Source of the DNA: a virus | Direction: 5' to 3' (one strand) | DNA: 45,616 nucleotides | IMG/VR virus record: IMGVR_UViG_3300005056_000006 | In this document: in pieces, positions 1 through 45,616 of the stretch | Numbering within the stretch: the stretch's first letter is position 1 | Layout of the letters: each line of letters opens with the position of its first letter | Position numbers and translations under genes: made by a program | The notes under the pieces: generated by a model | The model's input: the letters and a program-made list of their open reading frames with translations, nothing else | Databases searched by the model: none | What the model was told of the DNA's origin: nothing

Positions 1-99
1 ACCTACAATCTCTTTTAAGGGTGTTAACTCTAAAGTAGTAGAATTCTTTAATGGGTTACCATCTGCTCCGATACCAAACACTTGACCATGCTCGTTAAC
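1..99. repeat. Terminal direct repeat, copy 1 (identical to 45518..45616)
   Basis: Base-by-base comparison, 99/99. Confidence 0.97.
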
Positions 100-630
100 A
101 TCTACCTTTATTTTGTTAGATATTAAAGACATCATGTCCTCACGTGGTAATATAGCGTTGTCAGGAATTAAACTGGATAGACTGTTTTGTATCGTTTGCG
201 TTTTCTTAAAAGAACTGAAATCACTACCTAAAGTACTATTCTTTTCTTCTAAGCCTTTGATCGTACCTTTTAAAGTTAAGATGTCAGAATCTCTCTCTTC
301 TAGCTTTTTGTTAGGCTCAATCTTAGCGTCTAACAATGATTGCTTTATCATTCCGTTAGACCATTCTTTGATTGACTCAATAGAAGTAGTGTCCGACTTA
401 TGAGAACCATCCGTTTCGATTCCTAAACCTTTTATAACTTCCTTTCTTCCAATTTCTGCACCTATCTTAGTACTTTCTTTCTTTAGATTAGTTGTAAAGA
501 GTTCATCCTCTGCTTTAGTTCTCATTACAAAATCGGCTTTAACCTCAATTGATTCTGTTTTGTCCTCGATAGCCTTAGATAAAATATCGTTATCTACTTC
601 TACCATTTTACCGTTGATGTTTATTTTCAT
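1..630 (-). CDS. Putative capsid scaffolding protein, 5' part (210 codons). The ORF runs off the left edge and continues in frame at 45517->45320 across the circular junction (275 aa total).
   Basis: ATG at 630. I translated 630->1 without a stop (MKININGKMVEVDNDILSK...VNEHGQVFGIGAD). The last residues equal the start of tracked ORF 45320..45598. Charged, coiled-coil-like sequence, positioned after the portal. Confidence 0.6.
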   Translation of the reverse strand, partial: MKININGKMVEVDNDILSKAIEDKTESIEVKADFVMRTKAEDELFTTNLKKESTKIGAEIGRKEVIKGLGIETDGSHKSDTTSIESIKEWSNGMIKQSLLDAKIEPNKKLEERDSDILTLKGTIKGLEEKNSTLGSDFSSFKKTQTIQNSLSSLIPDNAILPREDMMSLISNKIKVDVNEHGQVFGIGADGNPLKNSTTLELTPLKEIVG

Positions 631-632
631 GG

Positions 633-1094
633 TTATATAGTTTTATGTAATTCTTTTAATTTGTTTAAGCCTGCTTTATGATGAAATTCAATTCCTGCTT
701 CGTTTAAAGCTTCTTTCAATTCGTCAATAGTTAATTCGTCTTTAGGCTCTTCAACCTTAACAACCTTTTCTGCTTTTTTAGGCTTTTCTTTATTCGCCAC
801 AAGACTAACCAAAGCACCAACAACATCTGCGTTAGTTACTTTCTCTTTTTGCTTGTCTTCTGCATTTTTGATTATATTAGCCTCTCTTAGCTTTTCGTTT
901 TCGATTGTCTTTTCTTCGTCTATAACGTAAATCTCGTTGTTTCTTCTTGAATTTCTATCTTCAACGTAAGACCTTAAAACCATTCTAGTACCTAAATCCT
1001 CTTTAGATCCTTGTTCGTTATAGATTCCATCCTTTTGAGATATTGCCTCTTTTAATCGGTAGCGAGTTGCTACAACCATTCTACTTTTATTCAT
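633..1094 (-). CDS. Head-module protein with a C-terminal HeH/SAP-like (Rho-N-like) motif
   Basis: 153-aa tracked ORF directly after the portal candidate. K/E-rich linker followed by LTIDELKEALNEAGIEFHHKAGLNKLKELHKTI. Confidence 0.4.
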   Translation of the reverse strand: MNKSRMVVATRYRLKEAISQKDGIYNEQGSKEDLGTRMVLRSYVEDRNSRRNNEIYVIDEEKTIENEKLREANIIKNAEDKQKEKVTNADVVGALVSLVANKEKPKKAEKVVKVEEPKDELTIDELKEALNEAGIEFHHKAGLNKLKELHKTI

Positions 1095-1097
1095 AAT

Positions 1098-2717
1098 TTA
1101 ATTGTTTAATGTTTCTAATTTAATTGGACTAAGCTTGTTACTACTAAAGTAAATATCAAAATCCTCGATTAACTCTTTTCTATCTTTGGTTACGTCTGCC
1201 TGCTCCCAGAAATTTACAAACGATTGCTTCCTATCTGCCTCTTCTCTTCCGAACATAGCGTTAACATCTTTAATATCTAAATGAACGTACGGCTCTACAT
1301 CTTTCTTAACAAGCATCATGTTTAATAAATGAGCATTGTTTTGATATTTAGAATAAATAAACTCTTCCAGTAATTTATCTAGTACAGAGCTATTGACTCC
1401 TTTGGAAACTGAATCAGTATATTTATCTAAAAGAACATCAGAACTCTCTATAATGAATCTTCTACCTGTAATCAAAGTAACCCCTTTCTCTTCTTTCGGT
1501 TCTCCGTTTTCCCAATCCTCAACAAACCCTATTAAGGCGTTAGATACCCATTCGTAATTGTCAGCAAATTGATCTATCTTATTGGTTACTGGCTGCGTAT
1601 CTATAAATCTACCCGTTGCAGTTTCGTTCGCTCCCTTGTCTACTCTTCTAGTTCCCCACATTGTAGACTCAATCAACTCCTCCATATCTCTCAAATCTGA
1701 GTTATATTGTCCCCACGTTTCTAAGTCTGGAGAAGAAAAGCCCTCTAAATTAGGTGTAACTACTGGTTGCCCCTCTCTAGGAAAGTTTAATGTAGTAGTA
1801 TCTGTAACATCGTTATTTCTAGCCTTTCCGCTACCTTTACAAGTAGTACATCCTTTTCCATCATTTGACTTTCCAGTACCTTGACATGGACGACAAAACG
1901 CCTCGTATCTCCAATGTTTAGGAAATCCATTTTGAAACTTATAAATAGTTCTTATTGATTTATCCCTTGCGTAATCTTCTGATAGTTTTTGAATTGGATT
2001 AATAGGGCTTATTCTAACCTCACTACCTATTTCTTGAATGTCCGAAAGTATAACAGCAGGAACATTCGTAAAAGGATGTGCAAACGTTTTGTGTTCTGCT
2101 AATATAAAACTAGAACCTATTTGTTGAAAGGTGTAATCGTTTCTGTCATCAACAACCCTCCATTCCATAATAGATGTATTGTTTACAATTATCGTTTTAG
2201 GCTCAAATATTACCCACTCTAACAATTGACCATTCGATTTATAATTTCGAATATCATTAATTGATTTGTAAGTTGGATAAATATCAATGTCGCTTTCATA
2301 TTCCATGAACAATAAACCATTTGGGTCTATGTCCTCTAATTGAAACAAGTTGTTAGCTAAGTATTGTTTTATTGTTTTTTGTCCTTTAAAGTTATTAAGA
2401 ACTTCGATAACCTTTTCTCTTACTTCTCCCTCTAAGTTGTTTATTGTTGACCCTCCACTAGATGAAAATACATTACTTCTAGGCTGCATAACTCTATCGA
2501 ATAAATCTCGAATATCTTTAGAGTAGTTCTTTCTTGCTACTTTTCTAGCGTTAGATTCTATCTTTTCTATTTTATTAATTAAGACATCAGAGAAGTTCTT
2601 CCCTGTAACTAAAGCGTTTAATGTTTTATGTGTCTCCCTTGACTTTAATACCCACTTAGTCGGTGTCAAGTTGTCTTTTAGAAGCTTTATTACTTCTTCT
2701 GGGTTTTCAAAAATCAT
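1098..2717 (-). CDS. Putative portal protein (contains a 2x CxxCxGxG zinc-finger insert)
   Basis: 539-aa ORF immediately downstream of terL. The call rests on size and position only, with no diagnostic motif. Confidence 0.55.
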   Translation of the reverse strand: MIFENPEEVIKLLKDNLTPTKWVLKSRETHKTLNALVTGKNFSDVLINKIEKIESNARKVARKNYSKDIRDLFDRVMQPRSNVFSSSGGSTINNLEGEVREKVIEVLNNFKGQKTIKQYLANNLFQLEDIDPNGLLFMEYESDIDIYPTYKSINDIRNYKSNGQLLEWVIFEPKTIIVNNTSIMEWRVVDDRNDYTFQQIGSSFILAEHKTFAHPFTNVPAVILSDIQEIGSEVRISPINPIQKLSEDYARDKSIRTIYKFQNGFPKHWRYEAFCRPCQGTGKSNDGKGCTTCKGSGKARNNDVTDTTTLNFPREGQPVVTPNLEGFSSPDLETWGQYNSDLRDMEELIESTMWGTRRVDKGANETATGRFIDTQPVTNKIDQFADNYEWVSNALIGFVEDWENGEPKEEKGVTLITGRRFIIESSDVLLDKYTDSVSKGVNSSVLDKLLEEFIYSKYQNNAHLLNMMLVKKDVEPYVHLDIKDVNAMFGREEADRKQSFVNFWEQADVTKDRKELIEDFDIYFSSNKLSPIKLETLNN

Positions 2718-2739
2718 TATAAAAAATTAGATTATTGCA

Positions 2740-2747
2740 CAAATATA
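2740..2747 (-). promoter_or_regulatory. -7 box TATATTTG before the portal candidate
   Basis: Motif match, about 23 nt before ATG 2717. Confidence 0.35.
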
Positions 2748-2774
2748 GTTAATTTCTATTTAACATAATAAAAT

Positions 2775-4112
2775 CTAATGATAATTAATTAGTTCCATTA
2801 CACCGTATCCAAAAGCATCACACAAATCACTCCAATCGTGCTTAGGCGTGTTACTCCTTTTATCATGCCAACTGTAATTATTTAATGCTTTCTTTAGATT
2901 GGTTGAATCTTTGGTAACTATTAGTTTATATCCTTGAATAGTTTTGATTCTGATTTTCACATCTTTATTCAAACACTTCATAATATTTAATCCCTTATCG
3001 TACAGGGTAAAGATTAAAGTCTTAGATGCGTTATCCCCTATAATCAAATCATTAGTTCCTACAATATTTAACAATGCTTCATACAATTGTTCAACACCAT
3101 CTCCAGACTTAAAATAACACTCGTCTAAGTGTATGTGCTTTTTATCGTGGTCAATAGCTACTTTAACCAATGCGTTAGGATCATTAAATCCGAAATCTAA
3201 ACCATAGCAATAAGGCAAAGAGTTGTTAAACTCTCCCTCTTCCCAATCTTCATAGATTATACCCTCTGCAACTTCCTTAAATCCTCCTAGAATATCATAT
3301 TTATACTCTCTCCATTTCTTCCTTAAGCTTATATCGGCTGTCTCACGCTCTAAACTAGATAATGCTTCATATTGATTATAAGCTTCTCTAAGTTGATTGT
3401 ATTCAATTACATTATGTTCTGCCATGTTTTCCACATTGTCTAGGTATGTAGAATGAATGTAAAGTATATTATCTCTTATTCCGCTAATTTCTGTATAGTC
3501 GCTTACTCCATCGTAAAAGGGTTCGTAAAACTCCCCAAACAACCAATGCTCTTTAGTTGGTGGATTAAAGACAATAATGCTTAAACATTGAACGTCTAAA
3601 GCTCTTAATGAACGCTTTGTTTTCTTCCATGAGTCTAAGCTTTCTAACTCCTCCCCTTCATCAGTTTCAAATATAGAAAAGTCCTCTAATGATTTTAATT
3701 TTGCCGTTTGAGTACCAACGCTTGTTTTTTGTCCTGTGATACTTATTTTTCCTATACCGTCAATATGGCTGTAAATCTTATTAGCAACATCAAAACTCTG
3801 GGCTTTACCTAACAACTCCATTCTGTTTTCTAAAGCTTCCGTTATTGAATTGTCAGTACTGGACATCGTTTGTCTAGTGTACAGTATTCTATGGTTGTAA
3901 TCAGAGGAGGCAATTACATTAAAGCATGATAGGGCAAACGACTTGCCAGAATCTCGACCTCCAGACATTAAAACAGTATCAACTTTGCTTAATGATAATT
4001 GATATTCCTGTTCTGCTTTTGGTAGTTTCTTAAAGTCTTTACCGTTGATAACATTCCAACATTCAAGTAGGGAAAATAAAGGCTCGTAAACTTCTGAGAA
4101 ATCAACTTTCAT
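2775..4112 (-). CDS. terL: Terminase large subunit
   Basis: 445 aa. Walker A-like SGGRDSGKSF near the N-terminus and an acidic IFETDEGEE Walker B-like segment. Follows the small terminase. Confidence 0.8.
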   Translation of the reverse strand: MKVDFSEVYEPLFSLLECWNVINGKDFKKLPKAEQEYQLSLSKVDTVLMSGGRDSGKSFALSCFNVIASSDYNHRILYTRQTMSSTDNSITEALENRMELLGKAQSFDVANKIYSHIDGIGKISITGQKTSVGTQTAKLKSLEDFSIFETDEGEELESLDSWKKTKRSLRALDVQCLSIIVFNPPTKEHWLFGEFYEPFYDGVSDYTEISGIRDNILYIHSTYLDNVENMAEHNVIEYNQLREAYNQYEALSSLERETADISLRKKWREYKYDILGGFKEVAEGIIYEDWEEGEFNNSLPYCYGLDFGFNDPNALVKVAIDHDKKHIHLDECYFKSGDGVEQLYEALLNIVGTNDLIIGDNASKTLIFTLYDKGLNIMKCLNKDVKIRIKTIQGYKLIVTKDSTNLKKALNNYSWHDKRSNTPKHDWSDLCDAFGYGVMELINYH

Positions 4113-4271
4113 CTACTTAGTTCTTAACGATAGTAATTATTCTATATTCCATATCTATTTCTTTATAGTATTTGGCAATTGATAAGATTTATCTTAACAG
4201 GATACTTATCTCTAGCCTAAGTGATTTACCTCGAGTAGTGAGATACTCTTGTGTCATTTAATCATAATTAT

Positions 4272-4427
4272 TTAATTTAAGTCTGGAATGAAGTAAAGTA
4301 TATACAAATTGATTGCAATCACAACAGCAGTAAAAATAAATGCAACATACGTCGGCACAAATATAATAACGGAATTATGAACCAGTATAGATAACGAAAT
4401 CAATGCTAATTTTTTGTATTTCTCCAT
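4272..4427 (-). CDS. Small hydrophobic ORF (51 aa), uncertain
   Basis: Hand-translated from ATG 4427 to TAA 4272: MEKYKKLALISLSILVHNSVIIFVPTYVAFIFTAVVIAINLYILYFIPDLN. A TATATTTG box (4365..4358) lies inside it, so the region may instead be terL leader. Confidence 0.3.
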   Translation of the reverse strand: MEKYKKLALISLSILVHNSVIIFVPTYVAFIFTAVVIAINLYILYFIPDLN

Positions 4428-4494
4428 TTCTTAAAGTTTTGATTATTAGTTAATTATAAAAATAATATGCCATTCTGCACACGGTGGAGACTAA

Positions 4495-4656
4495 TTATTT
4501 TGACATTACCTCATTAAACCTTTTCGCATCAGATTTATTCAAACCCCATTGTTTAGTAACGTTAACAATACGATGTAATCCTTCCATAAATTCGATCCAT
4601 TTTTCACGTTCTATTCTCTCAGCTATACGCCTACGCTTCTTTCTACTTCTTATCAT
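4495..4656 (-). CDS. Small basic ORF (53 aa), uncertain
   Basis: Hand-translated from ATG 4656 to TAA 4495: MIRSRKKRRRIAERIEREKWIEFMEGLHRIVNVTKQWGLNKSDAKRFNEVMSK. Lies between terS and terL. Confidence 0.3.
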   Translation of the reverse strand: MIRSRKKRRRIAERIEREKWIEFMEGLHRIVNVTKQWGLNKSDAKRFNEVMSK

Positions 4657-4667
4657 AATTTAATTAT

Positions 4668-5147
4668 TTATCTTTTCTTTTTTGAGAACACTATCTTAAC
4701 AGTTTCTTTTGGTGCTACACTTTCTCCATTAGATGTTAAATCACTCTTATCTGCAAGCCCTAAATCCCTTGCTATAATGTTAGCGTTTAATAGGTCTGCT
4801 GCTGCTCCAGAGAACTTTTGCTCGTATATAGTTTTATCGATTCTCTTAATGACCGCCATAAAATCATCTGAGTCTTTATTGTTTTCGTTAAAGTTTCTAA
4901 AGTAATTTTCAGAACAATCTAAGAATAAACATAACCCGTTAAGAGTGTATGCTCTTAGCTTATCTATTTCAGTTTTCGTTATCTGTCCTTGTGCATGAAA
5001 TACCTTTTGTTCTTTTAATGGATTATCGTCACACCATTGGAAATACTCTTGTGCTGACTCCAATAATAACTCTGGAGTACCGAATAACTTATCTCTACCG
5101 TGTTTAGCTCTTACTTTCCAAAACTGATTACCTTTAGGTGCAGCCAT
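4668..5147 (-). CDS. terS: Terminase small subunit
   Basis: 159 aa. The N-terminus MAAPKGNQFWKVRAKHGRDKLFGTPELLLESAQEYFQWCDDNPL is typical of gp3-like small terminases. Lies upstream of terL. Confidence 0.6.
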   Translation of the reverse strand: MAAPKGNQFWKVRAKHGRDKLFGTPELLLESAQEYFQWCDDNPLKEQKVFHAQGQITKTEIDKLRAYTLNGLCLFLDCSENYFRNFNENNKDSDDFMAVIKRIDKTIYEQKFSGAAADLLNANIIARDLGLADKSDLTSNGESVAPKETVKIVFSKKKR

Positions 5148-5149
5148 AA

Positions 5150-5434
5150 TTATTTATTTTGATGTTTAATACTTTCTTTTATTTCTTTTAGCGATACAAA
5201 CCAGTAACCGTTTTTGTTTGCTAATTGCTCTAACTCATCTATCCAACAGAAATACTTGTAGTTTTCTTTTATCCATCCCTTAGAATTATCACAACTAACT
5301 ATTAGATTATCAGAATCATAGCCTACAATCTTGCCACTAGTAATAACTCCTTTTAGCGTGAATGGAGGAGGAGAGAAGCCCTTTATGGTTAATCCCTTGT
5401 ATTTTTCGTATCTCTTTTTTTGGGAAAGTCTCAT
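5150..5434 (-). CDS. Hypothetical protein
   Basis: 94-aa tracked ORF with a 4-nt overlap with the upstream ORF, on the same strand as the operon. Confidence 0.5.
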   Translation of the reverse strand: MRLSQKKRYEKYKGLTIKGFSPPPFTLKGVITSGKIVGYDSDNLIVSCDNSKGWIKENYKYFCWIDELEQLANKNGYWFVSLKEIKESIKHQNK

Positions 5435-5859
5435 TGTTTAATAAAGTCTTTTATCTGTACAGTATCGTTACTGTTTATTGAGTTGTTGTAAAAGTACTGA
5501 TACATTGTTATAGTAGTGTCGTTTATCATAACTCCCTTGTATTTATGCCCTATAGATGTCATAGGTATATCAAAGTAGTTGCTATCTGTAATCATTAAAG
5601 CATCTGTAAACAATTGATTGCCTGTGTTGTAGTCTTTTAGTAAGGCTTTCTTGTTAAGAAATGTAAACTCTCTTACGTGTGCTACTGTCGTGTTAACTAT
5701 CCAGTTGTTACATAACCATACACCGTTGAAATTAACCGTATCTATTGATGTAGTTGTTATTGGTGAAGATGTTTGCTTCTGTAGTGGAATTATTGCTTCT
5801 TCTTTCTTACAAGAGAATAAAAATATTATTGCGATTATTGGTATAATTAGTTTCTTCAT
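5431..5859 (-). CDS. Putative lipoprotein
   Basis: N-terminus MKKLIIPIIAIIFLFSCKKEE: signal peptide plus lipobox LFSC. Confidence 0.6.
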   Translation of the reverse strand: MKKLIIPIIAIIFLFSCKKEEAIIPLQKQTSSPITTTSIDTVNFNGVWLCNNWIVNTTVAHVREFTFLNKKALLKDYNTGNQLFTDALMITDSNYFDIPMTSIGHKYKGVMINDTTITMYQYFYNNSINSNDTVQIKDFIKQ

Positions 5860-6176
5860 TTTATCTTATTTATTAGTTCAATTATTGTATAAACACCTCC
5901 TATCGAAATAATGTAGTAAATGTCTATGTTAAATATTATTGGATAAGTTATTAATACGATCCAAAAAGACTGACAATATACGCATAGACCTAAAGGTTTT
6001 AGTATTTTTCTTTTCCATCTGTCACTATGCCGCCAGTTTCTTATCCAAAGATACGTTAAAAATAGGTAGTAACGTCTTAATATCATTTCTTTCTCGTAGC
6101 ACTTTTGCAGAAACATCGAAAAACCTCCTATCGTTAGGTAGTATAATAGTAACTGAGCAACCTCGTTTTTTACCAC
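5856..6176 (-). CDS. Integral membrane protein (start codon uncertain, GTG in the track)
   Basis: Several hydrophobic helices plus an LCVYCQSFW motif. A TACATTTG box at 6208..6201 lies just upstream. Confidence 0.5.
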   Translation of the reverse strand: MVKNEVAQLLLYYLTIGGFSMFLQKCYEKEMILRRYYLFLTYLWIRNWRHSDRWKRKILKPLGLCVYCQSFWIVLITYPIIFNIDIYYIISIGGVYTIIELINKIK

Positions 6177-6200
6177 AACTATTTTTTAAATTCATAATTT

Positions 6201-6208
6201 CAAATGTA
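6201..6208 (-). promoter_or_regulatory. -7 box TACATTTG
   Basis: Motif match in the 94-bp gap before 5856..6176. Confidence 0.35.
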
Positions 6209-6270
6209 CGATTTTTTATTTTAATCTATCATTGGGTTTGCTTACAGGTCTACAGTAGGAAAACACCGAG

Positions 6271-6489
6271 TTATAATCTTTTATTAATTCTATTTATAAT
6301 ATCTCCAATCTTGTCTAAACTAGGACTATCATTTTCTAACTCATCTAGGATTAATTGGTGGTCTTCATTTGCATCAATCATTACCTGTGGTGCTTTTGCT
6401 CCTAGAATTTGCATCAATTCGATTGCTCTATTTGTTGTTTCTATTTGATCGATTGCGTGTTCCTTTATTTTTTGTAGGTTCTTTTCCAT
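6271..6489 (-). CDS. Hypothetical protein
   Basis: 72-aa tracked ORF, tightly packed, operon strand. Confidence 0.5.
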   Translation of the reverse strand: MEKNLQKIKEHAIDQIETTNRAIELMQILGAKAPQVMIDANEDHQLILDELENDSPSLDKIGDIINRINKRL

Positions 6490-6492
6490 CTC

Positions 6493-6732
6493 TTATTTTT
6501 TATATGTTTCTTCGTAATATTTCTTGCTGCCTATTATTTCGTAACAAGCTCCATTTTCTTCTCCCCTATCATAAGCCTCAATAACCATTTGCTTTTCTTT
6601 CTTTAATAGCTCGCTAAACTCTTTACGCATTACTTCATAGTCAACTATTATCATTTGTGTACCGCATTGAGTCTCTATGTTTTCAGCATTTTCTATACAG
6701 TATTGTATTACGTCTTCGATTGGTGTGTTCAT
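6493..6732 (-). CDS. Hypothetical protein
   Basis: 79-aa tracked ORF, tightly packed, operon strand. Confidence 0.5.
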   Translation of the reverse strand: MNTPIEDVIQYCIENAENIETQCGTQMIIVDYEVMRKEFSELLKKEKQMVIEAYDRGEENGACYEIIGSKKYYEETYKK

Positions 6733-6734
6733 CT

Positions 6735-7100
6735 CTATTTGTTTTTTAATGTTAGTTCTTCGTTTGTTAATTCCTTAAACAAATTCTGTATACGATGAAT
6801 CGGTAGTGGAGAAATTGTCGCAACCCATATACCAACACTCTCATCTAATGGATGTATAGATTTTTCAATCATATCTATTATAAACTCTTGGATGCATTCA
6901 TATCCGAATTTATCCCACCACTCTTCTGTTAGTGGTATTGGTCTTACTTTATCCGCTTCCCTCAGAATCTCATGTTCATCTAAACAGGTAAATGTTTCTT
7001 CATCTATCGATATAACCACACATAAGTCTGTTTCGTCAACGTGCTTATATGGGGATTCTAAATAATTCCCTACTCTCAAATCTCTTACTTGTATCTCCAT
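6735..7100 (-). CDS. Hypothetical protein (start moved to the internal ATG, MEIQVRDL...)
   Basis: The tracked ORF 6735..7160 would overlap the upstream ORF by 56 nt. ATG 7100 lies 4 nt after the stop of 7105..7314. Confidence 0.5.
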   Translation of the reverse strand: MEIQVRDLRVGNYLESPYKHVDETDLCVVISIDEETFTCLDEHEILREADKVRPIPLTEEWWDKFGYECIQEFIIDMIEKSIHPLDESVGIWVATISPLPIHRIQNLFKELTNEELTLKNK

Positions 7101-7104
7101 AGTA

Positions 7105-7314
7105 TTAATTTTTAGGTGGTTTAGGTAATGGCATCCAATGGCTTGTGTTTGGAAGCTCATTGTTCTCTACCATATCTCTACAGTAGTATGTATTATCTGT
7201 ATGAAAATAATACCCTATATGAACCCAAGTATCACCGTATAAAGGGATATTACCCATTAATAATACTGAATCTTGTTCTTCTGGCAATCTATCTTTTACG
7301 CTTATCCACTCCAT
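7105..7314 (-). CDS. DUF551-like small protein
   Basis: MEWISVKDRLPEE... N-terminus and WMPLPKPP C-terminus are typical of the phage DUF551 family. Confidence 0.55.
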   Translation of the reverse strand: MEWISVKDRLPEEQDSVLLMGNIPLYGDTWVHIGYYFHTDNTYYCRDMVENNELPNTSHWMPLPKPPKN

Positions 7315-7318
7315 AGTA

Positions 7319-7609
7319 TTATTTGTTTTGTATTATTTCTTTTACTTTCTCATAGAATTGTTTATTGCATACAACCCATTGCTCAACACCATCTCCTGTT
7401 TCATCAAAATCGATATAAGTAGGATTAGAGTCTATTATTCCCTGTACATAGAGCAAAGAACAAACCTCAGACTGACTTTTATTATCTTCATCTGTTAACG
7501 GTTCAAATCCAGCACTATAATCATAGTCGCAAGCTGGCTTATATCTGTTATCAAAACAGTTTAAAAACATCTCTATTATTCTATCTGCTTCTTTTTCATA
7601 ATCTGTCAT
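7319..7609 (-). CDS. Acidic hypothetical protein
   Basis: 96-aa tracked ORF, D/E-rich. Confidence 0.5.
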   Translation of the reverse strand: MTDYEKEADRIIEMFLNCFDNRYKPACDYDYSAGFEPLTDEDNKSQSEVCSLLYVQGIIDSNPTYIDFDETGDGVEQWVVCNKQFYEKVKEIIQNK

Positions 7610-7613
7610 AGCT

Positions 7614-7994
7614 TTATTTCTTTATTAGTGTTAATGCCTCAAACCAAAACATTACAGGCTTATGCTTTATTACTATTCTATTGTAATCAAATGCCATTCT
7701 AAATGCAGCACTATCTCTCTGTAATCTATCGGTCTGCAATTCAATTTCTTTTCTGAAATTTTCTAATTTGAAAGTGCCTTTCCATCGATTACATCTCGCA
7801 CAAGATGGATTATAATTGCTTTCCTCATCTTTACCCCTAACAATTTTCATACGTTCTAAATCCTCATCTGAATTGCTTCTGTATATTGGTATAATGTGGT
7901 CAACTTGCATTTTATTGTATTCAAGACCATTGCCGCAATATGCACATTTACAATCGTACTTTTTCCAAACTCTCTCCCTAACTTCTTCCTTCAT
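7614..7994 (-). CDS. HNH endonuclease
   Basis: CAYCG...QVDHIIP...NYNPSCARCNRWKG: HNH/zinc-ligand pattern. Confidence 0.7.
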   Translation of the reverse strand: MKEEVRERVWKKYDCKCAYCGNGLEYNKMQVDHIIPIYRSNSDEDLERMKIVRGKDEESNYNPSCARCNRWKGTFKLENFRKEIELQTDRLQRDSAAFRMAFDYNRIVIKHKPVMFWFEALTLIKK

Positions 7995-7995
7995 C

Positions 7996-8301
7996 TTATT
8001 TTAGTTTATCGTTTATTAGTTTGTTTGCTTTCTTAAAAGCTTCTTTGTACGCTTGAATAGGATTTTTAAACCCTGTATGAATATCTCCCTTACTAATTTG
8101 ATAACACCAAAGTCTTGTATAATTATCAATGGAGCTAATATTTATTCCCAAACTATTATAATAAGAAATTAATACACCTAATTGCATTTCAAAATGTAGT
8201 GTATCAAAATAATTAATATTCATATACTCGTGTAGTTTATTAAATTCTATAAACCACTCTTCAAATTGCTTTCTATTTTCTCCTGTTGTTAATTCTTTCA
8301 T
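7996..8301 (-). CDS. Hypothetical protein
   Basis: 101-aa tracked ORF, operon strand. Confidence 0.5.
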   Translation of the reverse strand: MKELTTGENRKQFEEWFIEFNKLHEYMNINYFDTLHFEMQLGVLISYYNSLGINISSIDNYTRLWCYQISKGDIHTGFKNPIQAYKEAFKKANKLINDKLK

Positions 8302-8327
8302 TTGTCTAGTTGTTTTTGGTTAGTAAT

Positions 8328-8675
8328 TTATTCTAATAAACCGTCTGGATTCTTTCCACTCCACACATTATGTAAGAAATCTAAATTGCTTGATTTACTT
8401 TCTTCTTGAATAACAATTCCCTCAGCAAGTAGAAATTCAATAAATTGTTTCATATCTTTTTGAGAGTAATTATTCTTTTCCTCCAACTCCTTCACTCTTT
8501 CTTTTAGATTGGAAAGCTCTAAATTAATATCTGCATTAGCGTTTAAAACAAATAGATTATCCTTATGAAGTCTTTTATTCTCTTCCCTTAACCTCTTATA
8601 GGCTTCTCTTAAAGTGTCAGTTTCTTTTATTGATAAAAACATTCCTTTGCTTAAACTTATCTCGTCTATTTCCAT
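8328..8675 (-). CDS. Coiled-coil protein (paralogue-like of 8698..9057)
   Basis: Heptad-rich K/E/L sequence. Shares a 16-bp start region with the next ORF. Confidence 0.5.
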   Translation of the reverse strand: MEIDEISLSKGMFLSIKETDTLREAYKRLREENKRLHKDNLFVLNANADINLELSNLKERVKELEEKNNYSQKDMKQFIEFLLAEGIVIQEESKSSNLDFLHNVWSGKNPDGLLE

Positions 8676-8697
8676 CTCTCTATTTAATTGTTATCTT

Positions 8698-9057
8698 CTA
8701 TTTAGTTAGTAGTTTTTCAATAGATTTACACAATGGTTTAAATGCCATTGAGCCACCTACTAAATGTAGTATTGCAATAAGAGATTCTTTTAATATATCC
8801 TCCAACTCCTTTAAACGTTCTTCTAATTTTGTTCTTTCTACTTTTAAATCAGTACATTCATTTACTGCTTTATCGTGTAATTTATTTAGCTTTTCAGATA
8901 GGTTTTTATGATAATCCTTCTCTTTCTTTAGCTCTTGTATTTGTTGCTGTTGGGATTTGAATTTACTTACAATAACAGCGGAGATAACCCTTCTTTCTTG
9001 CACATACTTTTCATTTACAAGGTTATTTATCAATTGTTTTAGTCTGTCTATTTCCAT
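8698..9057 (-). CDS. Coiled-coil protein
   Basis: Heptad-rich sequence. Starts MEID... like 8328..8675. Confidence 0.5.
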   Translation of the reverse strand: MEIDRLKQLINNLVNEKYVQERRVISAVIVSKFKSQQQQIQELKKEKDYHKNLSEKLNKLHDKAVNECTDLKVERTKLEERLKELEDILKESLIAILHLVGGSMAFKPLCKSIEKLLTK

Positions 9058-9089
9058 CTCTTAAATTATTAATGTGTATTCGTTCTTAG

Positions 9090-9275
9090 TTAATACCAAT
9101 TTTCAACAATCTCATCTTGATTTGTAAATCTTGTTATGGTGTGTTTTTTTGCATTAAAGGTCAACTCAACTTCTATTTTATATTGTTTGCAAAATTCAAT
9201 ACTTTCTTGTACTGCTCCATTTAAAGAAGCCCCAACTTGAAATGACACTTTTATTTTTTTGCTATCTATTCTCAT
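9090..9275 (-). CDS. Hypothetical protein
   Basis: 61-aa tracked ORF. Confidence 0.45.
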   Translation of the reverse strand: MRIDSKKIKVSFQVGASLNGAVQESIEFCKQYKIEVELTFNAKKHTITRFTNQDEIVENWY

Positions 9276-9299
9276 AATTCCTATTGTATTAATTTAGTT

Positions 9300-9833
9300 C
9301 TACTCTTGGTTAATTGTCTTCTCTCCTGCTTCTGTTAATTCTAATCCTAAATTGCAAAGGTCTTCTATTGATGATACTGAATCATAAGTTCGTTCACCTT
9401 CAAAATAGGCTGTTAAAGATTTATGATAACAATTATATCTAATGGTGTAGCTATTTTTAAACATAATATCTATTGTTTCACTTTGATACTTAAACTCATT
9501 ACAATTATTATATTGAATCTCAAACCCCTTAAAGATAACTCTGTCTAATGCCTCTTGGTATTGTTTCAGAGTTTTATAATACGCAGCCATTGCAATATCT
9601 CCTTTCAATTTTACAGGCTTCTCCAACACATTACCATCTTTATCTGTTGGGATGAATCTATTTAATGGGTGTGAATCAAATCCGTTTACAATATATCTTG
9701 AAGATATTGGAGTGTTAACAAAACTAACGTACTTACCATATAACGATACTAATTTCTCAGCATTGTTAAATAATCTGTAATCTTGTGATGTTATTAATCT
9801 ATACCACTTTTCTTTTAAACTTATCAATTTCAT
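9300..9833 (-). CDS. Hypothetical protein
   Basis: 177-aa tracked ORF. Confidence 0.55.
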   Translation of the reverse strand: MKLISLKEKWYRLITSQDYRLFNNAEKLVSLYGKYVSFVNTPISSRYIVNGFDSHPLNRFIPTDKDGNVLEKPVKLKGDIAMAAYYKTLKQYQEALDRVIFKGFEIQYNNCNEFKYQSETIDIMFKNSYTIRYNCYHKSLTAYFEGERTYDSVSSIEDLCNLGLELTEAGEKTINQE

Positions 9834-9853
9834 CTCTTTATCTTTAGTGTTAA

Positions 9854-10396
9854 TTACTTAGACTTCTTAATGTATGTATCTCCGTTTATTATTACTTCAA
9901 TAGATGCTTCTTTCTCCTCAATTATTTCAGCCCATTTGCCCTCAAAGAATATCCATCCATTATTAGTACAGAATAAACCATACTTATTAGATTCAAAAAT
10001 ATCACACTTTAAAACACCGCATTCAACTTCATCATTCCGACCATGCACATTATTACAATTATACTTAAACCCCTCTTTAAACCCTCTTCTCTTAGCCTCT
10101 TTTATTAATGCTTCTTCTACTTCTTTGTCTGTGGCTTTAATAAATTCATTAAAATTCATTTCGCTTAGCCATTCATCATCCCATTCACCATTGAAAATAA
10201 ATCCGTAATATTTATCATTTCCTTTATAACATTTTAATGTTTTACTAGAAGGATATTTATACCACTTACCCACCTCAAACTCTTCTTTTATCAGTCCTTT
10301 GTCTTTTAGCCTGTTTTTAAACCCTTCATCAAAAGGTGCTGAACCTCCAAATGATTCTATTACCGCTTCTAATTGTTCTTTGTCTAATTCTTTCAT
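9854..10396 (-). CDS. Hypothetical protein (start at MKELDKEQ...)
   Basis: The tracked ORF extends to 10465, but ATG 10396 overlaps the stop of the upstream small ORF (ATGA) and carries the duplicated 21-nt start cassette. Confidence 0.55.
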   Translation of the reverse strand: MKELDKEQLEAVIESFGGSAPFDEGFKNRLKDKGLIKEEFEVGKWYKYPSSKTLKCYKGNDKYYGFIFNGEWDDEWLSEMNFNEFIKATDKEVEEALIKEAKRRGFKEGFKYNCNNVHGRNDEVECGVLKCDIFESNKYGLFCTNNGWIFFEGKWAEIIEEKEASIEVIINGDTYIKKSK

Positions 10397-10548
10397 CGTT
10401 TTTGTTTTAAAATATAATATATATGAATTGATAACCAACACACTGCCAAAACTAAATAAAGCCAAACGAAAACATCTCGCTCACTAGTATTTGATAATAT
10501 TAAAGAACCATAAAGTCCAACCATTGATATTATTCTTTTTTCTTTCAT
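10393..10548 (-). CDS. Small membrane protein (51 aa)
   Basis: Hand-translated: MKEKRIISMVGLYGSLILSNTSERDVFVWLYLVLAVCWLSIHIYYILKQKR. ATGA-coupled to the next ORF. Confidence 0.4.
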   Translation of the reverse strand: MKEKRIISMVGLYGSLILSNTSERDVFVWLYLVLAVCWLSIHIYYILKQKR

Positions 10549-10625
10549 CGTTTTTGTTTTATCTTATTACCTCTTGCTTTTAAATTTCTTTACCTCTCTT
10601 TTTATAATAGGCTTAATTAATGCCT

Positions 10626-10766
10626 TTAACTTATCCTGTAATGCTTTAGTTGTTTTCTTATTCCTTGTCTTATCTCGTGGTTTACACTCGTTCCGTTTTT
10701 TTTAGCTAACTTTTTTAGTTGCTCTAATTGTTCGGGTTCAATTCTTATTTGATATGGTATTTTCAT
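10626..10766 (-). CDS. Ribbon-helix-helix (CopG/Arc-like) DNA-binding protein (46 aa)
   Basis: Hand-translated: MKIPYQIRIEPEQLEQLKKLAKKNGTSVNHEIRQGIRKQLKHYRIS. Shows a beta-strand then two-helix pattern. Confidence 0.45.
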   Translation of the reverse strand: MKIPYQIRIEPEQLEQLKKLAKKNGTSVNHEIRQGIRKQLKHYRIS

Positions 10767-10767
10767 T

Positions 10768-11451
10768 TTATTTACAGTTTATTATATCTTGAACTTTTTT
10801 TGGTAATTTTAAAATACGTTGGTTATTTATTTCTTGATAATCATAACCTTCGTTTTCAGTATCTCCATGATGTAATAACCATAAAAAAGGCTGTTTTACC
10901 CAATTTTTTAATAAACTTCCGTTTTCATTTAATCTATTAATATTAAATTTAATAGCTTCTCTACAATCGTGTCCACCGATCCAAACTAAACCATTATCTG
11001 TCTTCTCAAAACCTCCACTAGATGTAAAATCGTATCTATTTTCTTTATTATTTGGAATCCAATTATAATAAAAATTACCACCATTCCTACTTGATTTACC
11101 TTTAGACATTGTAAATGTATCAAAACATAATAAAATAGAATATTCGTAATGAAACATTATGTGCAACCTTTCTTTTAAGCCATCTGAATTAGTAAAATGC
11201 TCAATCAATAATGATTCAAATCCAAAATCAGTAACTTTCTTTAAATAGTCTTCTTCTGATTCTGAAAAAGTTGTATCATTAACTGATTGAAGTAATTCCC
11301 TCTTGTTTTCTGCATTACTAATATGATTAATAAAACCAATTGATTCTGTCACCTTATCATCTTTATAAGACTTACCAGTTACATTTTCTGCATCTGCTAA
11401 AGCATCAAATTTTAAAGCTTTACTTATTTGTATTTCTAATCCTTTCTCCAT
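10768..11451 (-). CDS. Hypothetical protein with its own promoter
   Basis: 227-aa tracked ORF, preceded by a 122-bp gap containing TTG-N19-TATATTTG. Confidence 0.6.
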   Translation of the reverse strand: MEKGLEIQISKALKFDALADAENVTGKSYKDDKVTESIGFINHISNAENKRELLQSVNDTTFSESEEDYLKKVTDFGFESLLIEHFTNSDGLKERLHIMFHYEYSILLCFDTFTMSKGKSSRNGGNFYYNWIPNNKENRYDFTSSGGFEKTDNGLVWIGGHDCREAIKFNINRLNENGSLLKNWVKQPFLWLLHHGDTENEGYDYQEINNQRILKLPKKVQDIINCK

Positions 11452-11481
11452 TTGTTTAAGTTTTAATTTGTTAATACCCTA

Positions 11482-11511
11482 CAAATATACTACAATACTT
11501 TTAATACACAA
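11482..11511 (-). promoter_or_regulatory. Promoter TTG-N19-TATATTTG
   Basis: TTG at 11511..11509, 19-nt spacer, box at 11489..11482, about 31 nt before ATG 11451. Confidence 0.5.
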
Positions 11512-11573
11512 CTATAATACAAAGAAAGTTTAATAATAAATGCTAACTATCTGATTTACAATTAGAATAATTT

Positions 11574-11984
11574 TTAATAAAACTCCTCGATGTTTTCTTT
11601 TATCTCACTTTCTCCAAAATCAAAGTACTTGTTTATGCTAATTATAAAAGCAGCATAAAGCTTATCAAAGTCATCTTGACTCATCTTAGCGAATGAAATA
11701 CTCTTTGGCTCAGTTCTTATTTGACCTGTAAATGTTTCGTGTTGCTCATAAAATCCACTTGCTATTGTTAAATCCCTTCTTAGATGCTCAATATTATTAT
11801 ACTTCTCTTGATTCTCGTAAACCATGTTAATTAAAGCAAAAAACTTTCGATGAAATGCTACATTTCGAGGCTTAACAATTGTCGCTTCATAAGTTTCACC
11901 TATCTTTAGTTTCTTCTTAGTATCTAAGTCAGAGCCATATAAAGGAATTAATCCTATATCTGTACATTTTAATAGTAGTTTCAT
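11574..11984 (-). CDS. DUF1367-like protein
   Basis: KPRNVAFHRKFFALINMVYENQ resembles the DUF1367 core. Lies next to rusA. Confidence 0.45.
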   Translation of the reverse strand: MKLLLKCTDIGLIPLYGSDLDTKKKLKIGETYEATIVKPRNVAFHRKFFALINMVYENQEKYNNIEHLRRDLTIASGFYEQHETFTGQIRTEPKSISFAKMSQDDFDKLYAAFIISINKYFDFGESEIKENIEEFY

Positions 11985-12307
11985 TTATCTAATTGTTTAA
12001 TTTTAAATTCAATAAATTCCTCTCTCTTATTTACTATAACTTTTTCAACAGTCAACTTATAAATATCCCTATCATTAAAGCTGTACTTCTTTTGTAGAAT
12101 GTCAATAAAAGGTTTTAAGCCGTTATCTATGTCGTTTAACTTACTGCTTAGTCCAAATACTACTTTAAGGTGTAAAAGTCCATTAGGGACGCTTATTTTA
12201 GGTAATAACATTAATAACTCATACTCATAAGCTTTGTACTTTGGAGTTTTAAATCTTTTACCTTGCCAACATTGGTTAACCGATAACGGTTTTATTTTTA
12301 TTATCAT
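11981..12307 (-). CDS. rusA: RusA-like Holliday junction resolvase
   Basis: 108 aa. PLSVNQ...WQGKRFKT and DIDNGLKPFIDIL acidic motifs. Confidence 0.6.
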   Translation of the reverse strand: MIIKIKPLSVNQCWQGKRFKTPKYKAYEYELLMLLPKISVPNGLLHLKVVFGLSSKLNDIDNGLKPFIDILQKKYSFNDRDIYKLTVEKVIVNKREEFIEFKIKQLDK

Positions 12308-12549
12308 AAGTTTTGTAAATGGATATCTTTAGCATTATTATTAAATTCTTTGTTTGAGTGGCATTTAACGTGACAATCCCGACATAATGCAATTAAATTC
12401 TCGATGTAGTCCTTTGATTTAGATCCTCCCATCCCTTTAGCTTCCAAATGATGAATATCAACACTTTTACAACCGCATAACTCACAAGGGATAAACTCAT
12501 CTCCAAAATAATCAAAGTAATCAAAGTATATTTTAGTATGTTTTTTCAT
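12304..12549 (-). CDS. HNH endonuclease
   Basis: CELCG...DIHHLE...NLIALCRDCHVKCH. Confidence 0.7.
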   Translation of the reverse strand: MKKHTKIYFDYFDYFGDEFIPCELCGCKSVDIHHLEAKGMGGSKSKDYIENLIALCRDCHVKCHSNKEFNNNAKDIHLQNL

Positions 12550-12709
12550 TTATCTTTTCTTTAGAGTTTTTAATTATACACCCATCTAGGTACTTTTATA
12601 ACGCTTTCATTATCCAATCTATTGAGAAATAGTTCACATTTGACTAGTTTCAATATTTTATCGTTCTGATTCATAGTGTTTTAAGTTTAAAAATCCGTAT
12701 AAAGCAACG

Positions 12710-13066
12710 TTATAGGTAAGCATAAGTACCTAAATTTGCAGTCAGTTTATATTCCTTATCTGTTATTGAGGGCATCTGTAATGGTACGCTTTTGTAATTG
12801 TGTAAAAAGAAAGGTATGTTATCTACATAATAAACTTTCTTTTTTAAGTCAATATTATCTTCACATCTACAACGCTCTTTAACAAACGCTTCTAATTCAA
12901 TTTTGTGCTTAAACTCAAAGCCTTTTCTTTTTAACCCCTCAATAACATAGTCTTCGAGTTTTTTATTAAGGTCATTGGAAAGCCTACCTATAACATCGTG
13001 TATAATGTCATAATTTGGTAAGTCTATATCTTCAAACTTGGGTGCTTCTATTTTAGTTAGTTTCAT
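12710..13066 (-). CDS. Hypothetical protein
   Basis: 118-aa tracked ORF. Confidence 0.5.
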   Translation of the reverse strand: MKLTKIEAPKFEDIDLPNYDIIHDVIGRLSNDLNKKLEDYVIEGLKRKGFEFKHKIELEAFVKERCRCEDNIDLKKKVYYVDNIPFFLHNYKSVPLQMPSITDKEYKLTANLGTYAYL

Positions 13067-13133
13067 ATCTATAAATTTTAGTGTTTAAATCAAATTACGC
13101 ATCATACACACAGCGTTATGTTCAATGGCTACA

Positions 13134-13361
13134 TTATACCTTTTTAGAAACCTTGTCCAATAATTCAGAACGGCTTTTTATATCTGCTCGTTCCTTGACT
13201 TCTGCTTCTATTTTGCAAACAGTTCTTAAATCAGATTCACCTTTCTTTTCAATTACTAATTCATATAAAGAAACAAGCATATCTAAGCCTTTTGTGTCAA
13301 ATCCATAACCCACTATTCCTGTAGCAATTCTCATATAGTTAATTTTTTCTTCGTGTGTCAT
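13134..13361 (-). CDS. Hypothetical protein
   Basis: 75-aa tracked ORF. Confidence 0.5.
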   Translation of the reverse strand: MTHEEKINYMRIATGIVGYGFDTKGLDMLVSLYELVIEKKGESDLRTVCKIEAEVKERADIKSRSELLDKVSKKV

Positions 13362-13422
13362 TTTGTCTATTAATTAAGTTTGTGCTGTTAAACCGTCAAA
13401 GCACATAACACGGTATTTATGC

Positions 13423-13650
13423 TCAATTATTAAAATACTTCCCTTCTTGTGGGGGATTTTCTGGAATCTTATGACAACTTTTACAGACTTGTCTGTATTT
13501 ATTCCCAAAGAAGTGGTTATCACATTCTTTACAGAAATTTAAATATAAACCGCTTGTGTCATTCCAATTTCTTCTGCTTTCAATAACTTCTTTGTAATCA
13601 AACCCATCATTGTTTCGCATCAGTATTCTGCCTTTCTTTGTTATATACAT
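13423..13650 (-). CDS. Small Cys-rich (zinc-ribbon-like) protein
   Basis: CKEC...CKSCH pairs. Confidence 0.45.
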   Translation of the reverse strand: MYITKKGRILMRNNDGFDYKEVIESRRNWNDTSGLYLNFCKECDNHFFGNKYRQVCKSCHKIPENPPQEGKYFNN

Positions 13651-13807
13651 AGTTATCTAAATTCCGATTCGCTCCACATTTCATATACTATTCAAGAAAC
13701 TATCTATCTCTTTTCTCCATTGCTCTATTTGTCTGTAAGCTTTTTTAGTTTCTTTGTAATTCATCTTTGTTTTTGTTTAGTTGTTATATAGTAGTTAGGT
13801 TTAATTA

Positions 13808-13993
13808 CTATAGTTGGTCATTATGTTTTGCTGCAGCCTCTCTTAATTCTTCTGCTTTAGCACAAAAATCATTATCACTATAAGAGTGTGCTTGATTGTA
13901 TTGCTCTCTTAACATGTTGTCAAATTTCATTCCTTCAATTTCAGCCTGTATTGCTAATACTTCGGCTAATCTTTTTATATCGTACTCATTCAT
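13808..13993 (-). CDS. Hypothetical protein
   Basis: 61-aa tracked ORF. Confidence 0.45.
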   Translation of the reverse strand: MNEYDIKRLAEVLAIQAEIEGMKFDNMLREQYNQAHSYSDNDFCAKAEELREAAAKHNDQL

Positions 13994-13997
13994 AACT

Positions 13998-14138
13998 TTA
14001 TTTTTTAATTGTTAGTTTGTTAATTAATTCAATAGTTGCGTTTATCCCATCAATAAAGCCAAGCACCTCATCTGTACTATGTTTTTCTTTAATGTATTTA
14101 TCTACTATTGCTTCCTGTTGTTCTTTTGTAATTATCAT
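13998..14138 (-). CDS. Small ORF (46 aa)
   Basis: Hand-translated codon by codon: MIITKEQQEAIVDKYIKEKHSTDEVLGFIDGINATIELINKLTIKK. Fills the gap between neighbours. Confidence 0.35.
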   Translation of the reverse strand: MIITKEQQEAIVDKYIKEKHSTDEVLGFIDGINATIELINKLTIKK

Positions 14139-14162
14139 CTCTTTATTTTTAGTTATTATCCT

Positions 14163-14342
14163 TTAACTCTCTAAATTCCACAACTCTAAAGTTTTCAATA
14201 ATCTTTCTCGCAAAATATCTTTGCCTCCTAAATTATCAATTAAACTATTCTTTATGTAAATTCTTAAAGTACTTTTCTTTTCCGATAAAGGGAGTGGCTT
14301 TCTACCTGCTCCCTCTCTTGCTCCTCCTGATTTCTTTTTCAT
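14163..14342 (-). CDS. Small basic ORF (59 aa)
   Basis: Hand-translated: MKKKSGGAREGAGRKPLPLSEKKSTLRIYIKNSLIDNLGG... The GAGRKP motif is common in small phage DNA-binding proteins. Confidence 0.4.
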   Translation of the reverse strand: MKKKSGGAREGAGRKPLPLSEKKSTLRIYIKNSLIDNLGGKDILRERLLKTLELWNLES

Positions 14343-14348
14343 GGCTAA

Positions 14349-14537
14349 TTATTTAGTAATCTCATTACCTATCTCTATAGCTACATTATTAGAGTGAAAT
14401 AACATACAAGCATTTGCATAATCAACGCCACCTTTTTCTAATTTAGAATTAGAAGAAGATCCATTTTCTAATGTTGTTGTTTCGATAAATGAGTGATTAG
14501 TGTTTCTTGATATTTTTTTAGTTTTTAAATTTTTCAT
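14349..14537 (-). CDS. Hypothetical protein
   Basis: 62-aa tracked ORF. Confidence 0.4.
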   Translation of the reverse strand: MKNLKTKKISRNTNHSFIETTTLENGSSSNSKLEKGGVDYANACMLFHSNNVAIEIGNEITK

Positions 14538-14702
14538 GATGCAAAGTTTTTAAATTATGTAGTGGTTACTTCCTTTCTACCCTACAATATTAAGTAACTT
14601 ATTTGAATAAATAACTATTAATTCAATTTAATTTCAATAAACTTTATAAATAGTTGATTAACAATAATTTAAATTACTCTTTTAACTCTCTATTTTCTTT
14701 TA

Positions 14703-14888
14703 TTAATCTGTAAGAAAGCCGTTTTTAATTTTCTTTTTCATCATTTTATAAAACTCCACATCTTTATCGCAATTATCAATTTGATATTGTTTAAACTTAA
14801 AGTTGCTTCTGCTCCACGTAGACCTTATCTTAACAGATACTTTTATTAAATCGTTATACTTTTTTATTATTATCTGTTCTTTTTCCAT
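14703..14888 (-). CDS. Hypothetical protein
   Basis: 61-aa tracked ORF abutting the dnaB stop. Confidence 0.45.
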   Translation of the reverse strand: MEKEQIIIKKYNDLIKVSVKIRSTWSRSNFKFKQYQIDNCDKDVEFYKMMKKKIKNGFLTD

Positions 14889-16222
14889 TAAAAATCCTCC
14901 GATATTGGTAATGCGTTAAACCCATCTTTTTCTATTTCCGAATAATTACTAAACTTAGTTAACTCATTTTCAAACCTTAATGTAATTTGTTTAGTTGCTC
15001 CATGTCTATTTTTAGCAAAGAATATTATTGCTTTTCCTTCCGTACTTTCTCCATTCTCATCTTCTGAAATACCATAATAAGCAGGTCTATAAATGAAATT
15101 AACTATATCTGCATCTTGCTCTATACTTCCAGAATCTCTCAAATCTGATAACTGAGGTAGTTTATCTCCTCCTCTATGCTCTACAGCCCTGCTAAGTTGA
15201 GATAAACATATAATTGGAACTTGTAACTCTTTAGCTAACATTTTTAAGTCTCTTGAAATCTCACTAACCTCTTGCTCCTTTGATCTACCCTTATCAACTC
15301 TATGTTTAATTAGTTGTAAGTAATCAATATAAATAGCATCTAATTTTTTAGTGTTGTTTTCTTTCCTTGCTTGTGCTTTTATAGAATAAAGAGAATAACA
15401 ATTATCAATCAACTTAAACCCCTGTTCGATTATTGGAGAAACTCCAGTATTTAATTTAGCAAAGTCTATTTTTTTCTCATTACTTAAATCACTTAATAAT
15501 ATTCCAGTACGTAAAGATATCTGCCTCTTCATTAATTCAACTCCCGACATTTCTAAACTAAAGAATAGTATATTATGCCCGAAGTCAATAGATCCGTTTA
15601 AAGCTTGTGTAATTGCTAAAGCTGTCTTTCCCATTGCAGGACGTGCAGCAAGTATAATTAAATGCCCTTTCTGCCATCCTCCAGTTAGGTTATCTATTTC
15701 TTGTAAGCCAGTTTGGCAACCTGTTATTCCTTGATTTGTTTTAGCATACTCTATTTCCTTGATTGCTTTTTTGATTAAAGTTGTATTATCGTCTACTTGC
15801 TCAACTGTTAGAATCTCTGAAAGCTTCATCGACTCTTCGTTTATAAAAGTACTGATTTCAAATACATCTGAAATTTTATTATTAGCATCACTTTTTAAAT
15901 TAATCGAAATCTTTTCACACTCTCTTTTAAATTGATATTCTTTTAATGTTGCTATGTAACTTTCAATATTGTATATATTAACAGGTGTTGTATATTCGTA
16001 AATATCAACTGTTATTCCTTTGCTTTCTAAGTGGTGTTCAATTGAATCAAAGTCTGGATTTATCCCTTTATCTTTTAAATGCAATATAGCATTAATAACA
16101 TACTTGTTATTTTGATTATGGAACATACCAACATTTAATTGATTGAAATATTCTAACAATAAATTACTATCACTTATCAATGTTGATAATACAGATGTTT
16201 CTAATTTTAAATTTTGTATCAT
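14888..16222 (-). CDS. dnaB: Replicative DNA helicase (DnaB family)
   Basis: 444 aa. GLQEIDNLTGGWQKGHLIILAARPAMGKTALA (Walker A), IDYLQL, LSQLSRAVEHR. Confidence 0.9.
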   Translation of the reverse strand: MIQNLKLETSVLSTLISDSNLLLEYFNQLNVGMFHNQNNKYVINAILHLKDKGINPDFDSIEHHLESKGITVDIYEYTTPVNIYNIESYIATLKEYQFKRECEKISINLKSDANNKISDVFEISTFINEESMKLSEILTVEQVDDNTTLIKKAIKEIEYAKTNQGITGCQTGLQEIDNLTGGWQKGHLIILAARPAMGKTALAITQALNGSIDFGHNILFFSLEMSGVELMKRQISLRTGILLSDLSNEKKIDFAKLNTGVSPIIEQGFKLIDNCYSLYSIKAQARKENNTKKLDAIYIDYLQLIKHRVDKGRSKEQEVSEISRDLKMLAKELQVPIICLSQLSRAVEHRGGDKLPQLSDLRDSGSIEQDADIVNFIYRPAYYGISEDENGESTEGKAIIFFAKNRHGATKQITLRFENELTKFSNYSEIEKDGFNALPISEDF

Positions 16223-16863
16223 TGTTTAAAGCTAAATCCTTTTGGTGTGTCTTGTTTTGGTTTTTTAAGTTCTAAATTTAACCAATTAATAAAATGCTTC
16301 TTAATCTCTTTTTCTCCCTTGTCAATTTCTCCCTGTAATATTAAATCATCTAAGAAAGTATTTAAGTGATTTTTAATTAACTTATAATCTTTTCTTTTTT
16401 GCATACAGATTTGTTCAATCCATAATTTATTATTTAATATTTCTGCTTTAATATCCTCTTCTCTACTCTCTCTCTTCTCTTCTCTACTCTCCTCTGTATC
16501 GATTTGTAATACACTTGTATCGATTTGTAATACTTTTGCTTTGTTTTGTTTTACTTTATCCCATCTTTTTTTAACTGCCGCCCTTCTCTTTTCGGACGTT
16601 TCAGAGATTCCCTCCATTTGTTCATCTAAAAACTCAATAAAAATAAAATCATCATCTACTTTTACAATCTTTTTCTTTACCAAAACTTTTAAATGCTCTT
16701 CATCAATTTCAATTTCAGCATCTTCATAAGATAAATTACATTCTTTATTCCAATAAAGACAAACTAAACGCATGTATCTTGCCTGTGTTGTTTCATCACA
16801 TCGCATTATCTTACCCATCATCCAATCGGAAGGGCAAAACTTAAACCATTGCAGCTTATCCAT
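16219..16863 (-). CDS. Replication-associated protein (DUF1376/DUF4373-like N-terminus), putative initiator/helicase loader
   Basis: MDKLQWFKFCPSDWMMGKIMRCDETTQARYMRLVCLYW. 4-nt overlap with dnaB. The ATG at 16863 follows a consensus SD. Contains 21-bp-phased repeats. Confidence 0.5.
   Translation of the reverse strand: MDKLQWFKFCPSDWMMGKIMRCDETTQARYMRLVCLYWNKECNLSYEDAEIEIDEEHLKVLVKKKIVKVDDDFIFIEFLDEQMEGISETSEKRRAAVKKRWDKVKQNKAKVLQIDTSVLQIDTEESREEKRESREEDIKAEILNNKLWIEQICMQKRKDYKLIKNHLNTFLDDLILQGEIDKGEKEIKKHFINWLNLELKKPKQDTPKGFSFKQ
16457..16533. repeat. Two pairs of direct repeats in 21-bp phase inside the initiator-like gene (candidate iterons)
   Basis: TCTTCTCTACTCTC at 16457 and 16478. 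TGTATCGATTTGTAATAC at 16495 and 16516. Confidence 0.85.
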
Positions 16864-17209
16864 TACCAACCTCCTTAATGTTTAATTTTTTAACAATTAT
16901 AGGGTTTTGAATTAATTCATGTGAGTTTACTAATTCTATAAACTCAATAGCATTCCTTAAGTTTGCAACCGAATAGCTATAAGACTTTGAAGTTCTTATT
17001 CTAAAATTATTAAACGCCTCTTCTTTTGTTGGATAGGCATATCTTTTTCTTGAATCACTTAAAACAAATCTCTCTTTATCATACTTTGATTTAATCCAAA
17101 ATCCACAATCTGTTTTTCTTAAAATTTCGAATTCGATTAGTTTAATAGTTTTGGTATCTCCCATTAACGAGTAATCCCTTTCGAATCTATAGTGTTTTAA
17201 TTTACTCAT
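16856..17209 (-). CDS. Hypothetical protein (start at ATG 17209 after a consensus SD)
   Basis: The track begins at TTG 17215. ATG 17209 lies 6 nt after AAGGAGG. Confidence 0.55.
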   Translation of the reverse strand: MSKLKHYRFERDYSLMGDTKTIKLIEFEILRKTDCGFWIKSKYDKERFVLSDSRKRYAYPTKEEAFNNFRIRTSKSYSYSVANLRNAIEFIELVNSHELIQNPIIVKKLNIKEVGNG

Positions 17210-17408
17210 TACCAACCTCCTTAATCTTGTTAATCTCTGTTCTTAATGTCTTAGCGAACTTAATTGCTGTTGATTTGTCTAATGAAATTGTAATATATTC
17301 ATCTTTTGCAAACGTGGTTATATTAATTATATCATCATGTTTTTTTAATACACTTATTGTATAATTATCATTGTCATAACCTAAAAATTTTAAATTGAAT
17401 TTAGCCAT
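17202..17408 (-). CDS. Hypothetical protein
   Basis: 68-aa tracked ORF, first gene after the structured 390-bp gap. Confidence 0.5.
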   Translation of the reverse strand: MAKFNLKFLGYDNDNYTISVLKKHDDIINITTFAKDEYITISLDKSTAIKFAKTLRTEINKIKEVGNE

Positions 17409-17448
17409 AATTATTAAAGGTTTTAAGATACCTATAAACTTTTAAATG

Positions 17449-17527
17449 CAGAAACCTATCAAGAGGGTGCGTAGGATGACCGTACTCGATAGGTTCTGTT
17501 AAAAAAAATTGTTTGAAGTTCCTACGC
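17449..17527 (-). promoter_or_regulatory. GC-rich structured leader (hairpin plus loop-to-upstream pairing, pseudoknot-like)
   Basis: Stem 17449..17460 / 17488..17498. Loop octamer 17469..17476 is complementary to 17520..17527. Confidence 0.45.
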
Positions 17528-17729
17528 TTCTAGTTTGTAAATATAGTCATTTATACTTTAACCGCAAGTTTTATTTAATTATTTTATATTTATCGCACTT
17601 CTTACAGATGTAATGATAATTTTTACCTGCTTGAAATAACAGGAAGTAACTATGCCTGCAAAAAAAACGCTTAATTCTAATAAAAATAATTCTCATAATT
17701 TATCTGTTTTAATTGTTTATACTTGTTTA

Positions 17730-17795
17730 AATCAAGGCGGCTTTCGAATAAAAAATTGTATTAAATTTTGTGCAAAATCGCACACCGCCTTGATT
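17730..17795 (-). other. 11-bp perfect inverted repeat with a nested 5-bp hairpin, 3 nt after the methyltransferase stop
   Basis: AATCAAGGCGG at 17730..17740 and CCGCCTTGATT at 17785..17795. Inner TGTGC-AAAATC-GCACA. Confidence 0.6.
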
Positions 17796-17798
17796 GTT

Positions 17799-18482
17799 TT
17801 ATGCTCCTAATTGAAAAATATCCATTTGACTAGTATTCTGTTTTGTTACTATTCCTAGAGCAGTTTCTAAAATTGTTTTACCAACTTCATAATCTACCAA
17901 GTTCCTGGCAATTTTATTAGTTCTTTGCTTTCCTTTGTATTTTGTAAAATCATAATCATGAAATTCTGAAAGTTGATTAATGTCTCCACCTTCAATCATA
18001 TTTTTAAACATTTTTCTTTCTCCTAAATCATTAGGTAATTTGAAATTAGTCCAATATAGATGCCTACCTCTTTTTTGTGCGTGAATTAAAGGCTCATAAA
18101 ATGGTATGACATTTTCAACACAATATTTTCCGTTAAAGTAATTTGCTAAGAATATTATTTCTTCATAAAGCATCATACTTGGATATAGAGCCTTAAAACT
18201 ATCTCTATTTTTTTGGCTTATCCTAACTCTACTATGTGTCGGACAAGGTGGTGAAACCCAAGCAAAATCAAACTCTTTATAGTGGTCTAATAAATATTGG
18301 TGTGCATCCGCAACTATTACCTTGTCGTTTGGGAATCTCTCTTGATACATTCGTGCTAATTCGGGGTCTAATTCTACTGCTGTAACTTCTATTTTTATAT
18401 TAGCCTTTCTTGCTACTTCATCCCATAAGTATCTATTACCTCCTAAACAAGCGTAACCGTTGTAAATTTTAAATGTTTTCAT
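17799..18482 (-). CDS. Short DNA (cytosine-5) methyltransferase-like protein
   Basis: YACLGGN (motif I-like), SPPCPTHS (PC motif IV), CVENV (motif VI), AQKRGRHLYW (motif VIII-like). Only 227 aa. Confidence 0.6.
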   Translation of the reverse strand: MKTFKIYNGYACLGGNRYLWDEVARKANIKIEVTAVELDPELARMYQERFPNDKVIVADAHQYLLDHYKEFDFAWVSPPCPTHSRVRISQKNRDSFKALYPSMMLYEEIIFLANYFNGKYCVENVIPFYEPLIHAQKRGRHLYWTNFKLPNDLGERKMFKNMIEGGDINQLSEFHDYDFTKYKGKQRTNKIARNLVDYEVGKTILETALGIVTKQNTSQMDIFQLGA

Positions 18483-18483
18483 C

Positions 18484-18846
18484 TTATTTTAAATTTGTTA
18501 TTTCTTCAATTAAATCTACAGACAAAAACCTTCCGAAGTCCTTCGACTTTTTCTGCCAACGTCTGAATTGCCTCTCTTCATACTTTGCTTTGTTTAGATT
18601 AGGATAGTCTAAGTTAGTTAGGCTATAAACACAAGTAGGTAATTCACTTACTACAAATACTTCCCCATCCCTTTCTAATTCGCTTGTTCTTTTAGATACC
18701 TCTCTGTAGTCAATTCCTATTTTAGAGCCTATTTGCTTATTTGTTAATTGGCTATCTATAAGAGCTTTTAAAATCTTTTTTTTATGACTATCTTTTAGTC
18801 CGGAATTTTCAGCGTTTTTATTTGCTAATGTGCTTGATTTTTTCAT
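18484..18846 (-). CDS. Winged-helix DNA-binding protein
   Basis: KKILKALIDSQLTNKQIGSKIGIDYREVSKRTSELERDGEVFVV. Confidence 0.45.
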   Translation of the reverse strand: MKKSSTLANKNAENSGLKDSHKKKILKALIDSQLTNKQIGSKIGIDYREVSKRTSELERDGEVFVVSELPTCVYSLTNLDYPNLNKAKYEERQFRRWQKKSKDFGRFLSVDLIEEITNLK

Positions 18847-18855
18847 AATTTTAGT

Positions 18856-19149
18856 TTAATTGTTAATTATTATTGACATCATTTCTTCATACTTTTTGTC
18901 GACTTGTATAAAACCTGCCGTTCTTCTCGATCCGTTTAATATTGTTGAGTGGTCTCTTTTAAATGCACCACCTACTTCTGCACAAGTAATTTTATAAACT
19001 CTATACATAATATAGAATAATATATTTCTAGGTTCTGAAAACTTTCTTTCTTGACTTTTTGATTTTAACTCATCAATAGTTACATCAAATTGACTACAAA
19101 CTATTGATACAACATTCTCAACCGACTCACTATTTAATAATATTTTCAT
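18856..19149 (-). CDS. DnaA domain IV-like helix-turn-helix protein
   Basis: SKSQERKFSEPRNILFYIMY...EVGGAFKRDHSTILNG resembles the DnaA C-terminal DNA-binding domain. Confidence 0.5.
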   Translation of the reverse strand: MKILLNSESVENVVSIVCSQFDVTIDELKSKSQERKFSEPRNILFYIMYRVYKITCAEVGGAFKRDHSTILNGSRRTAGFIQVDKKYEEMMSIIINN

Positions 19150-19459
19150 ACTTTATAGATTTATTACTAATTAATCCTGCATTTGCGTAACTATATCTTT
19201 CTTTACTTTTCATCCAACTTCCTTCTGAATAAACTACTTTTGGAGGCAGTTCGTTACAAGACTCTACACGCCTAAGCCTATTCATACTCTTCACTTCAAA
19301 CAAATTTCTCTTAGTAATTAATAATGACAATTTAGACTTATCTATATTGTATTTTTTGCAAATTTCAACATAAGAATTTTCTGTTATAATCTTAATTATT
19401 TTAAGGTCTGAAAAATCCTGAAACCTAATTGGTTTTTCCTTAATAGTTTCCACGTTCAT
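19130..19459 (-). CDS. Hypothetical protein, possible HTH
   Basis: 109-aa tracked ORF. SYVEICKKYNIDKSKLSLLI segment. Confidence 0.45.
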   Translation of the reverse strand: MNVETIKEKPIRFQDFSDLKIIKIITENSYVEICKKYNIDKSKLSLLITKRNLFEVKSMNRLRRVESCNELPPKVVYSEGSWMKSKERYSYANAGLISNKSIKYENIIK

Positions 19460-19469
19460 AATTCTAATT

Positions 19470-19718
19470 TTAATCTGTTAAAATAAATTTGTTTTTCTTA
19501 CACTTATTGCAATTACTCATTACTGTTTTCATCTTTAATGATATTGTAAAGTATTTACGCAAGTGTTTCTTCTCTTCGTTTATAGTTTTGATACTATCCG
19601 TTAGATTTTGTATTTCAGTATCTTTAGAAGCGTTCTTTTTTATTTCTTTTTGATACTTTCCTACATACATAATTGTAGTTAGTAGTAATAAGAATGATGC
19701 TAGTACGAATGATTTCAT
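19470..19718 (-). CDS. Small protein with an N-terminal TM helix
   Basis: MKSFVLASFLLLLTTIMYVG... Confidence 0.45.
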   Translation of the reverse strand: MKSFVLASFLLLLTTIMYVGKYQKEIKKNASKDTEIQNLTDSIKTINEEKKHLRKYFTISLKMKTVMSNCNKCKKNKFILTD

Positions 19719-20032
19719 AATAATTCTGGGTTTTCGTGAATATTTCCGATTACTTCATGCTGTCTAAAGGTAATTTCTGGACTTCTTTTATTACCTCTCT
19801 TATCTGTCCAAGTCGCAACATATTTACAAGCAATCCATTCAATAACACATATTAAATCACCTGATTTTGTTATGTCTCCTTCATAAATATCTTTACCGTT
19901 CTTGTCTTTTAATCCTGTGAATTGCATCGGTTTATTAGCTCCATTAGTAGATATTCCTTCTACAATGTTATAGGCGCTAGAAACCCATCTTTCTAAATTT
20001 ACATTCCATATTCTAAATTTTATTTTTCTCAT
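19715..20032 (-). CDS. YopX family protein
   Basis: KFRIWN...QFTGLKDKNGKDIYEGDI...VIGNIHENPELL. Confidence 0.75.
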   Translation of the reverse strand: MRKIKFRIWNVNLERWVSSAYNIVEGISTNGANKPMQFTGLKDKNGKDIYEGDITKSGDLICVIEWIACKYVATWTDKRGNKRSPEITFRQHEVIGNIHENPELL

Positions 20033-20418
20033 GTCTTTTTAATTATTAAACTATCCTTAGAATAAGTTACTTGTGGCACTTCACCAACTTCACCATGCTC
20101 ATCTACCGAGCTTTTACCCTTCTCAAATAATCCGTAGTTAGCTTTTAAATCGTTTTTAATTTCTTCAAGATTATCATTTGCTATCTGAAAAGATTTACAT
20201 TGTTTAAAGTTCCATTGCTTTCTACCGTTGCGTTTCTCGATTTTAAAACCGTCCTTTTCAAAAGTCTTGTCCTCATATTCGCATTGATTCATTGCTTCTA
20301 CTTCAACTATTTCAATGGCTAATTTTACAGTCTTTAATCTTTGTTTTAATAGATAGAGTGCTTCGTAAGGATTTTGATTTCCATCCATTACGTCCTGAGT
20401 AATTTGTTCTATATTCAT
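20029..20418 (-). CDS. Hypothetical protein (Gp157-like position next to the annealase)
   Basis: 129-aa tracked ORF with 4-nt overlaps on both sides. The family call is weak. Confidence 0.4.
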   Translation of the reverse strand: MNIEQITQDVMDGNQNPYEALYLLKQRLKTVKLAIEIVEVEAMNQCEYEDKTFEKDGFKIEKRNGRKQWNFKQCKSFQIANDNLEEIKNDLKANYGLFEKGKSSVDEHGEVGEVPQVTYSKDSLIIKKT

Positions 20419-21044
20419 TTTGTTTCTTTTTTAGTAAATATTCCGTGTTCAAATCTTTTCTTTCCGTTATTATCTTTAGCTGCTAAGTAGGTTAATTTTC
20501 CATCCGTAAATTGACTAAACCATTCCCATTCTTTCAACTTAAAATCCCAAGTTGCTTTTTTAGAAGCATTGTCAAACTCATTAACTAATAATTTAATACT
20601 AATTAGAGGATAATCATATAGCTCTCTTCCAATACCCCAATTAAAACACGCCCTTTTAAAACTATCACTTGCCAATCCTTTAGCAGCTTCCGTATTACTT
20701 ACAGTACCTACATCTTCTTTGCTAATCCATTGACTAGTTTTTTCGTTGAATATAGACACTCTGCAAGTCTTATTACTATCAAAGTGTTCACGCTTCCAGT
20801 TTAAAGCCCCTACAACACTATCAAGCCTATTCATATCTACCCTAGCATCCTTATATGCTAATATAGTTGCGTAACCACCCTTATTAACGCTTTGCACTCG
20901 AAAGTCTATTGATTCAATTGGTAACGGTTTTTGTAAATCTTTAATATTCATCGTTTTAGTTTTTTGTTTTAAGTATTCATCTTTTTGAAATTTCTTAACC
21001 TCTCTATAGTTTGGAGCTTTCCGCTCGTCCATTTCCCAACTCAT
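20415..21044 (-). CDS. Rad52/Sak-type single-strand annealing protein
   Basis: YKDARVDMNRLDSVVGALNWKRE...EAAKGLASDSFKRACFNWGIGRELY. Confidence 0.6.
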   Translation of the reverse strand: MSWEMDERKAPNYREVKKFQKDEYLKQKTKTMNIKDLQKPLPIESIDFRVQSVNKGGYATILAYKDARVDMNRLDSVVGALNWKREHFDSNKTCRVSIFNEKTSQWISKEDVGTVSNTEAAKGLASDSFKRACFNWGIGRELYDYPLISIKLLVNEFDNASKKATWDFKLKEWEWFSQFTDGKLTYLAAKDNNGKKRFEHGIFTKKETK

Positions 21045-21045
21045 T

Positions 21046-21345
21046 TTAATTTTCTAATTTGTTAGTAATATAATTTTCAATCTCATGCTTAACCTCTCGT
21101 TCCATTTGTTTACTAAATGTTATCTCATCATTTGCAGAATTGAATATTTTGAAATAACAAAATGTGAACCTTTCAATTACAATTTCATCCTCCATTATTC
21201 CTAAAGTCTCATCTTTTGGAGTCCAAACATTTTCATCCCAATCTACCTCACAAGTTATGTAAAATCCATCTTCACAAAATCCTCCAAATTCGGCTCTTAC
21301 TTCTTTAGTTTCCTTGTCGAAGTCTACGTTTTCTAAGTTAATCAT
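21046..21345 (-). CDS. Strongly acidic hypothetical protein
   Basis: 99-aa tracked ORF, about a quarter D/E by eye. Confidence 0.5.
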   Translation of the reverse strand: MINLENVDFDKETKEVRAEFGGFCEDGFYITCEVDWDENVWTPKDETLGIMEDEIVIERFTFCYFKIFNSANDEITFSKQMEREVKHEIENYITNKLEN

Positions 21346-21566
21346 AATGTTGCTTTTTTAATTGCTGCTTCTGCTTCTATTATTGCAAGTGGTGCGTGTA
21401 TTTCTCCTTTAAGCCTACCTACACAAACTTTCAAAGCTCCTAATAATTCAGCGTTTATTTCTTTTTCCTTTTGAAGTAACATTGTATTGGTCATTCTAAT
21501 CCATCTACCTCTTGGAGTTGATTTAAAGTGCCAAACACCTTGTATAAGTTTTTCTACGTGATACAT
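21342..21566 (-). CDS. Hypothetical protein
   Basis: 74-aa tracked ORF. Confidence 0.5.
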   Translation of the reverse strand: MYHVEKLIQGVWHFKSTPRGRWIRMTNTMLLQKEKEINAELLGALKVCVGRLKGEIHAPLAIIEAEAAIKKATL

Positions 21567-21569
21567 AAT

Positions 21570-21773
21570 TTAATCTTTTAGTAATGTTTTATTAAGTCTA
21601 ATTATATTCTTTGCAAGCCTGTTCTCAATTCCGAAATGATCCGCTCTAAGTATCTTTACATACCACATCATATTGTTCTTTAGAACCAAAGTTTTTAATC
21701 CAAACTTTTTAAGCCTTCTCTTATCTTTAGCTATCGCAGCTTCTTTTAATAGTCTTTTAGTTTCTAAATTCAT
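21570..21773 (-). CDS. Hypothetical basic protein
   Basis: 67-aa tracked ORF. Confidence 0.45.
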   Translation of the reverse strand: MNLETKRLLKEAAIAKDKRRLKKFGLKTLVLKNNMMWYVKILRADHFGIENRLAKNIIRLNKTLLKD

Positions 21774-21777
21774 CTTT

Positions 21778-22017
21778 CTAGTTTTTTTTCTTTAGTTCAA
21801 TTTTTCCTTCCGTAAAGGCTATCATTAAAGCCCTTGAAACTTCGCTCTCATTCATGCCGTCAATCTCTTTACAAGCTAATTTAAAAGCTATCTTATCGCC
21901 TACTGTACACTTATACCTTATGTAATCTTCCTTTTTTCTAGCTTTCTTAACCTTCTCTAAATGGTCAAGGTCAATGTTAGTTCTTATAACTAATGGTTTT
22001 TTTAATTCGTTTTTCAT
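21778..22017 (-). CDS. Hypothetical protein, possible RHH-type DNA binder
   Basis: 79 aa. ...NESEVSRALMIAFTEGK. Confidence 0.4.
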   Translation of the reverse strand: MKNELKKPLVIRTNIDLDHLEKVKKARKKEDYIRYKCTVGDKIAFKLACKEIDGMNESEVSRALMIAFTEGKIELKKKN

Positions 22018-22024
22018 AATTTAT

Positions 22025-22225
22025 TTATTTTTGTTTAAAGAAAAAATCAGTAAAACATACCCTATCGCAAAAATGAACATCGTTATGATTACTTAGCGAT
22101 ACAACACTTCTTTTTTTGCTTGGTACTGGATTGTTAAATATTAATGATTTATTTGAAGAGCCTAAAGATATAAGCTCTTCTTTTTGAATTACTTCATTGC
22201 AATTATCACACTTGTAAATTTCCAT
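22025..22225 (-). CDS. Zinc-ribbon-like small protein
   Basis: CDNCNEV...HFCDRVC. Confidence 0.45.
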   Translation of the reverse strand: MEIYKCDNCNEVIQKEELISLGSSNKSLIFNNPVPSKKRSVVSLSNHNDVHFCDRVCFTDFFFKQK

Positions 22226-22228
22226 ATC

Positions 22229-22387
22229 TTATTTTTTTAATAATATTTTAACCTGTTCAATTGTCATGTTATTTTTTAAAGCTAAACCACTCAAAAAAGA
22301 TTCCATTTCTTTCATAGTGCCAGTAATTATTTTGTCTTTACACTTGTTTTCTGTTAAAGAACTGTTTTTAAATTTTTGAGTTGTCAT
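22229..22387 (-). CDS. First early ORF (52 aa)
   Basis: Hand-translated: MTTQKFKNSSLTENKCKDKIITGTMKEMESFLSGLALKNNMTIEQVKILLKK. ATG about 22 nt after the -7 box. Confidence 0.4.
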   Translation of the reverse strand: MTTQKFKNSSLTENKCKDKIITGTMKEMESFLSGLALKNNMTIEQVKILLKK

Positions 22388-22408
22388 ATCTATCGTTTTA
22401 ATTCTCTA

Positions 22409-22439
22409 CAAATATACAACTCTATTCGTTATAACCAAA
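22409..22439 (-). promoter_or_regulatory. Bacteroidota-type promoter TTTG-N19-TATATTTG (putative early promoter)
   Basis: Minus strand has TTTG at 22439..22436, a 19-nt spacer, then TATATTTG at 22416..22409. Lies right after the genome's strongest terminator and before the first early ORF. Confidence 0.6.
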
Positions 22440-22500
22440 CATTATAACGATAAATAGTAAAGAAATAATAAGTTTGTAATGTTTATAAGGGTTTGAGAGT

Positions 22501-22537
22501 GAAAATAAAAAACCTTACTAAATTCATAGTAAGGTTT
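22501..22537 (-). terminator. Intrinsic terminator ending the late/lysis transcription unit
   Basis: Perfect 11-bp stem (22510..22520 / 22527..22537), 6-nt loop, then UUUAUUUU on the minus strand. Confidence 0.75.
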
Positions 22538-22592
22538 AATTGATTGAAATAGTGTATTTCAGATACTTGACGGTTTGTAAATATACAATAAA

Positions 22593-23054
22593 TTATTTAA
22601 TATACTTCTTATAAAGAATATAAATGCCAAAAGCAATGAGAATCAACCACCAAAGTCGACCTAATCCGTTTAGTATCTGTTCTGATATAGTTAATGGAAT
22701 AGGTGCAACTATCTGTATAGGTACTCTTACAATCTTTTCTACATAAATAGTATCACTATCACAACCGCCACTTACTATAAGCGTATCTACTGAACGAATG
22801 ATTTTTAAATGAAACTTATCCTTTATTATTTCTAAAGTGTCAAACTCAATGCTTAAAACAGTATCTATCTGAACGCTGTTAGTTATTATTGTAGTATCTA
22901 ATACAATAGTAGTATCTTTTGTAGTTAAAAGTTCTGGACATCTACGTAATACCTTTTCAAACTTTCGGTTGCACTTGTTTTTACGCCTTAACTCTGGAGA
23001 AATAAACGGGTTACAACTCGTTATAAGTATAACTAGTATTAATAAGTACTTCAT
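22593..23054 (-). CDS. Lipoprotein with a C-terminal TM anchor (unimolecular-spanin-like)
   Basis: MKYLLILVILITSC lipobox, a beta-rich middle, and C-terminal LWWLILIAFGIYILY followed by KKYIK. Last gene before terminator 22537..22501. Confidence 0.6.
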   Translation of the reverse strand: MKYLLILVILITSCNPFISPELRRKNKCNRKFEKVLRRCPELLTTKDTTIVLDTTIITNSVQIDTVLSIEFDTLEIIKDKFHLKIIRSVDTLIVSGGCDSDTIYVEKIVRVPIQIVAPIPLTISEQILNGLGRLWWLILIAFGIYILYKKYIK

Positions 23055-23149
23055 GGTTTAAAGATATTAGAGAATAATATAATCACACCTATTGACGTGC
23101 AAATAGCAAATATAGCTGTATAGATTAACCTTTTAAAACCTTCTTCCAT
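23051..23149 (-). CDS. 32-aa hydrophobic peptide, ATGA-coupled to the lipoprotein ORF (uncertain)
   Basis: Hand-translated: MEEGFKRLIYTAIFAICTSIGVIILFSNIFKP. Conflicts with a TATATTTG box at 23114..23107. Confidence 0.25.
   Translation of the reverse strand: MEEGFKRLIYTAIFAICTSIGVIILFSNIFKP
23107..23114 (-). promoter_or_regulatory. -7 box TATATTTG before the lipoprotein ORF
   Basis: Motif match 53 nt before ATG 23054. Confidence 0.3.
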
Positions 23150-23298
23150 AAGGTAAATGTACGCTTTATTTTTATATCTAATAAAAATTACTATCTTTGT
23201 CATTCAAAGTAACGTGGAAATTACTAGAAACTTATTTAAATAACCGCCTTTATGATGCCGTCCACGTGGCTAATTTAGGCTGGTTGTTAACGGTTAAG

Positions 23299-23363
23299 CT
23301 ATGTTTTAAAGCGTAGACAAATGACAAATAGAATTACAAACCAAACACCGCTTTAAAATATAG
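23299..23363. other. 15-bp inverted repeat (one G.T) with a 35-nt loop in the non-coding gap
   Basis: CTATGTTTTAAAGCG at 23299..23313 and CGCTTTAAAATATAG at 23349..23363. Confidence 0.6.
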
Positions 23364-23388
23364 GTGGTGTTATAAAATGTTTTAAGAT

Positions 23389-23565
23389 ATGGAATGGATA
23401 AGAGTTGAAGATAGTTTGCCATGCAATAAAGAGAATGTTCTTATAAAGCTATCAAATGGAAAAGAGATTAACGGTCATCGAATAAATAACTTTTGGAGCT
23501 TTAACCCTAAAGAACATTCTTTTGAAGATTTAAAAGCGGAGGTTATAGAATGGAAAAGAAACTGA
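23389..23565 (+). CDS. DUF551-like small protein, second copy, on the opposite strand
   Basis: Hand-translated 58 aa: MEWIRVEDSLPCNKENVLIKLSNGKEINGH...VIEWKRN. Compare MEWISVKDRLPEE of 7105..7314. Confidence 0.5.
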   Translation: MEWIRVEDSLPCNKENVLIKLSNGKEINGHRINNFWSFNPKEHSFEDLKAEVIEWKRN

Positions 23566-23690
23566 AAACAAATTGCTGCAACCGTAATTATGTAATATTA
23601 AGACCTTTTTTTTACTACTGTGAAAAATGCAAAAGCGATGTGTCGAGTTATATATTGCTACTACAAATATTTAAAAGAGCAATAGTTTAA
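23550..23690 (+). CDS. Small Cys-rich ORF (46 aa), uncertain
   Basis: Hand-translated: MEKKLKTNCCNRNYVILRPFFYYCEKCKSDVSSYILLLQIFKRAIV. Overlaps the previous ORF by 16 nt. Confidence 0.3.
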   Translation: MEKKLKTNCCNRNYVILRPFFYYCEKCKSDVSSYILLLQIFKRAIV

Positions 23691-23805
23691 TGTTTTATAA
23701 CACCAAACTATGTAACGCCTTTTCGGTGTTATATAGTGGCTTACAACCATATTCCCGACATGGGGAAAAAGGTATTTAAGCAATTAAATATAAGGTGGTG
23801 TTAGG

Positions 23806-24000
23806 TTAATCTTTTTTAGATGGTCTAGTCCCTTCTGAGTGCTTATACATAACACCACTTGCTGCAATAACGCCTAAAGCTATTATAGTGACATCTGTTG
23901 ATCCTTTATGTAAAGAATAGATGCTTATGCCCATCATAAAAATTATAACGGATATAGTTACTTTGAATCTTGTTTTTTTAGTGTTGTCAAGATATGCCAT
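23806..24000 (-). CDS. Holin/antiholin-like two-TM protein
   Basis: 64 aa with two hydrophobic helices and a charged C-terminus. Immediately downstream of the endolysin. Confidence 0.5.
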   Translation of the reverse strand: MAYLDNTKKTRFKVTISVIIFMMGISIYSLHKGSTDVTIIALGVIAASGVMYKHSEGTRPSKKD

Positions 24001-24002
24001 TG

Positions 24003-24479
24003 TTACACGTTAAATAAATAAACTTTATTATTCTTTATGTTGCTTATACAGTCTAAATGCACCCAACTAATTGGCTTACCATTCATGGTATTCTCTAACC
24101 TTATCTTGTAAGGTAGTTTTTTATGAATACCGTTTAAATATTGCCTCACTTCTACTGCTGTCATTCCTTTAACATCGAAATCTACTGCACAGCCTAAAAC
24201 ATGACCGCTTAAATAGATTCTCATACGCTTAACCATCTTAAGAACTATATAGCCCATATTAGAACGTAAACCTCTTTGCCTGAACTTACCGCCCCATTTC
24301 CAGTTGTTAATCGTTATAGACTTATCTAAGTCCTCTCTTATGATAAGCATTGTGTGAAGTAGGCGTATTGATAAGAATTGCCAAGCGTTTTCACCGTGTT
24401 TTTTGTACACCTTTTCGCTGACAAATTCTTGAATACAGAAGTATTTTTTAATGCCTTGTAATATTTCTTCATCTTTCAT
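24003..24479 (-). CDS. Endolysin, peptidase M15 (VanY/YcbK-like zinc peptidase)
   Basis: LSGHVLGCAVDFD (SxHxxGxAxD) and WVHLD metal-ligand motifs. Confidence 0.7.
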   Translation of the reverse strand: MKDEEILQGIKKYFCIQEFVSEKVYKKHGENAWQFLSIRLLHTMLIIREDLDKSITINNWKWGGKFRQRGLRSNMGYIVLKMVKRMRIYLSGHVLGCAVDFDVKGMTAVEVRQYLNGIHKKLPYKIRLENTMNGKPISWVHLDCISNIKNNKVYLFNV

Positions 24480-24853
24480 GCTCTTAGTTTTTTTATTTCA
24501 GCGTCTTTATTAGCCAATTCAACAGATTGGTCAGATATAACTTTCACCTTCTCTTCAATTATAATATCTTTCTTTCTGTCGCTCTCTTCCCATAACAAAA
24601 TCTCTCTCTTATGGTTTGCTCTCTCCAACTCCATTTTATTAATAAATTCATCTAACTTATCTTCAAGTCTTTTGATTTCTGAAAGCAATTTCTTATCTCG
24701 CTTTTCGTGTATCTCTTCCCAATTTAAAACAATCTCTGCTTCCTGCTTTGTTTTTCCAAGCCATTTCGTAATTAATGCTTTCGCAAGCCATCCACCACCT
24801 ACTAAAGAAGCCCCTTTTGCTATGGCTATAAGTTCTGGTATCATTTCCTCCAC
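24476..24853 (-). CDS. Lysis-cluster protein with an N-terminal hydrophobic segment plus coiled coil (i-spanin-like architecture)
   Basis: IPELIAIAKGASLVGGGWLAKALI followed by a long K/E heptad region. Confidence 0.35.
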   Translation of the reverse strand: MEEMIPELIAIAKGASLVGGGWLAKALITKWLGKTKQEAEIVLNWEEIHEKRDKKLLSEIKRLEDKLDEFINKMELERANHKREILLWEESDRKKDIIIEEKVKVISDQSVELANKDAEIKKLRA

Positions 24854-25230
24854 TTTTTAATACTTTTTTCTAATGATAAATAAACAGTCTCTACACGTTT
24901 TTTTATAAACTCCCATGATTTTTTAAATTCATCTTCAAATAATACGTACAATAAACCAATAAGAGCCAATACCATTTCAATTTTCTTAAACTCTCCAGAA
25001 CAAAAAATATTATTAAATACTTCTCCTATAATTACAAAAAGCAAAAATTGTGTTGCTATATTCTTGTCAACCCTATATAAAATATAAGAAATCAAAGATA
25101 CAAATATTGACATACCTATAAAATAGAAGTATTTTCTCGGATCACCACCTTTTTCAAGCAATTCCTGACCATAGTAAATACTTAGATATAATACAACCGC
25201 TATTTTAGTAAGCGTTTTTAGCACGGCCAT
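24841..25230 (-). CDS. Multi-pass membrane protein (holin candidate)
   Basis: 129 aa with about four hydrophobic helices and a basic C-terminus. Confidence 0.45.
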   Translation of the reverse strand: MAVLKTLTKIAVVLYLSIYYGQELLEKGGDPRKYFYFIGMSIFVSLISYILYRVDKNIATQFLLFVIIGEVFNNIFCSGEFKKIEMVLALIGLLYVLFEDEFKKSWEFIKKRVETVYLSLEKSIKKWRK

Positions 25231-25460
25231 CCGCTTAATTGACTACTATCATTTAAAAAAGGTGTAATAGCACTATCAATTTCAGACTGTGATAATAATG
25301 CAACTGCACTTTCTGTATCTTGTGCTACTGCCCTATCTGCATTGCTTATCATTTGCTGTTCTGTGTTGTGTATCTTACCCTTAGTTGATTGTAAATTAAA
25401 CTCAACTTCTTGTGCTGCTGTAAAGCCGTTAATGTTACTTATTATTTTTGAATTTGTCAT
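25218..25460 (-). CDS. Hypothetical protein
   Basis: 80-aa tracked ORF. Confidence 0.5.
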   Translation of the reverse strand: MTNSKIISNINGFTAAQEVEFNLQSTKGKIHNTEQQMISNADRAVAQDTESAVALLSQSEIDSAITPFLNDSSQLSGWPC

Positions 25461-25481
25461 AGTATTATATTTTAATTATTA

Positions 25482-25721
25482 TTAAGTCCATTCTGGTTTT
25501 CTTATCTCATCTAAAACCTGCTCTCTAGTTAATGCTGTATATTCCGAAAGCTCTTCAACGTCAATTAAGCCGTCTTTAGTTTTCATAACAAACTTGGTTT
25601 CATTATTATTTTTTGTTTCGCTTCCTAGTGATTGTACTACATCTTCTCTATCTAACAGATACAATAATCCTATTTCAAGTATGTAATATTGATTTGCTGC
25701 TTCTTGTATTAAATCTATCAT
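25482..25721 (-). CDS. Hypothetical protein
   Basis: 79-aa tracked ORF. Confidence 0.5.
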   Translation of the reverse strand: MIDLIQEAANQYYILEIGLLYLLDREDVVQSLGSETKNNNETKFVMKTKDGLIDVEELSEYTALTREQVLDEIRKPEWT

Positions 25722-25722
25722 A

Positions 25723-26475
25723 TTAATAAGTTGTTACTGTTGTTAAATCTGCTTCCTCCATGTTAGAACTTTCCGCGGTTACACTGTTACTAATATCAAT
25801 TATCGTGTGTTTTACACCGTCCCAAGTTGAGTTATCTGGGTTGTGAAACCATTTACAATCCACACCAAATAAAGCTTGTGGGTCTTTAGGTTTTCCGCCC
25901 TTAAAATAATCAGTTCTTTCGGATAGTGTTAAAACTCTGTTAACAAGTGATATCGCACCAATATATCCTGCAAACATAAGAGCCGCAGAGCTATATCTAG
26001 CTATATAAAACAATGAAGTTGGAGAGCCAATTAAAACGTCTGCCGCATCCGCTGTTTTGGTAGCGAGAACATTATTAATGTACATTTCAACTCTATTACC
26101 TAAAGTTAACGAATAATCGTAAGTGACCATTATAGTATACCATAAGCCTGTAGTGAAAGCATCTGAAAAAATAATCGTTTTAGATACTGTTCCGTTGTGG
26201 AAATTCAACACCATTTTATTAGAACTATCTATTCTGTAAAAAAGCCCTCCGTCACTACCAAATAAAGCGTTAAACTGTAAGTTGTCCGTTTTCATAAACG
26301 TAAAAGTATGAGTAAACCTCTTATTGCTCCCAGTTATTACGTTTTCAAGGTCAGCTTTAGGAATGCTCATATATTCATCAACCCCATCGTGTAAAAACGA
26401 GTGAGCTATTGAAAATGCAGATATTCCTCCTCCTCTCTTAGCAGATAGTGGTGATATGTTTTTTAAAACATTCAT
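25723..26475 (-). CDS. LamG/concanavalin-like jelly-roll tail-associated protein
   Basis: GLWYTIMVTYD...VEMYINNVL pattern. Located in the tail fibre region. Confidence 0.4.
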   Translation of the reverse strand: MNVLKNISPLSAKRGGGISAFSIAHSFLHDGVDEYMSIPKADLENVITGSNKRFTHTFTFMKTDNLQFNALFGSDGGLFYRIDSSNKMVLNFHNGTVSKTIIFSDAFTTGLWYTIMVTYDYSLTLGNRVEMYINNVLATKTADAADVLIGSPTSLFYIARYSSAALMFAGYIGAISLVNRVLTLSERTDYFKGGKPKDPQALFGVDCKWFHNPDNSTWDGVKHTIIDISNSVTAESSNMEEADLTTVTTY

Positions 26476-26750
26476 TTTAATGGTGCTAATAAACCGATTT
26501 CAATACTTCCACTTGTTAACTGAACTTTAGTCCAATGTTTACCATACTTACAAGTCTTTACAGTTGGTTTTACAGCATTTGCAGGCGTAGAAATACTATT
26601 CGCTAAATCATTAACCGTATTTAATTCTAATACTGCAAAAACAGTATCCTCATTTACTTGAATTGAATTAAAATCTATTGTGTGTACCGATGTGTCGTTT
26701 ATTGTGAATGTGCCTCCTGCACCCTCCATTCTATCTGTATTTGTTTGCAT
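26472..26750 (-). CDS. Hypothetical tail-region protein
   Basis: 92-aa tracked ORF with a 4-nt overlap. Confidence 0.5.
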   Translation of the reverse strand: MQTNTDRMEGAGGTFTINDTSVHTIDFNSIQVNEDTVFAVLELNTVNDLANSISTPANAVKPTVKTCKYGKHWTKVQLTSGSIEIGLLAPLK

Positions 26751-26760
26751 AATTATTATT

Positions 26761-27780
26761 TTATAAAGTTATTATTCTGTATGTAATGTAAAATATTGCC
26801 GTACCATCTCCTACGGTAGAGTCATTATCAATATGAATCATAATAGGTTGATTTTCGTAAAGCTGAGAAGACCCTCCTGATAGTTCATGCTCACAAATTA
26901 CAATGGCATCACTAGTCCCTTGTAGTAACACAGGTGTGTTTGAGTCAACAAATTGAGATACACTACCAGAAGTAATTTCAAATTGGGTGGCAATATCATA
27001 AGACACACCTACATGAGTGTAGTTTAGTACAGATGATATTACTTCTATTGCAGTTCCTGCACCTTGTGCAGAAATAGCCTCTATTGGTACTGAATCTCCA
27101 TTTAGTATTTGTGCAGCAGATAAAGATACAGTTACATTTTTAATACCCCCCCCATAATATAACCAGTCTGAACCATCAAAATAAGATGGCTGATTAGCTG
27201 TGATGTCAAATACAATTAAACCTTTAGGTGGTGCAACTATTGCATCACGCTGTACAGTTGTCATCCTTGGAGTCAACATACCTTTTGTCGTGCTTGCTAT
27301 ATCAAGTATTGATTTTGAATTAGGAGTAACAATACCCATTCCAACACCATTAGTATTAACTGTCAAAACATTAGTATTAACTTTAAAAACGCCATCAATG
27401 GCTTCGAGCCATAAACCACCTGCATTTAATAATGCTAAAGCACCACTATCTTCTGAAATATCATAAGCTAAAGAAGCTCTTATAGCGTTAAGAGCTGTCT
27501 TTACTAATAATCCCCCATCATTTGTATCGGTTTTTACGATAACATTACCGTTATCAAAAACTAATTCATTACTATTCATAAAAACAGTTCTATTACCACC
27601 TAGTAAGCCGTCTTGATTGTATAGATTTGATATAGTTAAATTAAGAAAATCTCTTAATTCTTCAATTGTCATTTTTTGAGCCTCAAACAAGTCTGGAGCA
27701 TTCATATTAAGAACATCTAATAAATCAGTTAGATTTATAACTGTTTTTGCTGGATAAAATCTTACTCTTCCGTCTGGCAT
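26761..27780 (-). CDS. Putative tail fibre / receptor-binding protein
   Basis: 339 aa, G/T/N/V-rich beta-type sequence, distal end of the tail module. Confidence 0.45.
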   Translation of the reverse strand: MPDGRVRFYPAKTVINLTDLLDVLNMNAPDLFEAQKMTIEELRDFLNLTISNLYNQDGLLGGNRTVFMNSNELVFDNGNVIVKTDTNDGGLLVKTALNAIRASLAYDISEDSGALALLNAGGLWLEAIDGVFKVNTNVLTVNTNGVGMGIVTPNSKSILDIASTTKGMLTPRMTTVQRDAIVAPPKGLIVFDITANQPSYFDGSDWLYYGGGIKNVTVSLSAAQILNGDSVPIEAISAQGAGTAIEVISSVLNYTHVGVSYDIATQFEITSGSVSQFVDSNTPVLLQGTSDAIVICEHELSGGSSQLYENQPIMIHIDNDSTVGDGTAIFYITYRIITL

Positions 27781-27782
27781 AA

Positions 27783-28709
27783 TTAAAAGTTTCGTTTAAT
27801 ATTGTTTTCTTTTCTGGCTGTAAATTTAATGTTATAAATTGAATTTTTGTTATTTTCTAGCTGTGTTTTTTCAAAATCAACAGGATAAACTTCTATTCTT
27901 CTATATAATGCTTCTGCTAAAATCTTGTAATCTGTTATTTTTATACTATTCGATAAAGAAATATTCTTAGTTAAATTAGCCGTAACAACTCTAGGCAACA
28001 TTTTAGTTCTCAATTCATAATTCTCTATAACCTTATCTTGAATCTGTCTCCATTCGCTAAATGTAGTCTTGTATTTTTTAATTATCAACTCCTCAACATT
28101 CTCGATAAAATCCCCTTTAATCCTAAAACTTGAATACAATTCTAGCCCATCATGGTCGATTAAATTTCCATTAACTGTACCGTTCTGTATTATTTCCAAT
28201 CTTACCGTCTTATTCGCTGCCTTTTCGCTGTAAAATTGTAAGTTATAATTCACACTTTCAAAAAGAGTCGCAACCCCTATTATAGTGTTGGTAGATTTAA
28301 TTTGATAGCTTCCATTTCCAAAAGCTAATATGACTAACTTCCAATCTAATAACATGGATACGTATAATTGTTGTTCAACGCTGTTGCCGTTAAAAAATCC
28401 ATTCGTAAAAGTGCCGTATGTGTTGTTATTTAATAAAGTAACTGAAATGCCATCCTTAAACAACTCCATTGCAATCGAATCTGAACTAACAAATCTTTTA
28501 AAGGTAAATCTTGTTAAGTCATTTTTCCACCAATCAGTTGTATTTGAGCCAAAAACACACTCATTATAAGGCTTTTCTAATTCGCAAAATTGAATATCTG
28601 GAGTAATTACTAAAGGTATTTCTGGCAATGAAGTTACAGCAATTTTTGTAGCCATTGCGTTTAAACTAAAAAACGGTGCTGAATTTGTTATATTTTTTAT
28701 TAATGTCAT
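27783..28709 (-). CDS. Tail/baseplate protein
   Basis: 308-aa tracked ORF with a 4-nt overlap with the upstream ORF. Confidence 0.5.
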   Translation of the reverse strand: MTLIKNITNSAPFFSLNAMATKIAVTSLPEIPLVITPDIQFCELEKPYNECVFGSNTTDWWKNDLTRFTFKRFVSSDSIAMELFKDGISVTLLNNNTYGTFTNGFFNGNSVEQQLYVSMLLDWKLVILAFGNGSYQIKSTNTIIGVATLFESVNYNLQFYSEKAANKTVRLEIIQNGTVNGNLIDHDGLELYSSFRIKGDFIENVEELIIKKYKTTFSEWRQIQDKVIENYELRTKMLPRVVTANLTKNISLSNSIKITDYKILAEALYRRIEVYPVDFEKTQLENNKNSIYNIKFTARKENNIKRNF

Positions 28710-31129
28710 TCTAATATTTTATTAGTTCCATCTTCTAATATTTTAGGCGTGCCATCTTCTAATACTTTATTAGTTCCTCCCTCTGGTGGCGTTCCGCTTT
28801 GTGCAGGGTTTCCAATTTCTCCAGAAAAATTATAGTCAATGCCTGCTGTTATTTGATTTCCATCTATAACGCCCTCTGTAACCAAGTTGCCACTAACCAA
28901 AGATAAAGATAATTGTTGACCATCATTAAATATATTGTTAGTAGGAGGCGGATCTACGCTACTCAACTCGTGTAGTTGCTTTCCTGTCTGCTCTGATATT
29001 TCAATTCTATGAATGCCCCAAAAAGAAGATATATCCGTTAAAGGAGTTTTAAAAGTCCAAGTAATCCTAAATAAAGTATCTGAGCCTGTTAATGGTTGAC
29101 CGTTTAAAGGTGTCATTGTCGCATTATCGAACAACTCTATAACTTGTGTGAAGTCAGGCACTATATTTCCGTCTTTATCATAATCATAAATAGTAAAATC
29201 GGGGGTCAAAAATAAATAATCAGTATCTCCAGATTGTCCTAATGTGTTTACACCTGTTAAATTAAATGCGAATATCATTTTTATAGCATAGCCATTTATT
29301 AAAGAGTAATTACTAGTCTTTAAATTTTGGTTGTTGTTAGGTTTTGAAACGTCTACAAAAGAACTGTCAACGTCTGGATTAGCAACCCAATCCTCCCAAC
29401 TAAACTTAATAGCGTTGGTAAAATCATAAACTCCTAAAGTTTCTCCAGTTAATGTTATTCCGTTTTTTTCACTACCTGCAATTAATGGATAGTTTCTTGA
29501 ATCTACAGAGTTAAATACTTGTATTCCATTTGATATTAAAGAGCCTAATTGATAACTGTAACTATCTAATTCAAAATATGAATTTTTACTTGAATTGTAA
29601 GCAACTAATAAAACATCAAAGCTATTTAGAAAAGCATTTTTTGAATGGTCTAAAGTAAAAGTTCCTTTAATACCTAACCCGTGTTCGTTCCATCCGTTCA
29701 CTTGTGTAAATCCTAAAGAGGTGCTAAAATCTTCTGTATGTGGGTAAAATCTAGTATCAAGAGTTATTAAACCGTCAATATCTGCACTAATATCAAACAC
29801 TCCATCAACACGAAGCATAACGGCATCAGAATTGGCAGCAGAAATAGAACTATCTCCAACTTCTAAGCCAAATATAAACTGGCTTTCGTCTGTTAGTCTT
29901 AGTTTTTGAATAGTAGTTAAAGAAGTTTCAAAATCAATTGTTATAGTAGAGCCACTATCTACAACTTGTAAATTATTAAGTAATCCAGAACCTGCGACCA
30001 AACCATCGTTAGCAGTTGCGAAAATATTATCATACATAAAATTCACTTCAAAATCAGTAGATGTATTTTCAACTTCCGCTTGAAATCTAGGTAAGTAACT
30101 AAAGTAAACGCCTATATTATCATTATTTGTAAACGATCCTAAAATCTTATTTACAACAATAGTCACTTTAGTAGTTCCATTCAATAATACACCGTCAGAG
30201 CTATTCAATGCCGTATCTGTGTATGTTACAGTACTCACTTGATAATTACTATCTAACCCGTTAAATGCTTCGTTAAAATCACCTACAGAACCTTTAATAT
30301 TATCAACCTCAAAAGGTTTACTAGTGTTCGGGTCTGATATTACCGTTCTAAAATCTCCACCAAATACATATTTAAAAGAGTTAGACCCTAATAAATCATC
30401 AAGAGGAGTGTTTACGTCCGTTCCTGCATTATAATAAGGAACTATAAATTCGTGCGTTATCTCAAATAACTGCTCTTCAACTTCACTACCAAAACCTTGA
30501 TATTGAACACTTGCAGAACCATTTTTCCAACTGTTAGGAATACCCAAAGCTTCCATTTGAACGGGAACATTTATATCTCTTGGCATATTCGCCCCTATTT
30601 CATCTAATGAATAAAACTCTTGATTTTCATTTGTTACGCTTGAAATATTTGTAAAAGTATCTCCATTTTCTGGCGTTCCATATTTATAAAAAAGAGATGT
30701 TAAAGGAGTTGTTCCGTATATTATACTATTTGAATTAGTTGTTGTAGCAGAAGGGAAAAGCGGTGAAGCAGCAGCCGTAAATGTCATTAAATCATTATCT
30801 ACATAAGCAATAGTTGCTGTATGAGTTGATAATATTAACCCAGATGAATCTCTTCTATGAAAAATAATAGTGTCACCTATCCAAAACCCATCTGTTAAAA
30901 ACTTTCCGTTTGTCCATCTTATTTCTAAACTAGTAGTCTCAAATGCAAATGGAACTCCTAAAGATGATTGAGAAAGCCAACTAACACCAACTTGTTGAAC
31001 AACTCTAAATTTCTGCATAACTAACCCTGCTAAATTGTTAGTAAATTCAGATAGACTCGTGCTAAAAGTAGGGTCATTAACCCATTGCTTATAATACTTC
31101 GCAGTTATACGTCTTACATTAATAGCCAT
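28706..31129 (-). CDS. Large tail tip/baseplate protein with a C-terminal octapeptide repeat
   Basis: 807 aa. Position downstream of the tape measure and distal tail ORF. Confidence 0.55.
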   Translation of the reverse strand: MAINVRRITAKYYKQWVNDPTFSTSLSEFTNNLAGLVMQKFRVVQQVGVSWLSQSSLGVPFAFETTSLEIRWTNGKFLTDGFWIGDTIIFHRRDSSGLILSTHTATIAYVDNDLMTFTAAASPLFPSATTTNSNSIIYGTTPLTSLFYKYGTPENGDTFTNISSVTNENQEFYSLDEIGANMPRDINVPVQMEALGIPNSWKNGSASVQYQGFGSEVEEQLFEITHEFIVPYYNAGTDVNTPLDDLLGSNSFKYVFGGDFRTVISDPNTSKPFEVDNIKGSVGDFNEAFNGLDSNYQVSTVTYTDTALNSSDGVLLNGTTKVTIVVNKILGSFTNNDNIGVYFSYLPRFQAEVENTSTDFEVNFMYDNIFATANDGLVAGSGLLNNLQVVDSGSTITIDFETSLTTIQKLRLTDESQFIFGLEVGDSSISAANSDAVMLRVDGVFDISADIDGLITLDTRFYPHTEDFSTSLGFTQVNGWNEHGLGIKGTFTLDHSKNAFLNSFDVLLVAYNSSKNSYFELDSYSYQLGSLISNGIQVFNSVDSRNYPLIAGSEKNGITLTGETLGVYDFTNAIKFSWEDWVANPDVDSSFVDVSKPNNNQNLKTSNYSLINGYAIKMIFAFNLTGVNTLGQSGDTDYLFLTPDFTIYDYDKDGNIVPDFTQVIELFDNATMTPLNGQPLTGSDTLFRITWTFKTPLTDISSFWGIHRIEISEQTGKQLHELSSVDPPPTNNIFNDGQQLSLSLVSGNLVTEGVIDGNQITAGIDYNFSGEIGNPAQSGTPPEGGTNKVLEDGTPKILEDGTNKILE
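28709..28780. repeat. 3 x 24-bp tandem repeat encoding (L/V/I)LEDGTxK octapeptides at the C-terminus of the 807-aa tail protein
   Basis: Units at 28709..28732, 28733..28756 and 28757..28780. Confidence 0.85.
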
Positions 31130-31153
31130 GTATATTTTTTATATAGATAAATA

Positions 31154-31345
31154 CTACATCCATTTTTTAAACCTATTAATAACGTCATCATATGTCAAAC
31201 CACCCTTCTTAACCTCTCCAACTATTGCCAATATTTCAGCTTGTTTCTCGTTATCGAACCCCTTAATCAAGTTGGACATTTCACTTTCCACTTCTGGCAA
31301 CTTTTTTTTCATATTATTAGTTAATTCTTCAACTAGTTTCAACAT
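31154..31345 (-). CDS. Hypothetical small protein
   Basis: 63-aa tracked ORF. Confidence 0.4.
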   Translation of the reverse strand: MLKLVEELTNNMKKKLPEVESEMSNLIKGFDNEKQAEILAIVGEVKKGGLTYDDVINRFKKWM

Positions 31346-33077
31346 AAGTTTCTATTAAGTTAGGTGCAAATATACGTTTTTTTTCAAATATCACTTTAGA
31401 TGAATCGCTTAAAATATTCCATTCCGTTTCCAAAAACTTTGCATCTGCACCATCAAATGTTTTAAAAAAAGAATTGTTTGAAGTTTTCAGGAACTCGTTA
31501 ATCCCAAAAGGAACATTATCTAAATCAAATAAATCTTTTTGTCCTCCAAAATTGTTTAGAACAAAAGAGTCGTAATTGATATATTTTTCGTATAAGAATT
31601 TAGCACTTAGTCTATCCCTTTGATCTGTTGGTATTCCTCCGCCCTCTACTATAACTACTTTCGCCTTAGTAAAGTTATTCTCTCCAACTTTCAAAACTCC
31701 AACCCTATTTTTTACCTTTTGTTTAAAACTAGTTCCTCCTCCAAAAACTCCTGTTACTCCATCAATTATTCCACCTAATGTTTTTAAAGTCCTCTCTACA
31801 GCGTTTAGCTCGTTTTTTCTATTTCCTAAAGCTAATCTAAAATCTAAAGTCTCATGCTTTTTTATAAAGTTATCATCTTTTCCCTGCTGTATGTTAGGGT
31901 CTTCAACTAATATTTGATAATTAGTTCCTTTGAAATTTGACAACGTGTATTCGTCCATTATCGGGTCTGTCTCAAATCTTAATAGTTTACTAAATACTAA
32001 GTCTTTAGCATTGTTTGCGAAGCTCTCAACCTCTATGTCTGGCATCTTGTATGTGCTTTGCTTTTTCCAAAAAGGGTCGTTCTTAGACCTCATAACTAAC
32101 TTATTACCGTCTATTACTAATTTTGCGTTAAACTCATCTAGCATTATCGTTACATACTCCAAGCCTGTAAACCCAAAATCGTTAGTGTCTGGATGTCCGA
32201 AAGCAGTTCCTTTAGGAGTAGAAATTTTACCTACCTTTAAATCAATTTCATCAATTTTTGTGTTAGATGGTAAGTAATAATAAGTGTCTAATTCTGTTAT
32301 AGGGCTTTCAAAAGTATATCCTAAATGATTCGAAAGTATTTCCATACCCTCTCTGAATTGCATTGTCTTGTGTGTTCTAACTGGTGGTAGTAGTAGCTCG
32401 AACAACTTTTTGCCCATATCAATTATTGCTATCAATACAATAGCCATATAAAGAATTTGTAGAACGATAGATAGTGTTGCGTAAATTATTTGTCCAACCA
32501 TCGAAACAGCACCAACACCAACAGCAGGGATAACACTTGTGGTCGCTTTGTTTATAGTATCTGTTAGTCTGTCTACTATTGATATAAGCTCTCTAACCAT
32601 AACGTAAAGAGTTATAGTCATTATAATAATATCTAAAGCATTATTAGACTTTTCAACTACATAATTTAGATTAGTATAGTTAGACTGTTTTACTATTCCT
32701 TTGGCATCTAACATGCTCCAAGTTATAGAAGCTAACCTATCATTTAAAGAGTTTAAACTACTCTTCTTTACTATTCCCACATTTATAGTCCCATCATTAT
32801 TTTTAATGTGCTTCTTTGGTAGGTTAATATATCCATCAAAAACATTAACTGAATTTAAAACTCCTATTCTAATAGGTAATCCCTTGTAATAAAGACCGTT
32901 TGCGATGTGTGTATTTACAATATCAACACCTTTTCCAAATATGGTTAAATCATCTATACTTAAAGATGGTTGTACATTGTCGTTTACGAAATCGGATTTA
33001 ACATCAATATCAAATGCTTCAAGTGGAAAATCTACGCTTACACCTCCAATCTGAACCTCTAAAGTTGTTTTTCTCAT
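31329..33077 (-). CDS. Distal tail-position protein with an internal hydrophobic block
   Basis: 582 aa with a 4-nt overlap with the tape measure. Residues about 147-221 are strongly hydrophobic. Confidence 0.55.
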   Translation of the reverse strand: MRKTTLEVQIGGVSVDFPLEAFDIDVKSDFVNDNVQPSLSIDDLTIFGKGVDIVNTHIANGLYYKGLPIRIGVLNSVNVFDGYINLPKKHIKNNDGTINVGIVKKSSLNSLNDRLASITWSMLDAKGIVKQSNYTNLNYVVEKSNNALDIIIMTITLYVMVRELISIVDRLTDTINKATTSVIPAVGVGAVSMVGQIIYATLSIVLQILYMAIVLIAIIDMGKKLFELLLPPVRTHKTMQFREGMEILSNHLGYTFESPITELDTYYYLPSNTKIDEIDLKVGKISTPKGTAFGHPDTNDFGFTGLEYVTIMLDEFNAKLVIDGNKLVMRSKNDPFWKKQSTYKMPDIEVESFANNAKDLVFSKLLRFETDPIMDEYTLSNFKGTNYQILVEDPNIQQGKDDNFIKKHETLDFRLALGNRKNELNAVERTLKTLGGIIDGVTGVFGGGTSFKQKVKNRVGVLKVGENNFTKAKVVIVEGGGIPTDQRDRLSAKFLYEKYINYDSFVLNNFGGQKDLFDLDNVPFGINEFLKTSNNSFFKTFDGADAKFLETEWNILSDSSKVIFEKKRIFAPNLIETYVETS

Positions 33078-36000
33078 AACTTAAATGTTGTTTCAACTGT
33101 TGAATTACCACTTCTTACAATGTGTTTTGCAAGCCCTCTCATATTGTCGAAATCAGACCCCATGTAAATGGGCTGTTCTTTTATTGCTTTTAATATCTCT
33201 TTATTACTGTCAATCATTTTTTGATACTCGTTATTTATCTTAGAAGTGTTTCCGAAGTCAACTCCCGTATTATTTGAGTTTAGAGCAAAAGCAAGTAAAC
33301 CGCTATCAGCTGCCTTTCCTAAATCAACATTAGATATACCGTTTAATTTATCGTTTATAACCTCTGGAACAACTCGTTCGTGTGGGTGTAGAATAGCTTT
33401 AAATCCTCCTTTGTTATCAATACCTCCTCCAGAGCCAGTATCTTCTGTTCCATCATAAAAAGCAGGTAATGTAGATGCTGCAGCAGTAAGAACAGTAGTC
33501 GAAACAAGGGCTTTTGCAAGAGCTTCTCCTGTTGTTGTGCCAGGTACATCTAATTCAGCATTAAACGCCTTAATAACTGCTAATGCCAATTGAAATTGCT
33601 TTTCTTTTTGTGCTAACTCCTCTTTTTTCTTAACAGCTTCTGCTTGGTCTTTTTGATTTTGTGCCAAACTATCTTTAGCATCTTGTTGACCTGAATTAGC
33701 TAAATCTTGTAATTGTCTCTCTCTCTTTTCTTGGTCGCTTATTTCCTTGTCAGCCTGTTCGTTTCTCTTTTGAAAAGAGTTTGTTATTATTTCTTCTGCA
33801 ACAGCAATAGTTTTTTCTAGGACATCACTTCTTTCGCTTGAGTTTTTCTTGAACTCGAATAGACTTTCTATATCAGCTTTTAACTTCTCAATTCTTAACT
33901 CATCTTCCTTCCTTCCTGCAAACTCTAATAAAGATAATTCAGCTTCTAATTGCTTTCTTTTTATAGCTATAAACTGTTTGCCTTTTTCTTTTTCAAATTC
34001 TTCCTCGCTTTTAAATCCAGACCTTCTTTGCTCAAATTCTGCCTTTGAAAAATCAGCCTCTTGCTTTATTCTTCTTTTTTGCCTTTCTAATTCTGCGTTT
34101 AGCTCGAAGTCTTCAAGCCTCTCAGTTTCTGCAACTATTAATTCATTCCTTTTGTCCCCTTCAATTCTTGAATTAGTCTCTATTTGCTTTATAATCTTGT
34201 CGCTTTTCTCCTTCTCTTTTGCAATTCTTTTATCTGTAGTATCTTCAATTAAATCTAATTCTATCTTTTGAATCTCTTTTAAACTTGAACTAACTATCCT
34301 TTTCAGCCTGTCTAATTCTTCCTTTTCAACATCAAACTCTATACTCAACTCAAGTATTCTATCCTCCGTTGTAGCTCTTCTAATTTCTTTATTTAAATCA
34401 CTAAGTATTTTAGATTGTTTTTCTATTAAACCTGTTAACTCTCTTTTTGCAGCAACATTTCTATTGGTTGATTCTGTATTTTCATCTAAATCTTTTGATC
34501 CTTTTTTAACTTCATCATTAACTATCTCTAGTTTAGATAATAATAATTGATTTCTTTTTATTCTTCGTTCAAGACCTACACTTCTCAAAACGTCAGCTCC
34601 TTTTAGTGCTTCAAGGTCTTTTTTAATCCTTTTTGATAGATTTCTAGATATTGTTTCCTGAGTTTTCCTGTCTTTTTTAGTGAAATTTTCAGCTATTCTG
34701 TCAGTCTCTTTTTCTATTAGTTCATCTATTTTTGAAAATTGACCCTCTAGTATTTCGCCTGCAGGACCTGCAAACTGTGCAAAAGCTCTTACTAAGTCTT
34801 CTCTTGCTCCTATTGCTCCATTTTTAAGTTTGCTTAGGCTTACAGAAACCTTGTCTATTGTGTTAATTGCATTTACAGCACCACTAATAACGCCTTTGAA
34901 CATATCGGACAATACCCCTTCACCATTCTCTATATTTATTAAAAACTTTTCAAATGTAGAATCCAATATCTTTAATTGGGCATCCATAGACTTTAACTGC
35001 TCGTCTGTCAACTCTTTTAAAGCTCCTTCCGAAAGGTTGTCAAACTCATTAGCTAATTCTGCAACTCTATCTCTGTTGTTTGCCAATATAATACCTAAAG
35101 AGGCTGATTCACCTCCAAAATCTTTAGCTGCTATTCTTAATAATTCAGAGCCTTTTGCACCTTTTTCTTGTGCTTTGTTTATCCTATCTAAAGCACCTTC
35201 TAGCGTTTTTCCTTCTTTTGCAAGTTTAATAAAAGAACTATTCAGCAATCTACCCGAACTAGCTGCTTTTTTTCCATTATCAACTAAAACACCGAGCATC
35301 GCTCCAGTTTCCCCTATCGAGATATTCAATACATTTGCAGTGGATGAAACAAAACCTAAAGAATCTTTTATTCTTTGAAAATCTAAAGAGGTACTAGTTC
35401 TCATTTTTGCAATTACATCTGCAAATTTTTGACCAGAATCTGCACCTTTTCCAAATGCATTTAACGTACTTACTAATAATTCTCCTGCTTCATCGGATGT
35501 CGCTCCTAATGCTATAGATAAATCGTTTGTAGGCTTTAATAACTTATTTACTTCTGCTCTTGACTTTCCTAAAGAGAATAGAGTTGTTGCTAGTTTAGCG
35601 ACTTCGTTAGATGTCTTGGTAGATGATCCTGCAACGTTTTTTATTACCTCTTCTGTACTTGATAGTTCTTTTCTTGTAAGTCCAGAGATTCCCGCAACAT
35701 TTGCCATCTCTTTGTCAAACTCTCTCACTCTATCGAAAGCATTTTTAAACGCTCTCCCTATGCTTAGGATAACACCAACAACACCACCACCCAGTAAGAT
35801 AGTTTTTAAAGATGTTCCGACACCTCTTAATGCTAAAGAGTATCTACCAACATCACGCCTACCGTCTTTAGCAGATTTATTTATTTGTCTTAATTCTCTA
35901 TCTAACTTATCGAATGAAACTTTAGCATTTTTTGCTTGAACGGAATTTATACCAAACTCTGCGGCTAATCTTTTAAACGTTATTTGTGCTTTGTTAGTTT

Positions 36001-36406
36001 TGTCGGTTAGTCTTGTGAATGCATTAGATAGTCCTAAAGTTTCTTTAGCTAATTTAGCCTTTTCTCTACGCTCGAATATTAATTGTTGTTTTATTACTTC
36101 GTTTGCTTGAGATTGTTTTGTTCTGCTATCTGATAATCTCTTTTCTAGTCTTATTCTTTCTTTGTCTACAGCATTTAATCCTGTTAGATTTTTTTTAACT
36201 TCTTTCTGTGCTGTACTTAGTTTCTTTAAATCAGATACTCGATTACTTTTTAATCCTGTTGAGAATTGTTTTTGAAGCTTCAAGTTTTCCTTGAATACTT
36301 TCGTCATTTCTTCCAATACAACAATAGTATCTTTAGCTGACTTTTCAACGTCTGAAAATACGTCCTTTTCGGCTACATCTGTTTTTTTAATCTTGTTGCT
36401 TGCCAT
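33074..36406 (-). CDS. Tail tape measure protein
   Basis: 1110 aa with long coiled-coil K/E/L regions. Follows the overlapping chaperone pair. Confidence 0.85.
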   Translation of the reverse strand: MASNKIKKTDVAEKDVFSDVEKSAKDTIVVLEEMTKVFKENLKLQKQFSTGLKSNRVSDLKKLSTAQKEVKKNLTGLNAVDKERIRLEKRLSDSRTKQSQANEVIKQQLIFERREKAKLAKETLGLSNAFTRLTDKTNKAQITFKRLAAEFGINSVQAKNAKVSFDKLDRELRQINKSAKDGRRDVGRYSLALRGVGTSLKTILLGGGVVGVILSIGRAFKNAFDRVREFDKEMANVAGISGLTRKELSSTEEVIKNVAGSSTKTSNEVAKLATTLFSLGKSRAEVNKLLKPTNDLSIALGATSDEAGELLVSTLNAFGKGADSGQKFADVIAKMRTSTSLDFQRIKDSLGFVSSTANVLNISIGETGAMLGVLVDNGKKAASSGRLLNSSFIKLAKEGKTLEGALDRINKAQEKGAKGSELLRIAAKDFGGESASLGIILANNRDRVAELANEFDNLSEGALKELTDEQLKSMDAQLKILDSTFEKFLINIENGEGVLSDMFKGVISGAVNAINTIDKVSVSLSKLKNGAIGAREDLVRAFAQFAGPAGEILEGQFSKIDELIEKETDRIAENFTKKDRKTQETISRNLSKRIKKDLEALKGADVLRSVGLERRIKRNQLLLSKLEIVNDEVKKGSKDLDENTESTNRNVAAKRELTGLIEKQSKILSDLNKEIRRATTEDRILELSIEFDVEKEELDRLKRIVSSSLKEIQKIELDLIEDTTDKRIAKEKEKSDKIIKQIETNSRIEGDKRNELIVAETERLEDFELNAELERQKRRIKQEADFSKAEFEQRRSGFKSEEEFEKEKGKQFIAIKRKQLEAELSLLEFAGRKEDELRIEKLKADIESLFEFKKNSSERSDVLEKTIAVAEEIITNSFQKRNEQADKEISDQEKRERQLQDLANSGQQDAKDSLAQNQKDQAEAVKKKEELAQKEKQFQLALAVIKAFNAELDVPGTTTGEALAKALVSTTVLTAAASTLPAFYDGTEDTGSGGGIDNKGGFKAILHPHERVVPEVINDKLNGISNVDLGKAADSGLLAFALNSNNTGVDFGNTSKINNEYQKMIDSNKEILKAIKEQPIYMGSDFDNMRGLAKHIVRSGNSTVETTFKL

Positions 36407-36941
36407 TCTCTTTTTTCATTAACTCTAAATAACTATAAAATTCCATTACTGAAATTTCTTTAACGTCTAATCTTGTACCTAAATACTTATCGATGTAACT
36501 CTTTACTTCATATAGATTATTGTTTCTTTTTTCTTTTGTTGCATTTATTACCCTTGTCTTTAATATGTTTATTTGAGTACCTAAAAATTTATTTCCTGTT
36601 ATTCCTCTCTCAATCTCTAGTTCTAAAATCTCAACCTCATTGTCGAACAATTTATTGAACTCCTCAGATACTCCAAAAACATCAAAGTAATTTTGTTGTA
36701 AATTTTCCTTTATTCTTTCATTATAAGTTACTACACTTAATAACTTTAACTTTCTTACATATTCGCTATTACCGTCTAGTACTTCCCACCAATTATAAAT
36801 ACTTATATCATCTATAGATTTATAACAGAATTTTGCGTACTTCTTGAACAAAAATTGGTCTAATAAAGTCAATAAATCTTTGTAAATTTTCTTCCGTAAG
36901 TCCGATAATTTCTTCACCGAATTTTTCAAATAAGTTAGCAT
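36387..36941 (-). CDS. Tail assembly chaperone, downstream frame (T-like)
   Basis: Overlaps 36820..37281 by 122 nt in another frame, immediately upstream of the tape measure. Confidence 0.5.
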   Translation of the reverse strand: MLTYLKNSVKKLSDLRKKIYKDLLTLLDQFLFKKYAKFCYKSIDDISIYNWWEVLDGNSEYVRKLKLLSVVTYNERIKENLQQNYFDVFGVSEEFNKLFDNEVEILELEIERGITGNKFLGTQINILKTRVINATKEKRNNNLYEVKSYIDKYLGTRLDVKEISVMEFYSYLELMKKENGKQQD

Positions 36942-37281
36942 CTTCTTTAATTGGATTTGCAGTTAATTTAATTCCATTAGTTTCTAAGTCAGCACTAATA
37001 CTTTTATAAAAATCTCCAGTATCAAACAAGTTAAATGGTTGTCCTATCTTCTTTTTACCACCACTTAATTTAGCGGTTAAAGGACTGTAACCTGTTCTTT
37101 TATTACCTTTAGCATCTACATAGCTTAATTGCTCACCTTCTCGATCAATACTTGATTCTAATTGCTCTTTATTTAATGTTTCAACGAAATTCTGAACAAC
37201 TTCTTTTTTGAAAACACTATCTAAGACAACATCTAAATTAATAGATGCTGCCCTATTTAGTATCTCAAATTCAAGTATCAC
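36820..37281 (-). CDS. Tail assembly chaperone (G-like)
   Basis: 153 aa. Position between the major tail protein and the tape measure. GTG start in the track. Confidence 0.55.
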   Translation of the reverse strand: MILEFEILNRAASINLDVVLDSVFKKEVVQNFVETLNKEQLESSIDREGEQLSYVDAKGNKRTGYSPLTAKLSGGKKKIGQPFNLFDTGDFYKSISADLETNGIKLTANPIKEDANLFEKFGEEIIGLTEENLQRFIDFIRPIFVQEVRKILL

Positions 37282-37451
37282 TTCTTAGATTTACTCTCTT
37301 CAATAAATCGCTGCACTTGTTGCCAAGCTGCATCTTGATTTACCGTTAAGAATTTACCCCAAGTAGATTTAAATTCATCTTCTTTGAATTTTTTACAAGT
37401 AGAAAGTGTAAACACAATACCACCTATCTTTTTTTCTCTAGAATTTGCCAT
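37278..37451 (-). CDS. Small ORF (57 aa)
   Basis: Hand-translated: MANSREKKIGGIVFTLSTCKKFKEDEFKSTWGKFLTVNQDAAWQQVQRFIEESKSKK. Fills the gap after the major tail protein. Confidence 0.4.
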   Translation of the reverse strand: MANSREKKIGGIVFTLSTCKKFKEDEFKSTWGKFLTVNQDAAWQQVQRFIEESKSKK

Positions 37452-37454
37452 ATC

Positions 37455-38348
37455 TTATAAAGTATGTAATGTAACTGAATCTTCTAATCCTGTTTTAGAC
37501 ACTGTTATTTGCATAATATCTGTTAATGTTTGTGCTGCAAATGTTAGTACGTAATTACCAGGAGTTGGCTCGGTAACTAATGTAATTGTTACGGCTAAAC
37601 TAGTAGATGTATTGAATGCTGTAAAGTCAACCAATACAAGACCTTCAACTTTATCTAAATCGTTAATAAATCCACTTCCGTTATCAATAGTTAAACCTAA
37701 TGTAGTAGTAGAAGTTGCTCCTGTTGTTACTCCAATTTCTAATAAACCTTGCTTTCTAAGTAAATTCACTCCAGAAGCAGGATCTAAAACAACTAAGTTG
37801 CCATCGATAACTAAACTAGAGAAATCAAAAGAGATTTGAATTGAACTCGATTTTTGTGTGTCAGAACCCCAAACGATTATTGCAGCGTAAGTGTTGGCTT
37901 CAACCTTGATAGGCTCAACGAAACCTGCTGTGTTTTTTTCTCCAATTACACGCCCATTTTCATCAACGATAAATACGCTCATGTCTACATCTTCCCAAGC
38001 TTCTAATTTTTGAAGTATTGCAGAAGTTCCACTCGGCCTAGTGAATGTTGCTGTACGAATACCATCTCTGTTAAATTCTCTTGTTCCATCTGGATAAGTG
38101 AAAAACTCGTTTTCAGCTCTCTCTGTTGTTACTGCTTTTAAATCCATTAAAGGATACCATCTATCTAATTTAGATGAATCATTTATATTTGCATCTATAA
38201 TTAAATCCGTTAAAGGGATTGCAGGATCAATTGAAGGAATATTTCCTGCTTGATTGGTAGATGAAACCAATATTAATCCTTTTGCTTTTGCTAATAGTGC
38301 TCTACAGTTCGATTCGCCTGTGTTGCCTAAACTTGATATACAACTCAT
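37455..38348 (-). CDS. Putative major tail (tube) protein
   Basis: 297 aa, T/S/V-rich. Directly upstream of the chaperones. Preceded by the conserved double-hairpin leader. Confidence 0.5.
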   Translation of the reverse strand: MSCISSLGNTGESNCRALLAKAKGLILVSSTNQAGNIPSIDPAIPLTDLIIDANINDSSKLDRWYPLMDLKAVTTERAENEFFTYPDGTREFNRDGIRTATFTRPSGTSAILQKLEAWEDVDMSVFIVDENGRVIGEKNTAGFVEPIKVEANTYAAIIVWGSDTQKSSSIQISFDFSSLVIDGNLVVLDPASGVNLLRKQGLLEIGVTTGATSTTTLGLTIDNGSGFINDLDKVEGLVLVDFTAFNTSTSLAVTITLVTEPTPGNYVLTFAAQTLTDIMQITVSKTGLEDSVTLHTL

Positions 38349-38388
38349 TTTTTTAAAGTTTTAGTTTGTTAATTATTATTATTTATTT

Positions 38389-38423
38389 GAAGCACAGCTT
38401 CTTAGACTTTTGAACACAGTTCT
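38389..38423 (-). promoter_or_regulatory. Conserved double-hairpin leader motif, copy B (before the major tail gene)
   Basis: See copy A. Confidence 0.5.
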
Positions 38424-38433
38424 TATTTTTAAT

Positions 38434-39642
38434 TTATATCTCTTCTGCAAACTCGTATGTTACACCACCCTTTGTTGCTCCTAAATTTTCTCGGTGCATT
38501 GTGAATATAAACATATCTCCAGGCGTTTGATAAATACTCGTTCTCCCTTCAAATAACGCAGAAGTTGCGTAAGTTCTCTCTTTTCCAACCCTACAAGTAA
38601 ATATTAAATCAGCCTTTGCAGTATCAAATGATAAAGTTCCCGCTGTTTGTGTCATTTCGATTGTTTCTAAATGTCCATCGCCTATATCAGACCAAGAACT
38701 ATTACCTTCTGTGATTGCTGAAAAATCTCTTGTAACCCAAATTCTACAAATTGACTTTTCATCTGAAAAGAAACTCGCTAACAACGATAAAGTATCTCTA
38801 GTATTTATTAGTCCTCCAACGGTTAATTTACTTCTAACCGCAACAATTGGCTGATTCGCACCTGTATATGCTGATTCTCCTACACTATTAGTTATCCCAG
38901 CAGACCCGTAAGTTTTACCGTTGGTTTCTCCGTTCTCGCTTGTAACATCTACACATCCGCATTGAATAACTACGTCATCCCCTTGATTCTCACATTCAAA
39001 TGCAATAGGATTTGCTGGATTAAACATCGTAAGCTCCGTTCTTGTATTTAAATATGTAATTGTTTTGACTAGCTCAAGGTTTATAAAAAATTTATAATTA
39101 CCTACACCACGCCATTGCATCTGAATATCAAACAAATTACCTTTCGATAAATCAACACCAATAGGTATAGTTATTTCATGCTTATCATCAACTGTACCAC
39201 TAGCCGTTGTAGTCGTTCTAACAACTGCATAAAGAGTTCCACTTTCTAAAGAAAAGAAAGCTCCTGATTCGTCAGTAAAATAACCCCATCGCCTATTACC
39301 TAAAGCCGATACGGATGGTAGGAAAGCTGATATTGCATAGTGAAAACCTCTATTTGGTTCATATCTTGGATTTCTAAACGTTCTTAAATATGTTAAATCA
39401 CCATTGGTTGCTCCAGAAGTTAAATTCAACTTCCCGTCAATACTTGATGCATTAGTGAATGATGAGGAAATAACACTATTGATAGTTTCTTGCCAAGTTG
39501 TTACGGGTACATTATAAGTAAACATTCCGTGAAATATAGAATTGTCTAAAGCTACTTTCGGAATCCCCCAAGCTGTACGTCCTAAGTCATTTGTCGCTAA
39601 ACTAACCTCGTCTATATTTATATTTAAAGTAGTATCTGCCAT
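38434..39642 (-). CDS. Virion structural protein, function unassigned
   Basis: 402 aa, beta-rich. TAATG-coupled to the upstream ORF. Confidence 0.55.
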   Translation of the reverse strand: MADTTLNINIDEVSLATNDLGRTAWGIPKVALDNSIFHGMFTYNVPVTTWQETINSVISSSFTNASSIDGKLNLTSGATNGDLTYLRTFRNPRYEPNRGFHYAISAFLPSVSALGNRRWGYFTDESGAFFSLESGTLYAVVRTTTTASGTVDDKHEITIPIGVDLSKGNLFDIQMQWRGVGNYKFFINLELVKTITYLNTRTELTMFNPANPIAFECENQGDDVVIQCGCVDVTSENGETNGKTYGSAGITNSVGESAYTGANQPIVAVRSKLTVGGLINTRDTLSLLASFFSDEKSICRIWVTRDFSAITEGNSSWSDIGDGHLETIEMTQTAGTLSFDTAKADLIFTCRVGKERTYATSALFEGRTSIYQTPGDMFIFTMHRENLGATKGGVTYEFAEEI

Positions 39643-40460
39643 TAGTTTAAGTTAATTATATTAGTACTAGCTGAATCCCAAACTTGATTATATATTTCTG
39701 TCCCATTTTGGTTAACTATCATGTTAAATGTTGTTGGAATACAAACTGTACACGCTCCATTCCCTCCGCTTATCACGTTGAAAGGAGTAATTCCGTCAGA
39801 ATCTATTATAGTCGCATCAAGACAAGGTGCTATAAGCGTACAAGCTCCTATTCCTCCACTTCCAACTTGAAAAGTACTTACACCGTCAGAATCTGTTATT
39901 GTAGCAGGGTCGCAACTAAATGAAACCGTATCGAAACAACTACCATCATTTGTATATTCTATTTCTAAAGTGAATTTCACTAAGTGCGAACTGCTTATAT
40001 CATCTAAAAACTGAGTGTTTTTGAACGTTAAACCGCTATAAACATTTGCTATTCCTGTTTGAATGTCTTTAATCTTAAAGCCTACTGGCATATTCTCAAA
40101 AACAGATTGTACTTGTCTCTGAAATTCTGCGTCTGCTCTATGTGTAATACTTGGATAAAGCTTCTTTAGATTAGCTTGGAATATAACACTAACATCTACT
40201 GTTACGTTATCAAATTCATCTACAGCCTTGTTATCTCCCAGTATGAAGAATGATGTTAAAAAGTGTCTATCGTCATAATAAACCTCTTTATAATGTCCAT
40301 TCTTTAAATATAATTCGGGGCTTCCATCATTTACATAAATACGCTCATAACTCTCGTACTTAGTAAATCCATTCGCCAATAAGTCATTATATAAATAGCC
40401 TTGAATATTCGCTATTACAACGTCCTCGTTAACTGGTGATATTTTCTGATTTAAAGCCAT
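39642..40460 (-). CDS. Virion structural protein with a tandem Cys-containing 30-aa repeat
   Basis: 272 aa with TAATG coupling on both sides. Confidence 0.55.
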   Translation of the reverse strand: MALNQKISPVNEDVVIANIQGYLYNDLLANGFTKYESYERIYVNDGSPELYLKNGHYKEVYYDDRHFLTSFFILGDNKAVDEFDNVTVDVSVIFQANLKKLYPSITHRADAEFQRQVQSVFENMPVGFKIKDIQTGIANVYSGLTFKNTQFLDDISSSHLVKFTLEIEYTNDGSCFDTVSFSCDPATITDSDGVSTFQVGSGGIGACTLIAPCLDATIIDSDGITPFNVISGGNGACTVCIPTTFNMIVNQNGTEIYNQVWDSASTNIINLN

Positions 40461-41536
40461 TATGTAAGCGTTTCGATATAAAGTCTATCGCCTGTAAAAT
40501 CTTGTTTTAATTTGTCTATTTCTTGTTTTATGTCGTCAATGCTTCTCATTAGCTTACTTCTTAATCCTGTAATCTTAACGAATCCTGCACCGCCTTGCTG
40601 TCCTTCAATTTCTTGTATTATTCTTATCGTAATCTGTTCTGCGTTTCTTTGATCTGCATTACTTGTCATTGCAGATAAATACTGTGATAAACAACTTATT
40701 TGTAAGTCGTAAGATATTGCCGTTGCAAATAACTTTTCATTTTGAATAATTATATTTGAATAATCATTGTAAACTTGAAAATCTACATTTAAGCCATTAG
40801 CTAAATCTGTATTTTCAACTTTAGTCAAATCAAACAAACTACTTCCAGAATGATTTTCTACTATTATTTGGTTAACGTTAATATTATCGTAACAAGACTC
40901 TACGCTTGAATTTTCATAATTTCTTTTAAAAGGTGTTATAGCTAATCCTGTTGAGATATAACCAATGTAATACTTTCCTTTAAAATATATGTCTGTGTTG
41001 TCTAACGTCCAGTTTAACACCTCTTCTTGTAAATCCGAAGTGATTGTAATGTTCTTAGTTTGTATTGCCGTAGATGTAGCTGTATTAAATAACAATAAAT
41101 CAAAACTACCTGTACCACTAAATTCTAATATAACTCTAGGAATGCTTAAGGACACATCATTTTGATTCGTTACTTCAACCTCATAACCTACAAATCCATT
41201 AGGTAAAGCTTCTAAATCTATTTTGTTGTTCGCATTTCTAAATATTAAACTTTGCTCTAAAAAAGAACCCTCATTAAATACCGAAGTACATACACTAATA
41301 ATCGAATCCTTTTGCTTATCCTCTAAATTAGTATTAAAGTCAGCATCAGAAATATCGATATAATCCTCAGTAGCTTTTAGAAAATCTAATTTAACTAAAG
41401 GATTATCATTTATAATTAACCCACTACGACTAACTAAGTTAGCAGCCGTTAAAGTAGGCAAAGCAGGATTGTGAGGTTGCCGAAACCCGACAACCCCATA
41501 AACCTTCTGCTTTATTTTATTAATGTTAAACATCAA
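40460..41536 (-). CDS. Virion structural protein, function unassigned
   Basis: 358 aa. Begins 9 nt after the capsid gene stop. Confidence 0.55.
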   Translation of the reverse strand: MMFNINKIKQKVYGVVGFRQPHNPALPTLTAANLVSRSGLIINDNPLVKLDFLKATEDYIDISDADFNTNLEDKQKDSIISVCTSVFNEGSFLEQSLIFRNANNKIDLEALPNGFVGYEVEVTNQNDVSLSIPRVILEFSGTGSFDLLLFNTATSTAIQTKNITITSDLQEEVLNWTLDNTDIYFKGKYYIGYISTGLAITPFKRNYENSSVESCYDNINVNQIIVENHSGSSLFDLTKVENTDLANGLNVDFQVYNDYSNIIIQNEKLFATAISYDLQISCLSQYLSAMTSNADQRNAEQITIRIIQEIEGQQGGAGFVKITGLRSKLMRSIDDIKQEIDKLKQDFTGDRLYIETLT

Positions 41537-41545
41537 AAATATTAA

Positions 41546-42577
41546 TTAAACAAAAGCAAATGCCATCATTGGCGTTTCTCCTGCCGTACTCATAGGAGCA
41601 TGAACATAAGCAACATCAACTGAAAATTCACTTTCCAATTTAACATCTTGTAAATAACCTCCAATTGAAGAAGCATCCGCACTTGTTTCGTAAGTGTGTA
41701 CAGCATACTGTAATGCATCAATAGGATTAATCAATGATCCAAAGTTTGCAACAGTTGTGTTAACACCTCTTACGTTTTGAATCGGAATCCAATTTGGTGC
41801 AGCAACTGAGCCATCAGGAACTACAATCCAATAACCTTTAGCATATGCAGAAACTAATCCAGCAGCAGCAGCAGTTAATGTAATGTCATTTACAAACGTT
41901 ACACCACCCATTTGGAATGCTGTATTTGTTGCGTTTGTTGCTCCATTTGCAGCCAACACTTTGAACTTGCTAAATGCGATAGGGTCACAAACTACTGTAT
42001 GTCCGACACCTTGATATTCGTTAATGTCCATAATAGACTTAGTAACGTCAATTGCAGTATTACCATATAAAGTTTCTGTAATCTCGAAAGTGTCATCTGT
42101 TGCATCAAATGATCCAAATGATGTTGATACGTTTACTCCCGAACGATTAGCAAATAAATAACCAGAAGCAGCAGCTTCCAATCCGTTTGCCATGTTAGCA
42201 ATAAAGTTTTCCATTTTGTTTGCATGCATATCTTCTAGAGACATTACTTTGTTATCCGCTTCTTTCAAAGATGATACAAACTTGTCTGTATAAGTTGCCC
42301 ATGTTGGTGTTAATACTCCAGAATCTCCCTGAACTCCTGTATGATTGTGCGATCTAGCACTACCTAAAGCTCTAAGTTGTTTAATATCGTAATTAAACTC
42401 TGTTACTGGTTTATCCTCTCTGTCTCTTGTTTCAGAAGCCTGAGGTATTAATAATGCTGTGTTTCTTAAAAACATCTTGTGTACTACTGGTTCTCTAAAG
42501 CGTAACTCAGCAGCATTGAAGGCTCTAGTTATCTTTACTTGAGATTTTACTAGTTTAGCCGTGTCAAAATTTGCCAT
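41546..42577 (-). CDS. Major capsid protein (HK97-fold type presumed)
   Basis: 343 aa, A/G/T/V-rich, typical size. Has its own promoter box and long leader. Confidence 0.6.
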   Translation of the reverse strand: MANFDTAKLVKSQVKITRAFNAAELRFREPVVHKMFLRNTALLIPQASETRDREDKPVTEFNYDIKQLRALGSARSHNHTGVQGDSGVLTPTWATYTDKFVSSLKEADNKVMSLEDMHANKMENFIANMANGLEAAASGYLFANRSGVNVSTSFGSFDATDDTFEITETLYGNTAIDVTKSIMDINEYQGVGHTVVCDPIAFSKFKVLAANGATNATNTAFQMGGVTFVNDITLTAAAAGLVSAYAKGYWIVVPDGSVAAPNWIPIQNVRGVNTTVANFGSLINPIDALQYAVHTYETSADASSIGGYLQDVKLESEFSVDVAYVHAPMSTAGETPMMAFAFV

Positions 42578-42612
42578 TTGTATTTTGGTTTTAATGAATG
42601 AAAATTGTTAAT

Positions 42613-42648
42613 GAAGCACGGCTTCTTAGACTTTCGAATACAATTCGA
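42613..42648 (-). promoter_or_regulatory. Conserved double-hairpin leader motif, copy A (before the capsid gene)
   Basis: 30 of the first 34 positions are identical to 38389..38422. GAAGC-N3-GCTTC plus a second stem with one compensatory change. Confidence 0.5.
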
Positions 42649-42653
42649 TGGTA

Positions 42654-42661
42654 CAAATATA
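42654..42661 (-). promoter_or_regulatory. -7 box TATATTTG upstream of the capsid gene (no -33 TTG)
   Basis: Motif match. Lies downstream of terminator 42712..42742. Confidence 0.45.
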
Positions 42662-42662
42662 C

Positions 42663-42698
42663 AATTATTATGTTAAATAGAATTATTATGTTAAATAG
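42663..42698. repeat. Perfect 18-bp tandem duplication AATTATTATGTTAAATAG x2
   Basis: 42663..42680 equals 42681..42698. Confidence 0.9.
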
Positions 42699-42711
42699 AA
42701 TTTCTATAAAT

Positions 42712-42742
42712 AAAAAAACCTACCAAATTAATGATAGGGTTT
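42712..42742 (-). terminator. Intrinsic terminator (module copy 1, weaker stem)
   Basis: Same 27-nt sequence as 43834..43860. The stem needs a bulge. T-run on the minus strand. Confidence 0.5.
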
Positions 42743-42844
42743 AAGTAAAAGAGCAATCTGTTAATTCAGCGTTTTAAACTCCCTAGTACTAAGGAAGTAC
42801 CAATTACTTTTCGTTCATCTTCAAGCAGGATATAAACATAATGA

Positions 42845-43360
42845 TTATTTAATTACCTTATTGACTCTATTATCAGAATCCCTAGTTAAAGCACTCTCTA
42901 CAGCAAGCCAACAGTCTTTCATTTCTTTAATTGACGTTCCGTATCTCATGGCGTAGTCAGTCATTGTTTCGCCTCTTTTTGGTGGTCTACTTGGTTTATT
43001 CATAAAGTCTGGGTAATCATATTTGGCTATACAATTCTTCTCATAAGCTAGTCTTGCATCAAACGCTCGATTATAATTATCAATACTCTCTTGAGTTGGT
43101 ATGTTAGCAACATTAATAAAATTAGGAGCTGCATATTCATTTACTATTATTGAACTAATCCTTTTACCTCTTTGCTCTACCCAAAACCTATTACTGATAA
43201 GTGTTTTTTGATTTACCAGTCTTATACCTCTCCATTTTAGCTTACCCTTTGTAATATCTCCCTTTATTATAGGAACTGCTAAGTTTCTCAAAACATATTC
43301 TAAGAACTCCTCTCTTTCAGAATCAAATGATTTAATAAGCTTTTCTATTGTTTTTTCCAT
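42845..43360 (-). CDS. Hypothetical protein (accessory island)
   Basis: 171-aa tracked ORF. Confidence 0.55.
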   Translation of the reverse strand: MEKTIEKLIKSFDSEREEFLEYVLRNLAVPIIKGDITKGKLKWRGIRLVNQKTLISNRFWVEQRGKRISSIIVNEYAAPNFINVANIPTQESIDNYNRAFDARLAYEKNCIAKYDYPDFMNKPSRPPKRGETMTDYAMRYGTSIKEMKDCWLAVESALTRDSDNRVNKVIK

Positions 43361-43371
43361 TTCTTTTAAAA

Positions 43372-43662
43372 TTAATTAAAGCACCATAGATGCTCATCGT
43401 TATTTATCTTGTTAGTATATTCAATTTTATACTTATAATTAACTTTTGGTTTTTTATCTATAAACCACCTTCCTAATGAGTCAAACCAACCATTTCCAGC
43501 AAATGAAACACAGTTAATTCTATGTTGTTTTTTAATCATTCTTATTTGCTTACCTCCGCTCTTAACTTCTTCTGAATATCTAATTGCAGCCTCTTGTATT
43601 TTAATCTCATTTTCTCTTAACAGACTCATATCAACTGATGGTAACATCATATTACATACCAT
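43372..43662 (-). CDS. Hypothetical protein (accessory island)
   Basis: 96-aa tracked ORF about 20 nt after the leader terminator. Confidence 0.5.
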   Translation of the reverse strand: MVCNMMLPSVDMSLLRENEIKIQEAAIRYSEEVKSGGKQIRMIKKQHRINCVSFAGNGWFDSLGRWFIDKKPKVNYKYKIEYTNKINNDEHLWCFN

Positions 43663-43682
43663 AATCTAAAACTTTTTATAAC

Positions 43683-43724
43683 AAAAAAAAGCCCCGTTCT
43701 TTTGAAACGAGGTTAGGGGGCTTT
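43683..43724 (-). terminator. Leader terminator: GCCCC...GGGGC hairpin plus U8
   Basis: GC clamp 43691..43695 / 43717..43721, inner GTTC-TTTT-GAAAC stem, A8 on the plus strand (43683..43690). Confidence 0.65.
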
Positions 43725-43805
43725 AAAAAGGTATTATCCTTTTATAAAATACTATATGTCTTTATTTGTTGTTATCTATAACCTCGTTTCAAAAAGTAGA
43801 TAACA
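43700..43805 (-). promoter_or_regulatory. Leader RNA element: 9-bp hairpin presenting a 16-nt loop sequence complementary to the terminator 5' arm
   Basis: 43770..43778 / 43797..43805 form the stem. 43779..43794 is the exact reverse complement of 43700..43715. Confidence 0.55.
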
Positions 43806-43808
43806 TTG

Positions 43809-43816
43809 CAAATGTA
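43809..43816 (-). promoter_or_regulatory. -7 box TACATTTG
   Basis: Motif match, between two terminators. Confidence 0.45.
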
Positions 43817-43832
43817 GTATTAATTATTGGAT

Positions 43833-43863
43833 AAAAAAAACCTACCAAATTAATGATAGGTTT
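43833..43863 (-). terminator. Intrinsic terminator (module copy 2)
   Basis: AACCTACCA / TGATAGGTT stem with one mismatch, loop AATTAA, then a T run (8) on the minus strand. Confidence 0.65.
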
Positions 43864-43966
43864 TAAATATAAGTGTGTAACATAATTATTGCACTACTAT
43901 TGATTGTTAGATTGTTTGTTGCACATTAGTTGTATATAGCCACGTGTTAGCAAACATTAAAACGTT

Positions 43967-44194
43967 TTACATCATTTGCTGTGCTGCATCTTCCATTCCT
44001 GCAAAGTATGCTATCTTTTTTTGCTCTTCCAACTCTTCTTTGCTAACACTACCTAAAGCAACATTAACTTCGTTTTTGTGGTTCTCGCAAAGGTGCGTTA
44101 TTCTGCTAATCAAATCAGCTTTATTAATTTTATAACCGCTTTTTCTAAAGCAATCATCTGCTAAACTTTCTATTGTCATTGTATCGTAGTTCAT
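43967..44194 (-). CDS. Hypothetical protein (accessory island)
   Basis: 75-aa tracked ORF. Its 5' flank is near-identical to that of 44248..44535. Confidence 0.5.
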   Translation of the reverse strand: MNYDTMTIESLADDCFRKSGYKINKADLISRITHLCENHKNEVNVALGSVSKEELEEQKKIAYFAGMEDAAQQMM

Positions 44195-44247
44195 AATCTT
44201 TGTAGTTTTTAATCGTTAACGTTCTTTAGCTTTGTCATTAGCGGTAA

Positions 44248-44535
44248 TTAAACATCATATTGTGGTGAGCAATAACATTTGCCATTTTTCTGCTCATCAT
44301 CAAGGCAGCAATCGCAATAGTTACTATTTAAGTCTTGCCGATCCTCCTTGGTTAGGGCTTTGTATTGTTCTGCTAAAGAACTACCGATAACATTATCTAT
44401 AGGTAATGCTTGCCCTTGCTTTATCTCGTTTAGGGAGTCATTAATTCTTTTCTTAATATCTACCGTACTATATCCAACAACATCTAAGTAAGAGTCTATG
44501 CTTTTTAATGTTGCAATTGTTATTTTGTAATCCAT
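44248..44535 (-). CDS. Hypothetical Cys-rich-tail protein (accessory island)
   Basis: 95-aa tracked ORF with C-terminal YCDCCLDDEQKNGKCYC. Confidence 0.5.
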   Translation of the reverse strand: MDYKITIATLKSIDSYLDVVGYSTVDIKKRINDSLNEIKQGQALPIDNVIGSSLAEQYKALTKEDRQDLNSNYCDCCLDDEQKNGKCYCSPQYDV

Positions 44536-44589
44536 AATCTTTTATAGTTTTTAAGTTCGGGCAATCACTACCCATAGTTTAGCTATTAA

Positions 44590-44630
44590 TTAAAAAACCC
44601 CTAAGCATCCGACAAGACTACTTAAGGGTT
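44590..44630 (-). terminator. Intrinsic terminator (also a leader terminator for promoter 44668)
   Basis: 10-bp stem with one mismatch (44596..44605 / 44621..44630), then a U-rich tail (UUUUUA) on the minus strand. Confidence 0.6.
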
Positions 44631-44667
44631 AGTATAATTTCTTTAGTTACTGTCGGTTAACTTATTG

Positions 44668-44697
44668 CAAATATACAATAATTATTAAAAAGGACAA
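44668..44697 (-). promoter_or_regulatory. Promoter TTG-N19-TATATTTG
   Basis: TTG at 44697..44695, 19-nt spacer, box at 44675..44668. Confidence 0.5.
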
Positions 44698-44939
44698 TCT
44701 TTTGAAATGGTTTTATCAACTTTAAAATTAATAATACCAGTCATTGACTCTAATTGACTCATTGATAACCTCTTTTGATTTAATAAATAACCATTATGAT
44801 TTCCCACCTTAATAATATTAAGCTCTTTTAATGGAAGAAATCTTTTACCTATCATTTGAGGTAATCTGAAAAGTATTTTATATTTCCATCCGTATAGATA
44901 GCCTTTAAAAGTTATTCCATATTCATAATTTATAATCAT
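44685..44939 (-). CDS. Hypothetical protein (accessory island)
   Basis: 84-aa tracked ORF. Confidence 0.45.
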   Translation of the reverse strand: MIINYEYGITFKGYLYGWKYKILFRLPQMIGKRFLPLKELNIIKVGNHNGYLLNQKRLSMSQLESMTGIINFKVDKTISKDCPF

Positions 44940-44986
44940 ATTTTACATATTTAGTGTTGTTTATCCGCTTGTTAGGGTGCATTAAG

Positions 44987-45091
44987 CTACACCTTAACAA
45001 TTTTTCTTTCTCCTTTGCAGTGGGCGTAACCTATATCAGATACTACTACCCAAAATCTACCTACTTTAATCTCGTACTGTGTTCTTTTCAT
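44987..45091 (-). CDS. 34-aa ORF bracketed by a 16-bp inverted repeat (uncertain)
   Basis: Hand-translated: MKRTQYEIKVGRFWVVVSDIGYAHCKGERKIVKV. Confidence 0.2.
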   Translation of the reverse strand: MKRTQYEIKVGRFWVVVSDIGYAHCKGERKIVKV

Positions 45092-45210
45092 AATTTATAC
45101 AATTAACGCACCCTAACACTGGCTAAAATTAATAGCCTAATTAGGTCTTGCTGTAATTTTATTGGTCAGTAATTAACGGCTACTAACCTTAACCTAAGCA
45201 TTAATTAAAA

Positions 45211-45218
45211 CAAATGTA
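45211..45218 (-). promoter_or_regulatory. -7 box TACATTTG
   Basis: Motif match downstream of terminator 45261..45294. Same 10-mer (CAAATGTACG on the plus strand) as at 6201. Confidence 0.35.
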
Positions 45219-45260
45219 CGCAATTAAATTGATTATATGTAAAAGTATGTAATTATTCAT

Positions 45261-45294
45261 ATAAAAAAAGCCCTACTAATTAAAGTAAGGCTTT
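45261..45294 (-). terminator. Intrinsic terminator after the scaffold-like gene
   Basis: 11-bp stem with one mismatch (45267..45277 / 45284..45294), loop AATTAA, T-run on the minus strand. Confidence 0.65.
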
Positions 45295-45319
45295 CCGACA
45301 TGAAAGAAAAATAGAAAGT

Positions 45320-45616
45320 CTATACTTTTAATGTTCCTGCGGACATCCTTTCCTCCATTTGTTTAAGAAACTCTGGACTGTTTGGATCAGTATTGTTGTC
45401 TGCCATTTCCTCTATAAACTTCTCTATAGATTGTGTAGCATCAGCACCTCTAGAGTCTCCTCCTCCTGCTCCTCCAGAAGCTCCTTTTGTGTATTGTGTG
45501 TTTTCAGCAAAGAAAGTACCTACAATCTCTTTTAAGGGTGTTAACTCTAAAGTAGTAGAATTCTTTAATGGGTTACCATCTGCTCCGATACCAAACACTT
45601 GACCATGCTCGTTAAC
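45320..45616 (-). CDS. 3' part of the wrap-around scaffold-like gene (45518..45616 duplicates 1..99)
   Basis: The tracked ORF 45320..45598 begins inside the duplicated sequence. The frame is continuous with 630..1. Confidence 0.6.
   Translation of the reverse strand, partial: VNEHGQVFGIGADGNPLKNSTTLELTPLKEIVGTFFAENTQYTKGASGGAGGGDSRGADATQSIEKFIEEMADNNTDPNSPEFLKQMEERMSAGTLKV
45518..45616. repeat. Terminal direct repeat, copy 2
   Basis: Base-by-base comparison, 99/99. Confidence 0.97.

Follow-up and report, generated by a model that had tools for sequence, protein, structure and literature searches.

What occupies the DNA between the scaffold-like gene and the major capsid gene of this phage, and how did it come to be there? 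We addressed this in the whole stretch analysed (IMG/VR record IMGVR_UViG_3300005056_000006, 45,616 nucleotides, hereafter the window), in which an earlier note had described a moron-like accessory island. The phage is a marine, Flavobacteriia-type siphovirus of 45 kb with Bacteroidota-type promoters, and its host probably belongs to the Flavobacteriaceae. We consider it likely that the locus is a hyperplastic accessory-gene island at an insulated scaffold-capsid junction, made of three units with independently acquired cargo and attenuated leaders; accessory regions of this sort are commonplace in phages, whereas the genes and RNA elements found here are novel.

Boundaries of the island

The first and last 99 nt of the window are identical, and this overlap indicates a circular assembly. 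The boundary genes are the following.

45320..45616, minus strand: 3' part of the scaffold-like gene, which crosses the circular junction into window 1-630
41546..42577, minus strand: major capsid protein gene, the island's lower boundary (phrog_7231, E = 1.9e-28)

Joined across the junction, segments 630..1 and 45517..45320 encode a protein of 275 aa that is homologous to Pan5 gp5 and MD05 gp74, both in scaffold position, and 3 of its 15 homologues matched the PHROG 'head scaffolding protein' (phrog_206). The major capsid protein is 32% identical to that of Pan5. With the scaffold-like stop (included) at 45320 and the capsid ATG at 42577, the DNA between them (45319..42578) measures 2,742 nt, in agreement with the 2.7 kb estimated earlier. 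Only 61% of it is coding, and its base composition is not distinctive (GC 29.9% vs 31.5% for the genome).

The same junction in related phages

The junction was compared in 77 related-phage loci in which both genes could be placed. As the earlier note had supposed, the two genes are separated only by an intergenic region of 140-350 nt in most relatives (50 of the 77); the distance is below 70 nt in 5 and 0.36-3.5 kb in the rest. The small junctions hold, in order, a terminator, a TAnnTTTG box and a two-hairpin structured capsid leader. None of the 77 loci carries a homologue of a window ORF at the junction, and the alternative that these ORFs are conserved head components, raised in the same note, failed on this comparison. 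Enlarged junctions occur in a minority of relatives, and their cargo always differs from that of the window; it includes an N6/N4 methyltransferase (E = 1.4e-19), a C5 methyltransferase (E = 1.1e-54) and a PDDEXK_14 nuclease (E = 2.2e-8). Such cargo, with its orphan DNA methyltransferases and its nuclease, is in keeping with the anti-defence type expected at a site like this. The junction thus behaves as an insertion hotspot across the relatives. The other copies of this phage that we found (loci L027 and L028) are all identical to the window. We propose that the island built up at a junction that would be transcriptionally insulated, the scaffold gene ending in a terminator and the capsid gene, after it, having a promoter and a structured leader of its own.

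Predicted promoters and terminators

All of the following signals are on the minus strand, and the promoter boxes are motif matches.

45258..45296, minus strand: T1, after the scaffold gene; 13-bp hairpin and U-run, -21.7 kcal/mol, z = -7.2
45211..45218, minus strand: P1 box TACATTTG, Bacteroidota -7 type, unit 1
44668..44675, minus strand: P2 box TATATTTG, unit 2
44591-44628, minus strand: T2 (T44600), hairpin/T-tract at the end of leader 1
43829..43864, minus strand: T3 (T43850), hairpin/T-tract carrying the 20-mer CCTATCATTAATTTGGTAGG
43809..43816, minus strand: P3 box TACATTTG, unit 3
43684-43712, minus strand: T4 (T43700), hairpin/T-tract at the end of leader 2
42712..42742, minus strand: T5 (T42730), a 93% copy of T3 with an identical 20-mer CCTATCATTAATTTGGTAGG
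42654..42661, minus strand: P4, capsid promoter box TATATTTG, position kept in relatives

The five hairpin and T-tract terminators noted earlier were all recovered. A consensus scan of 41000-45616 gave 6 sites vs 1.8 +/- 1.3 in shuffles; terminator-like sites in the remaining 40 kb were at chance level, a single intergenic one on the minus strand, at 22537, being convincing, and five of the genome's roughly six good terminators lie inside the island. For the promoters, four internal TAnnTTTG boxes plus the capsid box had been counted; the capsid box and three internal ones stand, four in all and not five, and a further match, at 44227, has the opposite orientation. Across the genome the bare motif is about as frequent as expected by chance (26 observed vs about 25 expected); the four island boxes belong to about 11 intergenic TAyATTTG sites, the island region being 6% of the genome. 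Around P2, 17 of 18 nt are identical to the capsid promoter.

If these sequence-based predictions hold, the island would be divided into three transcription units, each complete in itself and on the minus strand. The first, unit 1, would start at P45218, carry an inverted-repeat element with a 34-aa ORF and then the 84-aa gene, and end at T44600; unit 2 would run from P44675 through leader 1 with T44600 and the 95-aa and 75-aa genes to T43850; and unit 3 from P43816 through leader 2 with T43700 and the 96-aa and 171-aa genes to T42730.

The duplicated terminator modules that had been noted are present as 40-nt direct repeats (43834-43873 and 42712-42751; 93% identical, 1,122 nt apart), and T1 is a third copy, 74% identical to the T3 reference copy. 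T5 also matches Cellulophaga phages phi4:1 and phi17:2 at 91%. The terminator 20-mer is present in 55 IMG/VR contigs, where its flanks fall into more than 20 distinct contexts (counted from the listing), and each copy is closed by a T-rich tail.

These repeats bear on how the island arose, a question whose answer is compatible with the accessory-island reading. Cassettes may have been acquired by homologous recombination between repeated terminator-promoter modules, like the PeSL cassettes in the hyperplastic regions of T4-like phages (PMC2839356, PMC4122927); exchange at the 40-nt repeats would then excise or insert a 1,122-bp circle carrying leader 2, the 96-aa gene and the 171-aa gene. The three related terminators, each followed by a promoter box after 20-60 nt, point this way, as do the terminator-then-promoter arrangement with an identical hairpin in the unrelated phage phi4:1, the varied contexts of the 20-mer and the PeSL precedent itself. 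However, the hairpin is missing both from the related-phage junctions checked and from the loci encoding cargo homologues, no cassette-less variant was found among copies of this phage (L027 and L028), and 40 nt is short for efficient recombination. We hold this route to be possible and propose it only tentatively. Like the PeSL regions, the island is a cluster of small ORFan genes bordered by composite terminator-promoter motifs that recur; it lies where the genome varies most, and its content differs between relatives. In contrast to them, its promoters are of the Bacteroidota -7 TAnnTTTG type and not sigma-70 early promoters, its hairpin stands upstream of the promoter instead of being interleaved with it, and it resides in a 45-kb siphovirus in which motif recombination and mini-circles are only proposed.

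Structured leaders

44970..45118, minus strand: inverted-repeat element of 149 bp; 16-nt arms 45103-45118 / 44970-44985, 15/16 complementary
44591..44667, minus strand: leader 1, about 70 nt, ending in T2 (44628-44591)
43684..43808, minus strand: leader 2, about 120 nt, with a 5' hairpin and arms overlapping T4 (43712-43684)

The 149-bp element, already recognised as bracketed by inverted repeats, folds with its arms in a long-range stem in the minimum-free-energy RNA structure (z = -3.05), and the two promoter-then-terminator leaders reported with it were found as P44675 -> T44600 and P43816 -> T43700. In leader 1 the terminator fold has -18.3 vs -12.5 kcal/mol for the alternative. Leader 2 carries perfectly complementary 16-nt arms (43779-43794 / 43700-43715), and its antiterminator fold differs by only 0.7 from the 5' hairpin plus terminator (-25.2 vs -24.5 kcal/mol); in folds of its prefixes the 5' hairpin is the first to form. 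We regard leader 2 as a candidate bistable (two-state) attenuator. No promoter box occurs between T2 and the 95-aa ORF, nor between T4 and the ORF that follows it, and consequently the four real genes downstream, those of units 2 and 3, would be transcribed only when polymerase reads past the promoter-proximal terminator of their unit.

Promoter-proximal terminators that are read through by regulated antitermination or attenuation are known from lambda PR'-tR' with Q and from leader attenuators. The island shares with them the order of promoter, short structured leader, intrinsic terminator and genes lacking their own promoter, and the predicted terminator and antiterminator folds of leader 2 are, as in attenuators, mutually exclusive and near-isoenergetic. 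The differences are that this phage yielded neither a Q-like protein nor a qut site and that the island leaders have no leader peptide, known ligand-binding fold, Rfam family or conservation in other genomes, neither leader having a detectable counterpart elsewhere.

Instead of acting in cis as attenuators, the two leaders could encode short RNAs that act in trans (about 70 and 120 nt), with leak-through as the only source of expression for the ORFs behind them. Each does combine a promoter box with a structured RNA followed by a strong U-tract terminator, and leader 1 clearly prefers its terminator fold; however, the same lack of internal promoter boxes, the lack of significant complementarity to the rest of the phage genome and the lack of an Rfam match make this unlikely.

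Small ORFs of the island

Five to six small ORFs had been counted in the gap. We found six, all on the minus strand; five have support as genes and the 34-aa ORF does not.

44987-45091, minus strand: 34-aa ORF of doubtful coding status, enclosed by the 149-bp element
44685..44939, minus strand: 84-aa gene, conserved beta-rich small-protein family
44248..44535, minus strand: 95-aa gene; N-terminal module, QGQALPIDNV linker, Cys-rich C-terminal module
43967..44194, minus strand: 75-aa gene; conserved 40-aa N-terminal module, variable C-terminus
43372..43662, minus strand: 96-aa gene, conserved family with invariant Cys3 and C-terminal CF motif
42845..43360, minus strand: 171-aa gene, fusion of two families that usually stand alone

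A search of 1.84 billion representatives returned 445 matches at E <= 0.001, and the best 150, which are those listed, include homologues for 5 of the 6 ORFs. Judged by these homologues, the five are real genes with metagenomic families. The 34-aa ORF had none among the best 150 of the 445 and only a marginal PHROG match (E = 0.024). Among the matches listed, the 84-aa gene has 26 homologues; its product is 43% identical to gp063 of Tenacibaculum phage Gundel_1, and its AlphaFold2 model (pLDDT 94, pTM 0.80) matched no known fold (Foldseek vs PDB, best E = 1.1). Homologues of the 95-aa gene share one or other of its modules, and chimeras occur. The 11 listed homologues of the 75-aa gene have an almost invariant N-terminus and unrelated C-termini, and the 96-aa gene has six listed, with 40-60% identity. 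For the 171-aa gene, the matches listed comprise 67 of N type (about residues 1-80) and 36 of C type (about 85-170), mostly of 70-130 aa; the C part is predicted to be all-helical with a helix-turn-helix-like end (pLDDT above 95), and fold searches with the protein gave no significant match.

The near-identical 5' flanks reported for the 95-aa and 75-aa ORFs do exist (21 nt; chance expectation 0.02). The weak similarity claimed for their N-termini is not significant (BLASTP E = 1.9; hhalign E = 0.11, within the shuffle range), which leaves a duplication origin of the pair unsupported. No paralogue of an island ORF was found within the window.

Cargo and the nature of the island

The absence of recognisable motifs noted earlier extends to profile and structure searches: Pfam, PHROGs, NCBIfam, PADLOC, a PDB sequence search and Foldseek were all negative for the cargo families, and none of the cargo proteins could be given a function. 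In all five families that have homologues, these occupy early or replication gene blocks, in phages unrelated to this one. Genes for DnaJ and ThyA adjoin in one context, DnaA_C-like and DUF3127 genes in another, and methyltransferase and DnaB genes in a third, and one 96-aa gene homologue is part of an early-type block of a phage. For the 84-aa gene, the homologues reside in recombination/replication blocks and not in head modules, next to VRR_NUC, Rad52, NUMOD4 and methyltransferase genes, and in Gundel_1 next to Ant and HNH genes. We interpret the cargo as small, putatively non-structural proteins, similar in kind to those encoded in early/replication blocks of other phages, which may serve host takeover, anti-defence or regulation. 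No two cargo families co-occurred in four loci that were compared and were long enough to show neighbours, and the genes may have been acquired independently of one another.

Morons were reportedly defined by Juhala, Hendrix and colleagues in lambdoid and other temperate phages. Like them, the island is extra DNA between genes that abut in relatives, has its own predicted promoters and factor-independent terminators, and sits within a late structural operon with cargo unrelated to virion assembly. In contrast to them, it has three tandem units and not one, two of them with promoter-proximal terminators, its expression is predicted from sequence alone, its composition is not atypical and nothing points to a temperate phage. 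Lysogenic-conversion morons of the classical type, which a repressed prophage expresses to the benefit of the lysogen, would account for a promoter and terminator per unit and for flanking genes that adjoin in relatives, but they are very improbable here: the PHROG-scanned ORFs, which include all of at least 300 aa, yielded no integrase or recombinase, no ORF of that size can be one, and all genes share one strand, a divergent lysogeny module being absent. Since an integrase is missing from that scan, composition is undistinctive and the ORF duplication is unsupported, we keep the earlier description as far as an accessory island between otherwise adjacent genes, and call it a hyperplastic region and not a strict moron.

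Plasticity regions are also known in the head modules of Mu-like Pseudomonas phages, namely the anti-CRISPR RGP G and, between the protease-scaffold and major head genes, RGP H, where the junction gene was proposed to encode a decoration protein (PMC4378225). Short accessory ORFs (34-100 codons), fixed head-block hotspots including the scaffold-capsid junction, and anti-defence cargo in such hotspots (here the methyltransferases of relatives) are common to both; Acr/Aca homology, unlike in RGP G, is no part of our assignment, and, unlike for RGP H, the evidence speaks against a structural role. The least probable explanation is that at least one island ORF is a head-assembly accessory (decoration or cement protein, protease or chaperone), for although the position matches lambda D (gpD) and PaMx73 gene h (PMC4378225), the ORFs are of 9-11 kDa, the 84-aa protein is beta-rich and the near identity of P2 and the capsid promoter suggests co-expression, no relative conserves the ORFs at the junction, homologues of the 84-aa and other families lie outside head modules, and neither a fold match to any solved decoration protein nor similarity to the Pan5 cement protein was detected.

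The capsid mRNA leader

42658..42694, minus strand: two tandem 18-nt repeats ATTCTATTTAACATAATA, from a repeat search
42613..42648, minus strand: capsid mRNA leader; hairpin 1 (42648-42634), AAGTCT, hairpin 2 (42625-42613)

At the lower edge of the island, a third, partial copy of the 18-nt repeat overlaps the -7 box of the capsid promoter. Hairpin 1 of the capsid leader covaries (0/500 shuffles). The two-hairpin leader is conserved in relatives as well.

The scaffold–capsid junction across related phages

Between the stop of the scaffold-like gene (45320) and the ATG of the major capsid gene (42577) lie 2,742 nt, 61% of them coding, with six ORFs of 34, 84, 95, 75, 96 and 171 aa on the minus strand, which agrees with the earlier note's description of a gap of about 2.7 kb holding five to six small ORFs of 34-171 aa. 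The same note had held that scaffold and capsid genes normally abut, and we examined this claim by synteny. Single-sequence capsid scans of IMG/VR and of metagenomes gave no match, and relatives were found only by alignment-based scans of IMG/VR and metagenome contigs, which yielded 86 related loci with capsid identities of 26-61%. In 77 of them the positions of both genes could be determined, including Pseudanabaena phage Pan5 and Rhodobacteraceae phage MD05, whose proteins at the same position align with the 275-aa scaffold-like protein. Members of this scaffold-like family matched the PHROG 'head scaffolding protein' in 3 of 15 cases and one PHROG of unknown function in 13 of 15, and the family profile found no match among PDB sequences.

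Scaffold–capsid distance in the 77 related loci
1-67 nt: 5 loci
140-350 nt: 50 loci
0.36-0.9 kb: 13 loci
1.2-1.8 kb: 5 loci
2.2-3.5 kb: 4 loci

The two genes are thus at most 350 nt apart in 55 of the 77 loci (256 nt in Pan5, 53 nt in MD05), as the note had supposed, and the 2.7-kb gap of the window ranks with the largest. What short gaps contain is fixed, a terminator being followed by a TAnnTTTG box and this by a two-hairpin leader, from which we infer that the ancestral state is an insulated terminator-promoter junction and that the expansions came later. When all relatives were searched by tblastn, no homologue of the six window ORFs was found at their junctions. One subclade (L006-L015) carries a conserved 122-aa ORF right after the scaffold gene, and the junctions of the closest relatives (L003, L183, L184) hold sets of 60-191-aa ORFs. 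Three kinds of gene at this junction could be recognised.

Recognisable genes at the same junction in related loci
L184, 3686-4489: N6/N4 DNA methyltransferase
L209, 747-2027: C5 cytosine DNA methyltransferase
L184, 3243-3674, and also L183 and L003: PDDEXK_14 nuclease-like protein

Since the relatives carry different cargo and no homologues of the window's genes, these comparisons indicate that the junction is a hotspot that was filled on several independent occasions, in some cases with genes recognisable as anti-restriction genes. The island itself recurs in the ENA contig ERZ23495903 (48,347 bp; identical over all 20,288 nt fetched) and in a 3.4-kb JGI contig. Besides the window, the only copies found of this phage (contigs L027 and L028) are 100% identical to it, and the next relatives have at most 61% capsid identity.

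Predicted transcription units of the island

The five hairpin/T-tract terminators that had been claimed for the island were all found, and they make up five of about six in the genome. In a consensus scan, the last 4.6 kb contained 6 terminator-like sites versus 1.8 +/- 1.3 in shuffles, and in the other 40 kb the count was at chance, with a single convincing intergenic site at 22537. TAnnTTTG boxes on the coding strand number four with the capsid one included (45218, 44675, 43816 and 42661), one fewer than the note had listed; the extra box, at 44227, lies on the other strand. The bare TAnnTTTG motif is not enriched genome-wide, and the four boxes of the island are among about 11 intergenic TAyATTTG sites; sigma-70-like promoter matches were at chance. 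Delimited by these predicted boxes (P) and terminators (T), the island would comprise three transcription units.

Putative transcription units, minus strand
P45218 to T44600: unit 1
P44675 to T43850: unit 2
P43816 to T42730: unit 3

Further elements proposed in the note were also present: two promoter-then-terminator leaders, a 149-bp inverted-repeat element, which surrounds the 34-aa ORF, and a duplicated terminator module of 40 nt whose copies are 93% identical and 1,122 nt apart. Directly upstream of the capsid promoter box, two tandem ATTCTATTTAACATAATA 18-mers occupy 42658-42694, and a third, degenerate copy overlaps the box; these repeats may act as an activator site or UP-like element. 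The closest relative, L003, has short tandem repeats of GTAAAT type and AAGCATTTGCT type upstream of its capsid promoter (7780-7880).

The leaders of units 2 and 3

Units 2 and 3 begin with leaders of 70 and 120 nt, respectively, each promoter-proximal and each ending in a terminator, and because no further box precedes the ORFs, their expression would need read-through. In the leader of unit 3 (leader 2), a perfect 16-bp long-range helix is predicted to take up the 5' half of the terminator, giving an antiterminator fold of -25.2 kcal/mol, while the alternative fold, a 5' hairpin plus the terminator, reaches -24.5 kcal/mol. When the 5' hairpin sequesters the upstream arm the terminator would form instead, and on growing transcript prefixes this hairpin is predicted to form first. 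Leader 2 thus combines, by prediction, a promoter-proximal terminator, an exclusive antiterminator and downstream genes without a promoter of their own, and by this anatomy we regard it as a candidate two-state attenuator. The case for the leader of unit 2 (leader 1) is weaker, as the terminator fold is favoured there (-18.3 vs -12.5 kcal/mol). Neither leader gave anything beyond noise against Rfam at E <= 1, the core of leader 2 had 0 exact matches in IMG/VR, and no leader-complementary targets were found within the phage genome.

A conserved leader of the capsid gene

In the window's clade the capsid leader (42613-42661 in the window) is composed of the promoter, a 6-bp hairpin with a YGY loop, the motif AAAGTCT and a second hairpin of 5 bp whose loop is NGT; L003, L004 and L171-L189 have it at the corresponding position. 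In an unbiased MAFFT alignment of 18 sequences, hairpin 1 was 83% paired and showed 28 double-change cells versus 10.4 in shuffles, a value reached by 0 of 500 shuffles; the covariation collapsed once the partner was slid. Hairpin 2 behaved likewise when scored on hand-picked hairpins, and in both stems compensatory changes are numerous when relatives are compared. In more distant relatives, the cyanophage Pan5 among them, the analogous hairpins number two or three and have loops of GGT type. Compared with Rfam, the capsid leader had no match.

A recurrent terminator hairpin

The 20-mer CCTATCATTAATTTGGTAGG, which constitutes the stem and loop of a terminator, occurs at 43838-43857 (in T43850) and at 42719-42738 (in T42730). 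We found it in 55 IMG/VR contigs (L035-L098) in more than 20 distinct, unrelated flanking contexts, as counted from the listing, and just 9 times in cellular genomes (596 Gb, bacteria and archaea). In IMG/VR every copy runs into a T-rich tail, and the bases on either side of the core complement each other and covary between contexts. The loop ATTAATTT or a one-base variant of it is present in 31 of 55 non-redundant hairpins with the CCTATCATTAATTTGGTAGG stem. In the window, a terminator repeat family (D1) comprises three related copies, each followed by a promoter box, and Cellulophaga phage phi4:1 has an identical hairpin in the same terminator-then-promoter arrangement. The hairpin was absent from those junctions of relatives and those loci of cargo homologues that were checked.

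In the hyperplastic regions of T4-like phages, composite terminator/promoter cassettes (PeSL) mediate module shuffling (PMC2839356, PMC4122927). The island resembles these in having a repeated terminator and promoter motif beside ORFans in a variable region. PeSL, however, interleave a sigma-70-type early promoter with the stem-loop, whereas the TAnnTTTG boxes of the island lie 20-60 nt downstream of the hairpin. By analogy, the island may have grown through PeSL-like terminator/promoter modules.

Cargo genes and their families

A word-indexed protein search with a concatenate of the six ORFs gave no match, but exhaustive phmmer with the same query returned 445 proteins at E <= 0.001. When the best 150 of the 445 were sorted by ORF, 26 homologues of about 84 aa fell to the 84-aa ORF, 6 to the 96-aa ORF, 5 to the 95-aa ORF and 11 to the 75-aa ORF. 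The 171-aa ORF (42845-43360) collected 67 matches to its N half and 36 to its C half, which belong to separate families of mostly standalone proteins of 70-130 aa, and it is therefore a fusion. The 34-aa ORF is doubtful, as it had no homologue among these best 150.

The note had recognised no motif in these ORFs, and profile and structure searches likewise gave no significant match. Cargo families and their members found none in Pfam, PHROGs, NCBIfam or PADLOC; the six ORFs had 0 hits in PADLOC, no curated anti-defence or defence model being matched, and the 84-aa and 96-aa family profiles had no match among PDB sequences. AlphaFold2 gave a confident beta-rich model of the 84-aa protein (pLDDT 94, pTM 0.80), for which Foldseek found no match in the PDB (best E = 1.1). 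For the 171-aa protein, the C-domain was modelled confidently as all-helical (pLDDT >95), its last helices looking like a helix-turn-helix, and Foldseek with the model of this protein as query returned nothing below E = 0.4 from the PDB or BFVD. The 34-aa and 84-aa ORFs were also considered as homing endonucleases, a reading dismissed because no library gave an HNH, GIY-YIG or LAGLIDADG signal.

The 95-aa and 75-aa ORFs do share, as noted earlier, a 5' flank, of 21 nt directly upstream of their ATGs, and a duplication had been proposed from it and from weakly similar N-termini. This proposal failed: the two proteins have no detectable homology (BLASTP E = 1.9). A profile match of 97.5% between the two families proved an artefact, arising because a chimeric homologue, P0037, sat in both alignments; without P0037 the match had E = 0.11, inside the shuffle range. 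What is real in these families is modularity. The homologue P0111 carries an N module of the 95 type and P0037 one of the 75 type, the C module and the QGQSLPIDSV linker being common to both, and the Cys-rich C module of the 95-aa protein is also found behind other N-termini.

Cargo homologues are found on phage contigs, surrounded by early, replication or recombination genes. Those of the 96-aa family are near DnaJ and ThyA genes, those of the 75-aa family near DnaA_C-like and DUF3127 genes, those of the 171-aa C-domain family near methyltransferase and DnaB genes, and those of the 84-aa family near VRR_NUC, Rad52-like, NUMOD4 and methyltransferase genes or, in Tenacibaculum phage Gundel_1, near Ant and HNH. 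In the four homologue loci examined that extended far enough to reveal neighbouring genes, no two cargo families co-occurred, and no cargo paralogues were found in the window. In lambda and Pseudomonas Mu-like phages, what lies between the scaffold and capsid genes is usually a gene for a decoration protein (PMC4378225). The neighbourhoods of the cargo homologues argue against such a structural role, and a lambda gpD-like decoration or cement protein is very unlikely, since the island genes show no junction conservation, no fold match for the 84-aa model and no homologues in head modules. The island proteins also showed no similarity to the Pan5 cement protein.

Classification of the island

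The earlier note had called the island moron-like. Its accessory nature held up by synteny, by the reality of the genes and by their context; the designation as a moron in the strict sense did not. In favour of the latter, the island lies between genes that are adjacent in related phages, and the sequence alone predicts promoters and terminators of its own, with three boxes, four internal terminators and three units. Against it, the composition is not atypical (29.9% GC versus 31.5% for the genome, the 84-aa gene at 24% being the lone outlier), and the carrier does not appear temperate, with no integrase among the scanned ORFs, those of >=300 aa being all assigned elsewhere or in the tail block. 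We conclude that the island belongs to a known general kind, the hyperplastic region, and is neither a strict moron nor a duplication.

As genome architecture such an island is expected rather than surprising. Its value is that the junction, which is empty in most relatives and occupied by methyltransferases in some, is a well-defined place to seek new counter-defence or host-takeover genes in phages of marine Bacteroidota. It has yielded five uncharacterised small-protein families, two of which swap modules at a conserved linker and one of which has a confident predicted structure without a detectable PDB match, as well as a candidate two-state attenuator and a capsid leader motif supported by covariation. 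For the cargo, our best guess is an anti-defence or host-interaction role, by analogy with the methyltransferases at the same hotspot in relatives. That the regulatory RNAs and the cargo of the island together represent new functional classes we consider rather unlikely. On that reading, accessory genes would be gated by a phage-encoded bistable attenuator in leader 2 and perhaps in leader 1; the capsid leader, with its AAAGUCU motif and NGU loop, would represent a new, conserved cis-regulatory RNA in a siphovirus lineage that is widespread in aquatic habitats, acting for example as a 5' stabiliser or as a site for a late-expression factor; and the 84-aa protein and the modular proteins of 95 and 75 aa would act as new effectors of anti-defence or host takeover.

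Genome organization and host

Positions 1-99 and 45518-45616 are identical over 99 nt and constitute a circular-assembly overlap, so that the real genome is about 45,517 bp; the scaffold-like gene is cut by the window boundary, and joining the ends restores the 275-aa ORF. Every long ORF is on the minus strand, genome GC is about 31%, and no tRNAs were found in the window.

Head and tail genes in minus-strand order
Small terminase, first: phrog_606
Large terminase, after the small terminase: Pfam Terminase_3
1098-2717, minus: portal, 539 aa, 28% identity to the Pan5 portal (E = 3e-63)
633-1094, minus: 153-aa protein, between the portal and scaffold genes
Minus, just upstream of the island: 275-aa scaffold-like protein
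Minus, directly after the island: major capsid protein, phrog_7231, 32% identity to the Pan5 major capsid protein
Minus, after the major capsid gene: adaptor-like and tail-terminator-like proteins
Minus, after these: tape-measure protein, 1,110 aa, then more tail genes

The genome also encodes an endolysin, Erf, a methyltransferase and a DnaB helicase. TAnnTTTG-type boxes, a terminator shared with Cellulophaga phages, and the homologue of one island ORF in Gundel_1 point to a host among the Flavobacteriaceae. Residues ~275-303 of the portal form a CxxC...CxxC segment, CRPCQGTGKSNDGKGCTTCKGSGK, with a weak match to the DnaJ zinc finger (E = 6.7e-4); the segment is also kept in the Pan5 portal. 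The C-terminus of the 153-aa protein weakly matches the HeH/LEM domain and an Arc-like repressor PHROG (E = 6.4e-6), and Pan5 has a protein of similar size at this position.

Follow-up and report, generated by a model that had tools for sequence, protein, structure and literature searches.

The genome of an uncultured phage carries the same short two-hairpin element twice, once upstream of the major capsid protein gene (copy A) and once upstream of a gene that probably encodes the major tail protein (copy B). This arrangement raises the questions of whether the element marks both genes in related phages, whether it acts as DNA or as RNA, and what it might do for the genes behind it. The window, by which we mean the whole stretch of DNA analyzed (45,616 nt, IMG/VR record IMGVR_UViG_3300005056_000006), holds a complete and circularly assembled genome of about 45.5 kb, with bases 1-99 repeated at 45518-45616 and all genes on the minus strand. 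Recognizable genes include those for a terminase, a portal-sized protein, the capsid, a tape measure protein, DnaB and a Rad52-type protein, and the promoter boxes are of the Bacteroidetes type, TAnnTTTG. In a BLAST comparison with GenBank phages the sole DNA match was a 44-nt terminator hairpin common to Cellulophaga phages, while the best cultured match to the capsid, annotated as the major capsid protein of Pseudanabaena phage Pan5, was 32% identical. Judging from the promoter type, the DNA match confined to Cellulophaga phages and this distant capsid match, the phage is an uncultured siphovirus, probably of a flavobacterial host.

The identity of the gene behind copy B was approached through its surroundings and its predicted fold. 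Directly downstream of it come a gene that matches a PHROGs "tail protein" family and the tape measure gene, and the AlphaFold model of its product (pLDDT 79) matches proteins named "major tail protein", with low TM scores. Sequence searches with this protein returned nothing decisive. Its position together with the weak match of the structural model suggests that the product is probably the major tail (tube) protein.

Two copies of a tandem-hairpin element

The two copies fall within a common 37-nt block (42612-42648 and 38388-38424) with four differences, and a repeat search returned 35 nt of it as a pair at 89% identity (38388-38422 versus 42612-42646; pair D16). When 116 nt around each copy were aligned, similarity was restricted to the element and the flanks were at background level. 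Allowing up to three mismatches, the 23-mer AAAGTCTAAGAAGCNGTGCTTCA occurred at two sites only, with none expected from 100 shuffles. Both copies consist of two short hairpins with NGU triloops joined by AAAGUCUAA (Table 1). The four differences comprise a compensatory pair in hairpin 1 (U-A to C-G), a change at the base of hairpin 1 and another at the variable first position of loop 2. Under covariance model R1, copy A scores 52.3 bits (E = 1e-9) and copy B 51.9 bits.

Table 1. Positions of the leader element, the neighboring genes and the nearby DNA signals in the window; letters of the two copies are given in the mRNA sense.
Feature	Position	Strand	Details
Major capsid protein gene	41546..42577	-	phrog_7231 "virion structural protein", head and packaging; behind copy A; ATG at 42577
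Gene for probable major tail (tube) protein	37455..38348	-	C-terminal Ig-like domain; behind copy B
402-aa virion structural gene	38434..39642	-	phrog_1645; immediately upstream of copy B
Copy A of leader element	42613..42648	-	hairpin 1 42648-42634 UCGAAU-UGU-AUUCGA; linker AAGUCUAA 42633-42626; hairpin 2 42625-42613 GAAGC-CGU-GCUUC
Copy B of leader element	38389..38422	-	hairpin 1 38422-38412 GAAC-UGU-GUUC; linker AAAAGUCUAA 38411-38402; hairpin 2 38401-38389 GAAGC-UGU-GCUUC
TATATTTG, Bacteroidetes sigma-A "-7" box of the capsid promoter	42654..42661	-	from TAnnTTTG scan
Terminator-like hairpin and T-run	42719..42738	-	repeat family D2; closes the upstream unit
Two direct copies of 14-mer CTATTTAACATAAT	42667-42680, 42685-42698	-	just upstream of the capsid promoter box
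Third copy of CTATTTAACATAAT, inverted	2756-2769		adjoins the portal promoter

Much of this had been noticed in a sequence-only reading of the locus, which counted 30 of 34 positions shared between the copies, described both as folding into two hairpins and pointed to a T-A to C-G replacement. The count agrees with a comparison by eye, in which the copies differ at positions 8, 23, 27 and 31, and folding reproduced the two hairpins. The replacement is present (GAAT-ACA-ATTC versus GAAC-ACA-GTTC) and is a genuine compensation, of the same kind as those seen across relatives. Other details needed correction. The structures had been recognized correctly and their order had not, since the mRNA is read from the minus strand, which puts GAAGC-NGU-GCUUC behind the variable hairpin. 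Copy A spans 71-36 nt before its ATG instead of the 65-30 nt given, and the 75-41 nt given for copy B is accurate with respect to the tube gene. The statement that the genome has no other intergenic similarity of this kind does not hold, as there are three copies each of a terminator hairpin and of a 14-mer box, and two of a promoter region.

Within this single genome the case for a selected structure would be thin. One compensatory pair among four differences is, taken alone, only suggestive (p about 0.03-0.05 by our own estimate). The hairpin energies are weak (-6.5 to -8.5 kcal/mol, z = -1.4 and -0.65), and the thermodynamic stability of both copies is by itself unremarkable. Support for the structure comes from covariation among relatives, not from folding energy.

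Covariation and placement of the element upstream of capsid genes

Public metagenomes contain 188 homologs of the capsid protein, of which the nearest is 68% identical. A search of viral contigs with the single capsid sequence gave no match; an alignment-based capsid scan yielded 80 related viral contigs (960 kb), to which the nearest relatives were added by look-ups. In the 130 nt upstream of the capsid genes, nearly all of them showed a TAnnTTTG box followed directly by two, sometimes three, hairpins, and exactly two hairpins lay within the first 55 nt in 51 of 65 distinct capsid leaders. Within the subgroup nearest to our phage, NGU triloops and an AAGUCU linker go together with stems that are wholly different from one phage to the next, and distant members carry GGUA, GGUAAU or GGUAUA loops. 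Across the 65 distinct leaders, 95 of 120 loops contain GU.

Eleven near-group leaders were aligned with MAFFT. Of the cells in this alignment 98.2% are paired, and double-sided changes occur in all 10 base pairs. The observed pairing was reached by none of 500 shuffles, and pairing with slid partners ranged from 25 to 61%. A covariance model built from these 11 leaders recovered three non-seed leaders, namely L085/L086 and L089 with the full motif at about 51 bits and L008 weakly at 19.7 bits. With these included, the resulting set of 14 leaders has 98.6% of cells paired, again with double-sided changes in all 10 pairs. In the phage genome itself the covariance model gave two matches at 52 bits, the next best scoring 11.6. 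Among the 80 related loci it matched 10, with a maximum of one match per locus, all on the coding strand and just upstream of the capsid gene. Pairs of GGUA-loop hairpins were found at -68 to -80 relative to the capsid ATG in 21 of the 80 loci, and two lay further out, at -149 and -247. The remaining matches to the GGUA pattern in these loci were scattered, mostly within genes, and none preceded the tube gene.

The turnover of the stems is complete, and the unpaired positions are kept: GU is invariant in both loops, G is invariant in the linker and AAGUCU is nearly so, with the three NGU triplets of the element spaced 10-12 nt apart. Two of the relatives (L012 and L013) have a third hairpin, and one of these (L013) has a second AAGUCU linker as well. 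RNAalifold, applied to whole near-group leaders starting at the promoter and including coding sequence up to +27, returned exactly these two helices and found no conserved pairing of the hairpins with the downstream leader or the early coding region. An AGCCGU/ACGGCU pairing present in some near-group members was rejected as not conserved. G·U pairs occur in the element helices of related leaders. The sense strand folded better than the antisense strand in 53 of 68 distinct leaders (means -9.4 versus -6.2 kcal/mol, Wilcoxon p = 2e-8), a result that we treat as supporting evidence only, as the sequences are related and base composition may contribute. Taken together, the covariation, the conserved loops and linker, the G·U pairs and the strand asymmetry establish the element as a selected structure of the sense-strand RNA. 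It displays the general hallmarks of structured cis-regulatory RNA, with covarying helices and a conserved position relative to capsid genes.

Searching the whole genome with the 4227 covariance models of Rfam 15 gave no match at gathering thresholds. At the two sites, with E up to 10, only unrelated families at chance level appeared (best E = 1.1), none of them overlapping copy A. Our literature search found no description of the element, and a 2023 survey reporting 10,006 candidate structured RNAs in IMG/VR (PMC10690425) might already contain it in its catalogue. We conclude that this is a new RNA motif, not in Rfam, of a familiar kind, that of cis-acting leader structures on phage late mRNAs. 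An exact-pattern scan of viral contigs for AGTCTAAGAAGCNNNGCTTC gave four matches, all inside coding sequence and attributable to chance. Scans of metagenomes and genomes with the pattern AAAGTCTN{2,4}GNAGCNGTGCTNC, which serve as a specificity control only, found a complementary hairpin 2 in 92 of the 240 matches listed and hairpin 1 or the full motif in none of these 240.

The layout of the capsid leader was then read against promoter geometry. Positions -12 to -5 are those taken up by the TAnnTTTG box of Flavobacterium psychrophilum (PMC9723704). With this spacing the capsid transcript is predicted to start at about 42649, and hairpin 1, which begins at 42648, would open at about +2. The first hairpin follows the box by 0-8 nt in 52 of 65 leaders (mode 5), and a minority of relatives deviate, with hairpins at a greater distance from the box or a first hairpin that runs into it. 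The terminator-like hairpin upstream indicates that a new transcription unit begins at the capsid promoter. From the promoter-box geometry and this terminator we infer that copy A forms the 5'-terminal structure of the capsid mRNA. Between hairpin 2 and the ATG lies an unstructured A/U-rich leader of 31-48 nt. The late operon headed by the capsid leader is about 20 kb long, and no other predicted promoter in the genome precedes the element.

The copy upstream of the tail gene

Copy B begins 11 nt after the stop codon of the 402-aa gene and has no TAnnTTTG box upstream, which indicates that it does not lie at the 5' end of a transcript. Neither in the 80 loci nor in the closest relatives did we find a second copy before the tube gene. 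In the closest relatives (66-69% identity of capsid and tube proteins) only 19-39 nt separate the preceding gene from the tube gene, which leaves no room for the element. Three relatives have a different, pseudoknot-like element before the tube gene. The arrangement at copy B recurs identically in a second sample (L332).

The 402-aa gene preceding copy B gave no tblastn match in the 80 related loci. Its homologs, numbering more than 400 and 57-69% identical, sit in unrelated phage contexts. It is a horizontally shared gene and an insertion relative to the closest relatives. We looked beside its homologs for an origin of copy B and found none. Given the single copies in relatives, the missing promoter and the adjoining inserted gene, copy B is a lineage-specific duplication of the RNA module alone, tied to the gene insertion before the tail gene.

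The sequence-only reading had presented the motif as a conserved mark of both the capsid and the tail gene, and it had proposed to scan related phages with a covariance model, absence upstream of capsid or tail genes in relatives counting against it. The scan of the 80 loci divides this proposal: upstream of capsid genes the element is kept, and upstream of tail genes it is absent. The relatives are single-copy, with the element always before the capsid gene, and a conserved association with both genes can no longer be maintained.

Possible roles of the element

The explanation that we favor, tentatively and as no more than quite possible, is that the element is a cis-acting leader module that stabilizes or processes mRNA and is probably recognized by a factor. 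The module comprises two stem-loops with Y-NGU-R triloops about 10 nt apart, with a conserved single-stranded AAAGUCU between them, followed by some 35-40 nt of unstructured A/U-rich leader and the start codon. At the capsid gene it would form the extreme 5' end of a late mRNA made from a host-type sigma-A promoter and would raise the post-transcriptional yield of the gene behind it. Its 5'-terminal hairpin could shield the transcript from decay that depends on the 5' end, and the conserved loops and linker may be read by a factor, either a binding protein or a nuclease with its cut in the linker, shortly before hairpin 2. A foreign structural gene of 1.2 kb was inserted ahead of the major tail gene in this phage, with a promoter-less copy of the module placed between the two. 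There, copy B may act internally, either by processing and stabilization, so that the tail-gene segment acquires a protected 5' end of its own, or as a second docking site for the same factor. The RNA-level roles that the sequence-only reading had put forward, namely stability or processing and an aid to translation in a system lacking Shine-Dalgarno sequences, fit this evidence, unlike the DNA operator that it had also considered.

Classically, mRNAs are shielded from 5'-end-dependent decay by a hairpin at the 5' terminus with no more than one or two unpaired nucleotides before it, as in the E. coli ompA 5' UTR and the T7 gene 10 leader. Our element would resemble both in having a hairpin a few nucleotides from the 5' end of a very highly expressed mRNA (for copy A, a stem at 42648 against a start at 42649 predicted from the promoter) and an unstructured translation-initiation region behind it. 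With ompA it further shares two hairpins with single-stranded segments between them, and with T7 the major capsid gene. Such 5' stabilizers act largely independently of sequence. Here, in contrast, loop GU and AAGUCU are conserved across relatives whose capsids are 52-68% identical, one copy is internal, without a promoter box, and the host phylum initiates translation without Shine-Dalgarno pairing and reportedly relies on other nucleases, RNase G and RNase Y, having neither RNase E nor RNase J. Stabilization alone therefore under-explains the conservation, as a plain 5' stabilizer needs neither two hairpins nor conserved loops and linker. The invariant GU loops and linker G, the near-invariant AAGUCU, the additional hairpins and linker in L012 and L013 and the retained internal copy are not explained by plain shielding and instead suggest recognition by a factor.

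The processing variant of the favored explanation has a counterpart in the RNase Y site of the Staphylococcus aureus saePQRS operon, where an intergenic helix guides a cut 6 nt upstream of it, stabilizing the downstream part and shifting ratios within the operon (PMC5449607). Bacteroidetes are reported to have RNase Y, RNase G and PNPase, and to be without RNase J and RNase E (bioRxiv 10.1101/2021.04.08.439066). The geometry here would be compatible with such a site, the invariant linker G sitting 5-8 nt before hairpin 2 and copy B being intergenic in a long operon. The two also differ. The guiding helix in saePQRS is 24 bp long against the 5-bp stem of hairpin 2, a host RNase Y is assumed from phylum-level reports and copy A would already be 5'-terminal. 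Several observations run against the stabilizing or processing module in general. The hairpins are weak, a minority of relatives deviate in the spacing from the promoter box, and none of the 59 phage proteins scanned was a candidate RNA-binding protein. Copy B, not being at a 5' end, would require an additional processing step, and relatives express the tube gene without the element.

A wider reading would be that Bacteroidetes phages carry a dedicated leader RNA signal (tandem GU-loop hairpins, with AAGUCU in a subgroup) which a putative sequence-specific factor reads, driving very high expression of the major virion proteins, and that this signal is portable, as its transplantation before the tail gene would show. 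We consider this reading, portability included, doubtful at present; if true, it would amount to a new class of post-transcriptional late-gene control and provide a practical expression part for use in Bacteroidetes. How the phages of this phylum reach their huge capsid output without Shine-Dalgarno initiation and with unusual RNA-decay enzymes is very poorly understood, and a 36-nt leader element conserved in structure across dozens of uncultured phage genomes provides a mutable handle on that output. The element was moved as a unit to a second highly expressed gene in one lineage. For flavobacterial genetics it is a candidate for a portable part that governs expression or stability. It also adds a well-supported motif, absent from Rfam, to the cis-regulatory RNAs of phages. 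Should it be a generic 5' hairpin only, the element would be ordinary. The capsid-plus-tail pattern is peculiar to one phage, and the structure is taxonomically broad.

A different function at the RNA level, somewhat unlikely in our view and yet the most serious competitor, is that of an RNA operator, at which a sequence-specific RNA-binding protein of phage or host would control translation of the major virion genes. The two GU loops and the AAGUCU linker would then constitute a bipartite or tripartite site, and binding would either recruit or position ribosomes on a leader lacking a Shine-Dalgarno sequence or repress translation until, or unless, the product is consumed (autogenous control). 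The pattern of conservation speaks for such a site: loop GU and linker G are invariant over variable stems, the NGU triplets keep their 10-12 nt spacing, GU loops recur throughout the family, and L012 and L013 carry a third hairpin, to which L013 adds a second AAGUCU linker. An operator would also work equally well at an internal site, unlike a 5'-end shield. With hairpin 2 ending 31-48 nt ahead of the ATG, the structure stops near the upstream border of a 30S footprint, and an unstructured stretch about the size of a ribosome remains. In distant relatives, a segment 20-30 nt ahead of the start codon is an alternative pairing partner for the loop and 3' arm of one hairpin, suggestive of a switchable fold, but the near group, including this phage, shows no alternative pairing. 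Among 59 phage proteins scanned (50 with Pfam, 9 with PHROGs), none had an RNA-binding domain, and sigma factors, RNA polymerase and antiterminators were likewise absent; the missing RNA-binding domain speaks against an operator. Complementarity of AAGUCU and GGUA to the 3' region of the 16S rRNA did not appear convincing. The targets of CsrA/RsmA offer the closest parallel, with two short hairpins, a conserved G-containing loop motif and a set spacing in a 5' leader, which suggests recognition by a dimer. They differ in the loop, which is GGA as opposed to NGU or GGUA here, and in overlapping the ribosome-binding region, which our element does not. CsrA is not known from Bacteroidetes.

Whatever the mechanism at copy A, copy A alone might be functional and copy B a recent neutral by-product of the recombination that brought in the 402-aa gene, with the pattern of the two most abundant proteins a coincidence. 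We regard this as rather unlikely. It would accord with the relatives lacking a copy before the tube gene and with the horizontally shared gene adjoining copy B. Moreover, four differences are too few to demonstrate purifying selection, as at most one change in the 23-nt core has p ~0.1 under drift by our own estimate. On the other hand, the copied segment ends exactly at the edges of the element and excludes the promoter. Of the four differences, two make up the compensatory pair and one more affects the loop position that is variable anyway. Copy B equals copy A in its score with the family model, and its distance to the start codon is the same as in capsid leaders.

Processive antitermination, in the manner of lambda nut or HK022 put, would place one site behind the late promoter and another further down the late operon. 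Several features recall such sites. The element is phage-borne and promoter-proximal, it occurs twice in this genome, it heads a late operon of about 20 kb, and it combines a conserved single-stranded box with small hairpins whose loops are conserved and whose stems covary, as in nut, the hairpins moreover being two in tandem, as in put. We nonetheless judge this very unlikely. A consensus scan of the coding strand from 42650 to the strong terminator at 22537-22510 found no convincing intrinsic terminator in between, which leaves little to antiterminate and does not give the element the promoter-to-terminator position of nut and put. Relatives have a single copy, and the linker AAAGUCUAA is not a boxA, nor do the UGU and CGU triloops resemble the GNRA-like pentaloop of boxB. 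The two long stem-loops of HK022 put, which have conserved internal features, add up to about 65-70 nt, and the hairpins here are far smaller (triloops on stems of 4-6 bp, 36 nt for the whole element). The proteins scanned included none resembling N, Q or NusG.

The least probable reading, which we can hardly sustain, is that the palindromes are double-stranded DNA sites, serving either as the late-regulator operator suggested by the sequence-only reading or within a special late promoter. In its favor, each of the two hairpins forms a perfect DNA palindrome in this phage, and copy A overlaps the initially transcribed region of a promoter. Across relatives, however, the half-sites are unconserved (all 10 stem positions vary with compensation) and the center and spacer are kept, the reverse of what an operator would show. 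The G·U pairs would read as A·C mismatches on the complementary strand, and folding favors one strand instead of being equally symmetric on both. Copy A follows the promoter box, no promoter precedes copy B, and the portal promoter has no hairpins.

A better candidate for a DNA-level signal is the conserved 14-mer CTATTTAACATAAT, which lies upstream of both late promoters and has three exact copies in the genome. At the portal promoter the box is present, the hairpins are absent and the leader is 22 nt long and unstructured, so the DNA-level late signal and the hairpins are separable modules. The 14-mer is likely a late-promoter or regulator site that acts on DNA, separate from the hairpins. 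The box also occurs upstream of the capsid gene in six related contigs (L005, L006, L085, L086, L088 and L089), and in inverted orientation upstream of the portal-sized gene in L005, L085 and L089.

The capsid and portal promoters share a 14-mer

An exact 14-mer, CTATTTAACATAAT, likely a late-regulator or extended-promoter site, adjoins both the capsid and the portal promoters of the window (table). It also precedes the capsid gene in six related phage loci with a homologous capsid gene (L005, L006, L085, L086, L088 and L089), arranged in L006 as an inverted repeat; the inverted portal-side copy is additionally found in L005, L085 and L089.

Features of the window and of related loci
Feature	Coordinates	Strand	Remarks
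14-mer, two direct copies	42667-42680, 42685-42698	minus	adjoins capsid promoter
14-mer, one inverted copy	2756-2769	plus	adjoins portal promoter
275-aa head-module gene	4-630 + 45323-45616		conserved; across circular junction
TAnnTTTG boxes, three	45211, 44668, 43809	minus
Terminators, three	43864-43837, 43712-43692, 42738-42719	minus
Terminator hairpin (AAAAAAACCTACCAAATTAATGATAGG...), three copies	42712-42751, 43834-43873, 22507-22546
402-aa virion structural gene	38434-39642		phrog_1645
Tandem repeats, 3 x 24 nt	28709-28784		86% identical; end of tail region
Conserved element before tube gene, three relatives	L009:11140-11176, L011:10997-11032, L013:4816-4847		different from that of the window

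Genome ends and the region upstream of the capsid promoter

The ends of the window overlap by 99 nt (1-99 = 45518-45616), and the window is therefore a complete circular assembly. The head-module gene that spans the resulting junction is omitted from the ORF listing of the window. Between this gene and the capsid promoter lie about 2.5 kb in the window (42740-45211, minus strand), whereas the corresponding distance in relatives is 150-400 nt. Besides small ORFs, this stretch contains Bacteroidetes-type promoter boxes (TAnnTTTG) and terminators; a transcript of about 110 nt, predicted from the box at 43809 to the terminator ending at 43692, would enclose no ORF and is a possible small RNA. The only match linking the window to cultured-phage DNA is in the repeated terminator hairpin, 44 nt of which share 91% identity with sequences of the Cellulophaga phages phi4:1 and phi17:2.

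Leader elements of relatives and the tube-gene surroundings

In the capsid leaders of more distant relatives (L017, L018, L022, L032, L037, L044 and L072, among others), the loop and 3' arm of a GGUA hairpin could pair with a complementary stretch that lies 20-30 nt ahead of the start codon ATG. This complementarity co-varies among leaders (GGUAAUGC/GUAUUAUC and GGUAAAGUU/AACUUUAUU), and the resulting alternative fold, which competes with the GGUA hairpin, might act as a switch. No comparable alternative pairing was seen in the capsid leaders of the window's subgroup. The element preceding the tube gene (probable major tail protein) in L009, L011 and L013 resembles an H-type pseudoknot: it is a hairpin, and shortly after it comes a stretch complementary to its loop (for example, ACCGUU-AAAGCAUCCCA-AACGGU ... 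UGGGAG).

The 402-aa structural gene is missing from related phages, yet over 400 homologs, 57-69% identical, occur beside ClpP-type head modules in the genomes of unrelated phages; it is a horizontally shared insertion.

Other repeats

Each of the two blocks of non-structural genes in the window is headed by a TATATTTG box that lies within a 49-nt similarity (11471-11519 and 22398-22446, 71%). The two boxes probably represent early or middle promoters that have flanking sequence in common. The 24-nt tandem repeats extend across an overlap of two ORFs, in which an 807-aa ORF (28706-31129) ends and ORF 27783-28709 begins.

Follow-up and report, generated by a model that had tools for sequence, protein, structure and literature searches.

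The window, the whole 45,616-nt (45.6-kb) stretch analysed here, represents a siphovirus-type phage genome with a tape-measure protein and a Terminase_3 large terminase. Amid its head genes, the minus strand carries two small uncharacterised genes (42845..43662), which encode proteins of 96 aa (43662-43372) and 171 aa (43360-42845). Neither product matches a family in Pfam, PHROGs, NCBIfam, PADLOC or PDB sequences. Among 5.8 billion clusters, the 96-aa protein finds only itself, on a contig (L010) identical to the window; for the 171-aa protein, similarity is distant, limited to the N terminus and seen in other contexts only, and the capsid protein led to no close loci in viral or metagenome collections. 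The two-gene cassette is closed by a terminator detected in the terminator scan (CCTATCATTAATTTGGTAGG with T7, 42712..42738, minus strand), identical to the one at 43860-43833 that closes the preceding cassette. In a BLAST search with a 3.1-kb region, the sole match was a 44-nt stretch of this cassette terminator, with 91% identity to Cellulophaga phages phi4:1 and phi17:2. Ahead of the two genes lies a compact minus-strand unit (43683-43816), which is the subject of this analysis.

Anatomy of the promoter-to-terminator unit

The unit begins with TACATTTG (43809..43816), an exact match to TAnnTTTG, the consensus of the -7 promoter box of Bacteroidota sigma-A type. In Flavobacterium psychrophilum, this box occupies positions -12 to -5 relative to the start site (PMC9723704). 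Nine intergenic minus-strand boxes of this kind stand ahead of gene starts or leaders in the window, and the box is also present upstream in nearly all relatives of the unit. A Bacteroidota -33 element, TTTG, would be expected about 19-21 nt upstream, where the window has TTTT (three of four positions); this element is not evident because its region overlaps the T-run of the upstream terminator.

The predicted product is a non-coding RNA of about 122 nt (43683..43804, minus strand). Its 5' end would lie near G43804, 5 nt past the TACATTTG box, and its 3' end would coincide with the end of the U8 tract of the terminator. The 5'-terminal hairpin, H1 (43770..43805), emerged from both inverted-repeat search and folding. 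Its outer stem joins UGUUAUCUA (43805..43797) to UAGAUAACA (43778..43770) over 9 bp with a 100% match. The preliminary description had given H1 an 18-nt loop; the position and the 9-bp stem stand, but the loop is not open, as it folds into a 5-bp inner stem of ACUUU (43797-43793) with GAGGU (43785-43781), including two G-U pairs, and an apical loop of 7 nt, UUGAAAC (43792..43786). The inverted-repeat search also delimits a long-range complementarity of 16 nt. Its 5' arm, UUUUGAAACGAGGUUA (43779..43794), is the candidate antiterminator arm and spans the inner stem and loop of H1; its 3' arm, UAACCUCGUUUCAAAA (43700..43715), is the exact complement (100%) and follows after 63 nt. Between the two arms, folding places a small middle hairpin, AAAAGG-AUAAUA-CCUUUU (43726..43743).

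The unit ends in an intrinsic terminator, which, including clamp and U-run, covers 43683..43721 in the terminator scan and in folding. The clamp GCCCC (43721..43717) pairs with GGGGC (43695..43691) and encloses CCUCGUUU-CAAAA-GAACGGGG (43712-43692); the hairpin is followed by a C and then by U8 (43690..43683). Independently, the scan called CCTCGTTT-CAAAA-GAACGGGG with CTTTTTTTT at 43712..43692, a G+C-rich hairpin with a U-tract that has 8 pairs, 4 of them G-C, and the scanned region holds 5 terminator-like sites against 1.0 expected. The end of U8 lies 20 nt from the ATG of the 96-aa gene (ORF 43372..43662). Thus, the box, the 9-bp hairpin, the 16-nt complement, the GC hairpin, the U8 tract and the spacing to the ATG are all found where the preliminary description had put them. 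No further -7 box occurs between the U-run and this ATG, and the corresponding distance is 12-17 nt in the loci found via the protein upstream of a relative termed L033. As judged from the sequence, there is no space for another promoter in this gap, and the 96-aa and 171-aa genes appear to be reachable from the TACATTTG promoter only by read-through of the terminator.

A second unit of the same layout (box, hairpin and terminator) is located one cassette upstream (44592..44675, minus strand). It consists of the box TATATTTG (44675-44668), a hairpin with the stem AGUUA/UAACU and the loop ACCGACAG, and a terminator (44628-44592) whose apex, UUGUCGG, is complementary to that loop by 6 Watson-Crick pairs and one G-U pair. 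The loop-apex duplex amounts to -8.8 kcal/mol; so short a complement is not significant alone, and on present sequences it counts solely as part of the family pattern. This unit precedes a gene pair unrelated to the 96-aa/171-aa pair, so the layout recurs within the window. A pattern search with the second window unit gave no match.

Relatives of the unit and selection on the complementarity

The metagenome scan yielded two true relatives, L015 and L016; further candidates (L011-L014 and L017) were discarded as unrelated palindromes or tRNA-region matches. The window and these two relatives share about 80% identity, which is confined to the segment from TTGCAATGTTAT through the U-run; their flanks are unrelated and the flanking genes differ. 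Homology bounded in this way indicates that the unit is a discrete promoter-to-terminator RNA. Clamp, terminator hairpin and U-run are conserved in L015 and L016, and the middle hairpin is altered in both loop and stem (AAAAAGG-GUAA-CCUUUUU in L015, GGG-UAA-CCC in L016). The U-G pair in the inner stem of H1 in the window is a C-G pair in L015. The outer-stem motif TGTTAT/ATAACA is common to the window, L015 and the L033 subfamily, in which no middle hairpin was found and the linker between H1 and the terminator is only 7 nt long. The next plausible gene start lies about 150 nt downstream in L015 and L016 and about 490 nt downstream in L160-L170, a spacing that resembles that of a free-standing small-RNA gene. 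These two lineages speak against a leader role and are compatible with the alternative of the preliminary description, a terminated small RNA of about 120 nt.

Searches by sequence found little else. No isolate phage matched the element in BLAST. The exact 16-mer has three single matches in viral contigs, all clearly due to chance, and the paired 16-mer pattern occurs neither in viral contigs nor in representative genomes. The H1-stem pattern has at least 120 matches in genomes, mostly coding or chance, and none of them shows the full architecture.

Architectural relatives are nevertheless present in other Bacteroidota-type phage contigs. They combine a TAnnTTTG box, a 5' hairpin and a terminator whose apex is complementary to the loop of that hairpin; the complement measures 6-16 nt and occurs in at least eight unrelated sequences. 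In 13 distinct relatives, the complement is confined to the 7-nt apical loop, and the terminator itself is strong; in the L033, L172, L184 and L174 types, it reaches -14.5 to -25.2 kcal/mol. In the loci found via the protein upstream of the L033 element (L171-L188; in close relatives, this protein is 62-99% identical to the query), the unit directly precedes a replication module made up of a replisome-organiser-like gene and a Toprim/DnaB primase-helicase or DnaB. On this comparison, the window unit is assigned to a Bacteroidota-phage leader family whose defining feature is that the loop of the 5' hairpin and the apex of the terminator are complementary. The principle common to the family is loop-to-loop complementarity; competition with the terminator stem is not conserved.

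Several lines of evidence indicate that this complementarity is maintained. Each H1 is complementary to its own terminator over 6-16 nt, whereas cross-combinations average 4.6 nt, and the observed sum of complements was reached in 1 of 200,000 permutations. Alignment A2, of five sequences, has changes on both sides in 4 of its 7 loop-loop pairs, and yet 100% of the cells remain paired. None of 500 shuffles of this alignment matches the observed paired fraction or covariation score, and in slid registers, the paired share falls to 28-56%. Moreover, among 12 distinct sequences of one subfamily, there are three loop alleles, always matched (P = 3.6e-5 under random pairing; counted by script, as a gap in alignment A3 shifts two rows in the second loop), and the stems and linkers around them are mosaic. 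The loop alleles include GUAGAAG, GUAGGAU, GGUGAAG, GUACGAG and UUGAAAC, among others. Changes on both sides with full pairing, together with matched alleles, show that the pairing, as read from these alignments, is under selection.

The preliminary description had made its case depend on whether other loci keep the two arms or compensate for changes in them. Homologous and analogous loci do keep both arms, and their differences are compensatory. Because related phages preserve the pairing with entirely different sequences, the unit can be regarded as a real RNA control element, and apparently one not previously described.

Alternative folds and a proposed bistable leader

The 16-nt complement of the window copy had been judged very unlikely to arise by chance, and this estimate is borne out: comparing the 5' 50 nt with the 3' 60 nt, 0 of 2000 composition-preserving shuffles reach it. 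No close second copy of the 16-mer occurs in the window; further matches, with 3 mismatches, are at chance level. The RNA also folds more stably than dinucleotide shuffles (z = -2.9 to -3.6); a comparison of sense and antisense folding energies does not single out the sense strand of the window copy.

The two proposed states of the window copy are nearly isoenergetic. For the whole RNA, the two-hairpin (terminator) state has -23.8 kcal/mol and the long-range (antiterminator) state -25.2 kcal/mol, a gap of 1.4 kcal/mol; taken separately, the terminator hairpin has -9.3 and the 16-bp duplex -20.8 kcal/mol. The two-hairpin and long-range states stand at -23.1 and -22.5 kcal/mol in L015, and at -28.3 and -27.6 or -23.5 and -27.0 kcal/mol in L160, depending on the choice of start site. 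In L171 and L183, the terminator state is favoured by 5-8 kcal/mol. Mutually exclusive terminator and antiterminator folds are thus seen in the window, L015 and L160, and not in the 7-nt-loop relatives. In RNAfold, which considers nested folds only and leaves a kissing or pseudoknotted state outside the model, 92% of the equilibrium ensemble of the window copy is antiterminator. Therefore, the terminator would rarely act unless folding kinetics or a factor intervenes.

The 3' arm, UAACCUCGUUUCAAAA, extends over the loop and the 5' side of the best terminator hairpin. This overlap and the near-equal folds suggest that a terminator/antiterminator logic is real for the window copy, as had been proposed in the preliminary description, which had also considered a riboswitch; that part is not upheld, given the lack of a conserved core and of an Rfam match. 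The leading interpretation, to which even chances may be given, is a bistable, partially terminating leader that gates the 96-aa and 171-aa genes. Transcription would start about 5 nt beyond the TACATTTG box, so that H1 forms the 5' end of the RNA. About 85 nt further on, the polymerase would make the weak terminator CCUCGUUU-CAAAA-GAACGGGG, followed by C and U8; the upper part of H1 is exactly complementary to the loop and 5' arm of this terminator. The emerging terminator segment could then nucleate on the 7-nt apical loop of H1, and pairing might spread through the wobble-weakened inner stem into a helix of 16-17 bp that excludes the terminator hairpin. If H1 stayed closed long enough, the terminator would form and a small RNA would be released. 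In effect, the leader would set the share of promoter output that reaches the two genes. Both the transcript ends and the partial character of termination are presumed in this scheme, as is whatever tips the balance between the two states, for which no ligand or protein partner is indicated.

This layout recalls several known leaders. Like the lambda PR'-tR' 6S RNA and classical leaders, the unit places a promoter and then a terminator with no gene between them, and, as in classical terminator/antiterminator leaders, an upstream segment of the window copy is mutually exclusive with the terminator hairpin. Classical attenuators, however, are read by a ribosome, tRNA, protein or ligand on conserved sequence, none of which is indicated here, and in lambda, it is not RNA pairing but the Q protein, from its site at the promoter, that overcomes tR'. 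Within the family, a 7-nt apical complement cannot unfold a strong terminator, and cis antitermination is therefore not the family-wide mechanism. Whatever role the loop-loop contact has in the 7-nt-loop relatives may also apply to the window copy.

Rival readings and biological meaning

Since the terminator stem is left untouched in those relatives, a small RNA acting in trans, similar to the P4 CI RNA or to pT181-type regulators, is a serious rival to the bistable leader, if a clearly less probable one. According to this explanation, most transcripts end at the terminator, and the H1 loop serves as a "key" and the terminator loop as a "lock". Carrying a matched key and lock, the released RNA would pair with other copies, either forming free dimers or binding leaders of the same phage type that are nascent or arise from read-through. 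No separate countertranscript would be needed to place the genes downstream under feedback control or type-specific immunity. Discrete, always-matched loop alleles on mosaic scaffolds are the pattern expected of specificity determinants, and 7-nt complementary loops on intact hairpins have the format of antisense recognition loops. Judging from helix lengths, the 7-nt linker of the L033 subfamily seems to make a coaxial intramolecular loop-loop helix sterically impossible, and a symmetric head-to-tail dimer would close well there. The absence of any other target for the 16-mer in the window fits pairing between copies as well; a trans target elsewhere in the phage genome was dropped from consideration, as the window has no second 16-mer site. 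Against action in trans, the 16-mers of the window copy can pair intramolecularly across a 50-nt linker, which would leave little free RNA, and the genes that follow are two small uncharacterised ones, not replication genes.

Known systems offer partial precedents for such recognition. In plasmids pT181, pIP501 and pAMbeta1, a leader with an intrinsic terminator likewise lies between a promoter and (replication) genes. In pT181-type attenuators, RNA-RNA pairing that starts at a hairpin loop decides the outcome, and the terminator can be pre-empted by a segment that lies upstream of it; the loop and upper stem determine specificity (PMC3753616), and these are the very parts that vary between types in the present family. 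Those systems differ in using a separate antisense RNA from an opposite-strand promoter, whereas here the antisense polarity belongs to the leader's own terminator apex. No opposite-strand TAnnTTTG box was found for the window units, L015, L160, L171 or L174; two members of the L033 subfamily (L184 and L188) have TATCTTTG or TATTTTTG on the opposite strand of their linkers.

In the immunity system of satellite phage P4, the untranslated leader of a phage operon contains complementary segments whose pairing governs premature termination before the replication genes (summarised in PMC4825925). The units of L171-L188 occupy a position corresponding to that of the P4 CI RNA, directly upstream of a primase-helicase or DnaB module, which speaks for action in trans in those loci; the window unit does not. 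P4 relies on three sites (seqA, seqB inside the processed 79-nt CI RNA, and seqC) and on nuclease processing. Here, each unit was found to contain just two segments complementary to each other, with no third site; both lie at hairpin apices, and a terminator of its own ends the RNA. Moreover, P4 and the present units have no sequence similarity, and their hosts are enterobacteria and Bacteroidota, respectively. IsrK of the Salmonella Gifsy-1 prophage is a further precedent. Its single promoter yields both a read-through mRNA and a short terminated RNA that pairs with it (PMC4825925), which shows that a terminated leader can act in trans on the longer form of itself. It differs in that it controls translation, by way of a long alternative helix that involves a downstream ORF; it is without loop-to-terminator-loop complementarity, and it is not known as a covarying family.

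The present units share with another RNA type the possession of two mutually complementary loops that covary between phages. The phi29 pRNA is a phage RNA of about 120 nt in which two complementary loops covary between phages and drive the formation of head-to-tail oligomers. Its loops pair over 4 nt, however, and a three-way junction docks it on the portal of protein-primed podoviruses. The present units are composed of two or three independent hairpins, not a three-way junction, with a terminator end and a leader position before genes, and they lie in a genome of siphovirus type with a standard large terminase (Terminase_3). A bolder form of the trans reading, about as probable, is a new class of phage regulatory RNA that is its own antisense partner; a kissing-loop pair within the terminated leader would confine recognition to copies of one allele, either in dimers or on nascent leaders.

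Other explanations fare considerably worse. The element could be one of RNA processing or stability, in which the long-range helix (13-17 bp) or the terminator helix of about 20 bp in relatives serves as an RNase III site or as 5' protection and shapes mRNA half-life without control of termination. Processing of phage leaders by RNase III is well known, perfect duplexes of 13-17 bp occur in the window, L015 and L171, and the RNA starts directly with a hairpin. This proposal is nonetheless improbable, as it accounts neither for why 7-nt loops on two separate hairpins stay complementary nor for the U-tract that always follows the second hairpin.

A DNA-level element (half-sites bound by a protein, a signal for packaging or an origin, or what is left of a small transposable element bounded by terminal inverted repeats) is suggested by the perfect 16-bp inverted repeat and by the replication genes that adjoin the unit in the loci found via the L033 upstream protein. 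It is very unlikely, because each repeat lies exactly at the apex of its own hairpin, the G-U pairs of the stems would be A-C mismatches on the other strand, and the -7 box upstream and the U-tract downstream are invariably present and oriented as the flanking genes. Additionally, 7-nt repeats about 43 nt apart make poor protein half-sites, and the 16-mer is single-copy in the window, with no repeat family in the scans of viral contigs and genomes. The same two facts led us to drop a miniature transposon bearing 16-bp repeats at its ends. A CRISPR-repeat mimic, considered for H1 on account of a supposed similarity to Cas13b repeats, was dropped because relatives have unrelated sequences.

Hardly credible are a metabolite riboswitch or a leader-peptide attenuator, despite the position between promoter and genes and the competing terminator and antiterminator folds. 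Relatives differ entirely in their pairing segments and in most of the leader, which leaves no conserved aptamer-like core or ligand pocket. Rfam 15 gave 0 matches over the whole window at gathering thresholds, and permissive scores for 43600-43900 are at best <=20 bits against thresholds of 42-229. Nor is there a conserved short ORF: among relatives, such ORFs vary in position and sequence and measure 0 to 12 codons, and the window leader has only a 5-codon AUG ORF, upstream of or at the inferred start site.

To our knowledge, regulatory RNAs of Bacteroidota (Flavobacteriia) phages are almost unknown, and no curated RNA family covers this element. The family offers a compact RNA module (about 75-125 nt) that follows a testable rule, namely that the 5' hairpin loop matches the terminator apex, along with naturally occurring loop pairs that appear to be orthogonal. 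Were read-through tuned by this module, these phages would have a protein-free means of metering replication genes and accessory ("moron") genes. Were the module to act in trans, it would represent antisense control without a countertranscript and a source of orthogonal parts for RNA circuits. Should the RNA indeed be its own antisense partner, each phage type would possess a private, protein-free feedback or immunity circuit, and the loop alleles would correspond to the incompatibility groups of plasmids or the immunity types of phages.

Anatomy and setting of the leader unit

On the minus strand, a -7 box TACATTTG (43816-43809) is followed by a 5'-terminal hairpin, H1, whose 9-bp outer stem joins 43805-43797 with 43778-43770, and by a perfect 16-nt complement whose arms, 43794-43779 and 43715-43700, lie 63 nt apart. 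The stem and the complement were recovered by repeat search, and the box and the GCCCC...GGGGC clamp with its U8 tract (43721-43683) were read from the sequence. An independent terminator scan placed an intrinsic terminator, CCUCGUUU-CAAAA-GAACGGGG with a U-run, at 43712-43692, and the U8 tract ends 20 nt before the next ATG. The preliminary description had located box, hairpin, complement, clamp and ATG spacing correctly; its opinion that such a 16-bp inverted repeat is very unlikely by chance was borne out, as the complement was reached in 0 of 2000 shuffles, and no other close copy of the 16-mer occurs within the window. The 9-bp hairpin that it proposed is present, but the 18-nt loop refolds into a 5-bp inner stem, ACUUU/GAGGU (with two G-U pairs), and a 7-nt apical loop, UUGAAAC. 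Compared with shuffled sequences, the leader RNA folds more stably (z about -3 to -3.6). Since the TAnnTTTG box of Flavobacterium psychrophilum lies at -12 to -5 (PMC9723704), transcription should start near G43804, in the first bases of the hairpin, giving a predicted 122-nt RNA with its 3' end at U8.

The window is a tailed-phage genome with every gene on the minus strand; its products include a DnaB helicase, a Terminase_3 large terminase, and the capsid and tape-measure proteins, and its intergenic regions bear the Bacteroidota -7 box TAnnTTTG. The segment from 45.3 to 42.7 kb holds five minus-strand terminators and consists of two successive cassettes, each with a box, a structured leader that ends in a terminator, a pair of small ORFs and CCTATCATTAATTTGGTAGG as closing terminator, in that order. 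Both lie on the minus strand: cassette A spans 44675-43833, and cassette B, which carries the unit under study, 43816-42712. The proteins of the two cassettes are unrelated to each other, and no family match was found for them in Pfam, PHROGs, NCBIfam, PADLOC or PDB sequences. A second, smaller unit of about 72 nt with the same layout (44592-44675, minus) precedes genes for 95 and 75 aa; it has box TATATTTG, hairpin AGUUA/UAACU with loop ACCGACAG, and a terminator apex, UUGUCGG, complementary to that loop. The terminator closing both two-gene cassettes, CCTATCATTAATTTGGTAGG followed by T7-8, lies at 43833-43860 and 42712-42738 (minus). Around the latter, 44 nt match Cellulophaga phages phi4:1 and phi17:2 at 91% identity, which is the sole DNA similarity of the 3.1-kb region 42500-45616 to isolate phages.

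Two other arrangements were observed in this part of the genome. Directly upstream of the capsid gene -7 box (TATATTTG, 42661-42654, minus), an 18-nt unit, ATTCTATTTAACATAATA, occurs in two tandem copies (42666-42701, minus) and could be a candidate regulator binding site. At 44970-45120 (minus), GUGUUAGGGUGCG (45120-45108) is a near copy of the 5' arm of hairpin 45005-44970 and forms a perfect 10-11 nt complement to its 3' arm, GCACCCUAACA, with a 34-aa ORF (45091-44987) in between; this is possibly another case of alternative pairing.

Relatives and conserved loop-terminator complementarity

No useful homologues were obtained via the window's own proteins. Contig loci L015 and L016 came from a gapped DNA pattern of both arms scanned in metagenomes, L033 from a viral contig by a pattern of the hairpin outer stem, further units from contigs reached via the products of the genes directly preceding the element in L016 and L033, and extra units from a final scan anchored on the terminator base. 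Window-derived patterns, used in part of this search, preset the outer stem for L033 and, for L015, the cores of the arms; terminator, loop complementarity and covariation were not preset. A modest number of independent lineages is represented. The arm pattern also matched L012 (315-418) and L017 (3624-3727) in opposite orientations; these sites are G+C-rich, resemble tRNA gene clusters by eye, and were set aside as unrelated.

Every unit comprises a -7 box, 5' hairpin, linker and intrinsic terminator with U-tract. L015 and L016 share about 80% identity with the window unit, confined to the stretch from TTGCAATGTTAT to the U-run, and their flanks differ: upstream lies a gene of the XRE-type HTH class, and about 150 nt downstream one for a membrane protein. 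In loci reached via the protein encoded ahead of the L033 element, the U-run lies 12-17 nt before the next start codon, and the genes behind form a replication module (a replisome-organiser-like gene with a Toprim/DnaB primase-helicase or DnaB). L033 is the exception: a 120-aa gene (11474-11836), judged GIY-YIG-like from its motif by eye and not at that position in related loci L171-L187, separates terminator and replication genes. In L160-L170, the terminator is followed by about 490 nt with no called gene; eleven contigs, drawn from several samples, share this stretch unchanged, and it may hold more non-coding RNA. The conserved H1-terminator linker of L184, L188, L192, L194 and L195, ACAAAGATATT, reads TATCTTTG on the opposite strand (in the L188 version, ACAAAAATATT and TATTTTTG), and that of L033 and L172, ACAAGATATT, reads TATCTTGT, fitting a TAnnTTGY variant box; these could act as promoter of a countertranscript that spans the first hairpin.

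In every type, the 5' hairpin loop is complementary to the terminator apex. The window pairs UUUUGAAACGAGGUUA with UAACCUCGUUUCAAAA over 16 nt; L015/L016, sharing the window core in both segments, over 13 nt; L171/L183/L186 pair GUUCCGUCUCAAA with UUUGAGACGGAAC (13 nt), and L160-L170 pair CCUCUGAC with GUCAGAGG (8 nt). Complements of 7 nt join GUAGAAG to CUUCUAC (L033/L187/L197/L192/L195), GUAGGAU to AUCCUAC (L172/L189/L191/L196), GGUGAAG to CUUCACC (L184/L188/L194) and GUACGAG to CUCGUAC (L174); L176 pairs UCGCAC with GUGCGA (6 nt), and the second window unit CCGACAG with UUGUCGG (7 bp, one G-U). The 7-mers fall in apical loops when each half is folded independently. Complements of 6-8 nt are singly non-significant and gain weight only from their hairpin-apex position and the family-wide pattern. 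Each hairpin matches its own terminator over 6-16 nt, against a mean of 4.6 nt for cross-combinations, and the observed sum was reached in 1 of 200,000 permutations. Judged from these comparisons, the conserved property is complementarity, not sequence.

Covariation agrees with this pattern. In A2, a five-sequence alignment, the loop-loop helix has 7 pairs, of which 4 are changed on both sides with all cells paired; neither the paired fraction nor the covariation score of the alignment was equalled in any of 500 shuffles, and pairing falls to 28-56% in slid registers. Among 12 distinct sequences of the L033 subfamily (relatives with 7-nt loop complements), three loop alleles are always matched, and they occur in varied combinations with the inner stems (GAUGU/ACAUC, GAAG/CUUC, AGUAG/CUACU, AUCGG/CCGAU, GAUGG/CCAUC) and with the linkers. 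This comparative evidence shows the loop-terminator pairing to be under selection. The compensatory changes that the preliminary description proposed to look for in homologous loci are thus present, and its concern that neither arm might be conserved, nor any change compensated, is clearly answered by the matched alleles and double-sided changes.

A proposed bistable leader and its alternatives

The favoured reading, like its rivals computational throughout, is that the window copy is a bistable, partially terminating leader. Its terminator hairpin alone has -9.3 kcal/mol, with 5' arm and loop inside the 16-mer, and the 16-bp duplex has -20.8 kcal/mol. In the full 122-nt RNA, the fold with two hairpins (terminator state) reaches -23.8 kcal/mol, against -25.2 kcal/mol for the antiterminator state with its long-range pairing, and 92% of the nested-fold ensemble is long-range; because RNAfold cannot represent a kissing state, these energies bracket the real behaviour rather than describe it fully. 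The balance is similar in L015 and L160, and in L171/L183 the terminator state leads by 5-8 kcal/mol. The attenuator-like switch first proposed therefore fits the window copy, where the 16-mer overlaps the terminator and the alternative folds are nearly equal, but not the 7-nt-loop types, in which the complement leaves the terminator stem (-14.5 to -25.2 kcal/mol) untouched. H1 would form first; the emerging complement would nucleate on its 7-nt loop, and pairing would spread through the wobble-weakened inner stem, pre-empting the terminator. Where pairing failed, the transcript would be released as the 122-nt RNA, so that the leader, and presumably a signal shifting its balance, would govern transcription into the genes for 96 and 171 aa.

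In the main rival, the RNA, once released, would target other copies of itself in trans. Matched loop alleles on mosaic scaffolds favour it, and so does the presentation of 7-nt loops by intact hairpins, a format typical of antisense recognition. In the L033 subfamily, a linker of 7 nt seems to us to leave too little room for the loops to kiss coaxially within one molecule and to be ideal for a head-to-tail dimer, and two lineages, L015/L016 and L160-L170, have no close downstream gene. Moreover, units ahead of replication genes occupy a position like that of P4 CI RNA, as outlined in PMC4825925; IsrK offers a precedent of a terminated leader acting on its own read-through isoform (PMC4825925), and terminator loops of small RNAs are known pairing or regulatory sites (PMC11979758). 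A cis-acting bistable leader and self-recognition in trans are compatible, not exclusive.

An element working at the DNA level is unlikely, because the repeats occupy the apices of hairpins, G-U pairs occur in the stems, and the units are always oriented with a -7 box before them and a U-tract behind. A pT181-type system was rejected for the window units, whose opposite strand lacks a -7 box, and a leader-peptide attenuator for want of a conserved ORF. The riboswitch option of the preliminary description was dropped, at least in the usual sense of the term, there being no conserved core among the relatives; Rfam gave no family match to the window unit. Repeat and pattern searches of the window, viral contigs and representative genomes led to rejection of a repeated mobile element.

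Comparison with RNA-controlled systems

The window element would function like known RNA-RNA-controlled attenuators. With pT181-type attenuators, P4 immunity, IsrK and phi29 pRNA it shares one feature each, and in each case a defining feature of the known system is missing. A literature search found no prior description of the element, which therefore represents an apparently undescribed variant on known RNA-RNA control. There is a sizeable, though less than even, chance that it is something more unusual, a regulatory RNA that would serve as its own antisense partner, with allele-specific recognition.
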